Part shown: positions 1 to 64,000 of the stretch, piece after piece
Position numbering within the stretch: the stretch's first letter is position 1
Layout of the letters: the number at the start of each line of letters is the position of its first letter
NCBI GenBank assembly: GCA_965208725.1
Contig: CBDBPI010000001.1
Coordinates: 668,687-732,686, forward strand
DNA from: Dehalococcoidia bacterium
GTDB taxonomy: Bacteria; Chloroflexota; Dehalococcoidia; Lucifugimonadales; GCA-2712585
DNA length: 64,000 bases
Direction: 5' to 3'
Notes under the pieces: model-generated
Told to the model about the DNA's origin: nothing
Databases searched by the model: none
The model's input: only the letters and a program-made list of their open reading frames with translations
Program-made: the position numbers and the translations under genes

Positions 1-236
1 TTCCGGTTGTCGTCGAAGGAGAGGCCGATGACCATGTCTGCGCGTTCCACGCCGCCCTTTCGCATGTTTTCCATGAGATTATCCCCGCCAGAGAGCACGT
101 AGCCGGGGAGGTTGGGGTTTTGCAGGTAAGGGCAACGCTCATGTTCGTCGACCACAACCACCTCATGTCCCTGTCTGACCATGGTGGCAGCCACGTGGCG
201 GACAAGATTGCCGCAACCCAATATCAGTACGTGCAC
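1..236 (-). CDS. TrkA-N/KTN-type NAD-binding domain protein, N-terminal fragment (gene continues beyond the window start)
   Basis: My own minus-strand translation from GTG 236..234 reads VHVLILGCGNLVRHVAATMVRQGHEVVVVDEHE. This is a Rossmann GxGxxG start as in TrkA-N domains. The fragment is too short for the ORF track. Confidence 0.55.
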   Translation of the reverse strand, partial: MHVLILGCGNLVRHVAATMVRQGHEVVVVDEHERCPYLQNPNLPGYVLSGGDNLMENMRKGGVERADMVIGLSFDDNR

Positions 237-240
237 GTTT

Positions 241-690
241 CTATCCTCCCGGGAGCAGCGACGAATGAGTGCCGCTGCGCCAAATGATAACTGGACATCG
301 GGCGTTGCGAAGCACGTAGTCGGCGGTGGTGCTCATGCGAAATCCCGCGGGGTTATTTCCATAGTCTACGCCCATAATTATCATGGTTGCGGGAATGTTG
401 GCGGCTTCCTGAACTATGGCAGGGCCGGCCTCGCGGGCCTGGACTATCTCACCCTGCAGGGAAAGCCTACCTGACATAGAGAGGTGCTCGATTTCGGCCA
501 GGGCCTCCTCGCCCCTCAGGATCTCCTCTCCCACTTCGGCGTCCAGCGGATACTTCAACTGCATTTCAATCACGTAGATAGAGTGGATTCTCCCCCGTCC
601 ACCCTGCACGAAGGAACGGGCCAATTCCAACACGTCCTCATAGCCGTGGGCCCGGTTGACGGGGAGGAGAATTCTATGTTCGTCTACCAA
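241..690 (-). CDS. universal stress protein (UspA family)
   Basis: 149-aa ORF. It has an ILLPVN start and a C-terminal IIMGVDYG...STTADYVLRNARCPVII pattern typical of the Usp fold. Confidence 0.8.
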   Translation of the reverse strand: MVDEHRILLPVNRAHGYEDVLELARSFVQGGRGRIHSIYVIEMQLKYPLDAEVGEEILRGEEALAEIEHLSMSGRLSLQGEIVQAREAGPAIVQEAANIPATMIIMGVDYGNNPAGFRMSTTADYVLRNARCPVIIWRSGTHSSLLPGG

Positions 691-755
691 GGCCAGTCTC
701 GTCCGATAACACGGATGGCGTACGCTTCAACTGCTGCCATTGATTCCCTCCGCCG

Positions 756-1421
756 CTACCGGGTGGCGAGGTGGAATTTGCCCACCTGCTCGGCATTTCC
801 CGCAACCACGAGAATATCGCCGGGCATGATGGCTTCGTCCTTAGAGGGAACCAGAACACACTCCCTGCCCCTTCTGATGGCGAGAACAGCCAGGCCGTAC
901 TTGTCCCTGGGGCCGCTGAGGCCGGCCTCTTCCAGAGTCCGCTTTATGATGTTGTCGGGGGGCCTCATCTGGGTGATGCCGTAATCGGAGGCGAGAAACA
1001 TGTAGTCGATAACGCCGTCGTGGAACTCCAGGTGGGCCATGCGGCGGCCCGTCTCTTCCTCCGGATGCACCACCCTGTTGGCGCCGATGCGTTCGAGGGT
1101 GTCGCCGTGAATCTGGTTGGCGGAGCGGGCGATGATGAAGGGAATCTGAAGGCTTTTCAGGAGCACGGTGACGAGAATGCTGGCCTGCACGTCCGAACCT
1201 ATGGAGACCACGGCAACGTCGGAGTTCTGGACGCCCAACTCCTCCAGTAGGGCCCTGTTTGTGGCGTCGCCGCGCACGGCGTAGGTGACCAGGCCCATGC
1301 TGTCCTGAACGGCCTGCTCATCCGAATCTATGGCCAGAACGTCGTGGCCGGCCTGGTACAGCTCCTGGGCCATGCTGGAGCCGAAACGGCCCAAACCTAT
1401 AACTACGGCCTGCTTCTTCAT
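756..1421 (-). CDS. trkA: K+ uptake system NAD-binding subunit TrkA/KtrA
   Basis: 221 aa with an MKKQAVVIGLGRFG Rossmann motif plus a TrkA-C-like C-terminal half. It directly abuts trkH. Confidence 0.85.
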   Translation of the reverse strand: MKKQAVVIGLGRFGSSMAQELYQAGHDVLAIDSDEQAVQDSMGLVTYAVRGDATNRALLEELGVQNSDVAVVSIGSDVQASILVTVLLKSLQIPFIIARSANQIHGDTLERIGANRVVHPEEETGRRMAHLEFHDGVIDYMFLASDYGITQMRPPDNIIKRTLEEAGLSGPRDKYGLAVLAIRRGRECVLVPSKDEAIMPGDILVVAGNAEQVGKFHLATR

Positions 1422-2858
1422 CTACCCTATCCTGATGCTTTCCTGGGCGTAGCGGTAAACGGTGCCCTCCTTCTGGGGCGTCAGGGCCAGAGCGAGGGCG
1501 AGGGGGCCAAGCCGTCCCATGACCATTACCGCCATGAGCATTATTTTACCCCAAACGGTCAACAGAGGCACTATGCCCATGGAGAGGCCCGTGGTGCCGA
1601 AGGCGGACACCGTATCGAAGAGGATGTCCAGGAAGGGAAATTGGGAAGTCGCCTCGGTGAATTCGAGGGCTAGGGAAGTGACGAAGATGACGCCGACGCC
1701 GAGGACGACGACGGTAATGGCCCGGTAGACAACGAAACGGGGAATCTCCCGTCCAAAGGCTTCCGCCTGCTGCCTGCCCCGTATGGAGGAGAGGACGGTG
1801 GCGACGATTACGGCGAAGGTGCCGACCTTGATGCCACCGGCAACGGAACCCGCCGCGCCGCCGATGAACATCAACGTGATGAAGAAAAGCTTAGTGAGAT
1901 CGGTGATGCCTGTTATGTTGAGGGCGGTGAAACCCGCCGTTCGGGCGCTGATGGCCTCGAAGACGCTTACGCCGACCTTGTCGGCCACGGATCGGGCACC
2001 GATGGTCGCTTCGTTGGAGTATTCGCTGAAGAGGAAGACGGAGGTTGCCGCCAGCCAGAGAAACAGGCTGGTAACGACAATCATCTTTGTGTCCAGGTTG
2101 AACCGCTTGAAGCTGCGGCGACGGAACACGTCGACGGTGACGGCCCAGCCGATGCCGCCGAGCATTATGAGGCCGCCGACGAAGATGAGGATCGGGATTT
2201 TCGCGTCCAAGCCCTCCAGGCTGGAAGAATCGGGCACTATGGTGAGTCCGGCGTTGTTGAAGCTGGAGACGGAGAGGAAGGCGGACTGCCACAATGCCTC
2301 GCCCAGGGGGAAGAAGGAGAGCATTTGCCAAAACATGAGCAGCATTCCTACGGCGTAGATTGCCATGACAACCATGACGATGCGGCGAAGCAGCCGGATG
2401 ACGCCGCCGATTCTGTCGCCGCCCAGGGTGTCCCGGATGAGCATCCGGTCCGAAATGCTGAGGCGCTGGCCGATGACGGTGAGCAGGAAGGTAGCGAAGA
2501 CCATGAATCCGAGGCCGCCCAACAGCATGAGCACGAAGATTACGCCCTGGCCGAAGGAGCTCCAGTGGGAGGCCGTGTCCACGACGGTCAGGCCGGTGAC
2601 AGTCACAGCGGAGGTGGAGGTGAAGAAGGCGTTGACCCAGGCGGTGTGGGTGTTGTCAACAGAGGCTATGGGTAGGGCGAGGAGAACGCCGCCCAGCCCG
2701 ATTAGGAGGGCAAAGCCGTATAGGAGGATGAGGGGCGAGGCGAAGATACGCGGGGAGGGACGGCGTATTCTAAAGCGGAACACCCGAGGCCGCATGTCCC
2801 GCAGCCGGGGGCGTCGAATGATGCGTTGGTTAATCCGGCCTGGACCGTCGGTCGCCAA
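1422..2858 (-). CDS. trkH: K+ transporter membrane subunit TrkH/KtrB
   Basis: 478-aa polytopic membrane protein with four selectivity-filter-like loops (VTVTGLT, SFNNAGLT, RTAGFT, GTTGLSMG). TTG start. Confidence 0.85.
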   Translation of the reverse strand: MATDGPGRINQRIIRRPRLRDMRPRVFRFRIRRPSPRIFASPLILLYGFALLIGLGGVLLALPIASVDNTHTAWVNAFFTSTSAVTVTGLTVVDTASHWSSFGQGVIFVLMLLGGLGFMVFATFLLTVIGQRLSISDRMLIRDTLGGDRIGGVIRLLRRIVMVVMAIYAVGMLLMFWQMLSFFPLGEALWQSAFLSVSSFNNAGLTIVPDSSSLEGLDAKIPILIFVGGLIMLGGIGWAVTVDVFRRRSFKRFNLDTKMIVVTSLFLWLAATSVFLFSEYSNEATIGARSVADKVGVSVFEAISARTAGFTALNITGITDLTKLFFITLMFIGGAAGSVAGGIKVGTFAVIVATVLSSIRGRQQAEAFGREIPRFVVYRAITVVVLGVGVIFVTSLALEFTEATSQFPFLDILFDTVSAFGTTGLSMGIVPLLTVWGKIMLMAVMVMGRLGPLALALALTPQKEGTVYRYAQESIRIG

Positions 2859-2948
2859 ATTATTCCTTCTGAGTAAGACCTCTCAAGCGCCGAAATTCGG
2901 ATGTGAACAGGGGCGCCATCTGCCTGAATCAGGCAAGAATCCAACGGA

Positions 2949-2977
2949 ATTCTATGGCTAGCCAGACCAAGTGTCAA
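2949..2977 (-). promoter_or_regulatory. sigma70-like promoter for trkH-trkA (TTGACA-N17-TAGAAT)
   Basis: The minus strand reads TTGACA (2977..2972), a 17-nt spacer, then TAGAAT (2954..2949). This leaves an ~85-nt leader before the trkH TTG start. Confidence 0.45.
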
Positions 2978-3053
2978 CCGCGGAGATGCTACTTCGATGC
3001 ATCGGGAGCCGGCATTTCTGAGCGGGCGGAGCGCCGTTCGCGGATGGGTATTA

Positions 3054-3809
3054 CTAGCGGAAGAGGTCTTGCTCGGCGGGCCGGATGACTTCGGATATGG
3101 AGGCCTCGGCACGGTCGAAGCGGCAGCCCTTGAGCAGCACAGCGGGCACTCTGTCCAGCTTGCCCATAACGAGTCCGGCGGCGGCGGCCAGTTCATCGGC
3201 GACGGCGATGGTGGTGGTGCGAAGCAATCGGCCCTGGGGATCTTCGAGGCCTCGATAGTCCAGCATGGGATGAATTCCGGCGACGCCGATGGCCACGTTG
3301 ACGGCGCCCTCTCTCCAGGGGCGCCCGAAGGTGTCGGAGATGATGACGGCGATTTCCACTCCCAATGCTTCCTTTATTCGAGCCGCCAAACGGCGGGCGG
3401 AGGAGTCGGGGTCCACGGGGAGCAGGACGACGACTTCGCCGTCGGGGGCGTTGGAGGCGTCCACGCCCGCGTTGGCGCAGCGGAAGCCGTGCCTGGTTTC
3501 GGCGATGATGACGCCGCGGTCCATGCGGACGATGCGCCGGCACTCCCGCAGGACGACTTCGGTGTGTCGGGGATCGCGTTCGTGGAGGGAGGCTATTTCG
3601 ACGGCCAGGGGAGAAGGAGTCACTTCTTCAAGGTCTACCAGCCGACCCTCGGCCTTGGAGACGACTTTCTGCGCGACCACCAGAACGTCGCCGTCCTCCA
3701 GCTTCACGCCCTGTGCGGCGACGACGTCCGCAATCAAGCTACCCAGGTCGTCTCCGGGCTTAACTTCGGGCAGACCTTCGATGCCTCTGATGCGAATTTC
3801 AGGAACCAT
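3054..3809 (-). CDS. cofE: coenzyme F420:L-glutamate ligase (F420-0 gamma-glutamyl ligase)
   Basis: 251 aa. It carries the CofE signature stretches VVAQKVVSKAEGR, RHGFRCANAGVDASN and VIISDTFGRPWREG. Confidence 0.85.
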   Translation of the reverse strand: MVPEIRIRGIEGLPEVKPGDDLGSLIADVVAAQGVKLEDGDVLVVAQKVVSKAEGRLVDLEEVTPSPLAVEIASLHERDPRHTEVVLRECRRIVRMDRGVIIAETRHGFRCANAGVDASNAPDGEVVVLLPVDPDSSARRLAARIKEALGVEIAVIISDTFGRPWREGAVNVAIGVAGIHPMLDYRGLEDPQGRLLRTTTIAVADELAAAAGLVMGKLDRVPAVLLKGCRFDRAEASISEVIRPAEQDLFR

Positions 3810-3881
3810 GACGCCCGGTAGTATAATGGGTGGCGAACTACGGCGTCACGTTTGATTTGGCGAAGAAGGAGCGACGAAGGC

Positions 3882-4448
3882 TTGGTTGAAGGCAGGCGTC
3901 TATACACGAAGTATGGTGACGAAGGAGAGACGAGCCTCCTCTACGGCGGTCGGGTCTCGAAGGCCAACGTGCACTGCGAAGCCTACGGGGCGACGGACGA
4001 GACCGTCTCGACGCTGGGGCTGGCCCGCGCCCTCTCCCAGGATGAGCGAGTGCGCGGGATTCTTCTGGAGCTTGAGCGGGAGCTTTTCACCGTGGGCGCG
4101 GAGCTTGCGACGGCGCCCAGCCGATACGACACCTTCAAGCAGTATTTCACGCCGCTATCGGAGGAGATGACAGCCCGGTTGGAGGGCCTCATAGACGACC
4201 TGCAGGCGGAGGTGACACTTCCCCGCTCGTTCATCCTGCCGGGAGCGTCTCCCGCGTCGGCGGCCATGGACCTGGCGCGCACCAGCGTCCGGCGGGCGGA
4301 ACGGGACGTGGTTCGGCTGAAGGACGCGGGCGGGCTGGCCAATCCTGAGATACTGAAATACCTGAACCGGGTCAGCGACCTGCTGTTCATTCTAGCCCGT
4401 TACGAAGACCGGGACTTGCCACTGGAGAAGCTGGCAGGCGATGAGTAG
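3882..4448 (+). CDS. ATP:cob(I)alamin adenosyltransferase, PduO type
   Basis: Has the YTKYGDEGETSLLYGGRVSK N-terminus typical of PduO/MMAB. The ORF opens at 3852, but the TTG at 3882 sits 10 nt after AAGGAG and matches family length better. The start is uncertain. Confidence 0.8.
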   Translation: MVEGRRLYTKYGDEGETSLLYGGRVSKANVHCEAYGATDETVSTLGLARALSQDERVRGILLELERELFTVGAELATAPSRYDTFKQYFTPLSEEMTARLEGLIDDLQAEVTLPRSFILPGASPASAAMDLARTSVRRAERDVVRLKDAGGLANPEILKYLNRVSDLLFILARYEDRDLPLEKLAGDE

Positions 4449-5085
4449 CCAGAACGGACCCGCTTTTGCCGACTTGAAGGTGACGCTGGTGGACTACGGC
4501 TACGGCAATATCCGCAGCGTGGCGAGGGCGTTGACGAAGGCGGGGGTTTCGCCGGTGATTTCGGGGGACCCGCAGGAACTTGTGAACGCCGACGCCGCGG
4601 TGGTGCCGGGGGTGGGGGCGGCCGATTCCGCTATGAAGTCGTTGGAGCGGCTGGAGCTGGTTCCCGCGCTTCGGAAGTTCATGGAGACAGGTCGGCCCCT
4701 GCTTGGAGTGTGCCTGGGACAGCAGCTTTTGATGGACCGGACTGAGGAGGGTGACGTGCGATGTTTGGGGATGGTTCCGGGGACGGCGAAACGTCTGCCG
4801 TCGGGACAGAAGGTGCCGCACATGGGCTGGAACAGCGTGGAGTTCGTTGCCCCGCATCCGCTGTTGGAGGGCATACCCAACCCCTCCTACTTCTACTTCG
4901 TCCACAGCTACTACGCCCAGCCGGATGAGTCATCGAGGGAAGTGGGCATGACCGAATACGGGGTCAGATTTTGCAGCATGCTGGCGAAGGGAAATGTCGC
5001 GGCAACCCAGTTCCACCCGGAGAAGAGCGGGCCGCTGGGTCTGCGGATCTACGAGAACTTCGTGCGGCTGGCGGCGGAAGGATAG
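4441..5085 (+). CDS. hisH: imidazole glycerol phosphate synthase, glutamine amidotransferase subunit
   Basis: 214 aa with VDYGYGNIRSV, GVCLGQQLL (catalytic Cys) and the FHPEKS motif. Confidence 0.9.
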   Translation: MSSQNGPAFADLKVTLVDYGYGNIRSVARALTKAGVSPVISGDPQELVNADAAVVPGVGAADSAMKSLERLELVPALRKFMETGRPLLGVCLGQQLLMDRTEEGDVRCLGMVPGTAKRLPSGQKVPHMGWNSVEFVAPHPLLEGIPNPSYFYFVHSYYAQPDESSREVGMTEYGVRFCSMLAKGNVAATQFHPEKSGPLGLRIYENFVRLAAEG

Positions 5086-5091
5086 ACCGTC

Positions 5092-5811
5092 GTGGAGGTG
5101 ATTCCCGCCATCGACCTGAAGGACGGCGCATGCGTGCGGCTGTACCAGGGCGACTTTGAGCAGACGACGGTCTTCTCGACTGACCCAGCGGAAACGGCGC
5201 TGCGGTGGGAGCGGGCCGGGGCTGCACGCATTCACGTAGTGGACCTGGAGGGGTCACGCTCCGGCATTCCGACGAATCTGGAGGCAATTAGGGCTATCGT
5301 GGAAGCGGCGTCTATTCCCGTGCAGGTGGGCGGGGGCATCAGGAACATCGAAACGGCGCGGACGCTGCTGGAAGCAGGGGTGGAGAGGGTGGTGCTGGGC
5401 ACGGCGGCGGTGGAGAACCCGGAGCTGGTGAAGGAGATATGTCGTCGATGGGGGGCGGAGCGGGTGATCGTTGCCGTTGACGCGAGAGATGGGAAGGTGG
5501 CGACCTGGGGGTGGACGGAAGACACCTCGGTGGACGCCACAGAGTTGGTGAAGGAGATGGCGGCGTTGGGACCTCAACGGTTCCTGTACACGGACATCAG
5601 CCGGGACGGGACGATGAGTTCTCCCAACTTCGATGCCACGGCGGCGCTGGTGGAGAAGACGGGGATGGCAATCATCGCCTCCGGGGGTGTTTCACGCATT
5701 GACGACATACGAACGGTGGTGAAGACAGGGGCGGAGGCGGTGATTGTGGGGAGGGCGCTTTATGAGGGTTCGGTGGACCTGGCTGAGGCGATTGAGGTGG
5801 CGAGGGGTTGA
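5092..5811 (+). CDS. hisA: ProFAR isomerase
   Basis: 239 aa with VIPAIDLKDG, IPVQVGGGIR, TDISRDGT and GRALYEG motifs. It lies immediately after hisH. Confidence 0.9.
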   Translation: MEVIPAIDLKDGACVRLYQGDFEQTTVFSTDPAETALRWERAGAARIHVVDLEGSRSGIPTNLEAIRAIVEAASIPVQVGGGIRNIETARTLLEAGVERVVLGTAAVENPELVKEICRRWGAERVIVAVDARDGKVATWGWTEDTSVDATELVKEMAALGPQRFLYTDISRDGTMSSPNFDATAALVEKTGMAIIASGGVSRIDDIRTVVKTGAEAVIVGRALYEGSVDLAEAIEVARG

Positions 5812-5881
5812 TTGCGGTGAACTTGGGCACTAGTTGAGGGAAGGAAGAGTGGGCCCCCGCATGCGCGAGGGTACGGGGAAT

Positions 5882-5917
5882 CACCCCCATCTCAATCTTC
5901 CCCCGTCAAGGGGGAAG
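5882..5917. repeat. REP-like palindromic element, copy 1 (cacccccatctcaatCTTCCCCCgtcaaGGGGGAAG)
   Basis: Intergenic between hisA and pcrA. Same motif as at 36767..36803 and 45124..45162. The arms CTTCCCCC/GGGGGAAG form a hairpin. Confidence 0.5.
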
Positions 5918-5959
5918 CGGTAAGACGGAAGTGCGTTCAGGGTGACGGGAATTGGGCTG

Positions 5960-5968
5960 TGTTAGAAT
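5960..5968 (+). promoter_or_regulatory. extended -10 box (TGtTAGAAT) directly upstream of the pcrA ATG
   Basis: TGTTAGAAT ends 10 nt before the ATG at 5979, with no Shine-Dalgarno sequence in between. This implies a (near) leaderless mRNA. Confidence 0.35.
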
Positions 5969-5978
5969 CGAGTTTGAC

Positions 5979-8285
5979 ATGAGTTCAGATATACTTGACG
6001 GCCTCAATGAGGCCCAGCGTAGGGCCGTCACAATTGCAGAAGGGCCACTTCTTATCATAGCGGGGCCTGGGTCAGGCAAGACGCGGGTCATCACACATCG
6101 CATCGCATATCTAATCGAAGAGGCAGGCGTGCGGCCATGGAAGATCCTGGCCGTAACCTTCACCAACAAGGCTGCAAACGAGATGCGGCAGCGCCTCTTC
6201 AACACCAGCAACAGAGATGATGCAACTCCTCTATTATCTCCATCCGCCGATGCCGGAAGCCTCACGGTGCGGACGTTTCACTCCTTCTGCTCTACTGTGT
6301 TGCGCCGGTTCGGGCACAACATTGGGCTTGACCGGGGATTCAGCATTTTCGACACGGACGATCAGCTTGCACTGGTCAAGGCGGCGATGGAGGAGGAGGG
6401 ACTCGATCCGAAGTATTTTCCGCCAAGGGCCATCCTTGGAGTCATATCCAGGGCAAAGAGCAATCTGAAGGACGCGCAGGCACTCTTGCTTGGCGCTGAC
6501 AACGCATTCGAAGAGGCGGCAGGGCGCGTCTACGAACGTTACCAGGAGCTGCTTCACCTGAACGGGGCGGTAGACTTCGACGACCTCCTGATGCGGACCG
6601 TGGAGCTTTTCCAACAATCACCGGACACGCTGGACTACTACCAACAACGGTTTGTTCACCTGCTGGTGGACGAGTTTCAGGACACGAACGTGGCACAGTA
6701 CGAGCTGTCCAAGCAGATTTCGGGCTTCCACAAGAATATATGCGTGGTGGGCGACCCGGACCAGTCGATATATTCATGGCGCAGCGCCGACGTGCGAAAC
6801 ATTCTCGATTTCAAAAAGGACTATCCAGAGGCCAGGGTGGTGAACCTGGAAATCAACTACAGGTCGACGGGGAAAATCATCAAGGCGGCCAAGAGCGTCA
6901 TCGCCTCTAACAGGCACCGTCCGGATAAGGATATCCGAGCCTCGCGAGACGAGGGTAAGCCCCTTGTGGTGTACGAGACTTACGACTCGGGGGAAGAGGC
7001 GTATTTCGCGGCGACGCAGATTTCGAACCTGCTTCGGAGGAAGGACTTCAAACTTGCCGATTGCGCCGTTATGTACCGCACCAACGCCCAGTCGCGCGCA
7101 ATGGAGGAAGCCTGCTTACACCGAGGCATGCCCTATCACGTGGTGGGGGGAATCAAGTTTTACCACCGCGCCGAGGTGCGGGACATCATCGCCTACCTTC
7201 GTCTCATCAACAACCCGGGAGACGACGTCAGCCTGCAGCGCATCATCAACAAGCCGCGCCGGGGCATCGGCCGCAAGTCGATAGATATGATGCAGGACCT
7301 GGGTCGAGAGCATGAGTCGCCAATCTATCCGCTTTTGCGGGCGTTGGGAGAACGGAAGAAGGGGGATCCAATCCCCTATGGTCTGCCGTCACGACTTGCC
7401 AAGCCGCTTACGGCCTTCGTAACCCTGATGGAAGAACTGAGAGAGGACGCGGCGGAGATGGGGACGGTAAAGCTGCTCGACAAGCTGCTGAGAGGCATCA
7501 ACTACCAGGAGTTCCTGCGGGCCGGCGGCGAGGACTGGGAAGACAAGTGGGAGAACGTGAGGGAGCTTCGCCGAGCGGCGGCGGAGTACGACGGCATGGA
7601 GGCTGGGGAAGGGCTGACGGCGTTCCTGGAGCATCTGGCCCTGGTGGCGGAGGTGGACTCGCTGGACGAAACGGCGGACGCCATCACCCTGATAACCCTG
7701 CACCAGGCGAAGGGACTGGAGTTTCCGGTAGTGTTCATCATCGGGCTGCAAGAGGGGCTTCTGCCTCATATACGCTCCATGGACGACCCGGAGCAACTGG
7801 AAGAGGAGCGCCGGCTATTCTACGTGGGAATCACCCGCTGCATGGACCGGCTGTTTCTGACGCGGGCCTTTCGTCAGCGGGGGTACAGGGGCGACAGTGG
7901 CATCGCAATTCCTTCCCGATTCTTGCGAGACGTGCCCACAGAGCTGATTGCGGAGGTGCCGCAGATAGTCGGCAGCAGGTACGGCGGGCAGAGCTTCCCC
8001 GACTTTTCGTCAGGGGAGGCGAGCGTTGCGCCGAGACAGCGAGCCAAGTCTGCCATCGGAACCGGTAGCGCCGGATTCAACGGCGTGGGGGCGGGGGCAG
8101 ACGAGGAAGGCGATGATACGGCGTTCAAGGAGGGGGACAGGGTGCTGCACGGGGTTTTCGGCGAGGGGCTCGTGCTGAAGACGGCGGGCCAAGCGTCGGA
8201 CAGGGAGGTGACGGTGGTGTTCAGAGACGCCGGAGTGAAAAGGCTGCTGCTATCGTTCGCTAACCTGAAGAGGGTGGAAGGCTAG
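5979..8285 (+). CDS. pcrA: ATP-dependent DNA helicase PcrA/UvrD (SF1)
   Basis: Has AGPGSGKT (Walker A), VDEFQDTN, the QSIYSWRSA motif, YRS, TLHQAKGLEF and VGITR. The ORF track starts at 5952 (TTG), but the ATG at 5979 (MSSDILDGLNEAQ) is the family-typical start. Confidence 0.9.
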   Translation: MSSDILDGLNEAQRRAVTIAEGPLLIIAGPGSGKTRVITHRIAYLIEEAGVRPWKILAVTFTNKAANEMRQRLFNTSNRDDATPLLSPSADAGSLTVRTFHSFCSTVLRRFGHNIGLDRGFSIFDTDDQLALVKAAMEEEGLDPKYFPPRAILGVISRAKSNLKDAQALLLGADNAFEEAAGRVYERYQELLHLNGAVDFDDLLMRTVELFQQSPDTLDYYQQRFVHLLVDEFQDTNVAQYELSKQISGFHKNICVVGDPDQSIYSWRSADVRNILDFKKDYPEARVVNLEINYRSTGKIIKAAKSVIASNRHRPDKDIRASRDEGKPLVVYETYDSGEEAYFAATQISNLLRRKDFKLADCAVMYRTNAQSRAMEEACLHRGMPYHVVGGIKFYHRAEVRDIIAYLRLINNPGDDVSLQRIINKPRRGIGRKSIDMMQDLGREHESPIYPLLRALGERKKGDPIPYGLPSRLAKPLTAFVTLMEELREDAAEMGTVKLLDKLLRGINYQEFLRAGGEDWEDKWENVRELRRAAAEYDGMEAGEGLTAFLEHLALVAEVDSLDETADAITLITLHQAKGLEFPVVFIIGLQEGLLPHIRSMDDPEQLEEERRLFYVGITRCMDRLFLTRAFRQRGYRGDSGIAIPSRFLRDVPTELIAEVPQIVGSRYGGQSFPDFSSGEASVAPRQRAKSAIGTGSAGFNGVGAGADEEGDDTAFKEGDRVLHGVFGEGLVLKTAGQASDREVTVVFRDAGVKRLLLSFANLKRVEG

Positions 8286-8300
8286 CCGAAACAGACGGGG

Positions 8301-9185
8301 TCAGCTTTCGAAGCGTTCGCCCATCTCCTTGAGGAACTTTTCCACTTCGGGGGAAAGCTTCGTGCCCTCTTCGGCCTCGGCGGAGCGCTTGGCGGCCCTG
8401 GAGTCGTAGTGGACCTCCAGCCGTTCGATGAGGGCCTTCAAGCCCTTGTTGCGATGGACCTCGTTGTTTACTTCCAGGTACTGGCGCCTGCCCCGTTCAG
8501 GGTCTGCCAGGTCCTTGGAGAGGTCGTAGACGGAGCAGAGCACTTCCAGCAGGCGGGCCGCGCCGGAGTAGTCCTCCTCCAACTGAACATACTGGGGCAG
8601 GTGCACCATGACGCTGATGGCCTCGATGTTGCGGTCAGCGACGCCGTCGGCAACCAGGTTCACGATGGACGTGGGGCCCTGGTAGCTGCTGGGCCGGAGC
8701 TGCAAGGAACTTCCGTACTTCGTAGCCGCATCGTCGCTGCTTGAGCCGGTTACCAGCAGGGGCCGGGTGTGGGGCACGGCGTCGTACATGCCGCCGATGC
8801 GGACGTATTGCTTGACGTCCAGCTTGTCGACGATATCGAGGATGGCGTCGGTGTAATCTTCACCAAAGGACTGGGGCTCCAGGAGGTGGAAGAATAGAAG
8901 GTCCGGCGGCTCTTCGCGGATAGCGTAGTTGATGATAGTGTTGGGGATGTTGAGGACGCGGCTGCCCTCAACGGTGCGCATGATGGGCCGGTAGCGGGTG
9001 AAGTCGTAGAAATTGCCGGGTCGGGTCAGGCGGCCCAACTCCTTCGCGCCGAAGTAACGTTCCAGCTTTCTCAGAGCAATTGTCCCCACGCTGCCCACGT
9101 CGATCCATGGTCGAAGCATGGCAATTACGTGAGGATCCTTCAACTCGGGAAGGGGGTCTGCTAGCGTAAAAGCGCCTTCTTTCAT
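8301..9185 (-). CDS. PAC2 (proteasome assembly chaperone 2-like) family protein
   Basis: From MKEGAFTLADPLPELKDPHVIAMLRPWIDVGSVG. Length (~294 aa) and N-terminal pattern resemble bacterial PAC2 proteins. Start chosen at the internal ATG 9185. Confidence 0.7.
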   Translation of the reverse strand: MKEGAFTLADPLPELKDPHVIAMLRPWIDVGSVGTIALRKLERYFGAKELGRLTRPGNFYDFTRYRPIMRTVEGSRVLNIPNTIINYAIREEPPDLLFFHLLEPQSFGEDYTDAILDIVDKLDVKQYVRIGGMYDAVPHTRPLLVTGSSSDDAATKYGSSLQLRPSSYQGPTSIVNLVADGVADRNIEAISVMVHLPQYVQLEEDYSGAARLLEVLCSVYDLSKDLADPERGRRQYLEVNNEVHRNKGLKALIERLEVHYDSRAAKRSAEAEEGTKLSPEVEKFLKEMGERFES

Positions 9186-9222
9186 CCTGTAATCTTGCCA
9201 GAGGAACCCCAAATGCGCAAGT

Positions 9223-9651
9223 CTAACGGCCAGGATTCCCCCACGTCGCCGCATGAAATACACGTATGCGGATGACGGGTCGGTCTTCGAGAGTCATGGC
9301 GGAATACTGGGGGTATTTCCGGCGAAGGAGGGTTAGCGCCCAGCGATGCTCCGGGCCACGGTGAATGATGGAAGCGACGCCCCGGAGGAGGACGTACCAT
9401 AGGCGGGTCCAGTCTTCATCGTAGTGGTCAAGGAGGAGTGCGACCTTAGGGTTGGCAAGAATGTTGCGGACTCGACGGAGGTTGATGGCCCTGGCGCGCT
9501 TGGGCTTCCGGTCAATGACCGAATACAGGGTTTCACCGTCGAGGGCGTAGCAGAGGGGGATGAGGTGGGGCGAGCCTGTGGCATCGGCGGTGGCGAGACG
9601 GGCGACGGGGGTTTGGGTGAGGAGGCAGCGGAGGTTTGGAGGGATGGGCAT
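9223..9651 (-). CDS. PPOX-class (pyridoxamine 5-phosphate oxidase fold) probable F420-dependent enzyme
   Basis: 142 aa with ARLATADATGSPHLIPLCYALDG...VIDRKPK...ANPKVALLLDHYDEDW, typical of small F420/FMN split-barrel proteins. Confidence 0.65.
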   Translation of the reverse strand: MPIPPNLRCLLTQTPVARLATADATGSPHLIPLCYALDGETLYSVIDRKPKRARAINLRRVRNILANPKVALLLDHYDEDWTRLWYVLLRGVASIIHRGPEHRWALTLLRRKYPQYSAMTLEDRPVIRIRVFHAATWGNPGR

Positions 9652-9669
9652 AGTTGAGCGAATAGGGGA

Positions 9670-10089
9670 CTAGTCAGCCCAGGGGTTGATGACTTCTATA
9701 CCGATGTTGTTGAAGCCATCAACGTCCCTCGTCGCGACCGGAACATCTTTGCACCAAGCGATTGCGGCAATCTGACAGTCTGAGTAGTTGATGGGCCGAC
9801 CGGCAGCGCGACGGTTGGCGGCGATAACTGCATAGGCCTTTGCGGCGGGGCTGTCGAAGGGGAGGATGCGAATGTGGAATTGACTCCGTAGTATATCTTC
9901 CACTACTTCAAGCAATCCATCTCGTCTCCTGCCCGCCGGGAGTATCTCAACGCCAAAGCGCAGTTCAGCCTTGGATATGGTAGTAGTGAATATAGTCGAG
10001 AGTTCCTGGCGGGCGGCCCAAATCGAAACGTTCGGATTGGGATTGGGAAGCATCAACTCTGAGACGACGTTTGTGTCAAAGATGATCAT
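9670..10089 (-). CDS. vapC: type II toxin VapC/FitB (PIN domain ribonuclease)
   Basis: 139 aa. It has the MIIFDTNVVSE start (PIN Asp), a C-terminal ATRDVDGF acidic motif, and sits 9 nt after the antitoxin gene. Confidence 0.85.
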   Translation of the reverse strand: MIIFDTNVVSELMLPNPNPNVSIWAARQELSTIFTTTISKAELRFGVEILPAGRRRDGLLEVVEDILRSQFHIRILPFDSPAAKAYAVIAANRRAAGRPINYSDCQIAAIAWCKDVPVATRDVDGFNNIGIEVINPWAD

Positions 10090-10098
10090 TAACCCGCG

Positions 10099-10368
10099 CT
10101 AGTCAAAACGAGGTGGATCGCGCATTGGCTCGCGAGGTGGGATTTCCAACTCGACGCCGCCAAAGGGCTCAACCAATTTACGAATGCCTTCCACAAATTC
10201 CTTCCCCGTCTTAGGTTTCTCCGGCGGCGGTGGAGGATCATTCTCAAGGGACGATTTGAGTATGTGGAAAGCCTCGTCTTCAATTGACCCACCATTCTTT
10301 TCGGACCGGGCGCGCAGCCGCAGGTATACATCTTCTTCTAACTTCAAACCAATGACTCTCACCATCAA
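10099..10368 (-). CDS. vapB: type II antitoxin, FitA/VapB-like (ribbon-helix-helix)
   Basis: 89 aa with an RVIGLKLEEDVYLRLRARSEKNGGSIEDEAFHILKSSL RHH-like N-terminus, upstream of vapC. Confidence 0.7.
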   Translation of the reverse strand: MMVRVIGLKLEEDVYLRLRARSEKNGGSIEDEAFHILKSSLENDPPPPPEKPKTGKEFVEGIRKLVEPFGGVELEIPPREPMRDPPRFD

Positions 10369-10446
10369 TACACCTCCATTCGAAGGGTAGAGCGATCATA
10401 GCACAAATGGTGATATAACGCTAATTTGTGCTTTTAATCAAAGATG

Positions 10447-11091
10447 TCAGGGGGCGGTGGCTTTGAAGACCCAAAGCTGATGGAAGACTTCGGGCTCGCC
10501 CTTAGGGAGGGCTTGCAAAGGCTCTCCCAGCTTCTCCAGTTTCCAGCGTCCAGCGGTCTCCAATTTCTCCCGCACTTCCCTGAATCCGGCGGTCTCGTAT
10601 AGATCGGGGCGGAGGGTGAAGATGACGTGACCGCCGGGTCTCGTCACGCGGACCATTTCTTCCAGAGACCGGGCGGGGGCGTGGCCCAGGGTCAACACTC
10701 CGATGCTGACGACGGCGTCGAATCGGTCATCGGGAAAGTCCAGCCGTTCCCCGAGGACCATGCGACGCAGTTCGCGATAGACGCCCTTCGAGCGGGCTTC
10801 CTCCAACATGCCGGGGGACATATCTATAGCGGTCAGGTCCCGGTATCCTTCGTCCGACAGCGCCTTGCCCACCAGCCCAGTCCCGGCGCCGGCGTCTAGG
10901 ATTCGGGCGTCGGGGCACACGTACTGTTTGCAAGCCTCAACGGCGAGGGCGGGGCCCAACCATCCGAAGTCCTTGTCCAGGTCCTCGTCGTAGTTCTTGG
11001 CCCAGCTGTTGTAGCGCTCCTCCAACTCCCGGTTGTTGCGGGCGCCATACACCCATTGGACCAGGTTCTGTTCACTGTCCGCGTTTGGCAT
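10447..11091 (-). CDS. class I SAM-dependent methyltransferase
   Basis: 214 aa with ILDAGAGTGLVG (motif I) and DAVVSIGVL. Confidence 0.8.
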   Translation of the reverse strand: MPNADSEQNLVQWVYGARNNRELEERYNSWAKNYDEDLDKDFGWLGPALAVEACKQYVCPDARILDAGAGTGLVGKALSDEGYRDLTAIDMSPGMLEEARSKGVYRELRRMVLGERLDFPDDRFDAVVSIGVLTLGHAPARSLEEMVRVTRPGGHVIFTLRPDLYETAGFREVREKLETAGRWKLEKLGEPLQALPKGEPEVFHQLWVFKATAP

Positions 11092-11183
11092 TCCTAATTC
11101 TCATCCTTCCCTTTTGTGACTGCCGGCCAGCTGATTGTGGACTTGAGCCAACCAAGCGTCTCGAGGTGTACACGTCGCCCAAG

Positions 11184-11212
11184 TTGACCGGCCCAATAGC
11201 CAATGCTAGCAT
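11184..11212 (+). promoter_or_regulatory. sigma70-like promoter (TTGACC-N17-TAGCAT) for the aminotransferase gene
   Basis: The hexamers at 11184..11189 and 11207..11212 lie 40 nt upstream of the ATG at 11252, which has a GGAGGGG RBS. Confidence 0.4.
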
Positions 11213-11251
11213 GAATCGTCGAATCACGGCGGAATCTATATTGGAGGGGAT

Positions 11252-12484
11252 ATGACCTCAGGCACGACGTTTGACTACAGCGAAATTTTTGCGAAGGGGC
11301 TGCCGACCGCGATTGCTTCCGGCGACATTGTGCAGCCGAAGTACAACTTCATTCTGGGACACACCAACTCGGAGACGATTCCAGTGGAAGGACTGATTGA
11401 GGCCACCGCGGCGGCCATGCGGAAGGACGGGCCGGGGTTGTCCATCAACCTGCACAACGGTGGACTGCTGGGATACCTTCCTCTGCGGGAGTTCCTGGTA
11501 CACAAGCTATCCAGCTATCGAGGCGTGGACGTGACGGTGGACGACATTCTGATCACTTCCGGCTCACAGACGGCTGCCGTTCTGATCAATACGGCGCTGC
11601 TGGAAGCGGGCGATACGGTCATTGCGGAGCAGTGGTCTTACGTGGGAATGCTGGGGGACTTCCGCGCGCGAGGAGTGAACATCGTGGGGGTGCCGGTGGA
11701 CGAAGACGGGATGCGGACAGACGCCCTGGCGGACACACTTGCGGAGTTGCAGGATGAGGGAGTCCGGCCCAAGTATATCTACACCATTCCAACGGTGCAG
11801 AATCCAACGGGGGCCATCATGCCCGTTGCGCGTCGGCAGGAGATGCTGCGGCTGAGCGAAGAATACGGGGTGCCGATTCTGGAAGACGACTGCTACGCCG
11901 ATTTGGTCTACGAAGGGGAGTCGGTGAACGCCATACGCTCGATGGACGACTCAGACCGGGTGATACACATGGGGTCCTTCTCCAAGAATCTGGCGCCGGG
12001 GATGAGGTTGGGGTACGTGGTGGCGTCCTGGCAGATTCTGGGGCAGCTTCTGCCCCTGAAGGGGGACATCGGGACTTCCAACTTCGGGCAGATGGTGACG
12101 GCGGAGTTCTTCAACAACCACTACGAGGAGCACGTGGAGACGCTCCGAACCGCGCTGCGGAGGAAGCGGGACACGATGACGGCCGCCATCAGTGAACATT
12201 TCGGCCCGATGGTGAAGCCGAATCATCCACGGGGAGGCATCTACCTGTGGGTGACGTTCCCCGAAGACGTGGACACTCGGAAGGCGCTGGCTGCCGCGCG
12301 AGAGATGGGCATCGGATACAACCCGGGATCTGACTGGGCGGTCTACCCTGACGACGACGAACGAAACGGCAACAACTGCATCCGATTCTGCTACGCGCTG
12401 CCGACGGAGGAGGAGATCTGGGAGGGGATTGATCTGCTGGCGCAGGTTTTCCAACGGGAGTTGGGATTCCCTAAGGAAGGGTAG
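11252..12484 (+). CDS. PLP-dependent aminotransferase (class I/II, 2-aminoadipate/MocR-core-like)
   Basis: 410 aa with YIYTIPTVQNPTG and the SFSKNLAPGMRLGY PLP-lysine motif. Confidence 0.85.
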   Translation: MTSGTTFDYSEIFAKGLPTAIASGDIVQPKYNFILGHTNSETIPVEGLIEATAAAMRKDGPGLSINLHNGGLLGYLPLREFLVHKLSSYRGVDVTVDDILITSGSQTAAVLINTALLEAGDTVIAEQWSYVGMLGDFRARGVNIVGVPVDEDGMRTDALADTLAELQDEGVRPKYIYTIPTVQNPTGAIMPVARRQEMLRLSEEYGVPILEDDCYADLVYEGESVNAIRSMDDSDRVIHMGSFSKNLAPGMRLGYVVASWQILGQLLPLKGDIGTSNFGQMVTAEFFNNHYEEHVETLRTALRRKRDTMTAAISEHFGPMVKPNHPRGGIYLWVTFPEDVDTRKALAAAREMGIGYNPGSDWAVYPDDDERNGNNCIRFCYALPTEEEIWEGIDLLAQVFQRELGFPKEG

Positions 12485-12487
12485 TCG

Positions 12488-13273
12488 ATGGACGCACAGG
12501 AACGGCTGGCGGAGCTGCTTTACCAAGCCTCAAGGGATGGCAGCTTGGTGCCGCGGTCTGAAGGAGACTGCCTGAAGTCGGTAGAGACGGCGTACAACGT
12601 CCAGCAGATAGCGTCAGGGACGGCGGGGCTGTCCAGATTCGGCTGGAAGGTTGGGGCGACAAGCGTTGAGCCTCAACGGCTGTTGGGAGCGAAGGAGCCG
12701 GCGACGGCGCCGATGTTTAAGCCCAACTGCATGACCAGCCCGGCGACAGTGGCAGTCTTTGCCAATCAATCGCCATGCGTCGAAGGGGAGTTTGCTTTCA
12801 GGTTCTCCGGTTCTATGCCACCACGCGACGACGCGTATACGATGGAACAGGTGCTGGATGCCGTTGAGTCGGTACTGCCCGCTATAGAGGTGGTGGGATG
12901 CAGGTTCGAGGGAGGGTTCGACGGACTGGGGGCGCTGCGGCTGGTGGCAGACGCAACCGCACACACGGCGTTCGTGGTGGGGAGTCCGTCAACGGGATGG
13001 CGCAGCATGGACTTGAACTCTCACCGGGCCGCGATGTTTCGAAACGGTGAAAAGATTTCGGAAGGCACGGGAGCCAACGTCCTGGACGGGCCGCTTTCCG
13101 TGCTGCTCTGGACGGCTAATCACCTGTCGCGGCTCGGCGACAGCATAGAGGCGGGCGAGGTAGTCACCACCGGGACTTGCACGGGGATAACGCCCGTAAG
13201 CCCCGGCGACGTTGCAGTTGCGGACTTCGGCAGCCTGGGCAAGGTGGAGCTAAGGATAGAATCTCGTTCTTAG
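12488..13273 (+). CDS. 2-keto-4-pentenoate hydratase / fumarylacetoacetate hydrolase-family hydratase
   Basis: 261 aa with GWKVGATS, EGEFAF and the GEVVTTGTCTG motif of the MhpD/HpcG type. Confidence 0.7.
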   Translation: MDAQERLAELLYQASRDGSLVPRSEGDCLKSVETAYNVQQIASGTAGLSRFGWKVGATSVEPQRLLGAKEPATAPMFKPNCMTSPATVAVFANQSPCVEGEFAFRFSGSMPPRDDAYTMEQVLDAVESVLPAIEVVGCRFEGGFDGLGALRLVADATAHTAFVVGSPSTGWRSMDLNSHRAAMFRNGEKISEGTGANVLDGPLSVLLWTANHLSRLGDSIEAGEVVTTGTCTGITPVSPGDVAVADFGSLGKVELRIESRS

Positions 13274-13283
13274 CGGCTGGGCT

Positions 13284-14411
13284 CTAGGTCAGGTTGTAGA
13301 GCCTGGCCGCGTTGCCGCCGACAATCAGCGCCTTCTCGTCTTCCGGCACGCCTTCCAGAATCTCATCCAGAATCCGCTGGGACTCGGGGAAGGTGGACTC
13401 GGCATGGGGGTAGTCGGAGCCCCATAGCAGGTTATTCACTCCGATGATGTCCCGGTCACGGACGCCAAGGCCATCCTCCTGGAAGCTGTGGTAGACGTTG
13501 CTGCGCATGAAGTCACTGGGCAGCACCTCGCCCTTGTAACGGTAGGGCGCCTGAGTGACACGCTCTATGTAGGTGACGTCCAACCGATTGTAGAAGAAGG
13601 GAATCCACGCCAGGTCGTGCTCAACCTCGACAACGTTCAGCTTCGGGAAACGCTCGAAGATGCCGCAGAGCACCATCTGAGCCAGGGACATCCTCACCCA
13701 ATATTCGGCGTTGACCCGATTTGCTCCCGATTGGCCGACTCCACTGACGGTAACGTTCTTGGCAACGGAAGGGCGCTCGGTGCTGGTGTGGAGGCTCAGG
13801 GGGATGTCCAACTCCTGAGCTTCTGCCCAGAAGGGATCATACATAGGATGATCGTAGGCGTGCTCCGGCTTGGGGTACACGCTGATCATCGCCCCAGCGA
13901 AACCGGAGTCCCTGGCTGTCCGCAAGTCGGCGATTCCCTCCTCGATCTCGTCGTCCAGCAGCACCATGGCGATGCCTTTCAGCTTGTCCGGATAGAAGGA
14001 GCAGAACTCTGACAACCACTGGTTGTAGGCGGCAAAGATGTCACGCAGGATGCCCGTATCGGCGACACCGAACATCTCCAAGCCGATGGAAGGATAGAGG
14101 ATATTGGCGTGAACGCCGTCCAGTTTCATATCCCGCACGTGGGCGTGGGGATCGTAGGCGCCGAGGAGGATGTCAGCCATTCTTCCCTCACGCTTGATGT
14201 CGCCGGGGCGCTCGAAGCGCATGCCGGCGGAGGCGCCGAAGCTGCCAAGGACTCCCATGCGCTTGTGGTCTGAGTACCAGTAGTCGTTTTCGTCTTCATG
14301 GACCAAGTGGGGAATGCGGTCGCCGTACTTTGCGGCGTCCATCCTATCGACGAAAAGATCGGGGGGTTCGACGATGTGGGAATCTGAGGAAATAATAGTT
14401 TTCTCGCTCAC
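13284..14411 (-). CDS. amidohydrolase-2 family metal-dependent hydrolase/decarboxylase (ACMSD-like)
   Basis: 375 aa with IISSDSHIVEP (HxH-type metal site), LHTS, EHDLAWIP and LWGSDYPH. Confidence 0.8.
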   Translation of the reverse strand: MSEKTIISSDSHIVEPPDLFVDRMDAAKYGDRIPHLVHEDENDYWYSDHKRMGVLGSFGASAGMRFERPGDIKREGRMADILLGAYDPHAHVRDMKLDGVHANILYPSIGLEMFGVADTGILRDIFAAYNQWLSEFCSFYPDKLKGIAMVLLDDEIEEGIADLRTARDSGFAGAMISVYPKPEHAYDHPMYDPFWAEAQELDIPLSLHTSTERPSVAKNVTVSGVGQSGANRVNAEYWVRMSLAQMVLCGIFERFPKLNVVEVEHDLAWIPFFYNRLDVTYIERVTQAPYRYKGEVLPSDFMRSNVYHSFQEDGLGVRDRDIIGVNNLLWGSDYPHAESTFPESQRILDEILEGVPEDEKALIVGGNAARLYNLT

Positions 14412-14483
14412 GTTATCTTCTCCGAAAGGTGTTGATGCGCGGGGAGATGTGCTGTCGGCCCGCCAAACCTAAGGGTTTCGCAA

Positions 14484-14512
14484 ATTCTAAACCCATCCTT
14501 GGGCAAATTCAA
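14484..14512 (-). promoter_or_regulatory. sigma70-like promoter (TTGAAT-N17-TAGAAT) for the amidohydrolase gene
   Basis: The minus strand carries TTGAAT at 14512..14507 and TAGAAT at 14489..14484. Confidence 0.4.
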
Positions 14513-14565
14513 CGAGGTTGGGCGAGATGCAATGATTCGTGAAGGGTGCATCGGGAGAAACTTGC

Positions 14566-14574
14566 TGGTAGAAT
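14566..14574 (+). promoter_or_regulatory. extended -10 (TGgTAGAAT) upstream of the 14608 gene
   Basis: TGGTAGAAT at 14566..14574 is followed by an AAAGGAGAG RBS and the ATG at 14608. It is divergent from the amidohydrolase promoter. Confidence 0.35.
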
Positions 14575-14607
14575 TACCGAACAGCCTTTCAGTCAAAGGA
14601 GAGCGGC

Positions 14608-15351
14608 ATGGGCCTAACGGAAGAACATGGCAAAGTCGCACTTCCCATAGCGGAGGTGGAGGCCCGCATGTCCACGCTGAAGCACGACGCGCGAGAATAT
14701 GAGTTTCGCTACGAACTCAGTTCGGACAAGATGAGAGAACGACTGGACAAGGGGAAGGAGCGCAAGACAAAGGACGTTCTCACCTGGATGTCGATATTCG
14801 ACGCTCTGCAAAGGCTGAAGTCAGAATATCCCCACGTCAACGTCAAGACCCCCACTCCCGCCATCGAGCGGGGACTGGACCCGGACGGGGAAATAGCAGT
14901 CGATGAAGATTTTGCGAGCCGGGCAAGGCGCAGCATAGCGAAGTTTGAATCTATCTACGAAATGGAATCTCAAGAGATGCTGGAGCTTCTGAGCGATTTC
15001 AAGATGAGGGAGACTGCCGAGTTAATCGAGTGGATGTTTGATTACAAGGCGCTTCGCCGCATTGAAGAGGCACCGCGTGACAGTGAAGGAAACATCATCA
15101 GAAGAGAGGCAACCGAAGCCGAAATAGAGGAGTCCATAGCCGAGTTCAAGGGTAGAGTCGAGGACCACGAAACACGCTTCAGCATGAGCTCCGAGGCGAT
15201 GTTAGATCTGGTCGCCAACGGCCAAATTTCAGAAACTGTCGAGATTGCTGAATGGAAGCTCGATTTGCGAGAGATAGAAGTGCTAGAGGAAGAGATCCGC
15301 ACAGCTGGCAGACCTGGGACCGCTATCGAACAGTTCACGAAGTTAGACTAA
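14608..15351 (+). CDS. acidic hypothetical protein built from three copies of a ~50-aa helical module
   Basis: 247 aa with good RBS and promoter. The repeats are ...REYEFRYELSSDKMRERLDKG...DVLTWMSIF, ...IAKFESIYEMESQEMLELLSD..ETAELIEWMFDY and ...IAEFKGRVEDHETRFSMSSEAMLDLVANG.ISETVEIAEWKLDL. Confidence 0.6.
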   Translation: MGLTEEHGKVALPIAEVEARMSTLKHDAREYEFRYELSSDKMRERLDKGKERKTKDVLTWMSIFDALQRLKSEYPHVNVKTPTPAIERGLDPDGEIAVDEDFASRARRSIAKFESIYEMESQEMLELLSDFKMRETAELIEWMFDYKALRRIEEAPRDSEGNIIRREATEAEIEESIAEFKGRVEDHETRFSMSSEAMLDLVANGQISETVEIAEWKLDLREIEVLEEEIRTAGRPGTAIEQFTKLD

Positions 15352-15728
15352 GGAATCATCCTTTCGTCGATTGGTCAAAGGAGCAACCTCTCGGCTTTGA
15401 AGAACAGGGCGAATCAATTTGGCTGTTGGGACGCATTTATTGCCTTCACGACGTCATCATAGATGTGGAAAAGGAGCTTGAAACCCAAACTTCGGGAAGG
15501 TTGTTACAGGTAAGGGGACTAAAATACCGCTATGTCGCTTGGGTTCGAGACCACCACTCCATTCTCCGCTACCACAACACCCACTTGCATGACGATGATT
15601 ACCACCATCGGGTGTTCGACTGGCGGACGGGGGAGGAAATTCTATACGAAACCCTGGAGCGCCATCAGTTTCCCACTTTTTCGGAGGTGTTGGACGAGGT
15701 GCAGGCGGCGTATCTGGCCTTCGAGTAG
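15252..15728 (+). CDS. DUF6516/TumE-like protein (start codon unresolved)
   Basis: The C-terminal ~120 aa read ...GLKYRYVAWVRDHHSILRYHNTHLHDDDYHHRVFDWRTGEE...FSEVLDEVQ. This matches my recollection of the DUF6516 signature (Y-x-Y ... RYDN-x-H ... HH-x-H). The only ATG (15252) overlaps the upstream gene by 100 nt, and there is no canonical start after 15351. Confidence 0.45.
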   Translation: MEARFARDRSARGRDPHSWQTWDRYRTVHEVRLRNHPFVDWSKEQPLGFEEQGESIWLLGRIYCLHDVIIDVEKELETQTSGRLLQVRGLKYRYVAWVRDHHSILRYHNTHLHDDDYHHRVFDWRTGEEILYETLERHQFPTFSEVLDEVQAAYLAFE

Positions 15729-15741
15729 CGGCGGCCGCTGG

Positions 15742-17493
15742 CTATGGCGCTTTTGCTTCCCCTGACAAGTCTTCCAACAAGATAGAAACGTCTCTCGCGC
15801 CCATGTTTCCTTTGTCTCGGCTTCGGACTGAGGCCGTTCCGGCATCGGCTTCTCTGTCGCCGACTACGAGCATGTAGGGGATTTTGCGAAGCTGGGCCTC
15901 GCGGATTTTGAGGTTCATCCGCTCGTTTCTCCCGTCAACTTCCACCCTTAGGCCCCGGCCTCTGAGCTTGGAGGCGACGTCTTCAGCGTAGTCGACGTGG
16001 CGGTCCGCAATGGGGATAACCATCGTCTGGACGGGGGCGAGCCACAGGGGAAAGGCGCCGCCGTAGTGCTCGATGAGGACACCCATGAAGCGTTCGATGG
16101 CACCCAGCATGGCCCTGTGCAGGACAACGGGCCGCTGGTGGGAGCCGTCTTCGGCCACGTATTCGAGGTCGAAGCGCTCGGGCAGTGAGAAGTCCAGCTG
16201 GATGGTGCCCAACTGCCACTCTCGACCCAGAGCGTCGGGAACGAAGAAGTCGATTTTCGGGCCATAGAAAGCCCCTTCGCCCGGCTCCGGCCTGTAGTCC
16301 AAGCCGCTTTCCGCCAGAACGTCGGTCAGCGCCGCTTCCGATCTGTCCCACGTTTCGTCGGAGCCGATTCGCTTCTCAGGGCGCAGTGAGAGGACGACAG
16401 TGGGGGCATTGAAGCCAAAGGCGCGGTAGGACTCCGTCAACATGCTGATGAACCCCTGCACCTCTTGGGCAATCTGGTCCTGGGTGCAGAAGATGTGGGC
16501 GTCGTCCTGGGAGAAGGAACGGACGCGGGTGAGCCCGTGAGTGACGCCGGAGCGTTCAAAGCGGTGAAGCCGTCCGAAGTCGGCCAGACGCAGAGGAAGT
16601 TCCCTGTAGGAGTGGAGGCGGGAGGCGTAGATGAGGGCGTGGGCGGGACAGTTCATGGGCTTGACGCCATACTCCCGCTCACCCACGTCGATGAGGTACA
16701 TGTTCTCCAGGTAGTTCTGGTAGTGGCCGGAACGTTTCCAGAGGTCCGTAGAGAAGATCTCCGGGGTGATGACCTCCTGATAACCGTACCTCTTATACAG
16801 TCCCCGGACGTAGTCGACGAGCATCGTGTATAGTTCTGCGCCTTTGGGGAGGAAGAAGGGACTGGCCGGAGCGAGGGGGTCGAAGATAAAAAGTTCCAGC
16901 TCCCTGCCCAGCCGACGATGGTCTCGCTTTTCGGCCTCCTCCAGCCGCTTCAAGTGCTGCCTGAGGGCCTTGCGGTTTTCGAAGGCAGTACCGTAGATGC
17001 GCTGCAGCATGGGGCGGTCTTCCCTGCCCCGCCAGTAGGCGCCGGCGACGGAGAGCAACTTGAAGGCGGGGATTTTTCCCGTGGAAGGCACGTGGGGACC
17101 CTGGCACAGATCGGTGAACCCGTCGTGGGTGTAGGTGGTCAGTTCCTCGTCGTCGGGGATTTCGTCGATGAGTTCCAGCTTGTAGGGCTGGTCCTGGTTG
17201 AGACGCTTTATTTCATCCCGCTCGTGGGAGTGAAGGACGAATGGGAGGTCCTGGGCGATGGTGTCATCCATGATGGCCGTTATTTTCTCCAGGTCCTCGG
17301 GTGTGAAGGGGCGCGAGACCTCCAGGTCATAGTAGAAGCCGTCTTCGGTGGGAGGGCCTATGCCCAGCTTGGCCTCGGGGAACAGGCGGGTTACGGCGTC
17401 GGCCATCAGATGGGCTGCGGAGTGGCGGATGCGCTCCCGCAGTTCCTGTATGCTCTGACCAGAACCCGCCGGTTTTTCGTCAATCTTTGCCAT
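15742..17493 (-). CDS. thrS: threonyl-tRNA synthetase (short form without N-terminal TGS domain)
   Basis: 583 aa. It has the IRHSAAHLMADA editing-domain HxxxH, class II motifs (FRxE-like HRFERSG, GAFYGPKID) and an anticodon-binding C-terminus. Confidence 0.92.
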   Translation of the reverse strand: MAKIDEKPAGSGQSIQELRERIRHSAAHLMADAVTRLFPEAKLGIGPPTEDGFYYDLEVSRPFTPEDLEKITAIMDDTIAQDLPFVLHSHERDEIKRLNQDQPYKLELIDEIPDDEELTTYTHDGFTDLCQGPHVPSTGKIPAFKLLSVAGAYWRGREDRPMLQRIYGTAFENRKALRQHLKRLEEAEKRDHRRLGRELELFIFDPLAPASPFFLPKGAELYTMLVDYVRGLYKRYGYQEVITPEIFSTDLWKRSGHYQNYLENMYLIDVGEREYGVKPMNCPAHALIYASRLHSYRELPLRLADFGRLHRFERSGVTHGLTRVRSFSQDDAHIFCTQDQIAQEVQGFISMLTESYRAFGFNAPTVVLSLRPEKRIGSDETWDRSEAALTDVLAESGLDYRPEPGEGAFYGPKIDFFVPDALGREWQLGTIQLDFSLPERFDLEYVAEDGSHQRPVVLHRAMLGAIERFMGVLIEHYGGAFPLWLAPVQTMVIPIADRHVDYAEDVASKLRGRGLRVEVDGRNERMNLKIREAQLRKIPYMLVVGDREADAGTASVRSRDKGNMGARDVSILLEDLSGEAKAP

Positions 17494-17579
17494 GGTCTTC
17501 CTTAATTGCGATATTTGGCATAGAAGTATAAGACATGGGACAAGCGGGCTACAACGAAGGGGATGACGTCGGGGCTTCG

Positions 17580-17608
17580 TTGACAGGGTTTAACCCTGTG
17601 TCTAGAGT
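17580..17608 (+). promoter_or_regulatory. sigma70-like promoter (TTGACA-N17-TAGAGT) for the VOC gene
   Basis: Hexamers at 17580..17585 and 17603..17608. The ATG at 17644 is preceded by GGAAGGAAGG. Confidence 0.45.
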
Positions 17609-17643
17609 AGGCCCCATTCGTGGAATCGGAAGGAAGGCGCGCA

Positions 17644-18027
17644 ATGACGACCAACGCCCCGACAATCAAGCTGAATCACGTGAACCACGTGGTGTACCTG
17701 GTGAAGGATACACAGAGGAGCATGGAGTTCTATCATGATTTCCTGGGAATCAAGCAGATTCCCAGCCAGGTGGACAAGCCCAACATCACGTGGCTTCAGC
17801 TGCCCAGCGGGGTGATGCTTCACCTGATCGAGACTGAGGACGCCCCCTGTCCGGAAGAGAGCCACGTAGCCTTCGAGGTGGAGGACTTCGACTCCGCCAT
17901 GGAGGCGGTGAACGCGAAGGGGCTGAGCATCAGCCGGAGCGGGGTGCGGAACGACGGGCAGCGTTTTCTGTTCACCAACGACCCGGACGGCAACAAGGTG
18001 GAGCTGTGCACGAAGTCTGGCTTCTAG
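17644..18027 (+). CDS. VOC/glyoxalase-family protein
   Basis: Has LNHVNHVVYLVKD...FYHDFLG...HVAFEVEDF...DPDGNKVEL, a typical paired beta-alpha-beta-beta-beta metal-site pattern. Start taken at the ATG after the RBS. Confidence 0.8.
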   Translation: MTTNAPTIKLNHVNHVVYLVKDTQRSMEFYHDFLGIKQIPSQVDKPNITWLQLPSGVMLHLIETEDAPCPEESHVAFEVEDFDSAMEAVNAKGLSISRSGVRNDGQRFLFTNDPDGNKVELCTKSGF

Positions 18028-18028
18028 G

Positions 18029-19555
18029 TTACGCTTTGGACTGATACTGAAGTTGGGATTCTTCGGTGTCGCCGCTGCCTTCGCCGGAAGGTAAACTCTT
18101 GGAAAGCCACAGGCTGGGGATGATGCCTAAGAGCATGAGCCCGGCGGCCACGCGGTAGAAGTTCTGGAACAGGGCAATTCCCACCTGGTTGAGGTTTTCG
18201 CTGTATTCGTCAATTCGCAGCTGGAGAGCCTCTGTAGTCTCGCCCGCCTCGGGCAGGGGCACCTGAAGTCCCGCGATCTGTGCCTGAAACTGCTCCATGC
18301 CCCAGGCCGCCAGGGCGGCAAGTCCGAAGGCCATTCCTATCATTCGAGCGACGGTGACCATGGAAGCGGCGGTGGCCTGATATTCCTGGCCGCCCGTTTC
18401 CATGGCGGTGACGAATAGGGGCGCTATGACGAGGCCGAATCCCGCGCCCGCCAACCCAAGATGCAGGAATAGTTGGGCTTCCGTTACGTTCTGGCCCCAA
18501 CCGCTCATGAGCCATAAACCAAGGGCCGCCAGGGCCATGCCGGACACGGAAACCGCCCTTGGCCCGATGCGATAGGTGAGATATCCGCCAAGCAGCGCGG
18601 CGATGGGAATGGCTCCGGTGAGCCTCATCAGCCGCAGTCCGCCGCCGAAGGCCGACTGTCCGTGGACGGTATCGGCCATCAGCGGCACCGTGACGAGGGC
18701 AATGACAAGGGCGGCGCCCACCAGCATCTTGGCTCCCACGGCGGAAAGGGCCTCCGCAGAAGCGAAGAATCGGGGGTCCATGAGGGGATACCTGAGCTTC
18801 ATCTGGGTCGATACGAAGATTGCAACAAGAATTATGCCCGAAGCACCGAGAATATAGGCCAGAGGCGCGGCTCCCGTGAACAGGCCTCGCTGAGACAGGG
18901 CTATCACCAGAAGAACCAGCCCGGCGGTCAGTAACAGGCCGCCCATATAGTCCACCTTCGAACGGGACGTTACGACATTCGGAATAAGGCCGATTGCGAC
19001 AAGGATTATCACGGCCTGGGGGATGTCCAGCCAGAAGAGCCAGCGCCAACCGAGAGCCGCCGTGATGCCGCCACCATAGAGGGGTCCCAGAACAACGCCA
19101 ATCTCCGCCGCCGCACCGACGATTCCAACCGCAATTGCCTTGCGGCGGTCCGGCAGGTACTGGGCGGCAATGGCCATGCCGATGGGAATTATCGCCCCGC
19201 CTCCAATGGCCTGAATGACTCTGCTGCCCACCAGAAGAGGCAGGTTAGGGGACAGGGCGACCATGGCGGACCCGACGGCGAAGACGAGAAGGGAGACGCG
19301 CAGCACCAGACTGTGGCCGTATACGTCGGCCATGCGGGCGACGAGGGGAATGGCCACGGTGTATCCCAGCAGGTAGCCCGTTACTATCCAGGAGGCGTGG
19401 TCAAGCTCGTTGACGCCGATCTCCAGGTCTACCATCATCTCCGGCAGCACCGTGACGACGACGGTCTGGTCGAGGGCCGTGAAGATAGCACCTAGTGATA
19501 CGAGGCCTACCATGACCCAACCGGAGCGGGTTATCTTGTCGGTTTGAGACGCCAT
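18029..19555 (-). CDS. MFS transporter, DHA2 (14-TMS EmrB/QacA-like) drug/lipid exporter
   Basis: 508 aa and highly hydrophobic, with LDQTVVVTVLP and the GRMADVYG-type motif A (ARMADVYGH). Confidence 0.85.
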   Translation of the reverse strand: MASQTDKITRSGWVMVGLVSLGAIFTALDQTVVVTVLPEMMVDLEIGVNELDHASWIVTGYLLGYTVAIPLVARMADVYGHSLVLRVSLLVFAVGSAMVALSPNLPLLVGSRVIQAIGGGAIIPIGMAIAAQYLPDRRKAIAVGIVGAAAEIGVVLGPLYGGGITAALGWRWLFWLDIPQAVIILVAIGLIPNVVTSRSKVDYMGGLLLTAGLVLLVIALSQRGLFTGAAPLAYILGASGIILVAIFVSTQMKLRYPLMDPRFFASAEALSAVGAKMLVGAALVIALVTVPLMADTVHGQSAFGGGLRLMRLTGAIPIAALLGGYLTYRIGPRAVSVSGMALAALGLWLMSGWGQNVTEAQLFLHLGLAGAGFGLVIAPLFVTAMETGGQEYQATAASMVTVARMIGMAFGLAALAAWGMEQFQAQIAGLQVPLPEAGETTEALQLRIDEYSENLNQVGIALFQNFYRVAAGLMLLGIIPSLWLSKSLPSGEGSGDTEESQLQYQSKA

Positions 19556-19562
19556 TTACTTG

Positions 19563-20270
19563 CTAGATGGGCGGCTTTTCGATGGTGACGGGTTCGTTGA
19601 AGCCGCCGAGGGTTAGTATGCGTACGTAATTTTCTGCATCGGTATCGACTACGCGGCCCTGAATACGAGCCTTCTCAGGCATGAGACCGATGCCGTCGAA
19701 ATCGCGAATCCACACCTCCAGCCCCACCACGTGGCCCTGGCCTGCGTTGAAAATTATGCCGCTGATCTCCTGGGAAAGCACGTTGCCGGTGATGCGCCAC
19801 GAGTCTTCACCATAGCCGCCATCCATGTAGGCCGCATCCGTCATGGCTTTCATGATATTTCCAACGTTGATGCCGACGTTGGTCAGGTCGAAAGGCACGG
19901 CGCTCTGGTCGACTATTCGCCATTCCCCGGTCAGGGGATCGGTGAGGTAGTATATGCCCTCCTTGCGAACGACGGAAAGCTCAAGGTAGGCGCGGAATAC
20001 ATCCACCTCTCCTTTGATCTTGACGCTTACTTCGTCCGGCATATCAACGACGCCTGAAATCTCGTTGGCGACGACGCCTGTCATCAGAGGAATGTTTCCG
20101 GACTCGTTGCTAAGGGTGAAGGAAAGGGAAGTCAAACCCAGCAAATCATTTGCGGACTGGTTCAGTATCTCCGTAGGCGGGCGAGGCGGGGGCGTCGGGG
20201 TGTCGTCGCCCGGGCCGCAGGAAACCGCAAAGAGCAACAGCATCGCCGCAAATGGCAAGGCCAGCTTCAT
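19563..20270 (-). CDS. LppX/LprAFG-family-like lipoprotein
   Basis: Has an MKLALPFAAMLLLFAVSCGPGDD signal peptide with Cys and a ~215-aa mature domain. Its stop is 7 nt before the MFS gene start. The family assignment comes from context and weak motif recall. Confidence 0.55.
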   Translation of the reverse strand: MKLALPFAAMLLLFAVSCGPGDDTPTPPPRPPTEILNQSANDLLGLTSLSFTLSNESGNIPLMTGVVANEISGVVDMPDEVSVKIKGEVDVFRAYLELSVVRKEGIYYLTDPLTGEWRIVDQSAVPFDLTNVGINVGNIMKAMTDAAYMDGGYGEDSWRITGNVLSQEISGIIFNAGQGHVVGLEVWIRDFDGIGLMPEKARIQGRVVDTDAENYVRILTLGGFNEPVTIEKPPI

Positions 20271-20339
20271 CGAGGCCAGTCGTCCAAAGTCTCTCACACT
20301 CTTCCCTCTCAAGGTGCTTTGCCGCAATTGTACCGCATC

Positions 20340-21578
20340 TCAGTTCCATGACCAAAAGGCCAGGGTGCCGCTTGCGATGCGCCTGGGCACGGACCCCGGC
20401 TCCGTGTTGATTACGTATATGGACCCCCGGTCGGGGGCAGACCCGTTGCTCTCGTCGGTTCTTTGTCCTGTCTGGCCGGCGAACACGAGGCTCTTGCCGT
20501 CCGGAGACCAGATGGAATGGGAGTGGGCGTACTGGTCGAAGAACGACAGGGCCGTAATCGTACCCTGGGAGGGGATGAAGCTGGTCAGCTCCCAAGGCTC
20601 TCCGCCGCTCGTCGGGACCACCTTCCAGACCAATCTGCGGGTATCCACGTCGATGGCAACGTAGGCAATGTGATCGCCGTCGGGGGACCAGTAGAAGGCG
20701 GCCATGGGTTCCTGGACCAGAGTGACGGTTTCCCCACCGTTGGGGTCAATCAGCCGCAGCTGGCGATAACCGGGGGAGCCGGTGCGGGCGCCGTCGGCGA
20801 CGGCGATTACGTCCTTCGCGGGCGACCAGAGGAGGGCCGCCGGAGGCGCTACAGTCTCAAGCTGTCGGAAGGCTTCCGAGCCGTCCGGTTTGCCCACCAG
20901 AAGGGCGTTGCCCTGCACAACCTCGGTGATGAAGGCCAGGGTCTGTCCGTCCAATGACAGGTCCGGGGCCCTGAAAATGGGGGACATGTCCGCAAGCTCA
21001 ACGGCGGGAGCGTGGAAAGGGGCGACGGAACGGGCCAGCACATCCCGGGAGTGGATGACTATGGAGCCACCGTCGCCGGCCCACTTGAAATACAGGGGGC
21101 CCTGGCTGCTCACCACGGCGTTCTCGCTCCCGTCATTGACGAAGAGAACGAGGGCTACGGTCGTAGGCGCGATGAAGGCAAGCTTCTCGCTGTCGGGGGA
21201 CCAGTACATATAGTGGGGCACGGAATCGGCGATGATCGGGCTTGCACCGGGTTCGTTTCCGTAGATTCTGTTAAGGGACCCGGTGTCGACGTCGATTGTC
21301 AGGAGGGACACCTGCGGTTCCTCGCCGCCCAGCAACACACGGGAAACGGCTATCTTTGAGCCGTCAGGAGACCAGGTGGGCCAGGAGTGCAGCACGGTAC
21401 TCTGGCCATGGGGACTGGCAAGAATGCTCCCCAAAGAACGGGCGGTGGTGGACCCGGTCAGCCTCCTTGAGTCTGACCCGTCCGGCTTGATGGTGAAAAT
21501 GTTGTCATCCACGCCCACGTAGACAATCCGGTCCACAGCAACCTCCGCCTCAGCAGTTTCCCCGGCGGGAGTCGTCAC
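20340..21578 (-). CDS. TolB-like WD40/beta-propeller repeat protein (true start probably upstream, see findings)
   Basis: 412 aa with repeated W(S/T)PDG(S/K/D) propeller blades (WSPDGSKIA, WSPDSEKLA, WSPDGDHIA, WSPDGKSLV). The ORF-track start is a GTG. Confidence 0.75.
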   Translation of the reverse strand: MTTPAGETAEAEVAVDRIVYVGVDDNIFTIKPDGSDSRRLTGSTTARSLGSILASPHGQSTVLHSWPTWSPDGSKIAVSRVLLGGEEPQVSLLTIDVDTGSLNRIYGNEPGASPIIADSVPHYMYWSPDSEKLAFIAPTTVALVLFVNDGSENAVVSSQGPLYFKWAGDGGSIVIHSRDVLARSVAPFHAPAVELADMSPIFRAPDLSLDGQTLAFITEVVQGNALLVGKPDGSEAFRQLETVAPPAALLWSPAKDVIAVADGARTGSPGYRQLRLIDPNGGETVTLVQEPMAAFYWSPDGDHIAYVAIDVDTRRLVWKVVPTSGGEPWELTSFIPSQGTITALSFFDQYAHSHSIWSPDGKSLVFAGQTGQRTDESNGSAPDRGSIYVINTEPGSVPRRIASGTLAFWSWN

Positions 21579-21716
21579 CGGTCTGGACCCGCAGGCGACG
21601 GAAACTATAAGGAGAAGTAGAGCGAGTCCAACCCCGAGGCCAATGAAAATATGTTTGGCTGAAGAAAGCCAGTTTAAGGCGATTGGACCCTCCAGACTCC
21701 AGCGGCTCAGACGCCG

Positions 21717-22856
21717 CTAGTCGCGGGCCAACTGGAATATCTTGCCTTCCGTCTTAATAGACGGGGCGATGATCATCTCCGCCTTGTGAAACTCCGGCAC
21801 GTTCATGGCCCCGCACATGCCAAGGGCGACCTTCAGGGCGCCCACCAGATTCTGAGTGCCGTCGGTGACGGAGGTCGGGCCGTAGAGAATCTCCTTCAAC
21901 GTACCCTTGGTGCCCACGTCGATGCGGGTGCCGCGGGGCAGTTCCGGATGGGGGTTGGCCATGCCCCAGTTGTAACCGCCGCCGGGGGCTTCCCGGGCCT
22001 GGGCTAAGGGGGTGCCGATCATGACGCCGTCTGCGCCGGATGCCAGGGCCTTGCAGAGATCGCCACCGGTGCGGATTCCACCGTCGGTAATGACGGTCAC
22101 GCGTTTACCCGTCCGCTTGTAGTGTTCTTCCCGGGCCGCGGCGCAGTCCAGGGTGGCCGTCACCTGGGGAACGCCGACTCCCACCACCTCGCGGGTGGTG
22201 CAGGCGGCGCCGGGGCCAACGCCCACCAGCAGGCCGCTGATACCCGTTTCCATGAGCTCCAGGGCGGTGTTGTAGCCGACGCAGTTGCCCACCACGACGG
22301 GCACGTTCACCTGGTCGACAAGCTCAGAGAAGATGAGGCCACGGTAACTCCTGGAGATGTGGCGGGCAGTGGTGACAGTGGACTGGACAAACAGCAGGTC
22401 AGCGCCGGCTTCGACGGCCACGGGGGAGAGCCTCTTGGTGTTCTGGGGCGTGACCGCAACGGCGCAGGTGGCGCCCGACTTCTTCACGCTTTCGACGCAA
22501 TCGCCGACCATCTCATCCCGGATGGGTTCGGAGTAGACACGCTGCAGCAGGGACGTAACCTCCTGCAGGGGGGCCGATGCTATCTCTTCCAGCACCACGT
22601 AAGGATCCGGATAGCGGGTGTATACGCCTTCCAGATTGAGGACGCCAAGACCCCCTTTTTGACCCATGAGAGAAGCGAAGGAGGGAGAGACAATGGCGTC
22701 CATGGATGAGGCGAGGATGGGAATGTCCAGCGTGTGGTGGCCAATGGACATCTGGGTGGAGGTCATGTCGGGATTTACTGTGACCTGACCGGGGACAATG
22801 GCCACTTCGTCGAATCCATAGGCCCTTCGGAGTTCCTTAAAATAGGGTACGGACAT
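21717..22856 (-). CDS. guaB3: GuaB3-family IMP dehydrogenase-related protein
   Basis: 379 aa. It is a TIM-barrel IMPDH-like protein lacking CBS domains, with [28 protein letters not shown] and [11 protein letters not shown]. Confidence 0.85.
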
Positions 22857-22955
22857 CCATCACACCTCGCGGGGGGGGAAGAGCCAGAAAAGGCTTTGGC
22901 AGACTGTAGCAAAGGGTTATGGTTAAGTCAACACCGGCCCATTCGGGTACCTCAA

Positions 22956-22984
22956 TTGACTTGCGAAATTGGCCGTGTTAGAGT
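22956..22984 (+). promoter_or_regulatory. sigma70-like promoter (TTGACT-N17-TAGAGT) for infC-rpmI-rplT
   Basis: Hexamers at 22956..22961 and 22979..22984. The GAGGAGG RBS at 23009..23015 follows. Confidence 0.45.
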
Positions 22985-23025
22985 TTTAATTCGATTTGCA
23001 CCCAATATGAGGAGGCAACCACGCC

Positions 23026-23577
23026 ATAGTTCGCGAATATCGAGTAAACCAGTTCATCAGGTCGCCAAACGTGCGCGTCATCGACAGCGATGGCACGCAG
23101 AAGGGAATCATGTCCGTTCAGGATGCCCTCGAAATGGCACGGATGAAGAACCTGGACCTGGTTGAGGTTTCGGCGACGGCGAAGCCGCCGGTCTGCCGGA
23201 TTCTTGACTACGGCAAGCTGCGATATCTCCACGCCAAGAAGGTGAGGGAGTCCAAGAAGTCACAGAAATCGAATATCATGCGAGAGGTGCGCTTCCGGCC
23301 CAACATCGGCGCCCACGACCTGGAAGCCAAGACGCGGAAGGTGAAGAAGCTGCTGGCCGACGGCACCAAGGTGCGGGTCGCTGTGTTCTTCCGCGGTCGG
23401 GAAGTGACCCATCCGGAGCTCGGCATGGCCCTTCTCCGGCGAGTGGCAGACCAGTTGAAGGAAGAGGCGAAGCTGGAGCGTCCGCCGACGATGGAAGGCC
23501 GGGCGCTGGCCATCATACTGACGCCCAACTCCGGGGTGAAGACGGGCAAGAAGCCCGCAGAGGTAAAGAATGCCTAA
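23026..23577 (+). CDS. infC: translation initiation factor IF-3 (non-AUG, probably AUA, start)
   Basis: The ORF track begins at GTG 23071 (RVIDSDG...). The in-frame upstream codons after the TGA at 23008 read [20 protein letters not shown], which matches the conserved IF-3 N-terminus. ATA at 23026 sits 10 nt after GAGGAGG. Confidence 0.8.
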
Positions 23578-23770
23578 ACTGAAAACACACAAGGGCGCGA
23601 GAGCCCGATTTCACGTAACCGGTTCCGGGAAGCTGATGCGGCGGAAGGGGATGAGCAGCCACCTTCGGCGGAAGAAGCCGAAGAGGGTGCGTAGGACCTA
23701 CGACAAGAAGCTGCACACCGCCAAGAGCACGGTCAAGAACCTGAAGAGGTTGATGCCCAACAGCATCTAG
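23570..23770 (+). CDS. rpmI: 50S ribosomal protein L35
   Basis: [21 protein letters not shown]..., 66 aa. It overlaps the infC end by 8 nt. Confidence 0.92.
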
Positions 23771-23865
23771 ACCTCCGATTGACAGCGAAAGCTGGATTCA
23801 CACCCCAATCGGCGCATGTCTGCGCGAATTTCACTAGAAACATCATCACGCATTAGGACGTAACA

Positions 23866-24228
23866 TTGACCAGGGTTAAACGAGGAGTCACCAAGCACCG
23901 AAGACACAAGAAAGTCCTGGCCCTGACGAAGGGGTACCAGAACTCTCAGAGCCGGCATTTCCGGCGGGCGAAGGAGGCGCTGATCCACGCGTGGAGCCAC
24001 GCCTACCGGCACCGTCGGGAACGGAAGCGAGACTTTCGCCGGCTGTGGATATTGCGGATCAACGCGGCGTCTCGCGCCCTGGGGCTGAACTACGGCCAGT
24101 TTATCCACGGGCTGAAGCTGGCCAACGTGGACCTGGACAGGAAGGTGCTGGCGGACACGGCGGTGAGGGACCCCGAGGCCTTCGCCCAGCTGGTGGACAT
24201 CGCCAAGGAGGGTCTGGCGGCAGCTTAG
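23866..24228 (+). CDS. rplT: 50S ribosomal protein L20
   Basis: M(TTG)[23 protein letters not shown]..., 120 aa. Confidence 0.92.
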
Positions 24229-24279
24229 GGGATTTGGGGAACGTGCCAAGGACTTTAAACATTTATCAGGTATCAAGGC

Positions 24280-25341
24280 TTAATCTTTGGGTGGGACAGA
24301 ATCCTCTTTTGAATCCTGCTTCTGGCCAAAGCCTAAGAGGCGCCCCATTGTTCTATTATAGCAATCGACAGATCCTACCACTTCGCCTGTTCGCATCGTC
24401 AAATACTGGAGTTCCCAGTCATTGGCACCCACACGACCAAAAACTGCACTGCTAGCTCCTTGCAATAGATCACCATATTTGTCCATCTCTTCAACTAACT
24501 TTCGCAATTCTATAGTTGGGAAATCCTCATCAAACTCGGTCTTCACGAGCAAAATGAGTTCCAATTCACCCGGTATCACAATCTGAATCACAGGCGCTCT
24601 TTTGTCATGTGCTCGGCTCCTCTTGTAGGATCTCAGTATTGCCTTCATCTTCTTACTTAGAGAATCCGCAATTTCGTCGCCTACTTTCCTCAAGGTTTCA
24701 TCTACTGTGTAGCGAACAAATTTCTCCGCTCTCCGCAACATCCAAACGCCGAATGCTAAAGCTGATGCAATGTCAGGATTGGACAAGACGAACTGCATGA
24801 ATGGCTCAGGTGTAACCGAATAGCGCCCAATCTTGTTCTCGCAAATGATTTTGTCGTCTATGGATCTGACATCGCTTTCAAATGATGCATACTCTTCTAA
24901 CTTGGCAAATTTTGCCAAGTCCACTGAGAGTGTATCGTTTAAAATCTGGTCACCCACGTAACTCCGACCTGCAAGTGGCTTTGGACTATCCTCAAAACGG
25001 AATAGGACTAGATCATCACCAGACCGAAGATGTGTCACTATCGAGTACCCATCCTCAACATGGATTTGCGCTACGAGAGCATAATCCTCCTTAATTTGCT
25101 CAACCCAGGCCTTCTCTATTTTCCCGATTGGTAAGGAAAAAGGATCATGGTCAATCGTCATTGGAATCGCATCACTCTCCTCCACCTGACCTGCTACAGC
25201 CTCTAGCGCCTCTTTTGTTATCCTTTCCGAATAACTGCCTCGCTCAACTATCGCAGTGGTGGCCAATATTCCATGCACTTTTGCCATAATTGGATATGCT
25301 CCATTAGGTGTTGTCGTAACTGAATCACAATTGTAACGCAA
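24280..25341 (-). CDS. hypothetical protein on a low-GC insert (no family recognised)
   Basis: 353-aa ORF (336 aa if it starts at ATG 25287, MAKVHG). GC is about 40-45% by eye against ~60% in the flanks. See findings. Confidence 0.55.
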   Translation of the reverse strand: MRYNCDSVTTTPNGAYPIMAKVHGILATTAIVERGSYSERITKEALEAVAGQVEESDAIPMTIDHDPFSLPIGKIEKAWVEQIKEDYALVAQIHVEDGYSIVTHLRSGDDLVLFRFEDSPKPLAGRSYVGDQILNDTLSVDLAKFAKLEEYASFESDVRSIDDKIICENKIGRYSVTPEPFMQFVLSNPDIASALAFGVWMLRRAEKFVRYTVDETLRKVGDEIADSLSKKMKAILRSYKRSRAHDKRAPVIQIVIPGELELILLVKTEFDEDFPTIELRKLVEEMDKYGDLLQGASSAVFGRVGANDWELQYLTMRTGEVVGSVDCYNRTMGRLLGFGQKQDSKEDSVPPKD

Positions 25342-25453
25342 ACCGACCTTTGTCAGTCGTTCGTAACGGTACTATCAGCTAAAGAGATCAACCAAAATCC
25401 ACTCGGCTTTCTACAGAATCACGACTAAAACTAAGGATCTTTATCTCTCGCGA

Positions 25454-26353
25454 TTATTTCCCCAATCCATCTGCATGCCCCCTCCCAAACGGCAGCAGCG
25501 TGGCCGTAACCAAAGTGGCCCAGGTCAGGGTGGCGAGGGCGACGTGGAGGGCGCGTAGGGCGGTGGGGAGTCCCCACCAGACGGTGAGGGCGCCGACGAG
25601 GACCTGGGCGGCGAAGACTGTCAGGGCCAGGTGGACGACGGACTTTGAGAGTTTGGGTGTTGGCGTTCGGTAGGCTATCCATGCGACGGCTCCGAGGAGG
25701 CCAAGGGCGATGACGGATGCGATGCGGTGGGCGACGTGGATGAGGGGGAGTTCGGAGACCACCCACAGCTTTCCACCCTGGCACAGGGGCCACTGGTTGC
25801 AGGCTCCGGCAGCGCCGGTGAGGGCCACGTAGGACCCGGACAGAATCAGCAGCAGCACGCCAATGGCAGCAGCGGCGGTCACAAGCACCCGTCCGTCGAT
25901 GCGGTTGGTTGATGGAGAAAACCCGAGCCAGGCGCCGAGGGCTATGATGATGAAGCAGGCCAGGAGGGCCTGTGCCATTGCCATGTGAATCATGACCACG
26001 TAGGTCTCCAGTTCCGTCAGGACAGCGGCGCCTCCGAGGATGCTCTGTCCGATGACCAGCACCAGTCCCACAAGGGCGGGCCAGAATATCCATGCCCGAG
26101 AGCGATAGTGTCGCCAGGCGACGACGAGGGTCGCCAGCACCAGCAGTCCCAGGGTTGCCGCCACCAGCCGGTGAGAGTATTCGATGAGGGTCTTGGCCTC
26201 GAAAGGCGGGATTATCTGACCGTGGCAAAGGGGCCAGTCGGGGCAGCCCAGGCCGGAGTCGGTGATGCGGACGATGCCGCCCAGAACTATGAGGGCGAAA
26301 GTGCCCAGCAGGGTAGCGAGGGTGAGGTATCGGAAGTGCGGGCCTGTATTCAT
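25454..26353 (-). CDS. ctaA: heme A synthase (COX15/CtaA)
   Basis: 299 aa and polytopic, with GGIVRITDSGLGCPDWPLCHG and a second CNQWPLCQG Cys pair plus conserved His residues. Confidence 0.85.
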   Translation of the reverse strand: MNTGPHFRYLTLATLLGTFALIVLGGIVRITDSGLGCPDWPLCHGQIIPPFEAKTLIEYSHRLVAATLGLLVLATLVVAWRHYRSRAWIFWPALVGLVLVIGQSILGGAAVLTELETYVVMIHMAMAQALLACFIIIALGAWLGFSPSTNRIDGRVLVTAAAAIGVLLLILSGSYVALTGAAGACNQWPLCQGGKLWVVSELPLIHVAHRIASVIALGLLGAVAWIAYRTPTPKLSKSVVHLALTVFAAQVLVGALTVWWGLPTALRALHVALATLTWATLVTATLLPFGRGHADGLGK

Positions 26354-26397
26354 ACAGCCCCCTAACTTATGTAGCGGCAGTTATGCCGGCCAAGGGT

Positions 26398-27084
26398 CTA
26401 CTGAAGGGTGAGGAGATACTCCACCAGAGTGTCGAACTCCTCGTCCGACATCATCCCGCGCAAGGGCTGCATGACGTTGTCGTATCCTTCAAGAACGAAG
26501 GCCTCGGGCATTTCAACAGACTGGCGGATGTATTCTTCGGCAGATAAGCCAGCCACTCGCGTGCCGGCTCTGGTGCCAATGCCGGTCATTTCGGGGCCAA
26601 TGACGCCAACGGCGCCCGTGAGGCCTTCGATGACGTGACAGCCGCCGCAGCCGCGACCGACAAATATGGATGGACCGTCGGTGAGTTCAACCGGCGCGCC
26701 TTCCGGAGTGGGGGCAGGCACGACGACCACCTCAGGTGGCGGCGTAGCTGCTGACGCAGCTGGTGGATTGCCGATGTCGAAGTTGTCGAAGAGGGTTATC
26801 AGTCCAAGCACCACGCCGATGGCCAGTACCAGCCCTCCGGTGAAGAAGCTGCTGAACAGCTTGTGGTCGTACCGGAGGTGCATGAAGAAGGCAACCACCA
26901 GCCAGAACTTCATCAGGGACAGGATAATGAGGCTGGTGACGATTACCCAGGCGGGGATGGGCCAGTAGAAGGCCCACACCTCGATGGCGGTGACGACGGT
27001 CAGAATAAAGCCGACCAGAAGGTAGGTCGAGATGCGCGGGAGGGGCTTCTCGTCGGGATGGCGGTCGTGCTGCATGGCGTCCAT
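26398..27084 (-). CDS. cytochrome c oxidase subunit IV (prokaryotic CoxIV family) fused to a C-terminal mono-heme cytochrome c domain
   Basis: The N-terminal ~110 aa have 3 TMS with KFWLVVAFFMHL (the CoxIV signature). A Pro-rich linker follows, then GCGGCHVIEG (CxxCH) and a distal Met (NVMQP). Confidence 0.75.
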   Translation of the reverse strand: MDAMQHDRHPDEKPLPRISTYLLVGFILTVVTAIEVWAFYWPIPAWVIVTSLIILSLMKFWLVVAFFMHLRYDHKLFSSFFTGGLVLAIGVVLGLITLFDNFDIGNPPAASAATPPPEVVVVPAPTPEGAPVELTDGPSIFVGRGCGGCHVIEGLTGAVGVIGPEMTGIGTRAGTRVAGLSAEEYIRQSVEMPEAFVLEGYDNVMQPLRGMMSDEEFDTLVEYLLTLQ

Positions 27085-27716
27085 TACAGACCCACCTCAA
27101 CGCAGTCGAGTCCAATGGCCCCCACCAGGTATACCACGGTGAAGATGACAATCCAGACAATATCTACGAAGTGCCAGTAGAGTCCGGCGATATCCACGTT
27201 CAGGGGGTTGCCCACCAGCAGGTCCTTGCGCTTGAAGCTGGTGACATAGAGGGAGAGGAGCCAGATCACGCCGAGGGTGACGTGGGCGCCGTGGAAGCCC
27301 GTCAGGGTAAAGAAGGTGGAGCCGAACAGGTTGGTCCCAATGGTCAGTCCTTCATTGACGAAGACCTGGAACTCGTAGACCTGGAAGAGGAGGAAGATGA
27401 TGCCGAGGCCCGCCGTGGCAAGGATCCATATCCGCATCTGTTTCAGGTCGCCGCGTTCGGCGGCAGCCACACCCAGCACCATGGCCACGCTGCTCATCAG
27501 AAGGACGAAGGTGCTCACGGAGGTTATGGGTATGTCCAGGATGCAGGAAGGGGGAAGGTCGTGGACGAAGGCCGCCTTGTTGCGGTTGATCATGTGGTTG
27601 GCAATCAGGGTGCCGAAGAAGAGGCACTCCGACCCCAGGAAGGTCCACATGAGGAGCTTCCGGTGGTTCAGACCGGTGGAGGTGTGGTGTTCCGGCTCGT
27701 GCGTGTTGGTGGCCAT
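27084..27716 (-). CDS. ctaE: cytochrome c oxidase subunit III
   Basis: 210 aa with LMWTFLGSECLFFG, FTLTGFHGAHV and YWHFVDIVW. Confidence 0.9.
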   Translation of the reverse strand: MATNTHEPEHHTSTGLNHRKLLMWTFLGSECLFFGTLIANHMINRNKAAFVHDLPPSCILDIPITSVSTFVLLMSSVAMVLGVAAAERGDLKQMRIWILATAGLGIIFLLFQVYEFQVFVNEGLTIGTNLFGSTFFTLTGFHGAHVTLGVIWLLSLYVTSFKRKDLLVGNPLNVDIAGLYWHFVDIVWIVIFTVVYLVGAIGLDCVEVGL

Positions 27717-27721
27717 TCCGT

Positions 27722-29620
27722 TTAGTAGGCCCCCTCTTTCTCGGACGATGCCGGAGCGTCGGGAGCGGTGGCGGGCTCAAAGGCCCAGCTGTAGACGGCG
27801 AACAATGCCAGGATTCCGCCGATGATGCTGACGGAGAGATGGGAGACCAGCCCGCCGGCTATGAGGGTTATTCCTACGGCAAGGATGACGGGATAGTAGG
27901 AGGGCGTGGGCATGTGGATATTGTGCTCCTTCTCCTCAACCGCGACCTCGGCAGCTCCCTGCACCTTGGGAATGGGCCGCATGTCGGGGCCCTGACTGTA
28001 TTTCTCGTCCCAGAAGGCGTCCCTATCTTTCACCGTCGGGATTTCTGCGAAGTTGTACTCCGGCGGCGGCGAGGAGATGGACCACTCCAGCGTCCGGGCG
28101 TCCCACGGGTCGTTGCTAGCCTTCTTGCCGTTGCGGGCCGTCCAGATGACGTTGTGCAGGAAGGCGACGACGCTCAGGCCAATAAGGAAGACGCCCGCCG
28201 TAGAGAAGGCGTTCCAGAACTCCCAGCCCGATTCACCGGCATAGGTGACTACGCGGCGGGGCATTCCGTCCATGCCCAGGAAGTGCATGGGGAAGAAGGT
28301 GATGTTCATTCCAATGAAGAAGAGCCAGAACTGCACCTTGCCGAGAAGCTCGCTCATCATCTTGCCGGTAATCTTGGGCCACCAGTAGTAGATGCCCGCG
28401 AAGAGGCCGAAGATGCTGCCGCCGAACAGGACGTAGTGCAGGTGCGCCACAACGAAGTAGGTGTCACTCTGCTGGGTGTCGGAGGGGGCAACGGCGTGCA
28501 TGACGCCGCTCAACCCGCCAATAATGAACATGACGATGAACCCGATAGCGAAGAGCATGGGCGTCGAGAATTTAATGGACCCACCCCACATGGTGGCAAT
28601 CCAGTTGAATATCTTGATGCCCGTGGGGACGGCAATGAACATGGTTATAAGTGCGAAGGCGGAGTTGGCGATGGGGCCGAGGCCCACGGTGAACATGTGG
28701 TGGCTCCAGACGCCCCAGCCCATGAATCCGATAAGGACGCCGGAGAAAACCACTACGGTATATCCGAAGAGGGGCTTCCTGGAGAACACGGGCAAGATTT
28801 CGGAAACGATACCCATGGCGGGCAGGATGAGGATGTACACCTCCGGGTGTCCGAAGGCCCAGAAGAAGTGCTGCCAGATGAGGGGGTTCGCGCCGGCAGT
28901 GACGTCGAAGAAGGTGGTGCCGAAGAGCCTGTCGAAGAGCAGCAGGGTGATGGCGACGGTGAGAACCGGGAAGGCCAGCACCAGCAGGAAAGATACGATG
29001 AGGGTCATCCAGGCAAAGACGGGAAGCTTCATCATGCTCATGCCCGGCGCGCGCATGTTCACGATGGTGACAATAAAGTTGAAGGCCGCCGCCAGGGAGG
29101 AGACGCCGAGCACCTGCAGCCCCAGTATCCAGTAGTCCACGCCGGAGCCGCCGGAGTAGATGTTGTCGGTCAGGGGCGAATAGCCGAACCAGCCCACGTT
29201 GGGCGCGCCGCCCGTTAGGAAGCTGATGTTCAGCAGAATTGCGCCAAACAGGAACGTCCAATAGCTGAAGGCGTTGAGGCGCGGGAATGCAACGTCCCTC
29301 GCGCCAATCATCAGGGGGATGACGAAGTTGAAGAAGGCAGCTCCCATGGGCATGACCACCAGGAAGATCATGGTGGTGCCGTGCATGGTGAACATCTGGT
29401 TGTAGACTTCCGGCGAGACCAGGGTGGAGTCGGCGGAGGCCAACTGGATGCGCATCAGTAGAGCTTCGATGCCGCCCAGGATGAAGAAGATGAAAGCGGT
29501 TACGCCGTACAGGATGCCGATGCGCTTGTGGTCGATAGTGGTAATCCAGCTCACCACGCCCGTGGGGGCCACGGGGCGCTTGGCGAATACACCGCCTATG
29601 AGTTCGTTAGCTGCTACCAT
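27722..29620 (-). CDS. ctaD: cytochrome c oxidase subunit I
   Basis: 632 aa with TTIDHKRIGILY, WFGYSP, FWAFGHPEVYIL and VAHLHYVL heme/CuB ligand motifs. Confidence 0.95.
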   Translation of the reverse strand: MVAANELIGGVFAKRPVAPTGVVSWITTIDHKRIGILYGVTAFIFFILGGIEALLMRIQLASADSTLVSPEVYNQMFTMHGTTMIFLVVMPMGAAFFNFVIPLMIGARDVAFPRLNAFSYWTFLFGAILLNISFLTGGAPNVGWFGYSPLTDNIYSGGSGVDYWILGLQVLGVSSLAAAFNFIVTIVNMRAPGMSMMKLPVFAWMTLIVSFLLVLAFPVLTVAITLLLFDRLFGTTFFDVTAGANPLIWQHFFWAFGHPEVYILILPAMGIVSEILPVFSRKPLFGYTVVVFSGVLIGFMGWGVWSHHMFTVGLGPIANSAFALITMFIAVPTGIKIFNWIATMWGGSIKFSTPMLFAIGFIVMFIIGGLSGVMHAVAPSDTQQSDTYFVVAHLHYVLFGGSIFGLFAGIYYWWPKITGKMMSELLGKVQFWLFFIGMNITFFPMHFLGMDGMPRRVVTYAGESGWEFWNAFSTAGVFLIGLSVVAFLHNVIWTARNGKKASNDPWDARTLEWSISSPPPEYNFAEIPTVKDRDAFWDEKYSQGPDMRPIPKVQGAAEVAVEEKEHNIHMPTPSYYPVILAVGITLIAGGLVSHLSVSIIGGILALFAVYSWAFEPATAPDAPASSEKEGAY

Positions 29621-29720
29621 CGCACGCCACCTGCCAAATTCATCGGAGCCTCAATCCGGAGCGCGGATATGCGCTCCGTCCCCGTGGGCTTTGCATTATA
29701 CATTCTGTAAAGGCGGTATT

Positions 29721-30812
29721 TCATTCCAGGCTCTGCAAGTAGGCCACCAGGGCCTCGATGTCGCTTTCGGAAAGGGCCATGTCCGGGTCATTGAAGGCGT
29801 CGGCCAGGCGGGCCATGCGGTTGCCGGGCTTGACGCCCTCGGGGTCTCTGAGCCAGGCGGCGAGATTTTCGTCGGTGTTGTCAAACATGGAACCGGCGAA
29901 GGAGCCGCGGCTGGCGAAGTGGGCGAGGTTAGGGGCGTGGACCAGGTTTCCGCCTGAGATGAAGGAAGCAGTCCTGGAATCCCGCATGGCGGCGGAATCC
30001 GGCCCCGCGACGGTGTGGCACGTTATGCAGCCCTTGGTGTTGAAGACCAGGGAGCCTTCGGCCGCGAGGCCTTCGGTGGCAAATCTGGCCGGGGTCTGCT
30101 GTCCGGCCACCCACCGGAGGAACTCGTCCTCCTCCTGGGCTACGACGCGGAACTTCATGAAGGCGTGGGCTATGCCGCAGAACTCGGCGCACTGGCCGTA
30201 GTAGAGTCCCGGCTCGGAAGCGTTGAACCAGGTGTTGTTGGTGACGTTGGGGATAATGTCCATCTTGCCGGAGAGCTTGGGCACCCAGAAGCTGTGGATC
30301 ACGTCGACCGAGTCCACCGTGAAGGCCACGTCCTTACCGACGGGGACGTTGACTTCGTTGGCGGTGGTGACGTTGTACTTGGGATAGTAGAACTCGAACC
30401 ACCACTGGTGGGCGATGACTTCCACCTGCAGGGGATCGTCCTGACTGGGGGACTCAAGCTCGAAGAGGGTCTGGACGGTCATCACGGCGAGGGCTACGAG
30501 AAGCAGGGACGGTGCGACAGTCCAGGCGATTTCCAACTTGCGGTTGCCGTGGGTCTGGACGGGCAGGGCGGTCCCGCTCTTTTCGCGGAAGCGGAAGAGG
30601 GTGAAGAGGAGGGCGCCAACGACTACGATGAAGATGCCTAAGGAGGCCCAGAAAAGTATCCAGAAGAGGTTGAGCTGGTTCTTGGCTACAGGGCCTGCGG
30701 CTTCAAAGGTGGACTGGGGATGTTCGGGGGTACAGGCAATAAGGAGGGTAACCAGAGAAAGCAAGCCGAGGACGAGGATCCAGCGGCCGGATAATAGCCT
30801 CTTGGGCATCAT
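29721..30812 (-). CDS. ctaC: cytochrome c oxidase subunit II with C-terminal cytochrome c domain (caa3 type)
   Basis: 363 aa. It has a signal/TMS N-terminus, CuA site HSFWVPKL...CAEFCGIAHAFM, then a CITCH heme c motif. Confidence 0.9.
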   Translation of the reverse strand: MMPKRLLSGRWILVLGLLSLVTLLIACTPEHPQSTFEAAGPVAKNQLNLFWILFWASLGIFIVVVGALLFTLFRFREKSGTALPVQTHGNRKLEIAWTVAPSLLLVALAVMTVQTLFELESPSQDDPLQVEVIAHQWWFEFYYPKYNVTTANEVNVPVGKDVAFTVDSVDVIHSFWVPKLSGKMDIIPNVTNNTWFNASEPGLYYGQCAEFCGIAHAFMKFRVVAQEEDEFLRWVAGQQTPARFATEGLAAEGSLVFNTKGCITCHTVAGPDSAAMRDSRTASFISGGNLVHAPNLAHFASRGSFAGSMFDNTDENLAAWLRDPEGVKPGNRMARLADAFNDPDMALSESDIEALVAYLQSLE

Positions 30813-30876
30813 TATCTGCTATCTATCTTCAATAGGGGTTGGGGCTGAAATTCGTGTGTAAAAAATTTCACTAACT

Positions 30877-30905
30877 ACTGTACCAACAGCCCATGTCTTA
30901 GTCAA
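30877..30905 (-). promoter_or_regulatory. sigma70-like promoter (TTGACT-N17-TACAGT) for ctaC
   Basis: The minus strand carries TTGACT at 30905..30900 and TACAGT at 30882..30877, downstream of the protease terminator hairpin. Confidence 0.45.
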
Positions 30906-30928
30906 TAAGGGAAGGGGGGATAATAGTG

Positions 30929-30955
30929 GGGGCGGCTCCGTGGTGGAGCCGCCCC
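30929..30955 (-). terminator. GC-rich hairpin (11-bp stem, 5-nt loop) 30 nt after the protease stop
   Basis: GGGGCGGCTCC-gtggt-GGAGCCGCCCC. On the minus strand it is followed by CACTATTATCC, which is only a weak T tract. Confidence 0.5.
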
Positions 30956-30987
30956 TCTTCATTGATGCGGATGGATGTTGTAGGAGT

Positions 30988-33228
30988 TTAGCCGTTTTCT
31001 TCCACCCACCGAGTCTGCCTGCGGTTGCAGGGGGAGGAGAAACGCTCCTGCTCGTACTCAACGATGAAAGTTATCGGAGCCTCTCTAGTACGGCCAGTGT
31101 CTGTCCAACTGCCCCAGGTTTCGGTGACGGTGTCGTAATCGAACTCCGTGCCTTTGGTTGTGATCGACTGGAACTTGGTGCCGCCACACTGGTTGGTGCT
31201 CTTTTGGCGCTGAGACCGGGTCCAAGTGCGCTCCTTTCTCTGCTTGCACACACCCGAGATCAGCCCGGGTGAGCCAACGTTGGTCCAGGACCCGTAGGCT
31301 GTGTTGGGCGTTCCGACATTTTCCCAATCCCCCCATTCCAAGGGTTCGCCGGCTGCGGTGGACCTGGTGTGGCGGGCGTGCCCGTTTGAGCACTCCTCCA
31401 CCTTCTCCCTGTTCGGCCCGCATCCATCGTACCTGTCGAAGGTCCATACATGGGTAGGCGGAGGCGGAGTTGGGGTGGGAGTCGGGGCGGGCGACGACGT
31501 GACCAACGATGCGACTGTGCTCCAGGGGCCTGCGCCGGCATTATTCTTGGCCCTCACCCGGTAGTAGTGCCGAGTGTTGGTCTTCAGGTTGCTAACCGTA
31601 TGCTTCAGGCCCGTTGTGGAGTAGCTGGCATAGCCAATTTCTTCGCCCTCGTCGATTGTCCCAAGCTGCATGTCGTAGCCGGTGACCCCGGACACCGCGT
31701 CCCAGCTGACGGTCACGCTGTTAGCCGTTGCCGTTGCTGTCACGTTGGCGGGCGCAACGGTGGGCTTAGACGGTGTTGGGGTGGGCGGGGGAGAGGGAGG
31801 CGTCGGGTCTGGAGACGGTGGCGGCGCCGGGGTAGGGGGCGGGGTGGGGACGCCGACCACGCCACCCCGTATGAGCTTGGTTGCAGAGTGGGACTCGCCC
31901 ATTTCATCAGTGACGGTGAGCTTGACTTTGGCGCTACTCAATACGGTGAGATGGGCTTTCGCACTTGTGCGCTTGGTCAGAACTCCGCTACCACTGACGA
32001 TCTCCCACTTGTACTTGAGTTTGCCGCCGTCGGGATCCTTCGATCCCGTGCCGTCCAGGGTTGCCATGGTGTGAAACATGGTTCGGGTGAGAGTCGCTGT
32101 AATCTTCGCCACCGGCGGGGTGTTGACTTTGACGGTGACGGAGGCGGCGGTCTTGGCTCCGTTGCCATCGGTGACGATGAGACGAAACTGCAACTCAATT
32201 GCATGATTAGGAGCCTGGAATCTGGCAGTCGCCTGGTCTGCATTGGTGATTGTCAGCCTTTGAATCGGTCCCGCAGGATCATCAGCGTCTTCGTATACTT
32301 CCTCCCATTGATACGACAGCGTGGTATCACCATCTATGTTGCTTCTGCTGCCTGCGGCACGAAGGTACACGGTCTCCCTGGGACGAACCTCCTGAACGGG
32401 AGCGAAGGTTAAGGCCCCTTCGTCCCGCTCCACCTGGAATGCCCCGGCCACAGCGGTGGGGGCGGGGAGGCCAAAGGTGATGCCTAGCTCGTCTTCAATT
32501 ACGCTCGCCTTTAGTACATACACCTTCCTCCCCGGATCTGAATTTAGAGATCCCAGATGGATTCCGACCATTCGGTAGTTGCCTAGCTCGTCCTTGACCA
32601 CATAGGGTGCACCCGAGTCTCCACCTGAACTGGGATAATCGGAACGAACCACCAGCAATGTTTGACGGAACAGACTTCGCTGGCCTCGCACGAACCGAGC
32701 TGTAGCTACGGTCGAGTCTACGGTTCCCCATCCTTCGCCGGAGACCGCGCCTACCGTGAAAAGACGATCATGCTGCTTTGCATCAACGCGGCCGGCCACA
32801 ATTGGCCTAGATGTGTGGTTTGGATGATCGTGCAACTGGAATTTGATGTCCTGCTCACGCACATTGTCGCTGATCAGCAGGGCGACAGCGTCAAGAGGAT
32901 TCTTGGGTTCGTCATCCGGGTAGGGAGCCGGTAAGATCTGTCTCCAACTCTTCTTCACTACCCCGTCAAGCGTTTCAGTGTAGAGTTGTCCTATCTTATC
33001 GGCCTCGTCGGTACCGCCTTCGTACAGCCACTCATTTCCCTCAAGGTCCCATCCGCTCGTGCTCGTGCTGAGGACGTGCTGGCATGTTACGAGGATTTTC
33101 TTCCCATCCGAATTGCGCCTTGCAATTCCTGACAATGTTCCTCGCTCATCTCCTCCCGTAGACGGCATTATGGCGATGCCGGCCATAAGAGGTCTGTGTT
33201 GTCTGGTGATATTGTTTGCTTCTGTCAT
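30988..33228 (-). CDS. multidomain S1 (trypsin/chymotrypsin-fold) serine protease: protease - PKD - PKD - PT linker - FN3 - PT linker - Trp/Cys/Arg-rich C-terminal domain
   Basis: 746 aa. Catalytic triad candidates are TCQHV, DAVALL and GGDSGAP. Two PKD-like segments (LSYQWEEV...LIVTDGNG; DGTGSKDPDGGKLKYKWE...LTVTDEMG). FN3 (VTVSWDAVSGVTGYDMQ...YYRVRAKNNAGAGPWS). The tail has three WG(D/S)W(E/T)xxG motifs. AGGAGGA RBS. No signal peptide seen. Confidence 0.8.
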   Translation of the reverse strand: MTEANNITRQHRPLMAGIAIMPSTGGDERGTLSGIARRNSDGKKILVTCQHVLSTSTSGWDLEGNEWLYEGGTDEADKIGQLYTETLDGVVKKSWRQILPAPYPDDEPKNPLDAVALLISDNVREQDIKFQLHDHPNHTSRPIVAGRVDAKQHDRLFTVGAVSGEGWGTVDSTVATARFVRGQRSLFRQTLLVVRSDYPSSGGDSGAPYVVKDELGNYRMVGIHLGSLNSDPGRKVYVLKASVIEDELGITFGLPAPTAVAGAFQVERDEGALTFAPVQEVRPRETVYLRAAGSRSNIDGDTTLSYQWEEVYEDADDPAGPIQRLTITNADQATARFQAPNHAIELQFRLIVTDGNGAKTAASVTVKVNTPPVAKITATLTRTMFHTMATLDGTGSKDPDGGKLKYKWEIVSGSGVLTKRTSAKAHLTVLSSAKVKLTVTDEMGESHSATKLIRGGVVGVPTPPPTPAPPPSPDPTPPSPPPTPTPSKPTVAPANVTATATANSVTVSWDAVSGVTGYDMQLGTIDEGEEIGYASYSTTGLKHTVSNLKTNTRHYYRVRAKNNAGAGPWSTVASLVTSSPAPTPTPTPPPPTHVWTFDRYDGCGPNREKVEECSNGHARHTRSTAAGEPLEWGDWENVGTPNTAYGSWTNVGSPGLISGVCKQRKERTWTRSQRQKSTNQCGGTKFQSITTKGTEFDYDTVTETWGSWTDTGRTREAPITFIVEYEQERFSSPCNRRQTRWVEENG

Positions 33229-33244
33229 GAATTTCTCCTCCTAG

Positions 33245-33766
33245 CTAGTTTTCTGTTTCTGGTTCCTGGTAATCGCGAATGATTCCCTCCATTGATGGCA
33301 GGTTAGTGAGGATGTGCACCGGCACTCCCATGAAACAGTGGGGAATCCGGTTCTCCGTCTGCACTTGGCTCAACTGAGCGTCAGTGCCAAAATATGCGAT
33401 CCTGATAATCACCTCGTCATCCCACGAACGAACCACATCCCCAAGGGCCCGGCCCTTTATCCGGTACGCATCGACGCTGAACCATGGCGGGCCGCCTTCC
33501 CTGTCCAATCTAGGAATGACGTGCTCTTCCAAGACCATCTCTGCATACGGCACTCTCTCTTCATAGGGCAACGCAGACGGGTTTTCCATACCAGGATCTT
33601 CGTTAATGTCGTTGGGGCAGGGTTCTTGCGGCATGATCCGTTTGTAAACGGGCACATTACTCTCGTAAATGGGGGCCTCACCGTTGCCGCAGGCGGCTGT
33701 CAGCCAGAGGGCGACGGCTGCGATGAAGAGGGCGAGGGCTATTGTTTGCCAGTTGGTTGTTTTCAT
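33245..33766 (-). CDS. cassette lipoprotein 1 (conserved signal peptide, unique mature domain)
   Basis: MKTTNWQTIALALFIAAVALWLTAACGNG.... The ATG at 33766 lies 8 nt after AGGAGG (the ORF track adds GTG-Thr-Pro). The stop is 16 nt before the protease start. Confidence 0.7.
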   Translation of the reverse strand: MKTTNWQTIALALFIAAVALWLTAACGNGEAPIYESNVPVYKRIMPQEPCPNDINEDPGMENPSALPYEERVPYAEMVLEEHVIPRLDREGGPPWFSVDAYRIKGRALGDVVRSWDDEVIIRIAYFGTDAQLSQVQTENRIPHCFMGVPVHILTNLPSMEGIIRDYQEPETEN

Positions 33767-33801
33767 GGGTGTCACCTCCTTTTGTTGGCGGGTTTGTTGA
33801 G
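33744..33801 (-). repeat. 58-nt perfect repeat core, copy 1 (start codon, RBS and leader of lipoprotein 1)
   Basis: gtttgccagttggttgttttcatgggtgtcacctccttttgttggcgggtttgttgag is identical at 34646..34703 and 35601..35658. Flanking similarity extends to ~170 nt. Confidence 0.9.
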
Positions 33802-33825
33802 TTTCTCGTCGCCCATCGGTGATGG

Positions 33826-33855
33826 ATGATAGTACATGTATTCGCTGTATGTCAA
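33826..33855 (-). promoter_or_regulatory. promoter of lipoprotein 1 (TTGACA-N18-TATCAT)
   Basis: The minus strand carries TTGACA at 33855..33850 and TATCAT at 33831..33826. The same arrangement is conserved in all three cassettes. Confidence 0.5.
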
Positions 33856-33976
33856 GACCAAATGTGTCACTTCGGGGAACGGGGTGGGTCCTTCGTCCTT
33901 CGACAGGCTCAGGATGAACTCAGGATGAGCGGGGGATAATGGATTGGGGAATAGTGCTGATGGGAGGAGGTGTTGG

Positions 33977-34111
33977 TTAGCGGGTGGAGTGGGCCAGGTC
34001 CGACTTGCGGCGGGCAATGGCGCCCAGGGTGCCGCGATGCTCTTCTCCGTCGAACGGCATGATGGCTATGCCAGCCCTAAGGGGTCTGTGCCTTTCGTGT
34101 CTATGAGTCAT
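33977..34111 (-). pseudogene. short ORF sA (44 aa): 5-prime stub homologous to the protease N-terminus
   Basis: MTHRHERHRPLRAGIAIMPFDGEEHRGTLGAIARRKSDLAHSTR*. An AAGGAGA RBS lies 6 nt upstream. It aligns with protease residues ~10-50 and is below the ORF-track size cut-off. It could instead be a real small protein. Confidence 0.55.
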
Positions 34112-34146
34112 TTTTTATCTCCTTGTTTTGAATTCTGTTACTTTTT

Positions 34147-34668
34147 TCAGAGAGCAGTTTCCACTTTGCGTACCCTCAAATGCACCTCGATGCCCTCGAT
34201 GCACTCCGGTATACCGTATTCATGGTGAAGTCTGCTCTGTCCTAATTTCTCGTAAACGCTAATGTGGATGGCTTGCTTATCCGTTAGCAGGCCTTTGTCA
34301 TTCTCTATATCCACGATGCTATACTGTGGGATCTGATTGTTGATATACCCATTGGAACTCCTTTCTATCTGGTCTCTGAAGTTGTCCAGTATCGCCTGGA
34401 TGCGCTCCGTTTCCGGCTTGAGACGCTCTGCCCTCCACCTAGTCGCACGATTCTTGCGGTCAGTTCGTAGAAAGTAGTAGACGTGTTCAAGACCCACAAA
34501 TTGCTGGAATTCTTTCGAGGGTTCAAGCGGCGCATCAAGACCACAGGGTGCTGAGGGTGTGATTATCTCCCGACCGGTATATTCGTGTGCACATGCTGCG
34601 GCCAGCCAGAGAGCGAGGGCTGCTATGAAGAGCGTGAGGGCTTTCGTTTGCCAGTTGGTTGTTTTCAT
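34147..34668 (-). CDS. cassette lipoprotein 2
   Basis: MKTTNWQTKALTLFIAALALWLAAACAHE.... Same RBS, leader and promoter as cassettes 1 and 3. The mature domain is barely alignable to the others. Confidence 0.7.
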   Translation of the reverse strand: MKTTNWQTKALTLFIAALALWLAAACAHEYTGREIITPSAPCGLDAPLEPSKEFQQFVGLEHVYYFLRTDRKNRATRWRAERLKPETERIQAILDNFRDQIERSSNGYINNQIPQYSIVDIENDKGLLTDKQAIHISVYEKLGQSRLHHEYGIPECIEGIEVHLRVRKVETAL

Positions 34669-34703
34669 GGGTGTCACCTCCTTTTGTTGGCGGGTTTGTT
34701 GAG
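34646..34703 (-). repeat. 58-nt perfect repeat core, copy 2
   Basis: Identical to 33744..33801 and 35601..35658. Confidence 0.9.
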
Positions 34704-34727
34704 CTTCTCGTCGCTCTTCAGAGACAG

Positions 34728-34757
34728 ATGATAGTATATGTGTTCGTTGAATGTCAA
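34728..34757 (-). promoter_or_regulatory. promoter of lipoprotein 2 (TTGACA-N18-TATCAT)
   Basis: The minus strand carries TTGACA at 34757..34752 and TATCAT at 34733..34728. Confidence 0.5.
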
Positions 34758-34863
34758 GGACGGATGTGTCACTCTTGTGTAGGGTCAGGGGAAATAAGGT
34801 CGGAAGAGGCGGGGAGGGTGATGATGGGTGTTGGGGGATGTTGTTGAGGGGAGGGGAAGTGGG

Positions 34864-35004
34864 TTAGCGGGTGGAGTGGGCCAGGTCCGAATTGCGCCTG
34901 GCAATGGCGCCGAGGGTGCCGCGATGTTCTTCACCGTTCGGCCTTTCGGCTACTATCCTGAGGCCTGCTGTGATCGTGTCGTGATGTTCATTCGGTTTTA
35001 CCAT
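34864..35004 (-). pseudogene. short ORF sB (46 aa): second 5-prime stub homologous to the protease N-terminus
   Basis: MVKPNEHHDTITAGLRIVAERPNGEEHRGTLGAIARRNSDLAHSTR*. AGGAGGA RBS. It ends in the same LAHSTR-stop tail as sA. Confidence 0.55.
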
Positions 35005-35086
35005 AACTCCTCCTAATTTCCTAAATGTGTGGTTTGTTGTTCAATTAACCTTGGTATGCGACCAGAAAATTACCGCCGCTCAACTC

Positions 35087-35623
35087 TCATTCCTCGCTCC
35101 AGCGAGGAGGCACCTGATACTCCTGGGGAAACATAGCGGTCGTATACTTTGCAGCGAGAACGGGATACCCATCCAGGCAGCCCGGCAGCCAGCGATATAA
35201 GTCTTCTCTCCTACCACTCCAGGTATAATCGATGTAGGCAATGACCCCATGGTTCACGGACCACTGTTCCATGTTGCCTGTGTCCTCAGCACGAAGAGAT
35301 AGCCTATTAACAGCAACATAAGCGAATTTGGGTATCGCCCTAAATCGCTCCTCATGTTCCAGGACCACTTTAGCGGCCTCGACCGCATCTCTGTCCCTAT
35401 AGGCTCGCATGTCCAACCACCAATCGGTGTCGACGACGGAAGCAGTAAACGGCGGAGAAGGCGACTCGATGATGGCCAGCGCGCCGAAATCAAAATCGTC
35501 AACACATGGCTCCAGGCCCAATATGTCCTCATAGGAAGGCTTCCCGCAAGCTGCGGTCAGCCAGAGGGCAACTACTGCTATGAAGAGCGTGAGGGCTTTG
35601 GTTTGCCAGTTGGTTGTTTTCAT
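35087..35623 (-). CDS. cassette lipoprotein 3
   Basis: MKTTNWQTKALTLFIAVVALWLTAACGKP.... The ATG at 35623 follows AGGAGG. The longer ORF-track version (to 35716) runs through the promoter. Confidence 0.7.
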   Translation of the reverse strand: MKTTNWQTKALTLFIAVVALWLTAACGKPSYEDILGLEPCVDDFDFGALAIIESPSPPFTASVVDTDWWLDMRAYRDRDAVEAAKVVLEHEERFRAIPKFAYVAVNRLSLRAEDTGNMEQWSVNHGVIAYIDYTWSGRREDLYRWLPGCLDGYPVLAAKYTTAMFPQEYQVPPRWSEE

Positions 35624-35658
35624 GGGTGTCACCTCCTTTTGTTGGCGGGTTTGTTGAG
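35601..35658 (-). repeat. 58-nt perfect repeat core, copy 3
   Basis: Identical to 33744..33801 and 34646..34703. Confidence 0.9.
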
Positions 35659-35682
35659 CTTCTGTTCGCCCTTCAGAGATAG

Positions 35683-35711
35683 ATGATAGTATATGTGTTC
35701 GTGGCTGTCTA
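35683..35711 (-). promoter_or_regulatory. promoter of lipoprotein 3 (TAGACA-N17-TATCAT)
   Basis: The minus strand carries TAGACA at 35711..35706 and TATCAT at 35688..35683. Confidence 0.45.
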
Positions 35712-35798
35712 GACAAATGTCTTGCTTTGGGAAAAGAGGACTGGGGGAAGGGACAGAGTCACGCCTTCGATACGACAGCAAAGGCTGTGCGATAGTGG

Positions 35799-36731
35799 CT
35801 ATGCGCTTCTGTCGGCTATCCTCGCCAGGTGCTTGCGTCGCGCCTCTTCCATCTGCTGAAGCTGCTTGGCCCGTCGCTCTTCCTGCTCCAGCCATGTGAA
35901 GAAGAGGAGGGCGAGGCCGGTGAAGTACATCATCGTGCCCGGAATCCACATCAGCACTCCGCCAAGCTGCTGGTCAAGCTCTCCATCGATACCCCAGTGG
36001 TCGGGGGTGCCGTCGTAGTAGGAGTAGACGGGACCCTGGGCGAAGGTGAGGATGGCCCCGAGGATGATGTTCTGGAAGAGGGCGAGGAAGAGGTAGAGAA
36101 AGCGCAGGGGGTGGGGCATGCGGGAGCGCACCGGCGCGGGGCCGATGACGGGCCACCAGAAGATGAGGGCCGCGCCGAACATGGTCAGGTGCTCCAGCAC
36201 GTGGACGCCCTCGGAGGAGAGGGCGGCGTTGTAGGGCGCGGGGGTATGCCAGACCCAGATGGTGACGACGAATATCAGCCAGGCGATTACCGGGACGGTG
36301 ACGCCCTGGATGGCAAGCCGGAGGACCCCGGCGCTGTTCAGCGTTTCGCCGATGCTCCTTCGGACGCCCCTGGGAAAGGCCCACAGGATGCGGGACATGG
36401 GGTCGGCCAGCTGCAGAAGGGGCGGAGCTATCATCATCAGCAGGAGGTGCTGGACCATGTGCATGAAGAAGAGGTCGCCAGCGTAGACGTCGATGGGGGA
36501 TAGGAGGGCCAACACCAGGGCGATGATGCCCGCAAGATAGAGGAGGTCGCGAGACTTTCGGGGGGGAGCATACCGGGCGCGCCGGCCCAGTCGCCAGCGT
36601 CCGACCAGGTACAGAACGGACATCAAGACGATGGGTATGACGATATAGAGGGCCGAGTCCCAGTAGGCCAGGAAGTCGGCGAAGTTACTCGCCAGGGGCA
36701 GGTGCTCGTGGCCGGTGTGGAGAAAAATCAT
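35799..36731 (-). CDS. ctaG: cytochrome c oxidase assembly factor CtaG (caa3-type, Bacillus CtaG family)
   Basis: 310-aa polytopic protein with FFMHMVQHLLLMMIAPPLL, WVWHTP and the HVLEHL motif. Confidence 0.8.
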   Translation of the reverse strand: MIFLHTGHEHLPLASNFADFLAYWDSALYIVIPIVLMSVLYLVGRWRLGRRARYAPPRKSRDLLYLAGIIALVLALLSPIDVYAGDLFFMHMVQHLLLMMIAPPLLQLADPMSRILWAFPRGVRRSIGETLNSAGVLRLAIQGVTVPVIAWLIFVVTIWVWHTPAPYNAALSSEGVHVLEHLTMFGAALIFWWPVIGPAPVRSRMPHPLRFLYLFLALFQNIILGAILTFAQGPVYSYYDGTPDHWGIDGELDQQLGGVLMWIPGTMMYFTGLALLFFTWLEQEERRAKQLQQMEEARRKHLARIADRSA

Positions 36732-36766
36732 GCTCAGCGGGGCGGGCTGATGGGGATGAGAGCGAA

Positions 36767-36803
36767 CACCCCCATCCTAACCTTCCCCCATCGAGGGGGA
36801 AGG
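36767..36803. repeat. REP-like palindromic element, copy 2 (cacccccatcctaaCCTTCCCCCatcgaGGGGGAAGG)
   Basis: Intergenic between ctaG and the 36826 gene. An outer CCCCATCC ... GGATGGGG pair (ending ~36824) extends the hairpin. Confidence 0.5.
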
Positions 36804-36825
36804 CAGAAGAACGGAAGGATGGGGC

Positions 36826-37302
36826 TCACCTGGACTTGCGACGCGCCCTCTTGCGGGACCGTTCCCGCGCCTTGCTGGTCGACTCCTTGAAACAGTAGAA
36901 GTTGTCCGAGTCCAAAATCCGCTTCATCACTTCCATGGAGATGTTCATGGGATGGGTGGGCGCGGCCCACTCTTCCGTAACGTCCCAGTGGAGGTCCCGG
37001 AGGCTGGTGGCCTTGTTGGAGTTCTTCAGCAGCAGCCTGAAGACTATCTCCTTGAGGGGCATGGCAGGGGAGATGAAGTCCTCTGCCTGGGCGCAGCAGC
37101 GGGACATGTCCCGGATCTGCTTCCTGACGGTTGGGGGCTTCTTCTCGTTCAACACCCGCTCCACACAGTTTGGGCAACGGCGGCCTAACAGCAGCGACGA
37201 CATGTCTCGCTGCTGGGCTTCCGCCATCTTCGGATCAATTACGTAATAGGCCTTGGATATATCGTGCGCGGGCCGGTCATGCTCCGCTAACTTCTGTACC
37301 AT
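36826..37302 (-). CDS. hypothetical protein (Cys-containing, basic C-terminal tail)
   Basis: 158 aa from ATG 37302 (AGGAGG 5 nt upstream, 1 nt after the moeA stop). It has CPNC...CC and ends KARERSRKRARRKSR. No family recognised. Confidence 0.5.
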   Translation of the reverse strand: MVQKLAEHDRPAHDISKAYYVIDPKMAEAQQRDMSSLLLGRRCPNCVERVLNEKKPPTVRKQIRDMSRCCAQAEDFISPAMPLKEIVFRLLLKNSNKATSLRDLHWDVTEEWAAPTHPMNISMEVMKRILDSDNFYCFKESTSKARERSRKRARRKSR

Positions 37303-37303
37303 C

Positions 37304-38638
37304 TCACCCTCCTGCCTCTTCATTCCAATCGAGCATCTTCACGTCCACAATCTGGCCGCTCTCCATGCAGGGCAGGTCTTCCGGGCAGATAGCAAGCCCG
37401 TTGGCCCGCGCCATGGAGGTCAGGATGTTGGACCCCTGGGGGCCCGTGGGCGTGGCGTAGTAGTTGCCGTTCTGCCTGGTCACCCTTACACGGGCGAAGA
37501 CACGACGGCCATCGAAGTTGATAATCGGTCCCTTGAGTTCCGCGCGGATTGTGGGCTTCGCCAAGTCGGTCCGGCCCAGCATCCGCAGGATGGCGGGACG
37601 GCCGAATTCCTCGAAGGCGACCATGGCGCTGACGGGGTTGCCCGGCAGGCCCAGATGGGGCACCAATCGACCCCCTTCGCCCTTGAGCATGCCCCAGGCC
37701 AGGGGCTTGGCGGGGCGCATCCGCACGGACCAGAAATTCACCTTGCCGCGCTCCGCCAAAACGTCCTTCACGATGTCGTAGTCACCCTTCGACACGCCGG
37801 CGGATGTGAGGAGCAGGTCCGCCGTCAGCCCCTCGTTCAGCTTCCGGTGCATGTCCTCCAGGTTGTCGCGGGCGATTCCCAGCATTTGGGGGACGCCGCC
37901 GTAGCGCTGCACGGAGGCGGCCAGGCTGTAGCTGTTGCTGTCATATATGCGACCAGGCTGGGCGGCTTCGCCAGGTTCCTGCAGCTCGTCGCCGGTGGCG
38001 AGGATGGCTATCCTGGGCCGCCGAATCACCGACACCTGCTCGATGCCGAGGGAAGCAAGGACGCCTATCTCCGAGGGTCTGAGGACGGCGCTGCGTTCGA
38101 GGACTTTTTCGCCCGCCTTCACGTCCTCGCCGGCAGGCCGGACGTGCATTCCCAAAGGCTGGTCGACGAGGATGCCGATTTCATCCATGGAGTCGCCTCG
38201 GGCCTTGCGCTCCACCTCGTCGGTCTCCTCGAAGGGGACGACGGTGTCGCAGCCTTCGGGCGTGGGCGCGCCCGTCATGATGCGCAGGGCGGTACCCGGC
38301 TCCACCGAGCGGTCCGGTATCTGGCCCGCAGCTATCAGGCCGATTACGCGCAGGACGACGGGATTTTCGGGGGAAGCGTCCTGAACGTCCTCGTGGCGGA
38401 GGGCGTAGCCGTCCATGGCGGAGTTGTCCGTCGGCGGAATGTTGAGGGGCGAAAAAACGTCCTCGGCGAGGGTCTGGCCCAAGGCATCCAGGATGGGCCT
38501 GCTCTCCGGCTCAAGAGGGCTGAAGGCGGCGATTATCCGGTCGAAGGCTTCCTCCACGCTGAGCATGTCGGCATGGTAGTGTCCCCGCCTGTGGTGGCGT
38601 CCCTCCTTGTGTCCGTGACCGTGATGGTGGTCCTTCAT
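37304..38638 (-). CDS. moeA: molybdopterin molybdotransferase MoeA with His-rich N-terminal extension
   Basis: 444 aa with SVEEAFDRI, the SAMDGYALR motif, TGAP, ATGDEL, the SGGVSKGD-like SAGVSKGDYD, and PGNPVSA. Confidence 0.88.
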   Translation of the reverse strand: MKDHHHGHGHKEGRHHRRGHYHADMLSVEEAFDRIIAAFSPLEPESRPILDALGQTLAEDVFSPLNIPPTDNSAMDGYALRHEDVQDASPENPVVLRVIGLIAAGQIPDRSVEPGTALRIMTGAPTPEGCDTVVPFEETDEVERKARGDSMDEIGILVDQPLGMHVRPAGEDVKAGEKVLERSAVLRPSEIGVLASLGIEQVSVIRRPRIAILATGDELQEPGEAAQPGRIYDSNSYSLAASVQRYGGVPQMLGIARDNLEDMHRKLNEGLTADLLLTSAGVSKGDYDIVKDVLAERGKVNFWSVRMRPAKPLAWGMLKGEGGRLVPHLGLPGNPVSAMVAFEEFGRPAILRMLGRTDLAKPTIRAELKGPIINFDGRRVFARVRVTRQNGNYYATPTGPQGSNILTSMARANGLAICPEDLPCMESGQIVDVKMLDWNEEAGG

Positions 38639-41058
38639 CCGCTCACCTCCTCTTCGGCGCCGCGCTGGACAGCCCCGACTTCCCTTTCGAGCATGGAAAG
38701 GACACGGGACAGGCTGCGATTCACGTCCCGCGCCGAAAGGGTCCGGTTGGGGGCGCGGAAGTGGATGCGGTAGCCAAGGGAGACCTTGCCCGGCGGCGCT
38801 TCCTCACCCTCGTAGACGTCGAAGAGGACGGTGCGCTCCACCAAGGGCTGACCGTCGATGATCTGCTGGATCCGCGCGGCGGGAACGTCCCGGTCGACGA
38901 GAATCGATATGTCACGCAGTGATGCGGGGTAGCGGGCGAGGGGTTTCACCGCCTCCCGGGCATCGGGCAGAGCTTCAAACAGGCAGTTGAGGTCAACTTC
39001 AAAGAAGACGACGGCGCCGTCGTCTATTTCAAAGGCCTCTGCTGCCAGTGGGTGTACCTCTCCCAACATGCCCACAACGGCGCCATTGACGGACACGGAG
39101 GCCGCCTTGCCGGGATGGAGAAAATCGTCGCCGTGGGGACGGAACTCGCCATGAGCTCCCAGACGCGCGAGGAGGGACTCCACGATACCCTTGGCGTCGT
39201 AGAAATCGTAGCTGCCCTGGACAGAGAGCCAACCTTCGCTTGTCCGCTGGCCTGTAAGAAGACCTGCTGCGATTTCCGGCTCCCTGGGCAGGTCCTCTCC
39301 CTGCTTCAGATATACGCGGCCAATCTCAAAGATGGCAACGGAGCGGGCGTCTCGGGCCACGTTGTATGAGAGGGTGTTCATAAGGCTGGCGCGAAGGGTG
39401 GGCCGCATGTACTTGAACTCGCGGCTCATAGGGTTGGATACGGACAGCAGCCCATCGTCGTCATTCGCGACCTTGGCCTTCCTCAACAGGTCAAGTCCAA
39501 CGGCAGAGTAGCTGATGGTCTCCTGCAGCCCTTGACGCACCAGCAGGTCGCGGACTAGCTCCCGGAAGTCACGAAGGTCCTGGCCTTCGTAGTGGGGGAT
39601 TGACGTGGAGAGCATTTCGGTGGGGATGGAGTCGTACCCGACGATGCGGGCAACTTCCTCCACCAGGTCGTCTTCAATGGTGATATCGCTGCGCCACGGG
39701 GGGGCGGAAGCGCGCAAGGCGTTCTCGTCTCCAGTCTCAACCTCAAAGCCCAGGGAGGTGAGGACGTCGGCGGCCTGCTCCATGGAGTGCTCCATGCCCA
39801 GGACCTGCTTCATCCGGGCAGAGGTCAGGAGCATGGCGCGCGGCTTCTCGCGTTCCGGATACACGTCGATGATGCCCCTCGCGACGGTTCCGCCTGCTAC
39901 CTGCTGTATTAGCTGGGTGGCACGACGGAGGGCCAACGGGGGGAGATCGGGGCGGAGGCCCTTCTCGAAGCGGACCGTTGCTTCGGTGCGAAGGCTGAAG
40001 TCCGCTGCGGTACGACGGTTGTTGGAGGGGTCAAAGCTGGCGGATTCGAGGACAACGTCGGTGGTGGATTCGGTGATGCCGCTGTCTAGGCCGCCTATGA
40101 CGCCGCCCAAAGCCCGAGCGTCCCGGTCGTCGGCGATGACGAGATGGTCGGAGCCGAGGGGGATTTCTATTTCGTCCAGCGTGGTCATGGTCTCGCCGGT
40201 GTAGGCGCGGCGGACGTGAATGCGCTGCCGCAGCAGAGTTTCGTAGTCGAAGGCATGAAGGGGCTGACCGTACTCCAGCATCACGTAGTTGGTGACGTCC
40301 ACTACGTTGTTGATGGGACGGACGTCGCACAGCTCCAGTCGCTTCTGCAGCCACTGGGGAGAGGGGCCTACGGCGATGCCGCGGATGAGGCTGGCGGTGT
40401 ATCGAGGGCAGAGGTCGGAGTCCCGGATGCTTACGGAAAGCAGGTTGCGAATCTCCTGGCCTTCCTCCGGGTAGATGAGCTCTGGCTGTCGGACTTCGGA
40501 GCCGGTGAGGGCCGCAACCTCGTAGGCCACGCCAAGAACGGAGAGCCAGTCCGAGCGATTAGGCGTGGGCTCCAAGTCCAGAATCACGTCGCCTAGATAG
40601 TCATCAAGGGCCATGCCGACGGGAGCGTTTGACGGAAGCACCAGAATGCCGTCGTGGTCGTCGCCGAGGCCCAGCTCTCGCTCGGAGCAGACCATGCCGC
40701 GGGAGACCACGCCGCGAATCTTGGCGGCTTTTAGCGTGGACAGCCTGCCATTCCGGGCGTCGACGAGCCGTGCGCCCACCTGGGCAAAGGCTATCTTCTG
40801 TCCCTGGGCCACATTGGGAGCGCCGCAGACGACCTGGTGTGGTGCGTCTTCGCCCACGTCTACCGTGCACAGCACCAGGCGGTCGGCGTTGGGGTGACGC
40901 TCCACCCTCTCAACAAAGCCGACGGAGCAGTTGTCCCAGCCGCCGACGGTTATTACGTCGCCAACTTCAAGACCGGCCATGGTCAGGCCGTGGGCCAGGT
41001 CTTCGGCGGGAATGTCGAAGTCCACCAGTTCTTTGAGCCAGGAGAGGGGAATTTTCAT
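38635..41058 (-). CDS. pheT: phenylalanyl-tRNA synthetase beta subunit
   Basis: 807 aa with the MKIPLSWLKELVD start, tRNA-binding, B3/4, B5 and FDX-ACB domains. Its start overlaps the pheS stop (TGATG). Confidence 0.93.
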   Translation of the reverse strand: MKIPLSWLKELVDFDIPAEDLAHGLTMAGLEVGDVITVGGWDNCSVGFVERVERHPNADRLVLCTVDVGEDAPHQVVCGAPNVAQGQKIAFAQVGARLVDARNGRLSTLKAAKIRGVVSRGMVCSERELGLGDDHDGILVLPSNAPVGMALDDYLGDVILDLEPTPNRSDWLSVLGVAYEVAALTGSEVRQPELIYPEEGQEIRNLLSVSIRDSDLCPRYTASLIRGIAVGPSPQWLQKRLELCDVRPINNVVDVTNYVMLEYGQPLHAFDYETLLRQRIHVRRAYTGETMTTLDEIEIPLGSDHLVIADDRDARALGGVIGGLDSGITESTTDVVLESASFDPSNNRRTAADFSLRTEATVRFEKGLRPDLPPLALRRATQLIQQVAGGTVARGIIDVYPEREKPRAMLLTSARMKQVLGMEHSMEQAADVLTSLGFEVETGDENALRASAPPWRSDITIEDDLVEEVARIVGYDSIPTEMLSTSIPHYEGQDLRDFRELVRDLLVRQGLQETISYSAVGLDLLRKAKVANDDDGLLSVSNPMSREFKYMRPTLRASLMNTLSYNVARDARSVAIFEIGRVYLKQGEDLPREPEIAAGLLTGQRTSEGWLSVQGSYDFYDAKGIVESLLARLGAHGEFRPHGDDFLHPGKAASVSVNGAVVGMLGEVHPLAAEAFEIDDGAVVFFEVDLNCLFEALPDAREAVKPLARYPASLRDISILVDRDVPAARIQQIIDGQPLVERTVLFDVYEGEEAPPGKVSLGYRIHFRAPNRTLSARDVNRSLSRVLSMLEREVGAVQRGAEEEVSG

Positions 41059-42131
41059 CAGAATTGGCCGAGGAACCGGAGGTCGTTGGAGTAGAAGAGG
41101 CGGATGTCCTCGATGCCGTACTTGAGCATGGCGACGCGGTCGGGGCCGATGCCGAAGGCGAAGCCGGTGTAGATAGACGGGTCGTAGCCCACGTCCGACA
41201 ACACCTTCGGATGCACCATGCCCGCGCCGAGGATCTCTATCCAGCCGGCTTCACGGCAGACGTTGCAGCCCTTGCCGTTGGAGTTGCCCTGACCGTCACA
41301 GGCGAAGCAGTCGATGGACATGTCCACGCCGGGTTCGACGAAGGGGAAGTAGTCACAGCGGAAGCGGACTTTGCGCTGGGTGCCGAATACGCGGCGGGCG
41401 AACTCGTAGAGCGTGCCCTTGAGGTGGGCCATGGTGATGCCCTTGTCGACAGCCAAGCCCTCTATCTGGTGGAAGTGCCACTCGTGGGTGGCGTCGGTGG
41501 CCTCATATCGATAGACCTTGCCTGGGACGACGACGCGCACCGGCGGGTCCGTCTTCTCCATGGTGCGGGCCTGCATAGGGGAAGTGTGGGTGCGGAGAAG
41601 CATGGACTGCTGGCCTTCCGCGTCCTTGTGGTCAATCCAGAGGGTGTTCCACATATCCCGCGCCGGGTGGTCTCGGGGTATGTTCAGCATTTCGAAGTTG
41701 TAGTGGTCCCACTCCACCTCCGGCCCTTCGATGACTTCAAAACCCATGGAAACGAAGGCGTCGCAGATCTCGCGAAGTATCTGGGTGAGGGGATGGTAGC
41801 GGCCGACGGGAGCCGGACGACCGGGCCTGGTTACGTCTATCTGCTCCTGTTCGGCAAGGACGGCGAAGCGGCCCTCGCGGACCCGTCGGCGTGCGCCGTC
41901 AAGCTCTGACTCCAAGACGTTCTTGGCCCTGTTGGCCTCGACTCCGGCAGCGCGGCGGTCTTCGCGAGGCAGGGAACCGAGGCTGCGCAACATGGTGGTG
42001 AGTCGACCGCGACGTCCCATGTATCGGACGCGCCATTCTTCCAGCGCTTCTTCTGCCGTCAGACCTCGCAGTTCCTCCAGGGCATCACTCTGCACCTGGC
42101 CGAGATCTTCGATGAGTTGTTTGGAGTTCAT
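41058..42131 (-). CDS. pheS: phenylalanyl-tRNA synthetase alpha subunit
   Basis: 357 aa with HPLTQ, FEMLNIPRDHPARDM, LRTHTS and class II motif 3 GFAFGIGPDRVAML. Confidence 0.93.
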   Translation of the reverse strand: MNSKQLIEDLGQVQSDALEELRGLTAEEALEEWRVRYMGRRGRLTTMLRSLGSLPREDRRAAGVEANRAKNVLESELDGARRRVREGRFAVLAEQEQIDVTRPGRPAPVGRYHPLTQILREICDAFVSMGFEVIEGPEVEWDHYNFEMLNIPRDHPARDMWNTLWIDHKDAEGQQSMLLRTHTSPMQARTMEKTDPPVRVVVPGKVYRYEATDATHEWHFHQIEGLAVDKGITMAHLKGTLYEFARRVFGTQRKVRFRCDYFPFVEPGVDMSIDCFACDGQGNSNGKGCNVCREAGWIEILGAGMVHPKVLSDVGYDPSIYTGFAFGIGPDRVAMLKYGIEDIRLFYSNDLRFLGQF

Positions 42132-42297
42132 GGAAGCCGCTGGTGCTCTGAGGACGGCGGCTGCGTCTTGAGTAGGTGAGGCATTAGGGGGTCAATTATA
42201 GAATTGGCCGTGGTAAGGGTCAAGAAAGGGGCATTGGCACTCTCAAATAGTGGGGGATAATGGAATACCACGAGTATCGGTGGGGAAGAAAGGTCTG

Positions 42298-43170
42298 CTA
42301 ATCTGCAACTTCAATGAGTAGCCTACAGTGGTCGCTGGAACCCCACTCCTCTGTTCTGTTAAGCGCTTTAACACACACGGAGGATACCATTTCATTGGAG
42401 GCGAAGGCGAAGTCCAACTGCCTGGTGGCCGGATTTCGTATTGGACGGAATGTCGGGACGTTCTTGCTGTCACTCGGCAACTCGTCAGGCCACGGCTCCG
42501 CCTGCCTCCCATTTGGGGCTTGGGGGCCTACGAATGAGAGCCCCAGAGCCTCCATCCTGTCGAATACAGTTGCGTAGCGTCGAGTCCAATACTTGTTCCC
42601 ACCCTCCGCTGTTCCATGGAGAATGTTGAGGTCCCCTGCAGCAACGATCCGGTGCCCATTCTCTCTTCCAATGAACAGCGAAAGGTCTGAGATAATGCGA
42701 TGGACTGAGGCATCCGCAACAATCCAGCTACTGCCTGTCGATGGATGAGGCGACAACCAGCGAGCATACATGGACACCACTATAAAGGGCGGGGCTTCAC
42801 GAGGGATGACACGCGCTGCAGCGATACCGCCGATACCACTGACTGCTAACTCGTCATGGTTCACATGGCTAATGGGACTTACCTGATTGAACCACTCTAC
42901 TCTTACTCGGTCCGATAGCTTTACAACTTTGGGCCATCGTTCTAGCAGATTCCCCAACTTGTCCTCATACCACCTAGAATTCCAATGTTCCTTGGGGCCT
43001 GTGTCTATCCTGTCAGCAACATCGGTCGGTGGATTGCCCGCCTCCTGCAGCAGGGCAACATCCGCGTCCATGTTCAACAACTGTCGCCACGGCTCGTGCA
43101 TTTTTGCAATGTTCCAGCTAACTAACCGTATAGCCAACGCGACCTTTGAATCCTTTCGTTTGTTTGCCAT
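42298..43170 (-). CDS. endonuclease/exonuclease/phosphatase (EEP) family protein
   Basis: 290 aa. Catalytic pattern SWNI ... LLQE ... GDLN ... SSDH. About 50% GC, and no signal peptide. Confidence 0.8.
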   Translation of the reverse strand: MANKRKDSKVALAIRLVSWNIAKMHEPWRQLLNMDADVALLQEAGNPPTDVADRIDTGPKEHWNSRWYEDKLGNLLERWPKVVKLSDRVRVEWFNQVSPISHVNHDELAVSGIGGIAAARVIPREAPPFIVVSMYARWLSPHPSTGSSWIVADASVHRIISDLSLFIGRENGHRIVAAGDLNILHGTAEGGNKYWTRRYATVFDRMEALGLSFVGPQAPNGRQAEPWPDELPSDSKNVPTFRPIRNPATRQLDFAFASNEMVSSVCVKALNRTEEWGSSDHCRLLIEVAD

Positions 43171-43283
43171 CGAATCGTATCATGGCAATTAGAACCCGTC
43201 TATCCGACCCGTTAGAGTGTCACACTTGGTATTTTCTGCTCTGAGAAATCGCGTCTAAGAGAATTCACCCTGGGCAAATGCCA

Positions 43284-43313
43284 TTGACACCCACTGGTTG
43301 TGAAACTTAGAAT
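43284..43313 (+). promoter_or_regulatory. sigma70-like promoter (TTGACA-N18-TAGAAT) of rplU-rpmA
   Basis: Hexamers at 43284..43289 and 43308..43313. The -10 box ends 9 nt before the rplU ATG, with no SD in between. Confidence 0.45.
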
Positions 43314-43322
43314 TTATTGGTT

Positions 43323-43661
43323 ATGGAATACGCAATTTTCAAATCGGGCGGCAAGCAGTACCGGGTCTCTCCCGGGGACGTTATCGACGTGGACAAGCTG
43401 GCGGTGGAGCCCGGCGCGGAGATTGAGCTTGACGAGGTGCTCGCCTTCAGCAAGGACGGCGAGGTCAGCATCGGCAGGCCGGTCCTCGACGGCGTGAAGG
43501 TCATCGCCCACGTTCAGGAGCAGTACCGGGACAAGAAGATCCGGGTGTTCAAGTACAAGCCGAAGACTCGATATCGCCGGATGAGGGGGCATCGTCAGCC
43601 CTACACCCGGCTGCAGATTGTCGAGCTAGCCCGGGACCAGGAGGAAACCGATGGCTCATAA
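43323..43661 (+). CDS. rplU: 50S ribosomal protein L21
   Basis: [26 protein letters not shown]... Confidence 0.92.
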
Positions 43662-43914
43662 GAAGGCGGGCGGAAGCTCCCGCAACGGCCGGAACAGCCC
43701 AGGCCAGCGTTTGGGCGTCAAGAAGTTCGGCGGAGAGAGGGTCATCGCCGGCAACATCATCATGCGCCAGCGGGGCACCAAGATTATGCCGGGCCGAAAC
43801 GTGGGCATGGGCAAGGACCACACCCTCTTTTCCCTCATCGACGGCGCCGTGACGTACGAGTGGGCCTCGAAGGGCAAGCGGCGCGCGAGCGTCTATCCCC
43901 TCGAGGTTGCATAG
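43651..43914 (+). CDS. rpmA: 50S ribosomal protein L27
   Basis: [28 protein letters not shown]... Confidence 0.93.
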
Positions 43915-43923
43915 GTCAGAGCC

Positions 43924-44130
43924 ATGAAGAAGGATATTCATCCCACCTTCTACCGCGACACCGTGGTCACCTGCTCCTGCGGCAACGTGTTTACCACCGG
44001 CGCCACCAAGCAGGCCCTGCGGGTGGAGCTGTGTAACAAGTGCCACCCCTTCTACACAGGCGAGCAGCGCATCGTGGACACGGAGGGTCGCGTTGAGCGA
44101 CTCCGACGTCGGTTTGGCCTCAAGGCCTAG
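43924..44130 (+). CDS. rpmE: 50S ribosomal protein L31 (Zn-ribbon type)
   Basis: [10 protein letters not shown]...CSCGN...[10 protein letters not shown]. Confidence 0.92.
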
Positions 44131-44183
44131 CAAAACGCCGCCGACCATTTTCCCAGCCGGTCAACACGCCAGCGAGTTAAGCC

Positions 44184-45167
44184 TTGGATAAGCCACGCGC
44201 CGTATACGGCGGACAGGCCGTCATAGAAGGGGTGATGATTCGCGGCCAGCGTTTCTTCAGCCTGGCAGTTCGAAGGCTCGACGGCACAATCTACCGCACC
44301 GCCGAACCCCTGAGCACCTTCTATACGGGAAAGCTGCGCGGCATACCCCTGCTTCGGGGCGTGGTGGTGCTGGCCGAGACCCTGGTGCTGGGGATGAAAG
44401 TCCTAAGCCGGTCCGCCAACATCGCCGTGGAGGACCAGACCCAGGGGGAGCAGAAGGAGCTGGGCGGATGGGTGCTGTTCCTGTCGCTGGGCATTTCGCT
44501 GATGGTGGGCATCGGGATTTTCTTTCTGCTGCCTCTTTTCGCCGCCCGGTCGCTGGACATCTGGATTGCCCCAGGCCCGCTGGGTGACTTCGTCAGCAAC
44601 TTCGTGGAGGGGCTGCTGCGTCTGGCGCTTCTGGTGGGGTACATCGCCCTCATCGGGCTGATGAAGGACATCAAGCGGGTATTCGCCTACCACGGGGCAG
44701 AGCACATGACCATCCACGCATACGAACGGGGACTGCCTCTAAACGTTGATAACATCCGCCCCTTTTCGACGGCCCATCCCCGATGCGGCACGGCTTTTCT
44801 GCTGACAGTGGGAGTGGTGGCGATATTCATCTTCTCGCTGCTGGGTAGACCTGACATCTACTGGGCGATTCTATCGCGGATACTGCTGATTCCCGTGATT
44901 GCCGGGGCGAGCTACGAGGTCATCCGATTTGCGGGACTGCGACAGGGCAACCCCATCTCCACCATTCTGTCGGCGCCGGGGATGGCCCTGCAGCGCTTGA
45001 CGACGCGGCGTCCCGACGACGACCAGATTGAGGTGGCGATTGTGGCGATGAACGCCACCTTGGAGGCGGATGAAGGGCGGAAGGAAGGGCCTACAGCGAA
45101 CGGTGTTGTCGGGAGTGAGGTTAACCCCCATCCCAACCTTCCCCCATCAGAGAGGGAAGAGGCTTAA
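44184..45167 (+). CDS. DUF1385 domain-containing membrane protein (YqhQ-like)
   Basis: 327 aa with YGGQAVIEGVMIRG and the YHGAEHMTIHAYE motif, in the typical position after rpmE. The last ~14 codons are supplied by a REP-like element. Confidence 0.8.
   Translation: MDKPRAVYGGQAVIEGVMIRGQRFFSLAVRRLDGTIYRTAEPLSTFYTGKLRGIPLLRGVVVLAETLVLGMKVLSRSANIAVEDQTQGEQKELGGWVLFLSLGISLMVGIGIFFLLPLFAARSLDIWIAPGPLGDFVSNFVEGLLRLALLVGYIALIGLMKDIKRVFAYHGAEHMTIHAYERGLPLNVDNIRPFSTAHPRCGTAFLLTVGVVAIFIFSLLGRPDIYWAILSRILLIPVIAGASYEVIRFAGLRQGNPISTILSAPGMALQRLTTRRPDDDQIEVAIVAMNATLEADEGRKEGPTANGVVGSEVNPHPNLPPSEREEA
45124..45162. repeat. REP-like element, copy 3 (degenerate right arm)
   Basis: acccccatcccaaCCTTCCCCCatcagagaGGGAAGAGG. 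It lies inside the 3-prime end of the DUF1385 ORF and encodes ...NPHPNLPPSEREEA*. Confidence 0.45.
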
Positions 45168-45176
45168 CGAAGCAGT

Positions 45177-45803
45177 CTAACCCCTGCGCTTTCGGAGCAC
45201 GTCCCAGACCTGCTGGGGCTTCACGTCGGAGGCCGCCATGAGCACCAGGGTGTGGTAGAGCAGGTCGGCGACCTCTTCAGGCAGATTGTCCACGTTGCCC
45301 TGGGCGGCGGCGATGGCCGTCTCGCCCGCTTCCTCCGTTACCTTCTGAGCTACGCGCCCGATGCCCTCGGCGAGAAGTTCCGACGTGTAGCTTCCCTCGG
45401 GCATTCGCTGCTTCCTGTCCCGAATGACGGCGTATAACTCATCGAGGACGCCGGAACCGGGATCGGAGCGGGTGAATTCGGCGGGTTCCGGCACGCCTTC
45501 TAGGGGGGTGAAGAAGCAGGAGTCATTTTGTGTGTGGCACGTGGGGCCGTCGGGCACTACCTTCAGCAGAAGGGTATCGCCGTCGCAGTCCACCCAGGCT
45601 TCTCGCAGATTGAGATAGTTGCCGGAGACCTCCCCCTTGTGCCACAGGTCCTCGCGGCTACGGCTGTAGAACCAGACCTGGATGCCCTCCACGGTACGCT
45701 TGAGGGAGCCGGGGTTCATATAGCCGAGCATGAGCACCTTGCCGGTGTTGATGTCCTGGGCTATGGCGGGGATGAGCCCCTGTTTATCGAGTTTAAGTGT
45801 CAT
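45177..45803 (-). CDS. hisIE: bifunctional phosphoribosyl-AMP cyclohydrolase / phosphoribosyl-ATP pyrophosphatase
   Basis: 208 aa. HisI part: LIPAIAQD...VWFYSRSR..LWHKGE.SG...VDCDGD. HisE part: LYAVIRDRK...SYT..LL..G...I.QKV.EEA.E. Confidence 0.9.
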   Translation of the reverse strand: MTLKLDKQGLIPAIAQDINTGKVLMLGYMNPGSLKRTVEGIQVWFYSRSREDLWHKGEVSGNYLNLREAWVDCDGDTLLLKVVPDGPTCHTQNDSCFFTPLEGVPEPAEFTRSDPGSGVLDELYAVIRDRKQRMPEGSYTSELLAEGIGRVAQKVTEEAGETAIAAAQGNVDNLPEEVADLLYHTLVLMAASDVKPQQVWDVLRKRRG

Positions 45804-45835
45804 TTCTTTACCTCCGGATGATACGGCTGTCGCCT

Positions 45836-46552
45836 CTAGCTCCAGCCTTCCAGGATTGCGGGAAGCTGGGCGAGGCTGGTTATCTGGTAGTCGGGCTGGG
45901 GTTGGTCATCGGCGATGATCTTGCCATCGCGGTTGATCCATACGGCGTTCATACCCACGCCCTTGGCCCCGAGAACATCGTCGAAGGGGTTGTCGCCCAC
46001 GTAGACGGTCTCATGGGGTTCAAGGTCCAGCGCCTTCAGGACGCGCAGAAATGGAAGCGGGTGGGGCTTGTATGCGCCGATCATCTCCGATGACAGGACG
46101 ACGGGGAAGGTGAGGCCGATGCGTTTCAGTTGAGGCAGCAGATAATCGTCGTCCGCGTTCGAGAGGATTGCCGTAGTCCAGCGGCGCTGGAGGGTGGCGA
46201 TGGTCTCGGCAACTTCGGGGTAGGCGTCGCGCTCACCCATCGAGATGATGGACTCTCTGCCGGCGCGGTAAGCGTCGGCGTCGAGACCACGGTGGGCGAA
46301 GACCGCGGCGAAGCAGTCCCGCCACGCTTCTTCATAGCTCTTGAAGGGCGGGCTGTTGTAGGGGTCGTCCATGTTCAGCCGGTCCTTGCGGAACTGCACT
46401 TCCAGGGCCTTCCATTCGTCGTAGAGGGTTTGGTGGTCGAGGGGCAGGTTATTGGAGCGGCAAACGCCTTCGAAGACGTCCATCCAGCCCTCGATGGGGT
46501 TGGAGACGAGGGTCTCGTACATATCGAACACGACGGCCTTTATCTTGGTCAT
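45836..46552 (-). CDS. HAD-superfamily hydrolase
   Basis: 238 aa with VVFDMYETL (DxD/E motif I), SN (motif II) and YVGDNPFDDVLGAKGVGM (motif III/IV). Confidence 0.8.
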   Translation of the reverse strand: MTKIKAVVFDMYETLVSNPIEGWMDVFEGVCRSNNLPLDHQTLYDEWKALEVQFRKDRLNMDDPYNSPPFKSYEEAWRDCFAAVFAHRGLDADAYRAGRESIISMGERDAYPEVAETIATLQRRWTTAILSNADDDYLLPQLKRIGLTFPVVLSSEMIGAYKPHPLPFLRVLKALDLEPHETVYVGDNPFDDVLGAKGVGMNAVWINRDGKIIADDQPQPDYQITSLAQLPAILEGWS

Positions 46553-46574
46553 TTTTCTCCTTGTTCCAGAGATA

Positions 46575-47360
46575 TCACGGCATCACGGGTCTTATGGGGA
46601 CGCCCCGTTCGGCCAGGTACTCCTTGACGTGGGCTATGGAGTATACGCCGAAATGGAAGATGCTGGCGGCGAGGACGGCGTCGGCCTTCCCGAGACGGAT
46701 GGCGTCTAGGAGATGGTGGGGCGCGCCGGCGCCGCCGCTTGCGACGACGGGGACGGAGGCAGCTTCGGAGATGGCGCGGCTAAGTTCCAGGTCGTAGCCG
46801 CCCTGGGTGCCGTCACTGTCCATGCTGTTGACGACAATTTCGCCTGCGCCCAGCTCGGTGGCGCGGACGGCCCACTCCAGGGCGTCCAGCCCAGCGTCGT
46901 CACCGCCGTCATGTCCGGTGCGGACGCGAACTTTCCAGCGGGGAGGGGAGCTTTCGGGGACGCGGAGAGCGTCCAGGCCAAGGACTATGCACTGACTGCC
47001 GAAGGCCCATGCGCCGTCGGAGATGAGGCGGGGATTCTCGACGGCGGCGGTGTTGATGGAGACCTTGTCGGCGCCCGCCTTCAGCATAAGCCGCATGTCG
47101 TCAACAGTGCGAAGGCCCCCACCAACGGTCAGAGGAATGAAGACCTGGTCGGCGGTGCGGGAGACCACGTTGAGCATGATGCTGCGGCCCTCGGCGGAGG
47201 CGGTGATATCGTAGAAGACAAGCTCGTCCGCCCCCTCGGCGTCGTAGAAGGCGGAGAGGGCGACGGGGTCGCCGGCGTCCACGTGGTCAAGGAATTTTAC
47301 GCCTTTGACCACACGGCCTGCTTTAACATCCAGGCAGGGAATGATGCGCTTGGTCAGCAT
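46575..47360 (-). CDS. hisF: imidazole glycerol phosphate synthase cyclase subunit
   Basis: 261 aa with [41 protein letters not shown] and AASIFHFG. Confidence 0.93.
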
Positions 47361-47366
47361 GGTAAC

Positions 47367-47918
47367 TTAAGGGCGCCTCTTGAAGAGGAGCATGTACTGG
47401 GAGCCGGGCAGTTCCCACCGGCGCAGGAAGCGGAATCCGGCGTTTCTGGCTAGGGACATCATCTCCTCCGGCTCGATGCGCTTTTCCAAAGGCGGGCCGT
47501 GCTCCGTTTCGACGCGGTACCACTCCAGAATGCAGCACCAACCGGAGGGCTTGAGGGTCTCCGCTGCCACCTTCAGAAATGCGTCACGGTCGTCGGGGTA
47601 GTGGACTACATACGCGAGAAGCATTCCGTCAAGGGAGCGGGGGGCAAGGCCGAGGTCAACGCCGTCGGTCTTGATAGCCTCAACGTTGCCGAGGGGCACG
47701 GCGTCGACGCGGCGCTTTAGGGCCTCCAGCATCTCGTCGTCCACGTCCACGGCGTAGAGGCGGCCATGGGACAAATACTTGGCGAGGGGCAGGGAAAAAT
47801 AACCGGGGCCGCAGCCCACGTCGGCAACGTGATGGTAAGGATCGATTGGGAGGCGGGTCAGAAGCTCATAGGGATCGGGGCGCTCCGAGGAAAGGAGGGC
47901 CCGGATGAAATCCTGCAT
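47367..47918 (-). CDS. class I SAM-dependent methyltransferase
   Basis: VADVGCGPGYFSLPLA motif I. Start set at ATG 47918 (MQDFIRAL) so that it does not overlap the mscS-like gene. Confidence 0.75.
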   Translation of the reverse strand: MQDFIRALLSSERPDPYELLTRLPIDPYHHVADVGCGPGYFSLPLAKYLSHGRLYAVDVDDEMLEALKRRVDAVPLGNVEAIKTDGVDLGLAPRSLDGMLLAYVVHYPDDRDAFLKVAAETLKPSGWCCILEWYRVETEHGPPLEKRIEPEEMMSLARNAGFRFLRRWELPGSQYMLLFKRRP

Positions 47919-47928
47919 GGAGTCGGGG

Positions 47929-49170
47929 TTATTCTCCAACGCCGTCTCCGTCGCCGGGGCCCGCCGTGTCGGAGGCGCCCGTTTTACCGGCAATCGAATT
48001 CCCCTGTTGGCTCGCCGCCCTCTGCGGAGCGGGTCTGCCATAGCCGGGGTTCTCGCCCGGCCCCCAGTAGACGGTCATGTGTGGGAAGGGGATCTCGATG
48101 CCTTCGTCGTCGAAAACCCTCTTGATGCGGCGGCGGAATTCTCCCGCGACGGCCCACTGCTCCATTGGCACGGTCTCGCCCATCACTTTGATGGCAATGC
48201 CGGAAGCGCCAAACTCCTGCACCCGCATTGCCTTCAGCGGGTCGGTAATCTTCGGCGCCCATTCGGGGTCGGCGGAAATCTCCGCTCCCACCCGGTCGAT
48301 TATCGCCATTACCTCGTCCAGGTCCTCCTTGTATGCGACTTCGATGTCCAGGTTAACGCGGGACTTCTCCTTGGTGTAGTTGCTGGCAATACCAATTTCG
48401 CCGTTGGGGATGATGTGCTGGTTCATGTGGAAGTCGCGGAGGGTGGTGCGTCGAAGGTTGATGTCTTCGATTATGCCGACGACGCCGGCGAGCTGGGCCA
48501 CGTCCCCAACGCGAAACTGGTCCTCCATCATGATGAAAACGCCGGCGAAGATGTCCTTGATGATGTTTTGCGCGCCGAAGCCGATGGCGATGCCGGCCAC
48601 ACCGGCCCCTGCGATGAGAGGCGCGATGTTTACTCCAAGCTCCGAAAGGACCATGAAGAAGGCCATGGCAAAGATAATGGACGAGAGTGTATTGGAGACC
48701 ACGCTCTGAAGTGTCTGGGTGCGGCGCTGCACTTCCGGGGAGTCGATGTCTTCGTGGACTCGATGGGCCAGATACTGCTCGATGATGGGAGAGGTGAGAC
48801 GGCTGACGAAACGGATGGCCAGGAAAGCGACGATTACTATGATGCTGACGGTGAAGGTCCTGCCCAACAGCCACCGGCCCGCCGTAGCGCCGCCGCTCTC
48901 CGCGTTGTCGAGGACTCCGCTCATGTCGGTGCCAAGCTGGCTGGCGACGGTGAAGGCTGCTGCGGTAACGATGATGATGCCAAGGACCGCCTCGACGAAC
49001 CGCGCTATGGGCTTCACCAGGCTGGACTGGTCCGCGGGGATGATGTCGTCCATCCACCGGAGAAAGCCAAGCAGGTAGCGGGGGACGACGAAGTGGGAAA
49101 CGGCGAGGGCCACCATCGTAAGGACGAGGGTGGCGATGATGACGAATAGGGCTTCGTTTGAGATGTCCAT
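47929..49170 (-). CDS. mechanosensitive ion channel (MscS family) protein
   Basis: 413 aa with N-terminal TMS, GAQNIIKDIFAGVFIMMEDQFRVGD (the MscS pore/beta-domain signature) and a soluble C-terminal domain. Confidence 0.85.
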   Translation of the reverse strand: MDISNEALFVIIATLVLTMVALAVSHFVVPRYLLGFLRWMDDIIPADQSSLVKPIARFVEAVLGIIIVTAAAFTVASQLGTDMSGVLDNAESGGATAGRWLLGRTFTVSIIVIVAFLAIRFVSRLTSPIIEQYLAHRVHEDIDSPEVQRRTQTLQSVVSNTLSSIIFAMAFFMVLSELGVNIAPLIAGAGVAGIAIGFGAQNIIKDIFAGVFIMMEDQFRVGDVAQLAGVVGIIEDINLRRTTLRDFHMNQHIIPNGEIGIASNYTKEKSRVNLDIEVAYKEDLDEVMAIIDRVGAEISADPEWAPKITDPLKAMRVQEFGASGIAIKVMGETVPMEQWAVAGEFRRRIKRVFDDEGIEIPFPHMTVYWGPGENPGYGRPAPQRAASQQGNSIAGKTGASDTAGPGDGDGVGE

Positions 49171-49336
49171 GTAGTATCAGCTAGCTAAGGATTCTGGGGC
49201 GAATTACCAGAAGTCAATTTTACCAGCGTTGGGGCTGGGCCGTCATCCGGTGGGGGTCTGGGTGCCGTGTCGTAGGGCCATCGGATACTGAAAAAGGAGA
49301 GCAGAATCGAGGTTAAAGTGGGAATGGACACCCCCT

Positions 49337-49660
49337 TCAGGCCGATACGGGTTCCTTCTCCTCCACATTGGCTCGACGCCTCAACATCAGTTCAAATCCG
49401 AGAGCCCTTATGATTCGCAACACTACGGAGAATCCCGGCCGCTTTCCTTCAGACAGGGTCTTGTATAGCGCGTCCCGGCTTATTCCGGCTTCCCGCGCAA
49501 GTCGGCTCATGTTGCGCTTGCGAGCTATGGCGCTCAGACCCGCCAAAATCAGACGTCCGTCCCCCTCGTCCTCGTCCATGCATGCTTCCAAATAGAACAT
49601 CGCATCCTCCTCAGTCTTCAGAGAATCCGCTGCATCCCATTTCGCAAAAGTCTCTCCCAT
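49337..49660 (-). CDS. addiction-module antidote protein (HigA-type HTH antitoxin)
   Basis: 107 aa with ...LSAIARKRNMSRLAREAGISRDALYKTLS... (HTH), immediately downstream of the toxin gene. Confidence 0.75.
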   Translation of the reverse strand: MGETFAKWDAADSLKTEEDAMFYLEACMDEDEGDGRLILAGLSAIARKRNMSRLAREAGISRDALYKTLSEGKRPGFSVVLRIIRALGFELMLRRRANVEEKEPVSA

Positions 49661-49664
49661 TTGG

Positions 49665-49964
49665 CTATCTCCTTTCCCTTGCTATACGTTTTGCCAACCG
49701 GATGTCCCGGGCTTGGCTGTCCTTGTCGCCGCCGCAAAGCAAGACAACAACATACCGGCTCTCACGCATATAATAGAGACGATATCCAGGCCCATAGCCA
49801 ACGCGCATTTCGCTTACCCCATCCCCCACCGACCGCATGTCTCCGAAGTGGCCATGTTCAAGCCTCTGCAATCTGGAGTTTATCCTGGCTACGGCTCTCC
49901 TGTCCCTCAGTCCATCCAACCATCGCTGGAAAGTAGCACTCCTGAGTATCTCTATTGTATCCAA
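49665..49964 (-). CDS. addiction-module killer protein (RelE/HigB superfamily toxin)
   Basis: 99 aa with F.RWLDGLRD..A.ARINSRLQRLE.GHFGD.RSVGDGVSEMRV.YGPGYRLYY...VVVLLCGGDK. Confidence 0.75.
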   Translation of the reverse strand: MDTIEILRSATFQRWLDGLRDRRAVARINSRLQRLEHGHFGDMRSVGDGVSEMRVGYGPGYRLYYMRESRYVVVLLCGGDKDSQARDIRLAKRIARERR

Positions 49965-50023
49965 GTTGTACGCAATAGATTACACAATGTCAAGGTTTGA
50001 TGGGAGCGTATGCAAGGCGGGGT

Positions 50024-50710
50024 TTACCGGTTGATGGTGCCTATAGTGACCTTGGTCATCGGGTCGGGTCGCTCGGCTCGGCACTGGGAGATTGTGCGAC
50101 CCTTGGCAATTTCTCCACGGACCCACTCTTCCCAGGCCTCCTTTTCCTGAACAAAAGCCAGGTGTGCTGCGGCCTCCTCAGGCGAGGCCACAAGAACGCC
50201 GTCATCGTCTCCGAAGACCATGTCGCCGGGGTTGACGACAACGCCGCCAACATTTACGGGAACGTTCACCCCGCCCCACTCGATCCCCCAACCGCCCGTC
50301 TTGCCCGTCATGGCGACGGCGCCGCGGGAGAAGACCGGGAACTGCATCCGTTCGATGGCGGCGCGGTCCGCTATGGGGCCGTCGGTCACCATTCCGGCGA
50401 TGCCGACTTCCATGTAGCCCAGACAGCCGATTTCCCCAGTGGTGGCGTGTCGATATTCGTCGCCGCGGGCGATGACAAGCACGTCACCGGGTCGGGCGAT
50501 TTTCAGGGCCTCAGCGACGGCGGAGGTTATCTGAGGGTAGGTCTGGACGGTCAGGGCTGTGCCGACCAGCTTGATTGGCCGCCAGACGGGCTGGATGGAC
50601 GACTCCATGGCAGTTTCGAGGATGTGTCCGAGGGTCGCGGGGGCGAGTTTCTGGTAGGCGGCCACCAGGTCGGGGTCAACGGGGGGTGGCGAGGGGTTAA
50701 CTTCTATCAT
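50024..50710 (-). CDS. RraA-family protein (HMG/CHA aldolase / regulator of RNase E activity A fold)
   Basis: 228 aa from MIEVNP, with GDVLVIA...G....G and DGVLV motifs. The longer ORF-track version (to 51193) runs antisense into acs. Confidence 0.7.
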   Translation of the reverse strand: MIEVNPSPPPVDPDLVAAYQKLAPATLGHILETAMESSIQPVWRPIKLVGTALTVQTYPQITSAVAEALKIARPGDVLVIARGDEYRHATTGEIGCLGYMEVGIAGMVTDGPIADRAAIERMQFPVFSRGAVAMTGKTGGWGIEWGGVNVPVNVGGVVVNPGDMVFGDDDGVLVASPEEAAAHLAFVQEKEAWEEWVRGEIAKGRTISQCRAERPDPMTKVTIGTINR

Positions 50711-50839
50711 GCAATGCTCCTGCTTTTGGAGAAACTTTGGGTGTCCGGGTGCATGATACCACCGAAGAGGGATCGTGTTTACTAGAGTGGGGGTTTGTGT
50801 TAAAAATTCTGCAAGTCCAACTAACGCCGGAGGTTTCCC

Positions 50840-52795
50840 ATGGCCGAAATCAGTCCAAGCATCGAAGCCCTTCTCAGCGAAGAAAGGCGCTTTCCACCTT
50901 CCCAGGAGTTCATCGACCAGGCGAACGTCAGTGACCCGGAAGTTTACGAACGCGCCGACGCCGACTACGAGGGGTTCTGGGAAAGTTGGGCGGAGGAGCT
51001 TCACTGGTTCGAGAAGTGGGACAGGGTGCTGCAGTGGGACCCCCCCTTCGCCCAGTGGTTCCTTGGCGGAAAGACCAACATCTCCTACAACTGCCTGGAC
51101 CGTCACCTTGAAGGGGCGCGGCGGAACAAGGCGGCGATCGTCTGGGAGGGGGAGCCGGGGGACTGGCAGGTGTACACCTACGCTGACCTGCACCGGGAGG
51201 TGTGCCGCTTCGCCAACGGGCTGAAGAGCTTGGGAGTGAAGAAGGGTGACAGGATTACGCTATACATGCCGATGATACCGGAGCTTGCCATCGCCATGCT
51301 TGCTTGCGCCCGCATAGGGGCGCCCCACAGCATCGTCTTCGGCGGGTTCAGCCCGGAATCGCTGCGGGACAGGATAAACGACTGCAAGGGGACTATCGTC
51401 ATCACCGCCGACGGCGGCTACCGTCGCGGCGGCATCGTTCCGCTCAAGCAGAACACGGACGAGGCGCTGGAGGGGACGCCGACGGTGGAGAAGGTGGTGG
51501 TGGTCCAGCGGGTGGGCGACAAGTTCGAAGGGTCGATGCAGGAGGGTCGCGACATCTGGTGGCACGACTTGGTGGAGGGGCAGTCGCGGGTGTGTCCAGC
51601 CGAGCCTATGGACAGCGAGGACATGCTGTTCATCCTCTACACAAGCGGCACCACCGGCAAGCCTAAGGGTGTGGTGCACACCACCGGCGGCTACATGGTT
51701 GGCACCTACGCAACGGTGAAGTGGGTCTTCGACATGAAGGAGGAGGATGTCTACTGGTGCACGGCGGACATCGGCTGGGTTACCGGCCACAGCTACATCG
51801 TCTACGGGCCGCTGGCCAACGGCGCAACGTCGGTGATGTATGAAGGCGCGCCGGACTTCCCCGACAGGGACCGCTTCTGGGACATCGTGGAGAAGTATCG
51901 CGCAACCATCGTCTATACCGCGCCCACGGCCATTCGCGCCTGCATGAGATGGGGAGAGGAGCACCCGAAGAAGCACGACCTGTCGTCTGTGCGGCTGCTG
52001 GGCACGGTGGGAGAGCCCATCAACCCGGAGGCGTGGATGTGGTACCGGAAGAACATCGGCGGCGACCGGGTGCCGGTGGTGGATACCTGGTGGCAGACGG
52101 AGACGGGCAGCATTCTGATTACGCCGCTGCCCGGCATCACAAACCTGACCCCCGGCTCGGCCACCAGGCCCTTCCCGGGCATCAAGGCAGAGATCGTCGA
52201 CGAGAAGGGTGACCCCGTTGGGCCCGGACAAGGGGGCTACCTGGTGTTGAAGCGTCCGTGGCCCTCCATGCTTAGGACGATTTACGGTGACGACCAGCGA
52301 TACATCGACCAGTACTGGAGCCGCTACCCCAACATCTACTTCACCGGCGACGGGGCCAAGATGGACGAAAACGGCTTCTTCTGGATTCTGGGCAGGGTGG
52401 ACGACGTCATCAACGTGGCGGGGCATCGCATCAGCACCATGGAGGTGGAGAGCGCGCTGGTGGACCACAGCGCCGTGGCGGAGGCAGCGTCCATAGGCAA
52501 GAGCCACGAGGTGAAGGGGCAGGGGGTAGTGGCCTTCGTGACGCTTAAGGAGGGTATCGAAACGTCCGCCGAGATGGAGCAGGTGCTGAAGCAGCATGTG
52601 AGGACGAAGATTGGGGCCATAGCCCGTCCGGACGAGATCTACTTCGCAGCGGACCTGCCAAAGACTCGGAGCGGAAAGATCATGCGCCGGCTGCTGCGGG
52701 ACATCGCCGAGGGGCGAGTGCTGGGGGACACGACGACGCTGGCGGACCCGGCGGTGGTGGAGATGCTGAAGCAGCAGTACGACGAAGAAGAGTAA
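50840..52795 (+). CDS. acs: acetyl-CoA synthetase (AMP-forming)
   Basis: 651 aa with [19 protein letters not shown] and [13 protein letters not shown]. Confidence 0.95.
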
Positions 52796-52832
52796 GGGAG
52801 AGTCTGTCGTCCAGATGCACTCCCCTTGTACG

Positions 52833-52862
52833 TAGACACGGGCAAGGAAATAAAGTCATAAT
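52833..52862 (+). promoter_or_regulatory. sigma70-like promoter (TAGACA-N18-CATAAT) for hicA-hicB
   Basis: Hexamers at 52833..52838 and 52857..52862, ~30 nt before the hicA TTG start. Confidence 0.4.
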
Positions 52863-52893
52863 ACAAGGAAGCGACAAATTCAAACGGCGCATC

Positions 52894-53103
52894 TTGAGTG
52901 GCCGTTCGGATGCCAACATAAGATTCAATGAGTTACGCACTTTCCTGTCACGACTTGGATTTACAGAAAGAATAAGGGGAAGCCATCACATCTTTAGATC
53001 GCCCGGACTTAGAGAGAAAATTATCTTGCAGCGAGATGGCAGTCACGCAAAGCCTTATCAGGTTAGGCAAGTAAGACGTTTACTTATGAAGCACTGGCTC
53101 TAG
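52894..53103 (+). CDS. hicA: type II toxin HicA (mRNA interferase)
   Basis: 69 aa with ...LRTFLSRLGFTERIRGSHHIFRSPG....ILQRDGSHAKPYQVRQV. TTG start. Confidence 0.8.
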   Translation: MSGRSDANIRFNELRTFLSRLGFTERIRGSHHIFRSPGLREKIILQRDGSHAKPYQVRQVRRLLMKHWL

Positions 53104-53116
53104 TAAGGAGACAACA

Positions 53117-53329
53117 ATGCACAAGTACGAGATAATCCTCTATTGGAGCAACGAGGACAAGGCATTCGTCGCGGAAGTTCCACAGTTGAGCGGATGCGCC
53201 GCTCACGGAGACACTTTTGAATCAGCGTTGGACAACATCAACCAGGCTGTGGAGTTGTGGATAGACACAGCGAAGGAGTTTGGCGACCCAATCCCTGAGC
53301 CTAAGGGTGAGCGCCTGATGCTAGCGTAA
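53117..53329 (+). CDS. hicB: type II antitoxin HicB
   Basis: 70 aa: YEIILYWSNEDKAFVAEVPQLSGCAAHGDTFESALDNINQAVELWID...G.PIPEP. Confidence 0.8.
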   Translation: MHKYEIILYWSNEDKAFVAEVPQLSGCAAHGDTFESALDNINQAVELWIDTAKEFGDPIPEPKGERLMLA

Positions 53330-53363
53330 CCAGGGCTTTCACCAAACAGTAGCGCTTACCACC

Positions 53364-54179
53364 ATGAGTTCCGACGGAGGCGATAGCAGAAGCTCCCACT
53401 GGACCCGCCGGCTCTTCGTAGATAACGCTCACCTGTACATGCCGTTTCTGGAGGTTGCCAAGCCTCGCGCCGAGGCAGAGGTGGGAGTGATGGTCTACCA
53501 GTTCAGGGAGCTAGGGATTCCCGACGGTGCACGAGTGCTGGATGCGGGGTGCGGCATCGGCCGACACAGCGTTCCTCTGGCATCGAGAGGGTACGAGGTG
53601 GTGGGGTTTGACTTTTCACCCCCGTACCTGGAGGAGGCGCGCAAGGCGGCTGAAGAGGCAGGAGTGGACGCCAAGTTCATACTTGGTGATATGAGGAATG
53701 TTGGGAGTGCGCTGGGGAAAGAAAAACCCTTTCAGGCCATCGTCAATATGTTCACGTCTCATGGTTACCATCAAAAGGACGATGACCTTCGGTTCTTCCA
53801 AGACCTGCACCGCCTATCTGCTCCAGGAGCGGCGCTGGTTATCGAGACACTGAACCGGGACTACATCCTGCGAAACTTCACCCCCATCGGCTTCGAGGAG
53901 GCAGGAAGGATCAGCAGGTATGATCATCGCAGCTTCGACCTTGAGACCTCGACGAGTCATAGCGAGTGGAGGTTCTACGAACGCAGCGGGGACGACTTAG
54001 TTCTACGGCTGCGGGTCGACGTGGAACTGCGGGCATACAGCCTGCACGAGATCAAGGAGCTTCTTGCGAGAGCGGGGTGGGAGACAGTCAAGAGCTTCAC
54101 CCTGGCAGGGGAAGGCGGGGAGATAGCGCCGCTGTGTGCAGACTCGTTCCGGATGTGGGTGACGGCGCGGCGGGTCTAG
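53364..54179 (+). CDS. class I SAM-dependent methyltransferase
   Basis: 271 aa with VLDAGCGIGRHSVPLA motif I and AIVNMFTS. Confidence 0.8.
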   Translation: MSSDGGDSRSSHWTRRLFVDNAHLYMPFLEVAKPRAEAEVGVMVYQFRELGIPDGARVLDAGCGIGRHSVPLASRGYEVVGFDFSPPYLEEARKAAEEAGVDAKFILGDMRNVGSALGKEKPFQAIVNMFTSHGYHQKDDDLRFFQDLHRLSAPGAALVIETLNRDYILRNFTPIGFEEAGRISRYDHRSFDLETSTSHSEWRFYERSGDDLVLRLRVDVELRAYSLHEIKELLARAGWETVKSFTLAGEGGEIAPLCADSFRMWVTARRV

Positions 54180-54188
54180 GAGAGCGGG

Positions 54189-55331
54189 CTAGCCGCGCTG
54201 GTCGAGGGGGACGTACTCCAGGTCCATAGGCCCAACGTACTCAGTGAGGGGCCGGATGAGTATGTTGTCGGCGTACTGCTCCATGCACTGGAGAGTCCAG
54301 CCAGGAATGCGGCCCATAGCGAATATGGGCACAAACAGGTCGTCCGGGATGCCCAGCAGGTAGTAGATGGAGCCCGCGTAGAAGTCCACGTTTACGTAGA
54401 TGCCCTTGGCCCGGTAGGGCTGCATGACTTTCTGCTCCAGGTGGGCGAGGATCTGGAACCACTGGGGCTGGCCCTTCTTCTGGCTCAGAATCTCGGATCG
54501 GTCTCGCATGTGGCCGGCCCGTGGGTCTTCCGCCTTGTAGACGCGGTGGCCGAAGCCCATGATGCGGCCGCCGTTGTCGATGATGTTGCGGGCGTAGGCC
54601 TCGGCATTATCGGGTGTGCCGATATCGAGGGCCATCTTCATCACGGCCTCGGCGGCGCCGCCGTGCCACGGACCCTTCAGGACTCCGATGCCGCCAACGA
54701 TTGCGGAGTGGAGGTCGGAGACCGTGGAAGCAGCCATGCGGGCGGCGAAGGAGGAGGCGTTGGAGCCATGCTCGGCGTGGATAATGAAGTCCACGTCCAT
54801 AAGCTTCATCTCCTCTTCCTGGGGCCGTTCGCCATCGAGCATATAGAGGAAGTTGCCGGCGTGGTTCAAGTCCGGGTCGGGGTCTACGGGGTCCTGTCCC
54901 CGCCTGATCCTGTGATGCGCCGTGACTATGGTGGGCACCTGGGCGGTGATTCGGATGCCCTTGCGCCGTGTGGCCTCCACGGAGTTATCGTCGCGCTCGG
55001 GATCAACGCAGCCGAGGACGGAAACGGCGGTGCGCAGGGCGTCCATGGGATGGCTGTCCTTCACCACCCTCAGCACTTCGATGACTTCCGACGGAAGGCT
55101 CCTGCTGGCTCTAAGGGTAGCGTCGATCTCTGCGAGTTGGGACTTGGTCGGAAGCTCGCCGTAGAGAAGCAGATAGACTATCTCTTCGAAGGTGGACTTC
55201 TCTGCCAGGTCATGGATGTTGTAGCCGCGATAGAGCAGCTTGCCGACTTCGCCATCAATGAAGCTGGATGTGGTGGTATCCGCATAGACGCCGCGAAGGC
55301 CGCGGAATATCTGCGGGGACTCATCAGCCAT
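54189..55331 (-). CDS. gltA: citrate synthase (type I/archaeal-Gram-positive dimeric type)
   Basis: 380 aa with HAEHGSNASSF, GPWHGGA, the GFGHRVYK motif and D...RP. Confidence 0.92.
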   Translation of the reverse strand: MADESPQIFRGLRGVYADTTTSSFIDGEVGKLLYRGYNIHDLAEKSTFEEIVYLLLYGELPTKSQLAEIDATLRASRSLPSEVIEVLRVVKDSHPMDALRTAVSVLGCVDPERDDNSVEATRRKGIRITAQVPTIVTAHHRIRRGQDPVDPDPDLNHAGNFLYMLDGERPQEEEMKLMDVDFIIHAEHGSNASSFAARMAASTVSDLHSAIVGGIGVLKGPWHGGAAEAVMKMALDIGTPDNAEAYARNIIDNGGRIMGFGHRVYKAEDPRAGHMRDRSEILSQKKGQPQWFQILAHLEQKVMQPYRAKGIYVNVDFYAGSIYYLLGIPDDLFVPIFAMGRIPGWTLQCMEQYADNILIRPLTEYVGPMDLEYVPLDQRG

Positions 55332-55452
55332 ACAAAGGACTCCTTTTCAGAGCGGGGGTAGGGGGTCGACGCTGGCATTTAAGGGCGCATTCAGGCCCGT
55401 TTAGGTGCCATTATCGACGCTGGGCGATTCTATCACTGGGCGTAAATCTATG

Positions 55453-55752
55453 TCAACTTGAAGAGGCTGGCGCGGGCAGCGGCTCACCGAGGTCGATCAT
55501 ATCCGTCACAACGTCTGCGACCAGGGAGCGGATGCTGTTCAAGGCTTCGTCTTGAGTGCAGGCGAGCCAACTCAAGGATGGAAATTCAGCGCACAGCCCG
55601 ATGAATTCTTCGTCCTCTTGCAACCAGGTTACTGCGTAGGCGTAGCGGTCGTAGAACTCTATCTCTCCGGCAATCAGCCCAGAATCCTCTGGATGACCAA
55701 GGATGCGGAGGAGGCCGCGACGATTGATCCCAACATCATTCCAATCATCCAC
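55453..55752 (-). CDS. HicB-like (UPF0150) antitoxin-fold protein, orphan. Start uncertain.
   Basis: The C-terminal 70 aa read YAYAVTWLQEDEEFIGLCAEFPSLSWLACTQDEALNSIRSLVADVVTDMIDLGEPLPAP, which fits the HicB pattern. The N-terminal 26 codons overlap the next ORF. Confidence 0.55.
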   Translation of the reverse strand: MDDWNDVGINRRGLLRILGHPEDSGLIAGEIEFYDRYAYAVTWLQEDEEFIGLCAEFPSLSWLACTQDEALNSIRSLVADVVTDMIDLGEPLPAPASSS

Positions 55753-55895
55753 CTGGTCAGACGGGTTTCCATCTGGGCCAATCGAACATCTAGCTGAGTA
55801 AGGTCCGCTTTGGTTGCGTAGTGCCTTAATTCTTCCCTGAGTTCTGACCTGGTAATGGGCTGCTCATCTTTTGCCATCATATCCTCCTCGTCCAC
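55674..55895 (-). CDS. small coiled-coil protein with C-terminal membrane anchor (hypothetical)
   Basis: 73 aa: ...SELREELRHYATKADLTQLDVRLAQMETRLTRWMIGMMLGSIVAASSASLVI. It overlaps the HicB-like ORF by 79 nt. Confidence 0.45.
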   Translation of the reverse strand: MDEEDMMAKDEQPITRSELREELRHYATKADLTQLDVRLAQMETRLTRWMIGMMLGSIVAASSASLVIQRILG

Positions 55896-55950
55896 GCATT
55901 ATACTACACCCGTTCTCACGAACTCAACAGCTTATTTGCGGCGGCAGTCT

Positions 55951-56709
55951 CTAAAGCGGGCGTTTCTTAGGGATGCCGGCGCGGCGGGGGTAGCGGTCAG
56001 TGGTTGGGGACACTTTCTCGACGATGACCAGAGCACGGTTGTCTTCCAGTCCAGTCACGCAAACGGGCTGCACTTTCGCCAATCGTCCGCCCATAAGAGA
56101 GATGGCTGTCTGGGCGTCTTGGAGTTCCTGGTCGATGTCGCCCTTCTTGTGGGCCACCAGAATCCCGCCGACCCTGCAGAAGGGGAGGGCAAGCTCCACG
56201 AGCACACGCAGAGGGGCAAGGCCGCGGGCCATCGCTACATCGAACACCCCACGGTGTCGGGGGTCGTGGGCAATGGTCTCGGAGCGGCCATGCAGGAGTT
56301 GAACGTCGGATATCTTCAGGGTGTCGAGGAGGTGTTCAAGAAAGCTGACCTTCTTTCCGACGGACTCCACCAGGGTCAGGCGCAATTCGGGGAGGGCTAT
56401 TTTAAGGGGGATGCCGGGGAAGCCGGCGCCGGCGCCGATGTCTATCACTCGTCCGTCGGACTCGATTTCCGCCGAAAACGCGAGAACGGCGGTGAGAGAG
56501 TCGAGAAAGTGCAGCGTCTGCACCTGTTCACGTCCTGTGATGCGGGTGAGATTGAAGTGTCGATTCCAAGCCTCAAGCTCCCGTTCGTACACCTGAAACC
56601 GACGGATCTGGTCGTCGGACAGCATAAAGCCAAGCTCAGAAAGACCTCGCCTAAAGGCGGGGGTCAGCCAGGACTCCGTCACAGTCTGCAGTGGATTTGA
56701 GGGATTCAT
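55951..56709 (-). CDS. rsmG: 16S rRNA (guanine527-N7)-methyltransferase
   Basis: 252 aa with W.N..FNLT.I......HFLDS and VIDIGAGAGFPGIPLKI. Confidence 0.88.
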   Translation of the reverse strand: MNPSNPLQTVTESWLTPAFRRGLSELGFMLSDDQIRRFQVYERELEAWNRHFNLTRITGREQVQTLHFLDSLTAVLAFSAEIESDGRVIDIGAGAGFPGIPLKIALPELRLTLVESVGKKVSFLEHLLDTLKISDVQLLHGRSETIAHDPRHRGVFDVAMARGLAPLRVLVELALPFCRVGGILVAHKKGDIDQELQDAQTAISLMGGRLAKVQPVCVTGLEDNRALVIVEKVSPTTDRYPRRAGIPKKRPL

Positions 56710-56764
56710 AAGTCGTCAGCCAATGGTAGGACAGAAGCGACGGAGCCGCTACCCCTCATTTCAT

Positions 56765-56793
56765 TTGACGCCTCAATTGGGTGAAGATAGAAT
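56765..56793 (+). promoter_or_regulatory. sigma70-like promoter (TTGACG-N17-TAGAAT) for the AsnC-type gene and the downstream acyl-CoA dehydrogenase block
   Basis: Hexamers at 56765..56770 and 56788..56793. Confidence 0.4.
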
Positions 56794-56859
56794 TGACTTT
56801 CCGTAGGGGGTGGGGTAGATGAGGCCGTAATCCTTCTAGTATATCGTTGGGGGTCTGAA

Positions 56860-57096
56860 TTGGGCACAAAAGCATATATCCTCATAGAAACGGCGGTGGG
56901 GCGCACGAGAGAGGTGGCGCAGGCGCTGCGCAAGGTGGAGGGTATGATATCCGTGGACGTGGTGACGGGTCCCTACGATATCATCGCCCTGCTGGAGGCG
57001 CGAGACATCGCCGCCGTGGGAGACCTGGTCACAGACCAGGTGCACTTTACGGGCGTAGTCAGGACCGTCACCTGCATTTCCGTCGGCATCGGCTAA
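56860..57096 (+). CDS. stand-alone Lrp/AsnC ligand-binding (RAM) domain protein
   Basis: 78 aa: AYILIETAVGRTREVAQALRKVEGMISVDVVTGPYDIIALLEA. TTG start. Confidence 0.7.
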   Translation: MGTKAYILIETAVGRTREVAQALRKVEGMISVDVVTGPYDIIALLEARDIAAVGDLVTDQVHFTGVVRTVTCISVGIG

Positions 57097-57166
57097 GACG
57101 GAGTGTCGGCTATAATTCGGGGCCCCGGCTCCGGAATTATCACTGAAGTTCCCGGGAACGCAGGCG

Positions 57167-58327
57167 ATGGACTTTCGCTTCTCTGAGACGGAAGAACAGT
57201 TTCGTCAAGAGCTTCTCGAGTTTCTAGATCAGGAGCTTCCTGCGGGATGGGGGGAAGGCCGGACGGCTTCACCCGACGATGAGTGGGCCGAAACCCTGCG
57301 GATGCGGCGCAAGCTGGCGGAGCGGGGCTGGCTGACCATGCACTGGCCTCCCGAATACGGCGGTCAGGGAGCCTCGACGATACTCAGCCTCATCTTCAAC
57401 GAAGAGATGTCGTACCGGGGTGCGCCCGGACGGGACGCCTTCGGCGCGCGGATGCTCGGCCCTACACTGATGATATACGGCACGGAGGAGCAGAAGCGCC
57501 GGTTTCTGCCGCCCGTGGCCCGAGGCGAGGTGCAGTGGTGTCAGGGGTACAGCGAGCCCCAGTCCGGCTCCGATCTTGCGTCGTTGAGCACCCGCGCCGA
57601 CGACGAGGGGGACTTCTTCCGAGTCAACGGCAGCAAGGTATGGACTTCGCTGGCCCACCGCGCTGACTGGATGATGGTCCTCGTGCGCACGGACCCGGAT
57701 GCGCCCAAGCACCGCGGCATCAGCTTCCTTCTGGTGGATATGAAGTCGCCCGGCGTAGAGGTGCGTCCCATCATGAACATGGCGGGCACCCACGAGTTCA
57801 ACGAGGTTTTCTTCGACGACGTGCAGGTGCCTAAGACCAATCTGGTGGGTGAGCAGGACCGGGGGTGGTACGTGGCGGTGACGCTGCTGGACTTCGAGCG
57901 GTCCGGCATCGAGTACGCCGCCACAAGCCGCCGACTGCTGGATGACCTTACGACGTTCATCAAGCAGTCGCGGGGAGAGATAGAGGGATGGATCGCGGAC
58001 CTGCTGGCGGAGCGGTACGTGGAAGCAGAAGTGGCGCGGCTGATGGCCTACCGCGTGGCGTGGATGCAGAGCCAGGGGATGGTGCCCAACCGGGAAGCCT
58101 CCATGAGCAAGGTGTTCGGCAGCGAGACGTTTCAGCGGGTGGCGGACACGGGGATGAAGGTGCTGGGTATGTTCGGCCAGCTGACGGAGGAGGACCGGTG
58201 GGCGCCCCTTGCCGGTCGGATGCAGGACGCTTGGCGGCACAGCTTTTCCAACACCATCGCGGCGGGCACCTCGGAGATCCAACGAAACATCATCGCCAGC
58301 CGGGGGCTGGGGCTGCCGCGAGGGTAA
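57167..58327 (+). CDS. acyl-CoA dehydrogenase, putative catalytic (alpha) subunit of a heteromeric pair
   Basis: 386 aa. The C-terminal motif reads AAGTSEIQRN (no Glu at the MCAD YEG position), but LDFER supplies a Glu at the IVD/LCAD-type base position. Confidence 0.85.
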   Translation: MDFRFSETEEQFRQELLEFLDQELPAGWGEGRTASPDDEWAETLRMRRKLAERGWLTMHWPPEYGGQGASTILSLIFNEEMSYRGAPGRDAFGARMLGPTLMIYGTEEQKRRFLPPVARGEVQWCQGYSEPQSGSDLASLSTRADDEGDFFRVNGSKVWTSLAHRADWMMVLVRTDPDAPKHRGISFLLVDMKSPGVEVRPIMNMAGTHEFNEVFFDDVQVPKTNLVGEQDRGWYVAVTLLDFERSGIEYAATSRRLLDDLTTFIKQSRGEIEGWIADLLAERYVEAEVARLMAYRVAWMQSQGMVPNREASMSKVFGSETFQRVADTGMKVLGMFGQLTEEDRWAPLAGRMQDAWRHSFSNTIAAGTSEIQRNIIASRGLGLPRG

Positions 58328-58337
58328 GGGAGCGGGC

Positions 58338-59471
58338 TTGGACTTAGCGTTAAGCGAAATTCAGCAGATGTTGAAGACCAGCGCCCGGGAGGTGCTGGCC
58401 CAGGAGTTCCCCTTCGATGTGGTGCGGGCCATGGAAGAAGATCAGAAGGGTTACACGCCTGAACTATGGCAGTCCATGACTGAGTTGGGGTGGCTGGGAC
58501 TGGTGGTGCCGGAGAAGTACGGCGGCGCAGAAGGGTCTTTCCTCGACCTGGGGATGCTGCTGGAGGAGATGGGACGGGCGCTGACCCCCGGGCCGTTCTT
58601 TTCCACCGTAATCCTCGGCGCACTTACGGTTATGGACGCGGGTGACGAGTCGACGCAGTCGAAGCTGCTGCCTGGAATCGCCAGCGGCGAGACGATGATG
58701 ACGATGGCCGTCGCTGAAGAGTCAGGCGGCTACGGCCCTGACGGCGTTCGCTTGCGGGCAGAGCATCGTGATGGCGTATTCGTACTCTCCGGCCGGAAGC
58801 TTTTCGTGCCCGACGCTCACGTGGCCGACTACGCCATTGTAGCGGCGCGGACGTCGGAGCGGCTGGACCCGAGGGACGGAATAACCCTCTTTCTGACGCC
58901 GCTAGACGCCGAGGGCGTCACCGTCGCGCCCCACACTACTATGGCGTTGGAGAAGCAGGCACAGGTGGAGTTCGACGAGGTTCGGGTGTCCGCCGATTCC
59001 GTCCTGGGGACTGTGGATAGAGGCTGGCCTGAGCTGGAGCGGGCGCTCCAACGAGCGGCAACGGCGAAGGGGCTGGAGATGGTGGGCGGCGCCGATGCGG
59101 TGCTGGAAATGACCTTAGACTACCTGAAAGACCGGGTGCAGTTCGGCCGCCCGGTGGGGACATTCCAGGCATTGCAGCACCACTGCGCCAACATGGCTAT
59201 CGACGTTGAGGGGAGCAGGTACGCGGTATACCAGGCGGCGTACCGGATTTCTGAGGGACTGCCGGCAGGCCGGGAGGTTTCGGTGGCGAAGGCGTGGGTG
59301 AGCGACGCTTACATGCGGGTGTGCGCCACGGCTGTCCAGTGCCATGGGGCGGTAGGGTTTACGGCGGAGCACAACCTGCAGCTATTCATCCGTCGTGCCC
59401 GAGTCCAGGAGCAGCTGTACGGGGACGCCGGCTTTCACCGTCGCCTGCTGGCAGCGGGGTTGAGGCGGTAG
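58338..59471 (+). CDS. acyl-CoA dehydrogenase-family protein, putative non-catalytic (beta) subunit
   Basis: The TTG at 58338 lies 5 nt after AAGGGAG (LDLALSEIQQMLKTSAREV). It lacks Glu at both canonical base positions (…LYGDAG… and …WPELERALQRAA… aligning Ala to the IVD Glu). Confidence 0.8.
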   Translation: MDLALSEIQQMLKTSAREVLAQEFPFDVVRAMEEDQKGYTPELWQSMTELGWLGLVVPEKYGGAEGSFLDLGMLLEEMGRALTPGPFFSTVILGALTVMDAGDESTQSKLLPGIASGETMMTMAVAEESGGYGPDGVRLRAEHRDGVFVLSGRKLFVPDAHVADYAIVAARTSERLDPRDGITLFLTPLDAEGVTVAPHTTMALEKQAQVEFDEVRVSADSVLGTVDRGWPELERALQRAATAKGLEMVGGADAVLEMTLDYLKDRVQFGRPVGTFQALQHHCANMAIDVEGSRYAVYQAAYRISEGLPAGREVSVAKAWVSDAYMRVCATAVQCHGAVGFTAEHNLQLFIRRARVQEQLYGDAGFHRRLLAAGLRR

Positions 59472-59547
59472 TGTCAAGTACCCCCTAGTTGAGACCCTCT
59501 AAACTGAGGGTTAAAATTGGAGGCAACCCCATCGGAGGCGTTTCCCT

Positions 59548-61209
59548 TTGGCCAGCAGCGACAAGCAGCAGTGGCGCAGGCGTGTTCTTGACCCGGCTTT
59601 GAAGGCGCGGAAGCAGCGTCGGGACGACTTCGTCACGGAGTCGGGGTTGGGGATGGACGCGGTCTACGTCAACGACGATCTTGCAGGCGTCGGCTTCAAC
59701 CACGAGCGGGACCTGGGCAATCCAGGCGAGTACCCCTTCACCCGCGGGGTTCAGCCGACGATGTACCGGGGTCGTCTATGGACGATGCGGCAGTATTCGG
59801 GGTACGCCACCGCCGAGGAGTCGAACGAACGCTACAGGTACCTGCTGGATCAGGGTCAGACGGGTCTCTCCGTGGCCTTCGACCTGCCCACCCAGATTGG
59901 CTACGACTCGGATCATCCGCTGGCCCGGGGCGAGGTGGGCAAGGTGGGGGTGCCCATCTGCCACCTGGAGGACATGGAGACGCTGCTGGAGGGAATTCCG
60001 CTCGACAGGGTCAGCACCTCCATGACCATCAATGCCACGGCGTCGGTGCTTCTATGCCTCTACGCAGCCGTTGCGAAGAAGCGGGGCGTCCCCCTCTCCA
60101 GGATAAGCGGCACCCTGCAGAACGACATTTTGAAGGAGTACATCGCCAGGGGCACCTATATCTACCCGCCCAAGCCCTCCATGCGGCTGGTGGTGGACGT
60201 GTTCAAGTACTGCTCGTCCAACATTCCGCGTTGGAACACCATCAGCGTCAGCGGCTATCACATGCGGGAGGCGGGCGCGACGGCGACGCAGGAACTGGCC
60301 TTCACCTTCGCCAACGCCATAGAGTACGTGCAGGCGGCGGTGAACGCCGGGCTGGACGTGGACGAATTTGCCGGGCGAGTGTCGTTTTTCTTCGTGTCGC
60401 ACAACAACATCTTCGAAGAAGCCGCCAAGTTCCGGGCCGCTCGGCGGATGTGGGCGAAGATAATGAAGGAGAGGTTCCGCGCCCAAAATCCCCGCTCCAT
60501 GCGGCTGCGGTTCCACACCCAGACTGCGGGGGTTACGCTGACTGCCCAGCAGCCCGACAACAACGTGGTGCGGACCACGCTGCAGGCGCTCGCGGCAGTG
60601 CTTGGGGGCACGCAGTCGTTGCACGTGAACTCCAGGGACGAAGCCATGTCTCTGCCCTCGGAGGAGTCGGTGCAGATTTCCCTTCGCACCCAACAAATAC
60701 TGGCCCACGAGACGGGCATCGCCGACGTGGTGGACCCGCTGGGTGGTTCCTACTACGTGGAGGACCTGACGCGGCGGTTGGAGAAAGGGGCGTGGGAGTA
60801 CATTCGTCGCATTGACGACATGGGAGGGGCCGTTGCGGCACTGGAGCAGGGATTCCAGATGGGGGAGATTCACCAGGCAGCGTTCCAGCACCAGATGGAG
60901 GTAGAGGAGGGTCGGCGGACGATTGTGGGGGTGAACAAGTACCAATCGGAGGACGCGCCCTCGGGCGGTCTGTTGAAGGTGGACGAGGAGGCCGCTCAAC
61001 AGCAGACGGAGCGGCTTGCGCGGGTGCGGCGCGAGCGGGACGGGACGGCTGCGTCGACATCGCTGGAGCGTCTGGAGGAAGTGGCCCGCTCCGACGACAA
61101 CACGGTGGAGGCCATCCTGGAGTGCGTTGAGAACTACTGCACCCTGGGGGAGATCTGCGACGTGTTACGCGGGGTGTTCGGGGAACAGCGGGAGATAGCC
61201 GGAGTGTAG
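59548..61209 (+). CDS. methylmalonyl-CoA mutase-family large (catalytic TIM-barrel) subunit
   Basis: 553 aa with [33 protein letters not shown] and the SGYHMREAG motif. There is no B12-binding domain, which is encoded separately at 63570. Confidence 0.9.
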
Positions 61210-61315
61210 GGTCGGTTCGCGAACTACCCCCACACAGGTTCTAAGTCAAGGAATGAACTGATATACTATTCTCGTTAATTGTTCGACGTATTCACTGTCA
61301 ACAAAGCGAGGGAAT

Positions 61316-61699
61316 ATGCTGGAAACCCAACAGGTAGACTTAATTTTCGACGACGCCAGAAGCCTGTATGACGACGCGTTGGAAATGCTGGACCAAGGCA
61401 GACTGCGCAACGCTGCTGAGAAGGCCTGGTGCGCCACGAAGCGGGCTACCGACGCGCTCATTCTGGCGCGAACTGGAGAGGAACCACGGACCTCAGGGCA
61501 GACCATGCGAATGCTCCGGCGACTGCGAAGGCAGGACCCGACGCTGGAACCGTTGCGCGCCCGCTATGCAATCCGACAATCATTCCTGCACGGCGCCTGT
61601 TTCTACGACGGAATCTTGGAACCTGCAGAGGACATCATCGCCGACGTGCGGGAAACCGTTCAGTACATCCGGGACGCGGAATCGATGGCCTCAAGCTAA
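61316..61699 (+). CDS. PaREP1/HEPN-like four-helix protein
   Basis: 127 aa: ...ALEMLDQGRLRNAAEKAWCATKRATDALILA...LHGACFYDG... resembles the PaREP1 signature from memory. Low-GC leader. Confidence 0.5.
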   Translation: MLETQQVDLIFDDARSLYDDALEMLDQGRLRNAAEKAWCATKRATDALILARTGEEPRTSGQTMRMLRRLRRQDPTLEPLRARYAIRQSFLHGACFYDGILEPAEDIIADVRETVQYIRDAESMASS

Positions 61700-61731
61700 A
61701 GCCAAACTGGTCTCCCTCCCTTACTTCAACG

Positions 61732-61821
61732 GGGTTGGGAGAGATCTGCGACGTATTACGCGTGGTGTGCGGGAAGCGCCGAGAGCTGGCGGGCGGCGCA
61801 AAGGGACGTCATCTGGTATAA
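61732..61821 (+). pseudogene. relic copy of the mutase large-subunit 3-prime end
   Basis: Reads [29 protein letters not shown], compared with the mutase C-terminus [22 protein letters not shown] (61146..61209). About 80% nt identity over ~60 nt. Confidence 0.6.
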
Positions 61822-61881
61822 ATAATATGTGACGGACGCCGAAACGCCGGCGTCGCTAATTCGAGAATCAAGGGGTCCAAC

Positions 61882-63036
61882 ATGGTAGACCTGATTTTGA
61901 CGGAAGAGGAGAGAATGCTGCAGGCTGCGGTGCGGGAGTTCGCCGAAAGGGAGCTCAAGCCCCGCGCCAGGGAGATGGACGAAAAGGAGGCCTTTTCCCC
62001 GGAGGTCTGGCGAGGGATGACGAGCCTGGGGCTGGCAGGCATAGGCGTTGACCCGGCCTTCGGCGGCAGCGGCGGCACCCACCGGCAGATGGTTGTCGCC
62101 ATTCAGGAAGTCTCGCGGGGCGACGCCGCTTCAGCGGTGAACCTGCTGGCCCACCGGTCGCTGGGACTTGAGACAATCAACGAGTTCGGCAGCGAGGAGC
62201 AGAAGTCCAAATACATTCCGGGAGCGGTGGACGGCTCAAAGATAATCGCGTGGGCCCTTACGGAGCCGGGATCAGGCTCCGACGCGGCCGCGCTTCAGAC
62301 GACCGCGTCCGAGCGAAACGGGGCGTTTCTTCTCAATGGCAGCAAGATATTCATCACCAACGGGGACTTGGCCCACGCAACGGTGGTCTTTGCCACCGTG
62401 GACCGCAACCTGCGGCATCGCGGCGTTACAGCGTTTATTGTGGACGGCGACTCCGACGGGTTTCAGGTGAACAAGCAGCAGGGGAAAATGGGGATGAGGG
62501 GTTCCAACACGGTGGAAATGACCTTCGAGGACGTAGAAGTTCCGCGGGACAACCTTCTCGGCCAGGTGGGCCAGGGCTTCCGATACGCCATGCAGATCCT
62601 GGACTCCAGCCGCATCGTCATAGCGGCCCAGTGCATCGGCATAGCCATGGCAGCCTTCGAAGCGGCGGTCACCTACGCCCAGCAGCGTCGCACCTTCGGC
62701 AAGCCCATCGCGGAGCACCAGGCCATCCAGTTCATGCTTGCCGACATGGCAACAGACATCTACGCCAGCCAGACGATGACAATGCACGCCGCCACGCTGA
62801 AAGACCGGGGCGAGCCCTACCTGGACGCAGCGTCCATGGCCAAGCTTTACGCTTCCGAAGCCTGCTTCCGTGTTTGCTCCAAGGCCGTACAGATACACGG
62901 CGGCTACGGCTATTTCAAAGAGTCGGACGTGGAGCGGTACTTCCGGGATGCGCGCGTGACAAGCATCTACGAAGGCACGTCCGAAGTGCAGCGAATAGTC
63001 ATAGCCCGTCAGATGCTTCAAAAATACCAACTATGA
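61882..63036 (+). CDS. acyl-CoA dehydrogenase (short/medium-chain type, canonical YEGTSE catalytic Glu)
   Basis: 384 aa with WALTEPGSGSDA and IYEGTSEVQRIVIAR. Confidence 0.9.
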   Translation: MVDLILTEEERMLQAAVREFAERELKPRAREMDEKEAFSPEVWRGMTSLGLAGIGVDPAFGGSGGTHRQMVVAIQEVSRGDAASAVNLLAHRSLGLETINEFGSEEQKSKYIPGAVDGSKIIAWALTEPGSGSDAAALQTTASERNGAFLLNGSKIFITNGDLAHATVVFATVDRNLRHRGVTAFIVDGDSDGFQVNKQQGKMGMRGSNTVEMTFEDVEVPRDNLLGQVGQGFRYAMQILDSSRIVIAAQCIGIAMAAFEAAVTYAQQRRTFGKPIAEHQAIQFMLADMATDIYASQTMTMHAATLKDRGEPYLDAASMAKLYASEACFRVCSKAVQIHGGYGYFKESDVERYFRDARVTSIYEGTSEVQRIVIARQMLQKYQL

Positions 63037-63106
63037 TTTTCTTACTCTTTCGGCAAATCCTTTCACAGGAGACTCTTCCCTTCTGCATTCCAGGCAGTAG
63101 TGGGTC

Positions 63107-63577
63107 ATGCGAGTGATGGCTAAGACGTGCGTCGTCGAGTATATCGACCACGTGGGAGTGGCCGTTTCCGATATAGACGCAGCCATGGCATTCTTCATGG
63201 AGACTTTCGGCGTGCCCAGGGCAGAGGTGGAGGAACTGGAGGACCAGGGAGTGCGCGCGGCGCTGATTGAGGTGGGGCAGACCCGGTTGGAGCTGCTCCA
63301 GCCCACGGGCCCCGAGACGCCCGTGGGCCGGTTCATCGAGCGGCGTGGCGAAGGGCTGCACCACCTTGCATTCAACGTCAAGGACGCCGCCGAAAGCCTG
63401 GAGGCCGTCAAGTCCCAGGGGCTGCAGGTGATAGACGAGACGCCACGGGAGGGGCTTTCAGGCATCATTGCATTCATTCACCCCAAGTCGGTCTACGGGG
63501 TGCTGACAGAGCTGGTACAGAGCGTGGGGGAGAGTCCAAGGGCAGTTAACCTGAGCAGGACGAATCATAATGACTAA
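63107..63577 (+). CDS. mce: methylmalonyl-CoA epimerase (VOC fold)
   Basis: [18 protein letters not shown]...LELLQP......[14 protein letters not shown]...[14 protein letters not shown]. The start may be ATG 63116. Confidence 0.85.
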
Positions 63578-63986
63578 TTCGCAACAGATAATCAGGGTTT
63601 TGGTAGCAAAACCCGGCCTGGATGGACACGACCGCGGAGCGAAGGTGATAGCCCGGGCCTTGAGAGACGCCGGTATGGAAGTCGTCTACACGGGTATACG
63701 CCAAACGCCCCGGATGATTGTGGAAACGGCGCTTCAGGAAGACGTGGACGTCATCGGCCTCAGCATCCTGTCCGGGGCGCACATGGTCCTATTCCCGGAA
63801 ATCATATCCGGCCTGAGGGAAAACGGAATGGAGGACGTGCTGCTGGTGGCGGGGGGAATCATCCCCCTGGAGGATCACGCGGAGCTTGAGAAGATGGGCA
63901 TGAGGGGCATTTTCGGGCCAGGAGCCTCCACGAGGGACATCGTGAGTTTCATCAGGGAGAGCGTGGATGAGAGGGAGAAACCTTAG
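63570..63986 (+). CDS. methylmalonyl-CoA mutase small subunit (cobalamin-binding domain)
   Basis: 138 aa with [18 protein letters not shown] (the DxHxxG B12 motif), GLSILSGAH and GGIIP. Confidence 0.9.
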
Positions 63987-64000
63987 ACCAACTTGTTCAC

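Follow-up and report, generated by a model that had tools for sequence, protein, structure and literature searches.

A tandem array of lipoprotein and S1 protease gene modules in a Dehalococcoidia genome resembles orphan immunity gene arrays

Introduction

Why should neighbouring genes that share a nearly identical promoter, leader and signal peptide encode mature proteins that have diverged almost beyond alignment? Three tandem lipoprotein genes raise this question in a window of 64,000 nucleotides (the whole stretch of DNA analysed here) from a Dehalococcoidia bacterium of the phylum Chloroflexota. Below we describe the anatomy of the locus, place its proteins among their relatives, and weigh the functions that this anatomy might serve.

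Results and discussion

The locus is an array of lipoprotein-protease modules

The locus consists of modules arrayed in tandem, each pairing a lipoprotein gene with an S1 protease gene; the protease is intact only in the last module. Its features are listed below.

35547..35728, minus strand: 5' module of cassette 1; TAGACA-N17-TATCAT (35711..35683), CA-rich leader, AAAGGAGG, ATG and signal-peptide coding region; 58-mer at 35601-35658
35087..35623, minus strand: lipoprotein gene 1; 178 aa, type IV body; orphan, its cognate protease reduced to a stub
34864..35004, minus strand: protease stub 1; 46 codons with its own ribosome-binding site (RBS); chimeric in sequence, codons 1-24 (MVKPNEHHDTITAGLRIVAERPNG) type-IV specific, generic tail EEHRGTLGAIARRNSDLAHSTR-stop from ~34933
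34831..34937, minus strand: inter-cassette block, copy 1; generic stub tail, deletion junction GGACCTGGCCCACTCCACCCGCTAACC and ~30 nt beyond; 86% identical to copy 2
34592..34773, minus strand: 5' module of cassette 2; TTGACA-N18-TATCAT (34757..34728), leader, RBS and signal peptide; 58-mer at 34646-34703
34147..34668, minus strand: lipoprotein gene 2; 173 aa, type III body; orphan
33977..34111, minus strand: protease stub 2; 44 codons, MTHRHERHRPLRAGIAIMPF and then generic tail DGEEHRGTLGAIARRKSDLAHSTR-stop
33944..34050, minus strand: inter-cassette block, copy 2, from the direct-repeat search
33690..33871, minus strand: 5' module of cassette 3; TTGACA-N18-TATCAT (33855..33826), leader, RBS and signal peptide; 58-mer at 33744-33801
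33245..33766, minus strand: lipoprotein gene 3; 173 aa, type I body; still paired with the full-length protease
30988..33228, minus strand: full-length protease; 746 aa, S1-type catalytic domain from about residue 10, then two PKD domains, Pro-rich linkers, fn3 and a Trp-rich C-terminal region

All three lipoprotein ORFs start with MKTTNWQT(K/I)AL..LWL.AAC, which by eye fits the lipoprotein signal pattern of a basic N-terminus, hydrophobic core and lipobox Cys (MKTTNWQTKALTLFIAAVALWL-TAA-C). Each cassette carries the AAAGGAGG ribosome-binding site and its own sigma-70-like TTGACA/TAGACA-N17/18-TATCAT site, the three promoter-like sites matching 11, 11 and 10 of 12 positions. The 58-nt core is exact in all three copies (0 matches in 100 shuffles), and a direct-repeat search returned a 182-nt repeat family with spacings of 902 and 955 nt. 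Coordinates and repeat search together bear out what the original prediction had reported of the 58-mer, its periods, the three minus-strand ORFs, the RBS and the promoters. The sharp switch in identity within each gene also holds: the ~180-nt promoter/leader/signal-peptide module is 84-88% identical among the cassettes (84-87% over promoter and leader, 85-88% over the signal-peptide coding part), whereas the DNA of the mature bodies is 51-53% identical, the level of shuffled bodies (mean 49.7, maximum 53.6) and so saturated.

The repeat search also revealed a second conserved block that the original prediction had missed (107 nt, 86% identical), which consists of the tail of the truncated protease gene and a deletion junction common to both copies; the stubs of cassettes 1 and 2 both run via this one junction into the next cassette. 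The variable part of a cassette is bounded by two conserved blocks, the ~180-nt 5' module on one side and the ~107-nt stub tail plus junction on the other, and a cassette reads in order promoter, leader, RBS, signal peptide, type-specific body and type-specific first ~20 codons of the cognate protease. The GC content of the array is 50-55% against 59-66% in the flanks. It is flanked by ctaG-coxB, within a wider setting of cox, ctaG, moeA and pheST genes, and no recombinase gene was found among the ORFs at 29-40 kb.

Repeats of 180 nt and ~90% identity are known to cause assembly chimeras, and the source is probably a metagenome-assembled genome, so one could ask whether the array was mis-joined from strain variants. 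We consider this extremely improbable: the same alternation of lipoprotein gene, stub and conserved block recurs in no fewer than 7 independent assemblies, including two long-read complete 3-Mb single chromosomes, the junction sequence is common to the window and to the related locus L014 from an unrelated sample, and the three different bodies lie in one consistent orientation.

The protease and its stubs

Directly behind each lipoprotein gene an S1 protease gene begins, which is full-length after cassette 3 and reduced to its 5' end, a stub, after cassettes 1 and 2. The full-length protein has its catalytic triad in canonical order, with His51 (TCQHV), an invariant Asp113 and Ser205 (GDSGAP), and its match to Trypsin_2 is weak (E 0.0036, below threshold). 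PKD and fn3 domains are typical of extracellular proteins; no signal peptide was found on the 746-aa protease of the window, and no secretion-system marker or export route was recognised for it. The proteases open straight with the catalytic domain, without a pro-region. Both stubs of the window (44-46 codons) are cut 5-7 codons short of the catalytic His. The first 24 codons of stub 1 match the full type-IV proteases of loci L014 and L015, in both of which a type IV lipoprotein is paired with a full protease, and the match switches to the generic tail at GAACGG(G/T)GA. On this comparison stub 1 is demonstrably a chimera formed at the second conserved block.

The mature bodies carry a NAL1_N-like domain

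A lipoprotein body comprises a variable N-terminal subdomain and a NAL1_N-like C-terminal domain, with two conserved cysteines. Across the family the near-invariant positions of the mature protein are C25, P117, C119, G122 and V125, which correspond to the early PC and the terminal IPxCxxGxxV motifs first picked out by eye. The lipobox Cys is likewise near-invariant across 53 family members. Some type-IV relatives have lost it and gained a second membrane segment.

The original prediction recognised no described family for these domains; a superfamily-level match to Pfam NAL1_N now replaces that view. None of the three window proteins reaches the gathering threshold of PF25608 NAL1_N (27 bits), the sole hit being lipoprotein 2 (13.1 bits, E 0.084), while the type-V relatives P0011 and P0079 exceed it (33.9 and 64.7 bits). 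When 67 signal-peptide-free bodies, the window's three included, were aligned by hhalign with 30 NAL1_N-type domain copies, the profiles matched with a probability of 99.9 (E 4.3e-31, 80 columns). Searched against the PDB, the domain profile gave nine best matches that were all to rice NARROW LEAF 1 (NAL1), over residues 120-157 (E ~0.05). In NAL1, residues ~120-157 lie inside the 'ABD', a region reported to contact the protease domain of the neighbouring subunit and to be needed for a stable, active enzyme (PMC12012508). By sequence, then, the three bodies are homologous, with their C-terminal ~80 residues matching NAL1_N, and the signal peptide was observed solely on members of this lipoprotein family, so that these are not unrelated proteins sharing a genome-wide export signal.

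The protease may lead to the same plant protein. Its predicted structure, a low-confidence AF2 model (pLDDT 49), returned NAL1 as the top 22 PDB matches in Foldseek (E 3.9e-6, probability 1.0, TM ~0.44), ahead of Streptomyces and alpha-lytic proteases, with 12-21% sequence identity in the alignments. The AF2 model of the lipoprotein, itself weak (pLDDT 67), had no PDB match. None of the locus proteins matched known toxin, immunity or defence families, PADLOC models gave no hit at the locus, and no relative was found in IMG/VR viral contigs.

The bodies are old types that recur across genomes

Arrays of 2-4 lipoprotein genes and stubs that close with one full protease (462-1610 aa) were present in every Dehalococcoidia locus fetched. 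Cassette content differs between related genomes, four of which hold their array at the same ctaG-coxB site, and the same types recur in other orders. Upstream (orphan) lipoprotein genes are mostly followed by a stub, in the window as in related loci, and stubs end before the catalytic His in all cases in the window and most elsewhere. In L001 a fourth cassette is truncated by an IS21 insertion, and in L003 the protease is split over two ORFs.

At least 6 lipoprotein types can be told apart across the loci compared. The closest relative of the type I body of the window is in L004 (about 89-90% aa), that of the type IV body in L014/L015 (about 71%), and the type III body has near-identical stretches in P0055. 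Judged by these similarities the three bodies are old types with closer relatives in other genomes, not decayed copies of one another, and the suggestion that they diversified in situ after a recent tandem duplication does not hold. Diversifying selection on the mature domains is not supported either, since within-type dN/dS (0.25-0.53) indicates no gene-wide positive selection. Orphans gave a dN/dS of 0.34 against one another, and paired copies 0.39-0.43; values of 0.25-0.5 are also compatible with relaxed constraint. Orphan lipoproteins keep intact ORFs, promoters and RBS, and orphans of the same type are intact in genomes whose housekeeping proteins differ by ~15%.

These observations bear on whether the array is simply wreckage, that is, a tandemly duplicated lipoprotein-protease operon decaying by deletion, with 5' modules kept alike by gene conversion and with functionless orphans. 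Stubs that are deletion products, the low GC of the array, the IS21 truncation and the split protease would all fit. We nonetheless regard it as very unlikely, given the survival of same-type orphans between such distant genomes, their mutual dN/dS, bodies that have reached shuffled-level identity to one another yet have close relatives elsewhere, and the recurrence of this architecture at many loci.

Cassettes are probably exchanged at the conserved blocks

The 5' modules tend, in these comparisons, to be alike within a genome while bodies group by type across genomes: the nearest 5' module lies in the same genome for 21/31 copies (18% expected by chance), the nearest body for only 10/31. The type I body of the window and that of L004 are 90% identical in aa and 91% in nt, whereas the flanking ctaG reaches only 85.8% aa and 81.8% nt. 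Synonymous divergence is incongruent within single genes. Between window lipoprotein W3 and L004 the dS is 0.23 for the body and 0.61 for the signal peptide, while against L001 it is 0.75 and 0.15, which supports recombination at the conserved 5' module. The incongruence and the nearest-neighbour counts uphold the cassette-type locus originally proposed. Recombination at the 5' module stands as well, although not its confinement there, as a second block lies on the 3' side and the cassette takes in the first ~20 protease codons.

From the type of the lipoprotein the N-terminus of the protease can be predicted for types I, II, III, IV and V, and lipoprotein-body similarity correlates with similarity over protease residues 26-290 (r=0.82, Mantel 0/5000). 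For the first ~20 codons of the protease, tracking of lipoprotein type could be plain linkage.

With this pairing in hand we can ask whether the bodies are antigens or phage receptors diversified for escape, in the manner of the variable surface lipoproteins (Vsp/Vpma) of Mycoplasma, with the 5' module as a shared expression and export signal and the protease as an unrelated neighbour. A conserved 5' UTR and signal peptide joined to unrelated mature parts is the very pattern of vsp/vpma genes (PMC2268961), and the bodies here are of many types and predicted to be surface-exposed. We find this reading improbable, because a promoter and RBS on every copy predict that all are expressed at once, the locus has no recombinase gene or phase-variable tracts, the bodies have no Vsp repeat structure and are under purifying selection within each type, protease type co-varies with the lipoprotein, and protease stubs mark every cassette. 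The original prediction had offered immunity-type and surface-variation logic side by side; the former stays the best functional reading, and promoter per copy, missing recombinase and co-variation disfavour the latter.

An array of immunity-like partners, or a split protease?

From this anatomy we infer a function: the shared start region and diverged bodies would arise because the adjacent protease comes in different versions, each with a type-specific lipoprotein as its partner. We tentatively favour, as plausible if still somewhat short of probable, an array of surface-anchored, type-specific, protease-binding (immunity-like) lipoproteins, comprising one current pair and two orphans and shuffled by recombination at the two conserved blocks. 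The lipoproteins would be anchored at the outer face of the cell membrane, where their NAL1_N-like domain would bind the cognate type of protease, a proposal drawn from the homologous segment of rice NAL1, which lies in a domain packing against the protease domain. Binding would neutralise a polymorphic protease in a type-specific manner; the type co-variation (r=0.82) and the homology to a protease-contacting domain are indirect evidence here. The protease, having no signal peptide, probably leaves by another export route. Upstream cassettes would be orphan immunity genes that remained after an incoming pair displaced the resident one, and would be retained because they protect against proteases of neighbouring strains. 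Homologous recombination at the two blocks would allow cassettes to be gained, lost and swapped, and would partly homogenise the 5' modules within a genome. Many types, orphan partners with enzyme remnants, and exchange between lineages are features that the array has in common with polymorphic toxin-immunity systems.

The main competing explanation, which we judge rather unlikely but serious, is that of a split NAL1-like protease, whereby the lipoprotein would be the N-terminal NAL1_N/ABD-like domain of the protease itself, provided in trans, tethering the enzyme to the surface and being needed for it to fold, assemble or become active, with orphan cassettes as relics or as docking sites for proteases of other strains. 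The strong homology to NAL1_N, the best match of the (low-confidence) protease model to NAL1, and proteases that begin directly at the catalytic domain all argue for it, and type-specific co-variation suits a structural partner. By homology, moreover, the NAL1 domain is an assembly or oligomerisation interface needed for activity and not an active-site inhibitor, which favours such an anchor or activator. On the other hand, orphans serving only a cis protease should decay, yet they are intact, keep their promoters and show dN/dS like that of paired copies; repeated loss of the protease with its partner kept, the window stubs all ending before the catalytic His, is not predicted; and co-assembly of a Sec-exported lipoprotein with a signal-less protease needs a further export route. 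Apparent fusions of the two (P0216 and P0123) are uncertain, P0216 coming from a 4x-coverage contig and keeping an internal Met.

Although speculative and in our estimate unlikely, a variant is also conceivable in which only cells displaying the matching lipoprotein can capture and activate released protease, the assembly domain of a split NAL1-type protease acting as a type-specific docking receptor anchored at the surface. An extracellular protease would then be privatised, orphans would capture the proteases of other strains as orphan receptors do foreign siderophores, and cassette shuffling at the two blocks would fuel an arms race in which access to a shared enzyme, not a toxin, is at stake.

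Comparison with known systems

Among polymorphic toxins an upstream immunity-like gene combined with an N-terminal catalytic domain is unusual, and the Staphylococcus aureus lipase toxin TslA is arranged likewise. [quoted passage not shown] The Dehalococcoidia locus shares the N-terminal catalytic domain without a Sec signal, the lipoprotein gene directly 5' of the catalytic-domain end, the enzyme gene at the 3' end of non-identical tandem lipoprotein genes, a polymorphic N-terminal domain, and paralogue recombination at a conserved stretch. It differs in that the families are unrelated (lipase and DUF576 there, S1/NAL1-like protease and NAL1_N-like lipoprotein here), the locus has no recognisable T7SS helper genes or LXG-like domain, every orphan of the window bears a 5' enzyme-gene stub, the conserved block is promoter/leader/signal peptide where that of the TilA cluster is mid-gene, and toxicity and immunity are here putative.

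The esaG and tipC arrays carry conserved homology blocks at both the 5' and 3' sides (PMC9484751). As in those arrays, non-identical partner genes are strung here between short blocks of high similarity, through which cassettes would be gained, lost and shuffled. Orphan modules of CDI and Rhs systems keep remnants of displaced toxins beside intact partner genes; those remnants are 3' (toxin) ends, with the orphans downstream of the main gene, whereas here the part left over is an inactive 5' end that stops before the catalytic His, with the orphans upstream.

With Mycoplasma Vsp/Vpma loci the array has in common tandem genes with conserved 5' UTR and lipoprotein signal peptide and mature parts of little or no similarity, but switching in those loci depends on a site-specific recombinase and on one active promoter (PMC2268961). 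Here each copy has its promoter, there is no recombinase, and the bodies have in common a folded C-terminal domain as well as a link to a protease.

Rice NAL1 (PDB 7Y77, 8PMM) resembles the locus in that the lipoprotein C-terminal domain matches NAL1_N, and the low-confidence model of the adjacent protease has its best matches in the NAL1 protease domain; NAL1 is, however, one plant polypeptide, located in the cytosol or nucleus, whose hexameric cage is stabilised by ATP (PMC12012508). In the bacterium two separate genes are involved, the N-domain has a lipoprotein signal peptide, and the protease carries PKD and fn3 domains. In the alpha-lytic protease pro region and the lipase-specific foldase Lif, the latter membrane-anchored and encoded beside its lipase, a cognate-specific domain, separable from the enzyme or encoded apart from it, acts in trans by binding a secreted hydrolase and can both assist its folding and inhibit it. 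The locus proteins had no sequence or fold match to either family, and to our knowledge foldase systems do not come with arrays of orphans.

Conclusions

The protein pair is undescribed, and the arrangement of its genes recalls the arrays of orphan immunity genes seen in bacterial toxin systems. Dehalococcoidia are uncultured and environmentally abundant, and to the best of our knowledge essentially nothing is known of strain-level antagonism among them. Should the immunity reading be true, the locus would represent a previously unrecognised polymorphic protease effector family with lipoprotein immunity proteins in this class, and a second independent case of the 'reverse' arrangement of S. 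aureus TslA/TilA. It also offers a clean natural example of mosaic evolution, in which two short blocks are kept similar within a genome and the cassette between them consists of old types shared across species. Whatever its function, the array gives the NAL1_N domain, part of a plant protease of agronomic importance, a bacterial setting and indicates that a NAL1_N-type domain can be a separate polypeptide co-evolving with a protease domain, which makes the interface between the two experimentally tractable through natural cognate and non-cognate pairs.

Anatomy of the tandem lipoprotein cassettes

The array comprises three minus-strand lipoprotein genes, all of which begin MKTTNWQT(K/I)AL...LWL.AAC, and each is followed, reading along the minus strand, by a ribosome-binding site (RBS) and the start of a serine-protease gene that the original prediction had overlooked.

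Features of the array (window coordinates)
35623..35087, minus strand, lipoprotein 1 (body type IV)
35004..34864, minus strand, protease stub after lipoprotein 1, 46 codons
34668..34147, minus strand, lipoprotein 2 (body type III)
34111..33977, minus strand, protease stub after lipoprotein 2, 44 codons
33766..33245, minus strand, lipoprotein 3 (body type I)
33228..30988, minus strand, complete protease ORF after lipoprotein 3, 746 aa

The 58-nt core proposed to be common to the three cassettes is letter-exact at 33744-33801, 34646-34703 and 35601-35658, never occurs in shuffled sequence, repeats with periods of 902 and 955 nt, and sits within a 182-nt direct-repeat family. Upstream of each lipoprotein ORF lie AAAGGAGG and TTGACA/TAGACA-N17/18-TATCAT, with 11, 11 and 10 of 12 consensus positions matched. 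Segment by segment, the DNA of the 5' module (promoter, leader and signal peptide) is conserved and that of the bodies (the mature lipoprotein parts) lies at the level of shuffled sequence, so the switch between them is as sharp as had been claimed.

Pairwise DNA identity between the three cassettes
Promoter/leader: 84-87%
Signal-peptide coding: 85-88%
Mature body: 51-53%
Shuffled bodies (control): mean 49.7%, maximum 53.6%

A role for the leader as an RNA element was rejected (no Rfam match; RNAalifold -0.45 kcal/mol with no covarying pair), and its conservation is one of sequence, not structure. In several genomes (related locus L001 at 9947-10525, L008 and other loci) an in-frame ATG lies 18 codons upstream of the lipoprotein start (MKSDEKLKQTRQTKEVTPM-KTTNWQ). 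At the equivalent position (35660-35680) the window copies carry CTG or are shifted in frame; the leader is therefore non-coding here, and an ORF extended as in these relatives was rejected. The -10 box stands directly upstream of this codon, so transcription may start at or near it. Tat 'hitch-hiker' export was also set aside, the signal peptide having no twin-arginine motif. Ahead of the cassette 3 promoter, spacer positions 33890-33916 (minus strand) hold CATCCTGAGCCTGTCGAAGGACGAAGG, translating as ..ILSLSKDE.., which we take to resemble a short repeat element of Chloroflexi genomes; it occurs once within the window, and a 'LILSLSKD'-like stretch is also found upstream of the family member P0169, in its N-terminal extension.

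Protease stubs and a second conserved block

Both stubs terminate in ...GTLGAIARR(N/K)SDLAHSTR and a stop codon, 5-7 residues short of the catalytic His position of the full gene (His51, TCQHV), and downstream of both ends the sequence GGACCTGGCCCACTCCACCCGCTAACC is common. A direct-repeat search delimited stub tail and junction as a second conserved block of 107 nt (86% identical), which borders the variable part on its 3' side. Four parts therefore make up the repeat unit: the promoter, leader and signal peptide; a variable body with the intergenic sequence and the first ~20 protease codons; a generic stub tail with the junction; and a variable spacer.

From its RBS through codon 24, stub 1 matches the type IV proteases of the related loci L014 and L015, and at GAACGG(G/T)GA it switches to the generic tail common to stub 2, L014 stub 1 and L001 stub 2. 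This chimera is the direct trace of recombination at the second conserved block. Programmed read-through or frameshifting that fuses lipoprotein and protease was rejected, as the frame offset is 0, 1 or 2 across loci and every protease has its own RBS and ATG.

Just past the protease stop, between protease and coxB, lies a GC-rich hairpin (GGGGCGGCTCC-ACCAC-GGAGCCGCCCC; 30929-30955, minus strand) with no T-run after it; it was not called by a consensus terminator scan, and may be a terminator or a stabiliser.

Related loci in other Dehalococcoidia

A genome scan found the lipoprotein family only in Dehalococcoidia MAGs. In four genomes, with housekeeping proteins ~85% identical, an array occupies the site downstream of ctaG. 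In both L002 and the window the array is followed by coxB-coxA. The four arrays vary in cassette content, and body types recur among them in different orders.

Cassette order at the ctaG site
Window: IV, III, I + protease
L002: I, I', II, III + protease
L001: II, I, II + protease, then a fourth cassette cut by IS21
L004: I + stub, then contig end

Further arrays, several to a genome, are found elsewhere, and two of the assemblies that carry them are 3-Mb single chromosomes; that the repeats are an assembly artefact is a less likely account. The layout recurs at all loci: 2-4 lipoprotein genes, mostly stub-followed, with a full protease (462-1610 aa) solely after the last, and stubs that end no more than about 15 codons past GTLxAxARRxSD.

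An IS21-family element (IstB and transposase) leaves only 41 codons of the fourth L001 cassette (L001 13663-13878 and 13908-16192). The type II protease at L003 (3218-5896) is broken into ORFs of 145 and 707 aa, as a pseudogene or through a sequencing error. Between moeA and ctaG the window holds a 165-aa ORF (36826-37323, minus strand) with no Pfam match; a 158-aa gene stands at the equivalent position in L001, L002 and L004, so this is a conserved hypothetical gene beside a cytochrome oxidase assembly gene.

Lipoprotein type is paired with protease type

Across loci, the type of a lipoprotein predicts how the protease or stub after it begins.

Protease/stub N-terminus by lipoprotein type
Type I: MTEANNITRQHRPLMAGIA
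Type II: MG(H/K)R.S.HRPLRAGIAI
Type IV: M(T/V)(R/K)PNEHHDTITAGLRIV
Type V: MG(Q/E)ANT(Y)HH..

Over 11 complete modules, body similarity correlated with the similarity of protease residues 26-290 at r=0.82, a value reached by 0 of 5000 Mantel permutations. A full-length protease for the window's orphan type IV (an orphan being a lipoprotein gene whose protease is reduced to a stub) is present in L014 and L015.

The bodies and the protease both point to NAL1

Relatives of the lipoproteins numbered 8 in a first search, 72 in a profile search and 344 clusters in an exhaustive profile search. Members of ~300 aa with two domain copies exceed the Pfam NAL1_N cutoff of 27 bits (P0011, 33.9 bits; P0079, 64.7 bits); the window's own lipoproteins fall below it (best E 0.084). 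When a profile of 67 single-domain bodies, the three window proteins included and signal peptides left out, was aligned by hhalign with 30 NAL1_N-type domain copies, the match was strong (probability 99.9, E 4e-31, 80 columns), so the three bodies have a homologous C-terminal domain. The core of this domain is the I-x-I strand and IPxCxxGxxV motif already noted in the earlier description, which had called the bodies almost unalignable. Two near-invariant cysteines in the mature lipoprotein would fit an extracytoplasmic, disulfide-bonded protein.

The nine best PDB matches of the domain profile, though weak (E about 0.05), are all to residues 120-157 of the rice protease NARROW LEAF 1 (NAL1), which fall inside the domain (residues 89-172) reported to touch the protease domain of an adjacent subunit (PMC12012508). 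PDB sequence searches with lipoprotein profiles gave nothing else usable, the lipoprotein AF2 model (pLDDT 67) had no Foldseek match in the PDB below E=1, and no match was found in NCBIfam, PADLOC or viral contigs.

The protease has no signal peptide; its catalytic domain starts at ~residue 10, has the triad His51, Asp113 and Ser205 (in GDSGAP), and is followed by two PKD domains and one fn3 domain. By sequence this catalytic domain is barely recognised (Trypsin_2, E 0.0036; 5 homologues only in a word-based search; nothing usable in a PDB search with the single sequence). For its poor AF2 model (pLDDT 49), the 22 best Foldseek PDB matches are all NAL1, with E down to 3.9e-6, above Streptomyces and alpha-lytic proteases, a likeness of fold that at this model confidence is suggestive only. 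Lipoprotein profile and neighbouring protease model therefore provide two independent lines to NAL1. Taken at face value, the homology could mean that the lipoprotein anchors and activates the protease instead of inhibiting it, since NAL1 needs the domain as an assembly interface in order to be active. We regard this as the main rival to the neutralising role discussed below, and as less probable than that role; alone, it leaves orphan retention and repeated protease loss unexplained.

The protease C-terminus (residues ~590-746; 30988-31450) is marked by Trp motifs at three intervals along it (EWGDWENVG, YGSWTNVG, TWGSWTDTG) and by a number of Cys, matches no Pfam family, loosely resembles thrombospondin type-1 repeats, and has a similar counterpart in P0077.

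BsuPI is an intracellular proteinase inhibitor. The exhaustive profile search returned P0123, a 603-aa lipoprotein with two BsuPI-like regions, both sub-threshold (weak hit, E 0.0011), and two NAL1_N-like domains, which at its end runs in frame into a protease N-terminus; its sequence is no more than a lead to a possible connection of the domain family with protease inhibition. Natural fusions were rejected as proof that lipoprotein and protease descend from one polypeptide, P0216 probably being a frameshift on a 4x-coverage contig and P0123 ambiguous.

In some type IV relatives, P0059, P0062, P0064, P0066, P0067 and P0071 (L015 8001-8690), the conserved signal peptide is followed by inserted sequence that includes a KRR motif and a second hydrophobic stretch, and several have lost the lipobox Cys (G-S/R/K-G); the 5' module is therefore kept even where a different membrane anchor seems to be in charge.

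Modules and bodies have evolved differently

Of 31 copies, 21 have their closest 5' module in their own genome, versus 18% by chance, and only 10 their closest body. All four L002 copies bear their own signal-peptide variant, MPHTTNWY..., despite bodies of four types. Because the module core (leader, RBS and first 8 codons) is conserved between genomes too, functional constraint and homogenisation inside a genome are both at work. Divergence of signal peptide and body appears incongruent, though only indicatively, since signal-peptide dS rests on just 26 codons: lipoprotein 3 differs from L004 by a dS of 0.23 in the body and 0.61 in the signal peptide, and from L001 by 0.75 and 0.15, respectively. 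The window's type I body is 91% identical to that of L004 at the nucleotide level versus 81.8% for the adjacent ctaG, which implies cassette exchange between lineages; GC content is 50-55% in the array versus 59-66% in its flanks. Surface variation of the Mycoplasma type (PMC2268961) is a less likely reading of such an array.

Orphans are maintained: body dN/dS within types is 0.25-0.53, two orphans compared with each other giving 0.34 and paired copies 0.39-0.43. Neutral decay of the cassettes, too, ranks among the less likely explanations.

A candidate immunity-like locus

Four elements come together at the locus: the enzyme is polymorphic, with its catalytic domain at the N-terminus and no Sec signal; the gene of its lipoprotein partner lies directly 5' of the enzyme gene; non-identical partner genes form a string upstream; and recombination takes place at short conserved blocks. 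The same pattern is on record for TslA/TilA of S. aureus (PMC10730906) and for the immunity arrays of esaG/tipC (PMC9484751). On the strength of this match we rank first, tentatively and at somewhat less than even probability, a reading in which the lipoproteins are type-specific neutralising (immunity-like) proteins, two of them orphans. They would bind their cognate protease via the NAL1_N-like domain on the outer side of the cell membrane, and orphans would be retained while their target persists as same-type proteases from other strains.

Our literature search found no paper that connects lipoproteins and protease arrays of this kind in Dehalococcoidia. Loci with this logic are known already; by that search, its protein pair and host lineage, the footprint of 5' stubs and the 'split NAL1' architecture are not.

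Follow-up and report, generated by a model that had tools for sequence, protein, structure and literature searches.

The DNA considered here (the window, 64,000 nucleotides from a Dehalococcoidia bacterium) carries a minus-strand tandem array between ctaG and coxB, which reads lipoprotein, stub, lipoprotein, stub, lipoprotein, full protease. A whole protease gene is kept in the last cassette only. The stubs are two short ORFs that resemble the N-terminus of that protease, and both are present with the translations and ribosome-binding sites that the initial annotation gave. The features of the array are as follows, in reading order.

35547..35728, minus strand: promoter, 5'UTR and signal-peptide block of unit 3, a conserved copy; this is the first unit after ctaG
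35087..35623, minus strand: lipoprotein 3, lipobox LTAAC; its ortholog in locus L007 (3938-4549) precedes a full-length protease
34864..35004, minus strand: stub B, 46 aa, ribosome-binding site AGGAGGA, ATG start, ending in LAHSTR-stop
34758..34863, minus strand: spacer after stub B, C 0.52 and G 0.07 overall, with 60-nt windows reaching C 0.60 and G 0.02
34592..34773, minus strand: promoter, 5'UTR and signal-peptide block of unit 2, a conserved copy
34147..34668, minus strand: lipoprotein 2; the syntenic locus L025 has an ortholog (1883-2476) that also stands before a stub
33977..34111, minus strand: stub A, 44 aa, ribosome-binding site AAGGAGA, ATG start, ending in LAHSTR-stop
33856..33976, minus strand: spacer after stub A, C-rich and G-poor, with C about 0.5 and G 0.03-0.08 in 60-nt windows
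33690..33871, minus strand: promoter, 5'UTR and signal-peptide block of unit 1, conserved
33245..33766, minus strand: lipoprotein 1, partner of the full-length protease; orthologs in L001, L006, L008, L020 and L021
30988..33228, minus strand: full-length type I protease, 746 aa, without a signal peptide
30929..30955, minus strand: GC-rich hairpin GGGGCGGCTCC-ACCAC-GGAGCCGCCCC, read from the sequence, after the full protease gene and ahead of coxB

Every unit has a promoter-like site, composed of TTGACA, an 18-nt spacer and TATCAT, with a GTGACAC motif upstream. A 58-nt run covering the 5'UTR and the start of the signal peptide is identical in all three tandem units, and the promoter, 5'UTR and signal-peptide block is also conserved across genomes. 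The bodies of the lipoproteins are 32-36% identical. The type I protease consists of a chymotrypsin-fold domain, two PKD domains, an fn3 domain and a Cys/Trp-rich C-terminal region. A conserved motif at its C-terminus, RTSHCG.TETQWV.A, is a candidate sorting signal. Each stub lies behind its lipoprotein gene in the position that the full protease occupies behind lipoprotein 1, and the repeat unit proposed earlier (promoter, lipoprotein, protease 5' end) recurs in other genomes. Exact-sequence look-ups of lipoprotein 2 and of stub A returned no record. An invertible element was ruled out, as the array has no meaningful inverted repeats.

Stub ORFs and their type II content

The similarity of both stubs to the N-terminus of the 746-aa protease is significant in BLASTP, with 22/32 identities for stub A (E 2e-12) and 16/34 for stub B (E 2e-06). 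Peptides encoded by the stubs include, for example, AGIAIMPFDGEEHR. D41 precedes the catalytic His by 10 residues, as had been reported. At their 3' ends, the final 27 nt of the two stubs are identical, while identity over the last 76 nt is 89.5% rather than the approximately 92% first given. The 26-nt tail occurs at only two places in the window, namely the two stubs (chance expectation 0). A repeat element with further copies elsewhere in the window was ruled out.

The initial annotation held that homology to the protease stops after RR(N/K)SD and that a foreign tail follows. Neither description survives comparison with a second protease type (type II), which is found at full length in other genomes. 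Against this type (L002, P0021, P0017), similarity continues through SDLA(R/K)VLVTN, and the tail aligns with the codons that come next, SDLA-R/K-VLVTN. The window sequence CTGGCCCACTCCACCCGC-TAACCAAC aligns to CTTGCAAGGGTC--CTCG-TAACCAAC of L002, which encodes SDLARVLVTN. A 2-nt indel shifts the frame at the LVTN codons and thereby turns the TAA inside GTAACC (Val-Thr) into the stop of the stub. The LAHSTR ending of stubs A and B is thus the frameshifted continuation of LA(R/K)VLVTN. Intermediates with an in-frame tail exist in L011 (ending in DGAKVLVTNALPVSN-stop) and in P0017/L023 (containing SDLAKVLVINLPVPH).

Judged from these alignments, each stub is a recombinant mosaic, with a start taken from the partner protease type of the upstream lipoprotein and the rest, about the 3' half to two-thirds including the tail, from type II. 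In stub A, codons 1-7 (MTHRHER) agree with the start of proteases whose partners are lipoprotein-2-type genes, and the start MTHRHERHRP is common to stub A and the L025 stub. Codons 8-40 form a type II block in which HRPL..SDLA is identical at 33/33 residues to full-length P0021. Stub B is likewise a chimera. Its codons 1-23 (MVKPNEHHDTITAGLRIVAERPN) derive from a protease type of which L007 has the full-length gene, with 20/23 residues identical to the N-terminus of the L007 protease (BLASTP 23/33, E 4e-12), and codons 24-40 form the type II block GEEHRGTLGAIARRNSD, followed by the same frameshifted tail as in stub A.

The same construction is seen elsewhere. In L006, for instance, the first 69 nt of the stub are those of the window protease apart from 3 differences, and the sequence beyond is the type II block. 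Type I starts are joined to this block in L006, L008, L020 and L021. There are also long genes whose truncation falls in the PKD domain, with short microhomology linking them to the tail end of a stub.

The protease family and its lipoprotein partner domain

The call of an S1 protease made earlier agrees with a chymotrypsin-type pattern, although the Pfam model Trypsin_2 stays below its cut-off (19 bits against 27.6, E 0.0025; no match at default settings). H51, D113 and S205 (GDSG) are invariant in a 10-sequence alignment, in the order His, Asp, Ser and in TxxH and GDSG contexts. A single-sequence PDB search with the protease found nothing relevant, and NCBIfam models matched the PKD region only. 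An AlphaFold2 model of the protease domain, built from a 4-sequence alignment, reached pLDDT 41 and was set aside. With a profile of the protease, the top PDB entries were chains of rice NARROW LEAF 1 (NAL1; PDB 8PMM, 8HAU), the best match to a solved structure, at a weak E of 0.008 over profile positions 24-227 of 262. The two proteins align at the GTL..IA..LVTN.HV and GDSG motifs, and the protease motifs fall on NAL1 H234 and S385. The family is uncharacterised, with 661 representative sequences whose catalytic domain has no passing Pfam model.

The likeness to NAL1 extends to the lipoproteins. NAL1-type architecture consists of the Pfam domain NAL1_N followed by a chymotrypsin-fold domain, and NAL1_N (PF25608) is carried by the lipoprotein family, where 8/24 members match it. 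Only 3/24 pass the cut-off, and these are the three larger, double-domain members (32-34 bits against 27). The window lipoproteins themselves are below significance for NAL1_N (the best is lipoprotein 2, E 0.084) and are tied to it only via the family alignment and a shared C-terminal motif. A PDB search with the lipoprotein profile gave no matches. In P0050, P0051, P0067 and P0079, the N-domain and the protease are fused, while the window has them as two genes in different reading frames. By hhalign and BLASTP, the fused N-domain is homologous to the lipoproteins, in P0050 (hhalign 98.6%, E 9e-16) and in P0067 (E 5e-32), and a Pfam search of the N-terminal extensions of the fused relatives found no NAL1_N match. 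These comparisons indicate that what the lipoproteins carry as their body is the N-terminal domain of the protease family in detached form.

In the NAL1 oligomer, a region N-terminal to the protease domain makes contact with that domain (PMC12012508). Unlike in NAL1, the N-domain here is a separate lipid-anchored protein, encoded upstream of the protease, and the window protease bears PKD, fn3 and Cys/Trp-rich domains.

A second comparison concerns alpha-lytic protease, whose pro region is a folding catalyst and inhibitor of an S1 protease. This region is an alpha/beta domain of approximately 150 residues encoded just before the chymotrypsin-fold protease, as the lipoprotein is here, but there is no sequence similarity between them. 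A low-confidence AlphaFold2 model of lipoprotein 1 (pLDDT 59) had no significant Foldseek match in the PDB; the entries 3pro_C (E 0.56, probability 0.38) and 4pro_D (E 1.2), with TM 0.26-0.29, were likewise not significant. This pro region was the sole biologically coherent entry.

Related loci and the joints between cassettes

Stubs are also present in related genomes. ENA metagenome contigs and 9 loci from Dehalococcoidia genomes share the architecture of the window, giving the same layout in at least 12 loci in all. The array closes with the full protease gene in the window, L021, L022, L023, L024 and L025, while the order and content of the cassettes vary between genomes at the one ctaG-coxB site. 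The lipoprotein 1 cassette is 89% identical to that of L020, and the flanking core genes are 79% identical. A scan of JGI metagenomes with a signal-peptide DNA pattern returned six chance matches, 0 of them from the lipoprotein/protease family, and literature searches on the array, on bacterial NAL1 homologues and on SRP109090 gave no relevant matches.

Stubs differ in their state of preservation. Some are decayed, with an internal stop in L008, a lost start in L005, an early frameshift in L009 and an 18-codon deletion in L020; several relatives are low-coverage long-read assemblies, and some frameshifts may be errors. Tails vary between genomes in length and sequence, with C-termini that include LAHSTR, LP, LPEPTPSPISNIP and LAQRLP, each followed by a stop, as well as 61-aa versions. 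A second class of stubs has its endpoint elsewhere, past the catalytic His (L002, L009), and one stub in L024 reads through into the next gene.

A 31-codon block compared in 8 stubs from different genomes gave a dN/dS of about 0.18, with decayed copies under-counted by a selection pattern that demanded intactness. The block has 35 synonymous and 19 non-synonymous variant codons, on 23 and 70 sites respectively (p 6e-10), and its variable sites are distributed 10/8/25 over the three codon positions. An identical block occurs in full-length type II genes (P0021, P0002). The stubs are closer to stubs of other genomes than to the full protease of their own array, so conversion from the neighbouring gene cannot explain the pattern, and type II donors elsewhere, or recent descent from them, are therefore needed.

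The stretch between one cassette and the next, here termed the joint, would comprise approximately 0.4 kb of stub block, decayed tail, C-rich spacer and promoter, homogenised within each genome, with the stub as a passenger. L021 has its own version of the joint, indicating concerted evolution. A REP-like motif, GCTCATCCTGAG..CCTGAGCCTGTCGAAGGAC, lies in the spacer after stub A and recurs in the joints of L020, L022 and L024. No intrinsic terminator was found in the spacers, an Rfam scan of 30500-36500 gave a single chance lncRNA match (E 0.31) and no known structured RNA, and eight stub and tail sequences showed no conserved RNA fold (RNAalifold -2.9 kcal/mol, no covariation). By its composition, the spacer after stub A may act as a Rho-type terminator or an insulator in front of the promoter of unit 1. 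A derivation of the C-rich spacer from the DNA that encodes a protease Pro/Thr linker had no blastn support.

Origin and meaning of the stubs

We consider the stubs to be broken, frameshifted recombination relics of a type II protease gene, located in a homogenised inter-cassette joint, with a probability of about 0.68. The array would have originated from a tandem duplication, one end of which fell within a protease gene, and would have grown, shrunk and exchanged cassettes through unequal and homologous recombination, mostly via the long identical promoter and signal-peptide blocks and at times via short repeats in the protease start. With their ribosome-binding site and ATG preserved, the stubs probably share a transcript with the lipoprotein gene and yield a translation product, which is most likely useless. 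Because the early stop leaves approximately 100 nt of RNA that is C-rich, G-poor and unstructured, Rho-type termination would be favoured ahead of the next promoter, and the joint may also serve as a C-rich terminator. Like ordinary relics of tandem duplication, the stubs are truncated 5' copies that lie upstream of an intact gene, have a breakpoint in common, carry frameshifts and have decayed to different degrees. Unlike such relics, the stub block occurs across numerous loci and species, has been joined by recombination to different gene starts and is conserved at the codon level.

This conservation is the pattern expected of a translated, selected peptide, and expressed mini-proteins were one of the two readings offered in the initial annotation. 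A functional micro-protein of approximately 40 residues, comprising the first two strands of the protease barrel and ending just short of the catalytic His, might bind the lipoprotein N-domain or the protease as a decoy or regulator. It would fit the intact ribosome-binding sites and ATG codons, the eight stub-length ORFs in public data, and a block that is near-invariant in amino acids while the DNA right after it decays. However, the full-length type II genes with the identical block can explain the codon pattern by descent or recombination, and the four broken stubs, the freely varying C-termini and the class of stubs that ends after the catalytic His make a selected peptide quite improbable. 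A relic origin would also allow the stub and tail to be retained because they act in cis, whether as a Rho-dependent terminator that insulates cassettes or through stabilisation of the lipoprotein mRNA by stub translation. A C-rich stretch lies behind stubs in every genome examined, with C 0.5-0.6 and G 0.02-0.08 over approximately 100 nt right behind both stops in the window; the spacers have neither an intrinsic terminator nor a conserved fold, and each cassette has its own promoter. Nevertheless, the case is compositional throughout, the spacers are highly variable in sequence and length, and the stop position varies to the point of read-through in L024, so that such a role appears unlikely.

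The other reading offered earlier, that stubs recombine with the full gene and thereby swap the lipoprotein coupled to it, is supported as evolutionary history, as seen in the mosaics and in the differences in cassettes. It is not supported as a working switch, in which a crossover between stub and full protease would change the coupled lipoprotein within a population. Crossover traces between genomes (L006, L008, L020, L021) and the different cassette orders at the same locus point in this direction, but the longest uninterrupted identity between stub and resident gene is 8 nt for stub A and 14 nt for stub B, and the stubs are therefore poor substrates for homologous recombination. Far longer identical runs are available in the promoter and signal-peptide blocks. 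Moreover, an event between stub and protease would irreversibly delete the intervening cassettes, and the ctaG-coxB interval has neither inverted repeats nor a recombinase gene. We regard a switch as very unlikely. An origin of the stubs as errors of assembly or sequencing in repetitive DNA is hardly credible: long genes are obviously frameshifted in several related contigs, which are low-coverage long-read assemblies, yet the same architecture, junction and tails recur in independent assemblies, including the complete MAG chromosomes OZ253467 and OZ250180 and short-read scaffolds.

Other variable loci resemble the array in part. Orphan cdiA-CT/cdiI modules of CDI systems and orphan Rhs tips form tandem arrays beside one full-length gene, each with a small partner and a homologous fragment. 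Such polymorphic toxin modules undergo mosaic recombination, and their content is strain-specific at one locus; the fragments are variable 3' toxin tips, with the immunity gene downstream. The stubs similarly keep homology to the full-length gene and adjoin a small partner gene, but they are 5' ends, the partner gene lies upstream and each cassette has a promoter. To our knowledge, these lipoproteins and proteases have no known toxin or immunity activity. In the vsp, vlp and vsa loci of Mycoplasma, as in the window, the clustered lipoprotein genes diverge in their mature parts and are highly conserved in the 5' untranslated region and the signal peptide. Switching in those loci uses site-specific inversion or promoter slippage, and there is one expression site. 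The window differs in having no inverted repeats or recombinase and a promoter for every gene.

In summary, the stubs are best read as scars, of little weight in themselves and useful as markers. They record the building and reshuffling of a hypervariable lipoprotein/protease locus in uncultured Dehalococcoidia, where cassettes can exceed the flanking core genes in between-species similarity and where the promoter, leader and signal-peptide block is better conserved than the proteins behind it. As a far more speculative proposal, which we think doubtful, the arrays may store 'orphan' protease N-domain lipoproteins as type-specific partners of, or inhibitors against, matching proteases that neighbouring strains release, with the stub joint as the recombination arm and transcription insulator through which cassettes would be gained, lost and passed between species. 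Each surface-anchored lipoprotein may then be kept after the loss of its own protease gene. If true, this would be the protease counterpart of orphan immunity gene islands, and if the orphan lipoproteins are indeed type-specific partners or inhibitors, the locus would represent a new kind of polymorphic surface system.

Architecture and distribution of the array

Between 33.0 and 35.8 kb, the minus strand of the window carries three tandem units. Each opens with a promoter-like site, behind which come a leader and the first part of a lipoprotein signal peptide. Lipoprotein 1 precedes the gene of a 746-aa protease (type I), while lipoproteins 2 and 3 are each followed by one short ORF (stubs A and B). 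As the initial annotation had proposed, the stubs occupy the place held by the protease behind lipoprotein 1, and both ORFs and their ribosome-binding sites are present in the window sequence exactly as transcribed there.

Features of the array and its flank
30988-33228, minus strand: full-length type I protease
33245-33766, minus strand: lipoprotein 1
33977-34111, minus strand: stub A (44 aa)
34147-34668, minus strand: lipoprotein 2
34864-35004, minus strand: stub B (46 aa)
35087-35623, minus strand: lipoprotein 3
33826-33880, 34728-34780 and 35683-35735, minus strand: promoter/leader/signal-peptide block, also conserved in all related loci
Units 1 and 2, minus strand: promoter-like site TTGACA, 18-nt spacer, TATCAT
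Unit 3, minus strand: promoter-like site TAGACA, 17-nt spacer, TATCAT
33895-33935, minus strand: REP-like motif GCTCATCCTGAGCCTGTCGAAGGAC, partly duplicated in the window
36826-37323, minus strand: 165-aa ORF between moeA and ctaG

The leader and signal-peptide start include 58 nt that are identical in all three units, with 78-86% identity across 182 nt; the mature lipoprotein parts share just 32-36%. Across species, the DNA of this block is more conserved than the proteins it serves. On its upstream side is a GTGACAC(A)-N5-6-TTGACA motif that resembles a regulator or UP-type site, and related loci show almost no variation in the leader GAAGAGCGACGAGAAGCTCAA(A)CAAACCCGCCAA.AAAGGAGGTGACACCC. 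The REP-like motif recurs in the joints (the DNA between cassettes) of L020, L022 and L024, and upstream of the first L020 cassette. The 165-aa ORF has no Pfam match; a 158-aa ORF is conserved at the same moeA-ctaG position in L020, L021 and L025.

Scanning with signal-peptide DNA located nine loci, spread over five genome assemblies of Dehalococcoidia, and protein searches with contig look-ups added further ENA metagenome contigs. All of these carry lipoprotein gene arrays with a stub or protease after each lipoprotein. Synteny with the window extends to four loci (L020, L021, L025 and L008), which have the order pheST, moeA, ctaG, array and differ from the window in cassette number and order; coxBAC follows the array in L021 and L025, and the sequences of L020 and L008 stop short of coxB. 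In the window and in L021-L025 the full protease closes the array, the position expected if a tandem duplication had one end within the protease gene.

The lipoprotein 1 cassette (window 33172-33872) is 89% identical to L020 9489-10192, on a Tara-sample contig, compared with 79% for the flanking ctaG/moeA (window 35807-37357, L020 7700-9247), which suggests that this cassette was exchanged between lineages. L021 carries a joint version of its own, in which signal peptide and tail differ, indicating that joints are homogenised within a genome.

Origin of the stubs

The likeness of the stubs to the protease N-terminus is significant in single comparisons (E 2e-12 for A, 2e-06 for B). Stubs A and B do end in 27 identical nt, and over their final 76 nt the identity is 89.5% rather than ~92%. 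This shared end had been described as a foreign tail, with homology stopping after RR(N/K)SD; within the window, the 26-nt tail does not occur beyond the two stubs. That stop holds for the window's own protease, which departs from the stubs after RRNSD. A second protease type (type II), found at full length in other genomes, does not depart there: the sequence is ..GEEHRGTLGAIAKRKSDLARVLVTNVHV in the full-length gene of L002 and ..HRPLRAGIAIMPFDGEEHRGTLGAIARRKSDLARVLVTAVHV in P0021 (768 aa), and stub A is identical to P0021 across 33 residues, from HRPL to SDLA. The tail is thus a decayed continuation of type II protease; taking it for foreign was a misreading correctable only through comparison with other genomes.

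When the window tail CTGGCCCACTCCACCCGC-TAACCAAC is aligned with L002 (CTTGCAAGGGTC--CTCG-TAACCAAC), the middle is decayed and both ends are firm. Intermediates exist elsewhere: DGAKVLVTN is still in frame in L011, followed by the same C-rich sequence, and SDLAKVLVIN is in frame in P0017/L023; a small indel is present in L005, a 12-nt deletion in L006, L008 and L010, and a 1-nt deletion in L024. From this alignment and these intermediates it follows that the stop codon TAA in both window stubs is the GTAACC (Val-Thr) of LVTN, put out of frame by a 2-nt insertion. It is directly behind VTN, 1-2 codons ahead of the catalytic His, that the true junction with non-protease DNA lies. Another class of junction, common to L002 and L009, falls after HIIxGD and has the tail CCCCATATATCTACTTAATCTC.

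The other ends of the stubs differ in origin. Stub B starts with MVKPNEHHDTITAGLRIVAERPN, matching the N-terminus of the L007 full-length protease (E 4e-12), which has the ortholog of lipoprotein 3 upstream, and is type II after codon 23. The first residues of stub A, MTHRHERHRP, are also those of the stub that follows the lipoprotein 2 ortholog in syntenic L025; from there on, stub A is type II. In L006 and L008, the first 69 nt of a stub are those of the window type I protease (three differences), followed by the type II block. In L020, a type I start meets the tail after 18 internal codons were deleted between two ..IA repeats. The first stub codons travel with the upstream lipoprotein, and the shared joint consists of type II block, tail, C-rich spacer, promoter, leader and signal peptide. 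The best explanation of the stubs is that they are mosaic, frameshifted relics within a homogenised inter-cassette joint.

For ~100 nt after each stub stop, C makes up 0.5-0.6 and G 0.02-0.08 of the sequence (60-nt windows). These spacers contain no conserved fold and no intrinsic terminator. Rho loading sites typically have such a very C-rich, G-poor make-up. In a possible cis role, judged by composition only, a short ORF stopping just ahead of such a stretch would expose a candidate Rho site.

Selection and recombination

The stubs could instead be functional micro-proteins. The strongest point for this is the mainly synonymous variation across a 31-codon block in eight distinct stubs, collected with a pattern that demanded an intact block: 35 variant codons are synonymous and 19 non-synonymous (p 6e-10; 23 synonymous and 70 non-synonymous sites), variable sites number 10, 8 and 25 by codon position, and pairwise pS is 0.30-0.44 against a pN of 0-0.05. 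Stubs also resemble each other more than the full gene of their own array. Against this, the same block also occurs in full-length type II genes, which evolve under constraint, and it is demonstrably shifted onto other gene starts by recombination. The intact-block requirement likewise weighs against a functional peptide. Moreover, other stubs show a stop, lost start, frameshift or deletion, and stub C-termini vary freely. For these reasons, micro-proteins are an unlikely explanation, and the relic reading is ranked first, with a probability of roughly 0.7.

The initial annotation also suggested that stubs could recombine with the full gene and swap the coupled lipoprotein. Recombination does describe the history of the locus, but not a working switch, because uninterrupted identity between stub and resident protease gene reaches only 8 nt (A) and 14 nt (B), and the ctaG-coxB interval contains no inverted repeats or recombinase gene. 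Long identical runs are located in the promoter and signal-peptide blocks, where present-day unequal crossing over, gaining or losing whole cassettes, would most likely take place. In L002 and L006, long protease genes are cut inside a PKD domain and fused to the stub tail end via short microhomology; such cut genes and the varied junctions are traces of repeated duplication and deletion. Separately, long protease genes in L006 (7183), L001, L002, L022 and L023 contain single stops or frameshifts that break them up; those contigs have 2x-11x long-read coverage, so that assembly error, and not genuine pseudogene formation, could account for the breaks.

A proposed split lipoprotein-protease family

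Within the protease domain, the His, Asp and Ser residues are invariant and lie in TxxHV and GDSG contexts. It scores below the Pfam cut-off, and rice NAL1 is the best solved-structure match of its profile (E 0.008). Most of the 661 representative proteins from an exhaustive profile search begin directly at the protease domain, without a signal peptide. The window protease, too, lacks a signal peptide, even though its domains are of extracellular type (two PKD, one fn3 and a Pro/Thr linker). Its C-terminal region (30988-31300, minus strand) contains cysteines and W-x-x-W repeats (WGDWENVG, YGSWTNVG, WGSWTDTG), and may be a binding module or sorting signal; L010, L021, L025, P0021 and P0079 share the end motif ..RTSHCG(D/N)TETQWV.A. 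In P0050, P0051 and L004 (P0004), another C-terminal module, ..VVGIVHTPSGGSVGDV..VVVKG(I/V)AKTLSAG.I.IGDPV.PSG, replaces PKD/fn3.

The lipoproteins share a C-terminal domain ending ..PPEDRIP.C.EG.PV. Pfam NAL1_N matches 8 of 24 family members, three above the cut-off; NAL1 itself has N-terminal domains ahead of its protease domain, which they touch inside the oligomer (PMC12012508). Resemblance of the lipoprotein fold to the alpha-lytic-protease pro-region was not significant. In some relatives the two are fused: P0050 runs from lipoprotein signal peptide through a lipoprotein-type domain to protease (hhalign probability 98.6%), and the starting domain of P0067 is 63% identical to the second repeat of an L002 lipoprotein (E 5e-32). 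Judged from the NAL1_N matches and these fusions, each cassette would encode a split protease, with a lipid-anchored N-domain and a catalytic subunit; the N-domain may serve to anchor the protease, to assist its folding or to inhibit it.

A literature search found nothing on such an array or family. The locus itself is of more interest than its stubs, as a hypervariable array of putatively split lipoprotein-protease cassettes from an uncharacterised family.
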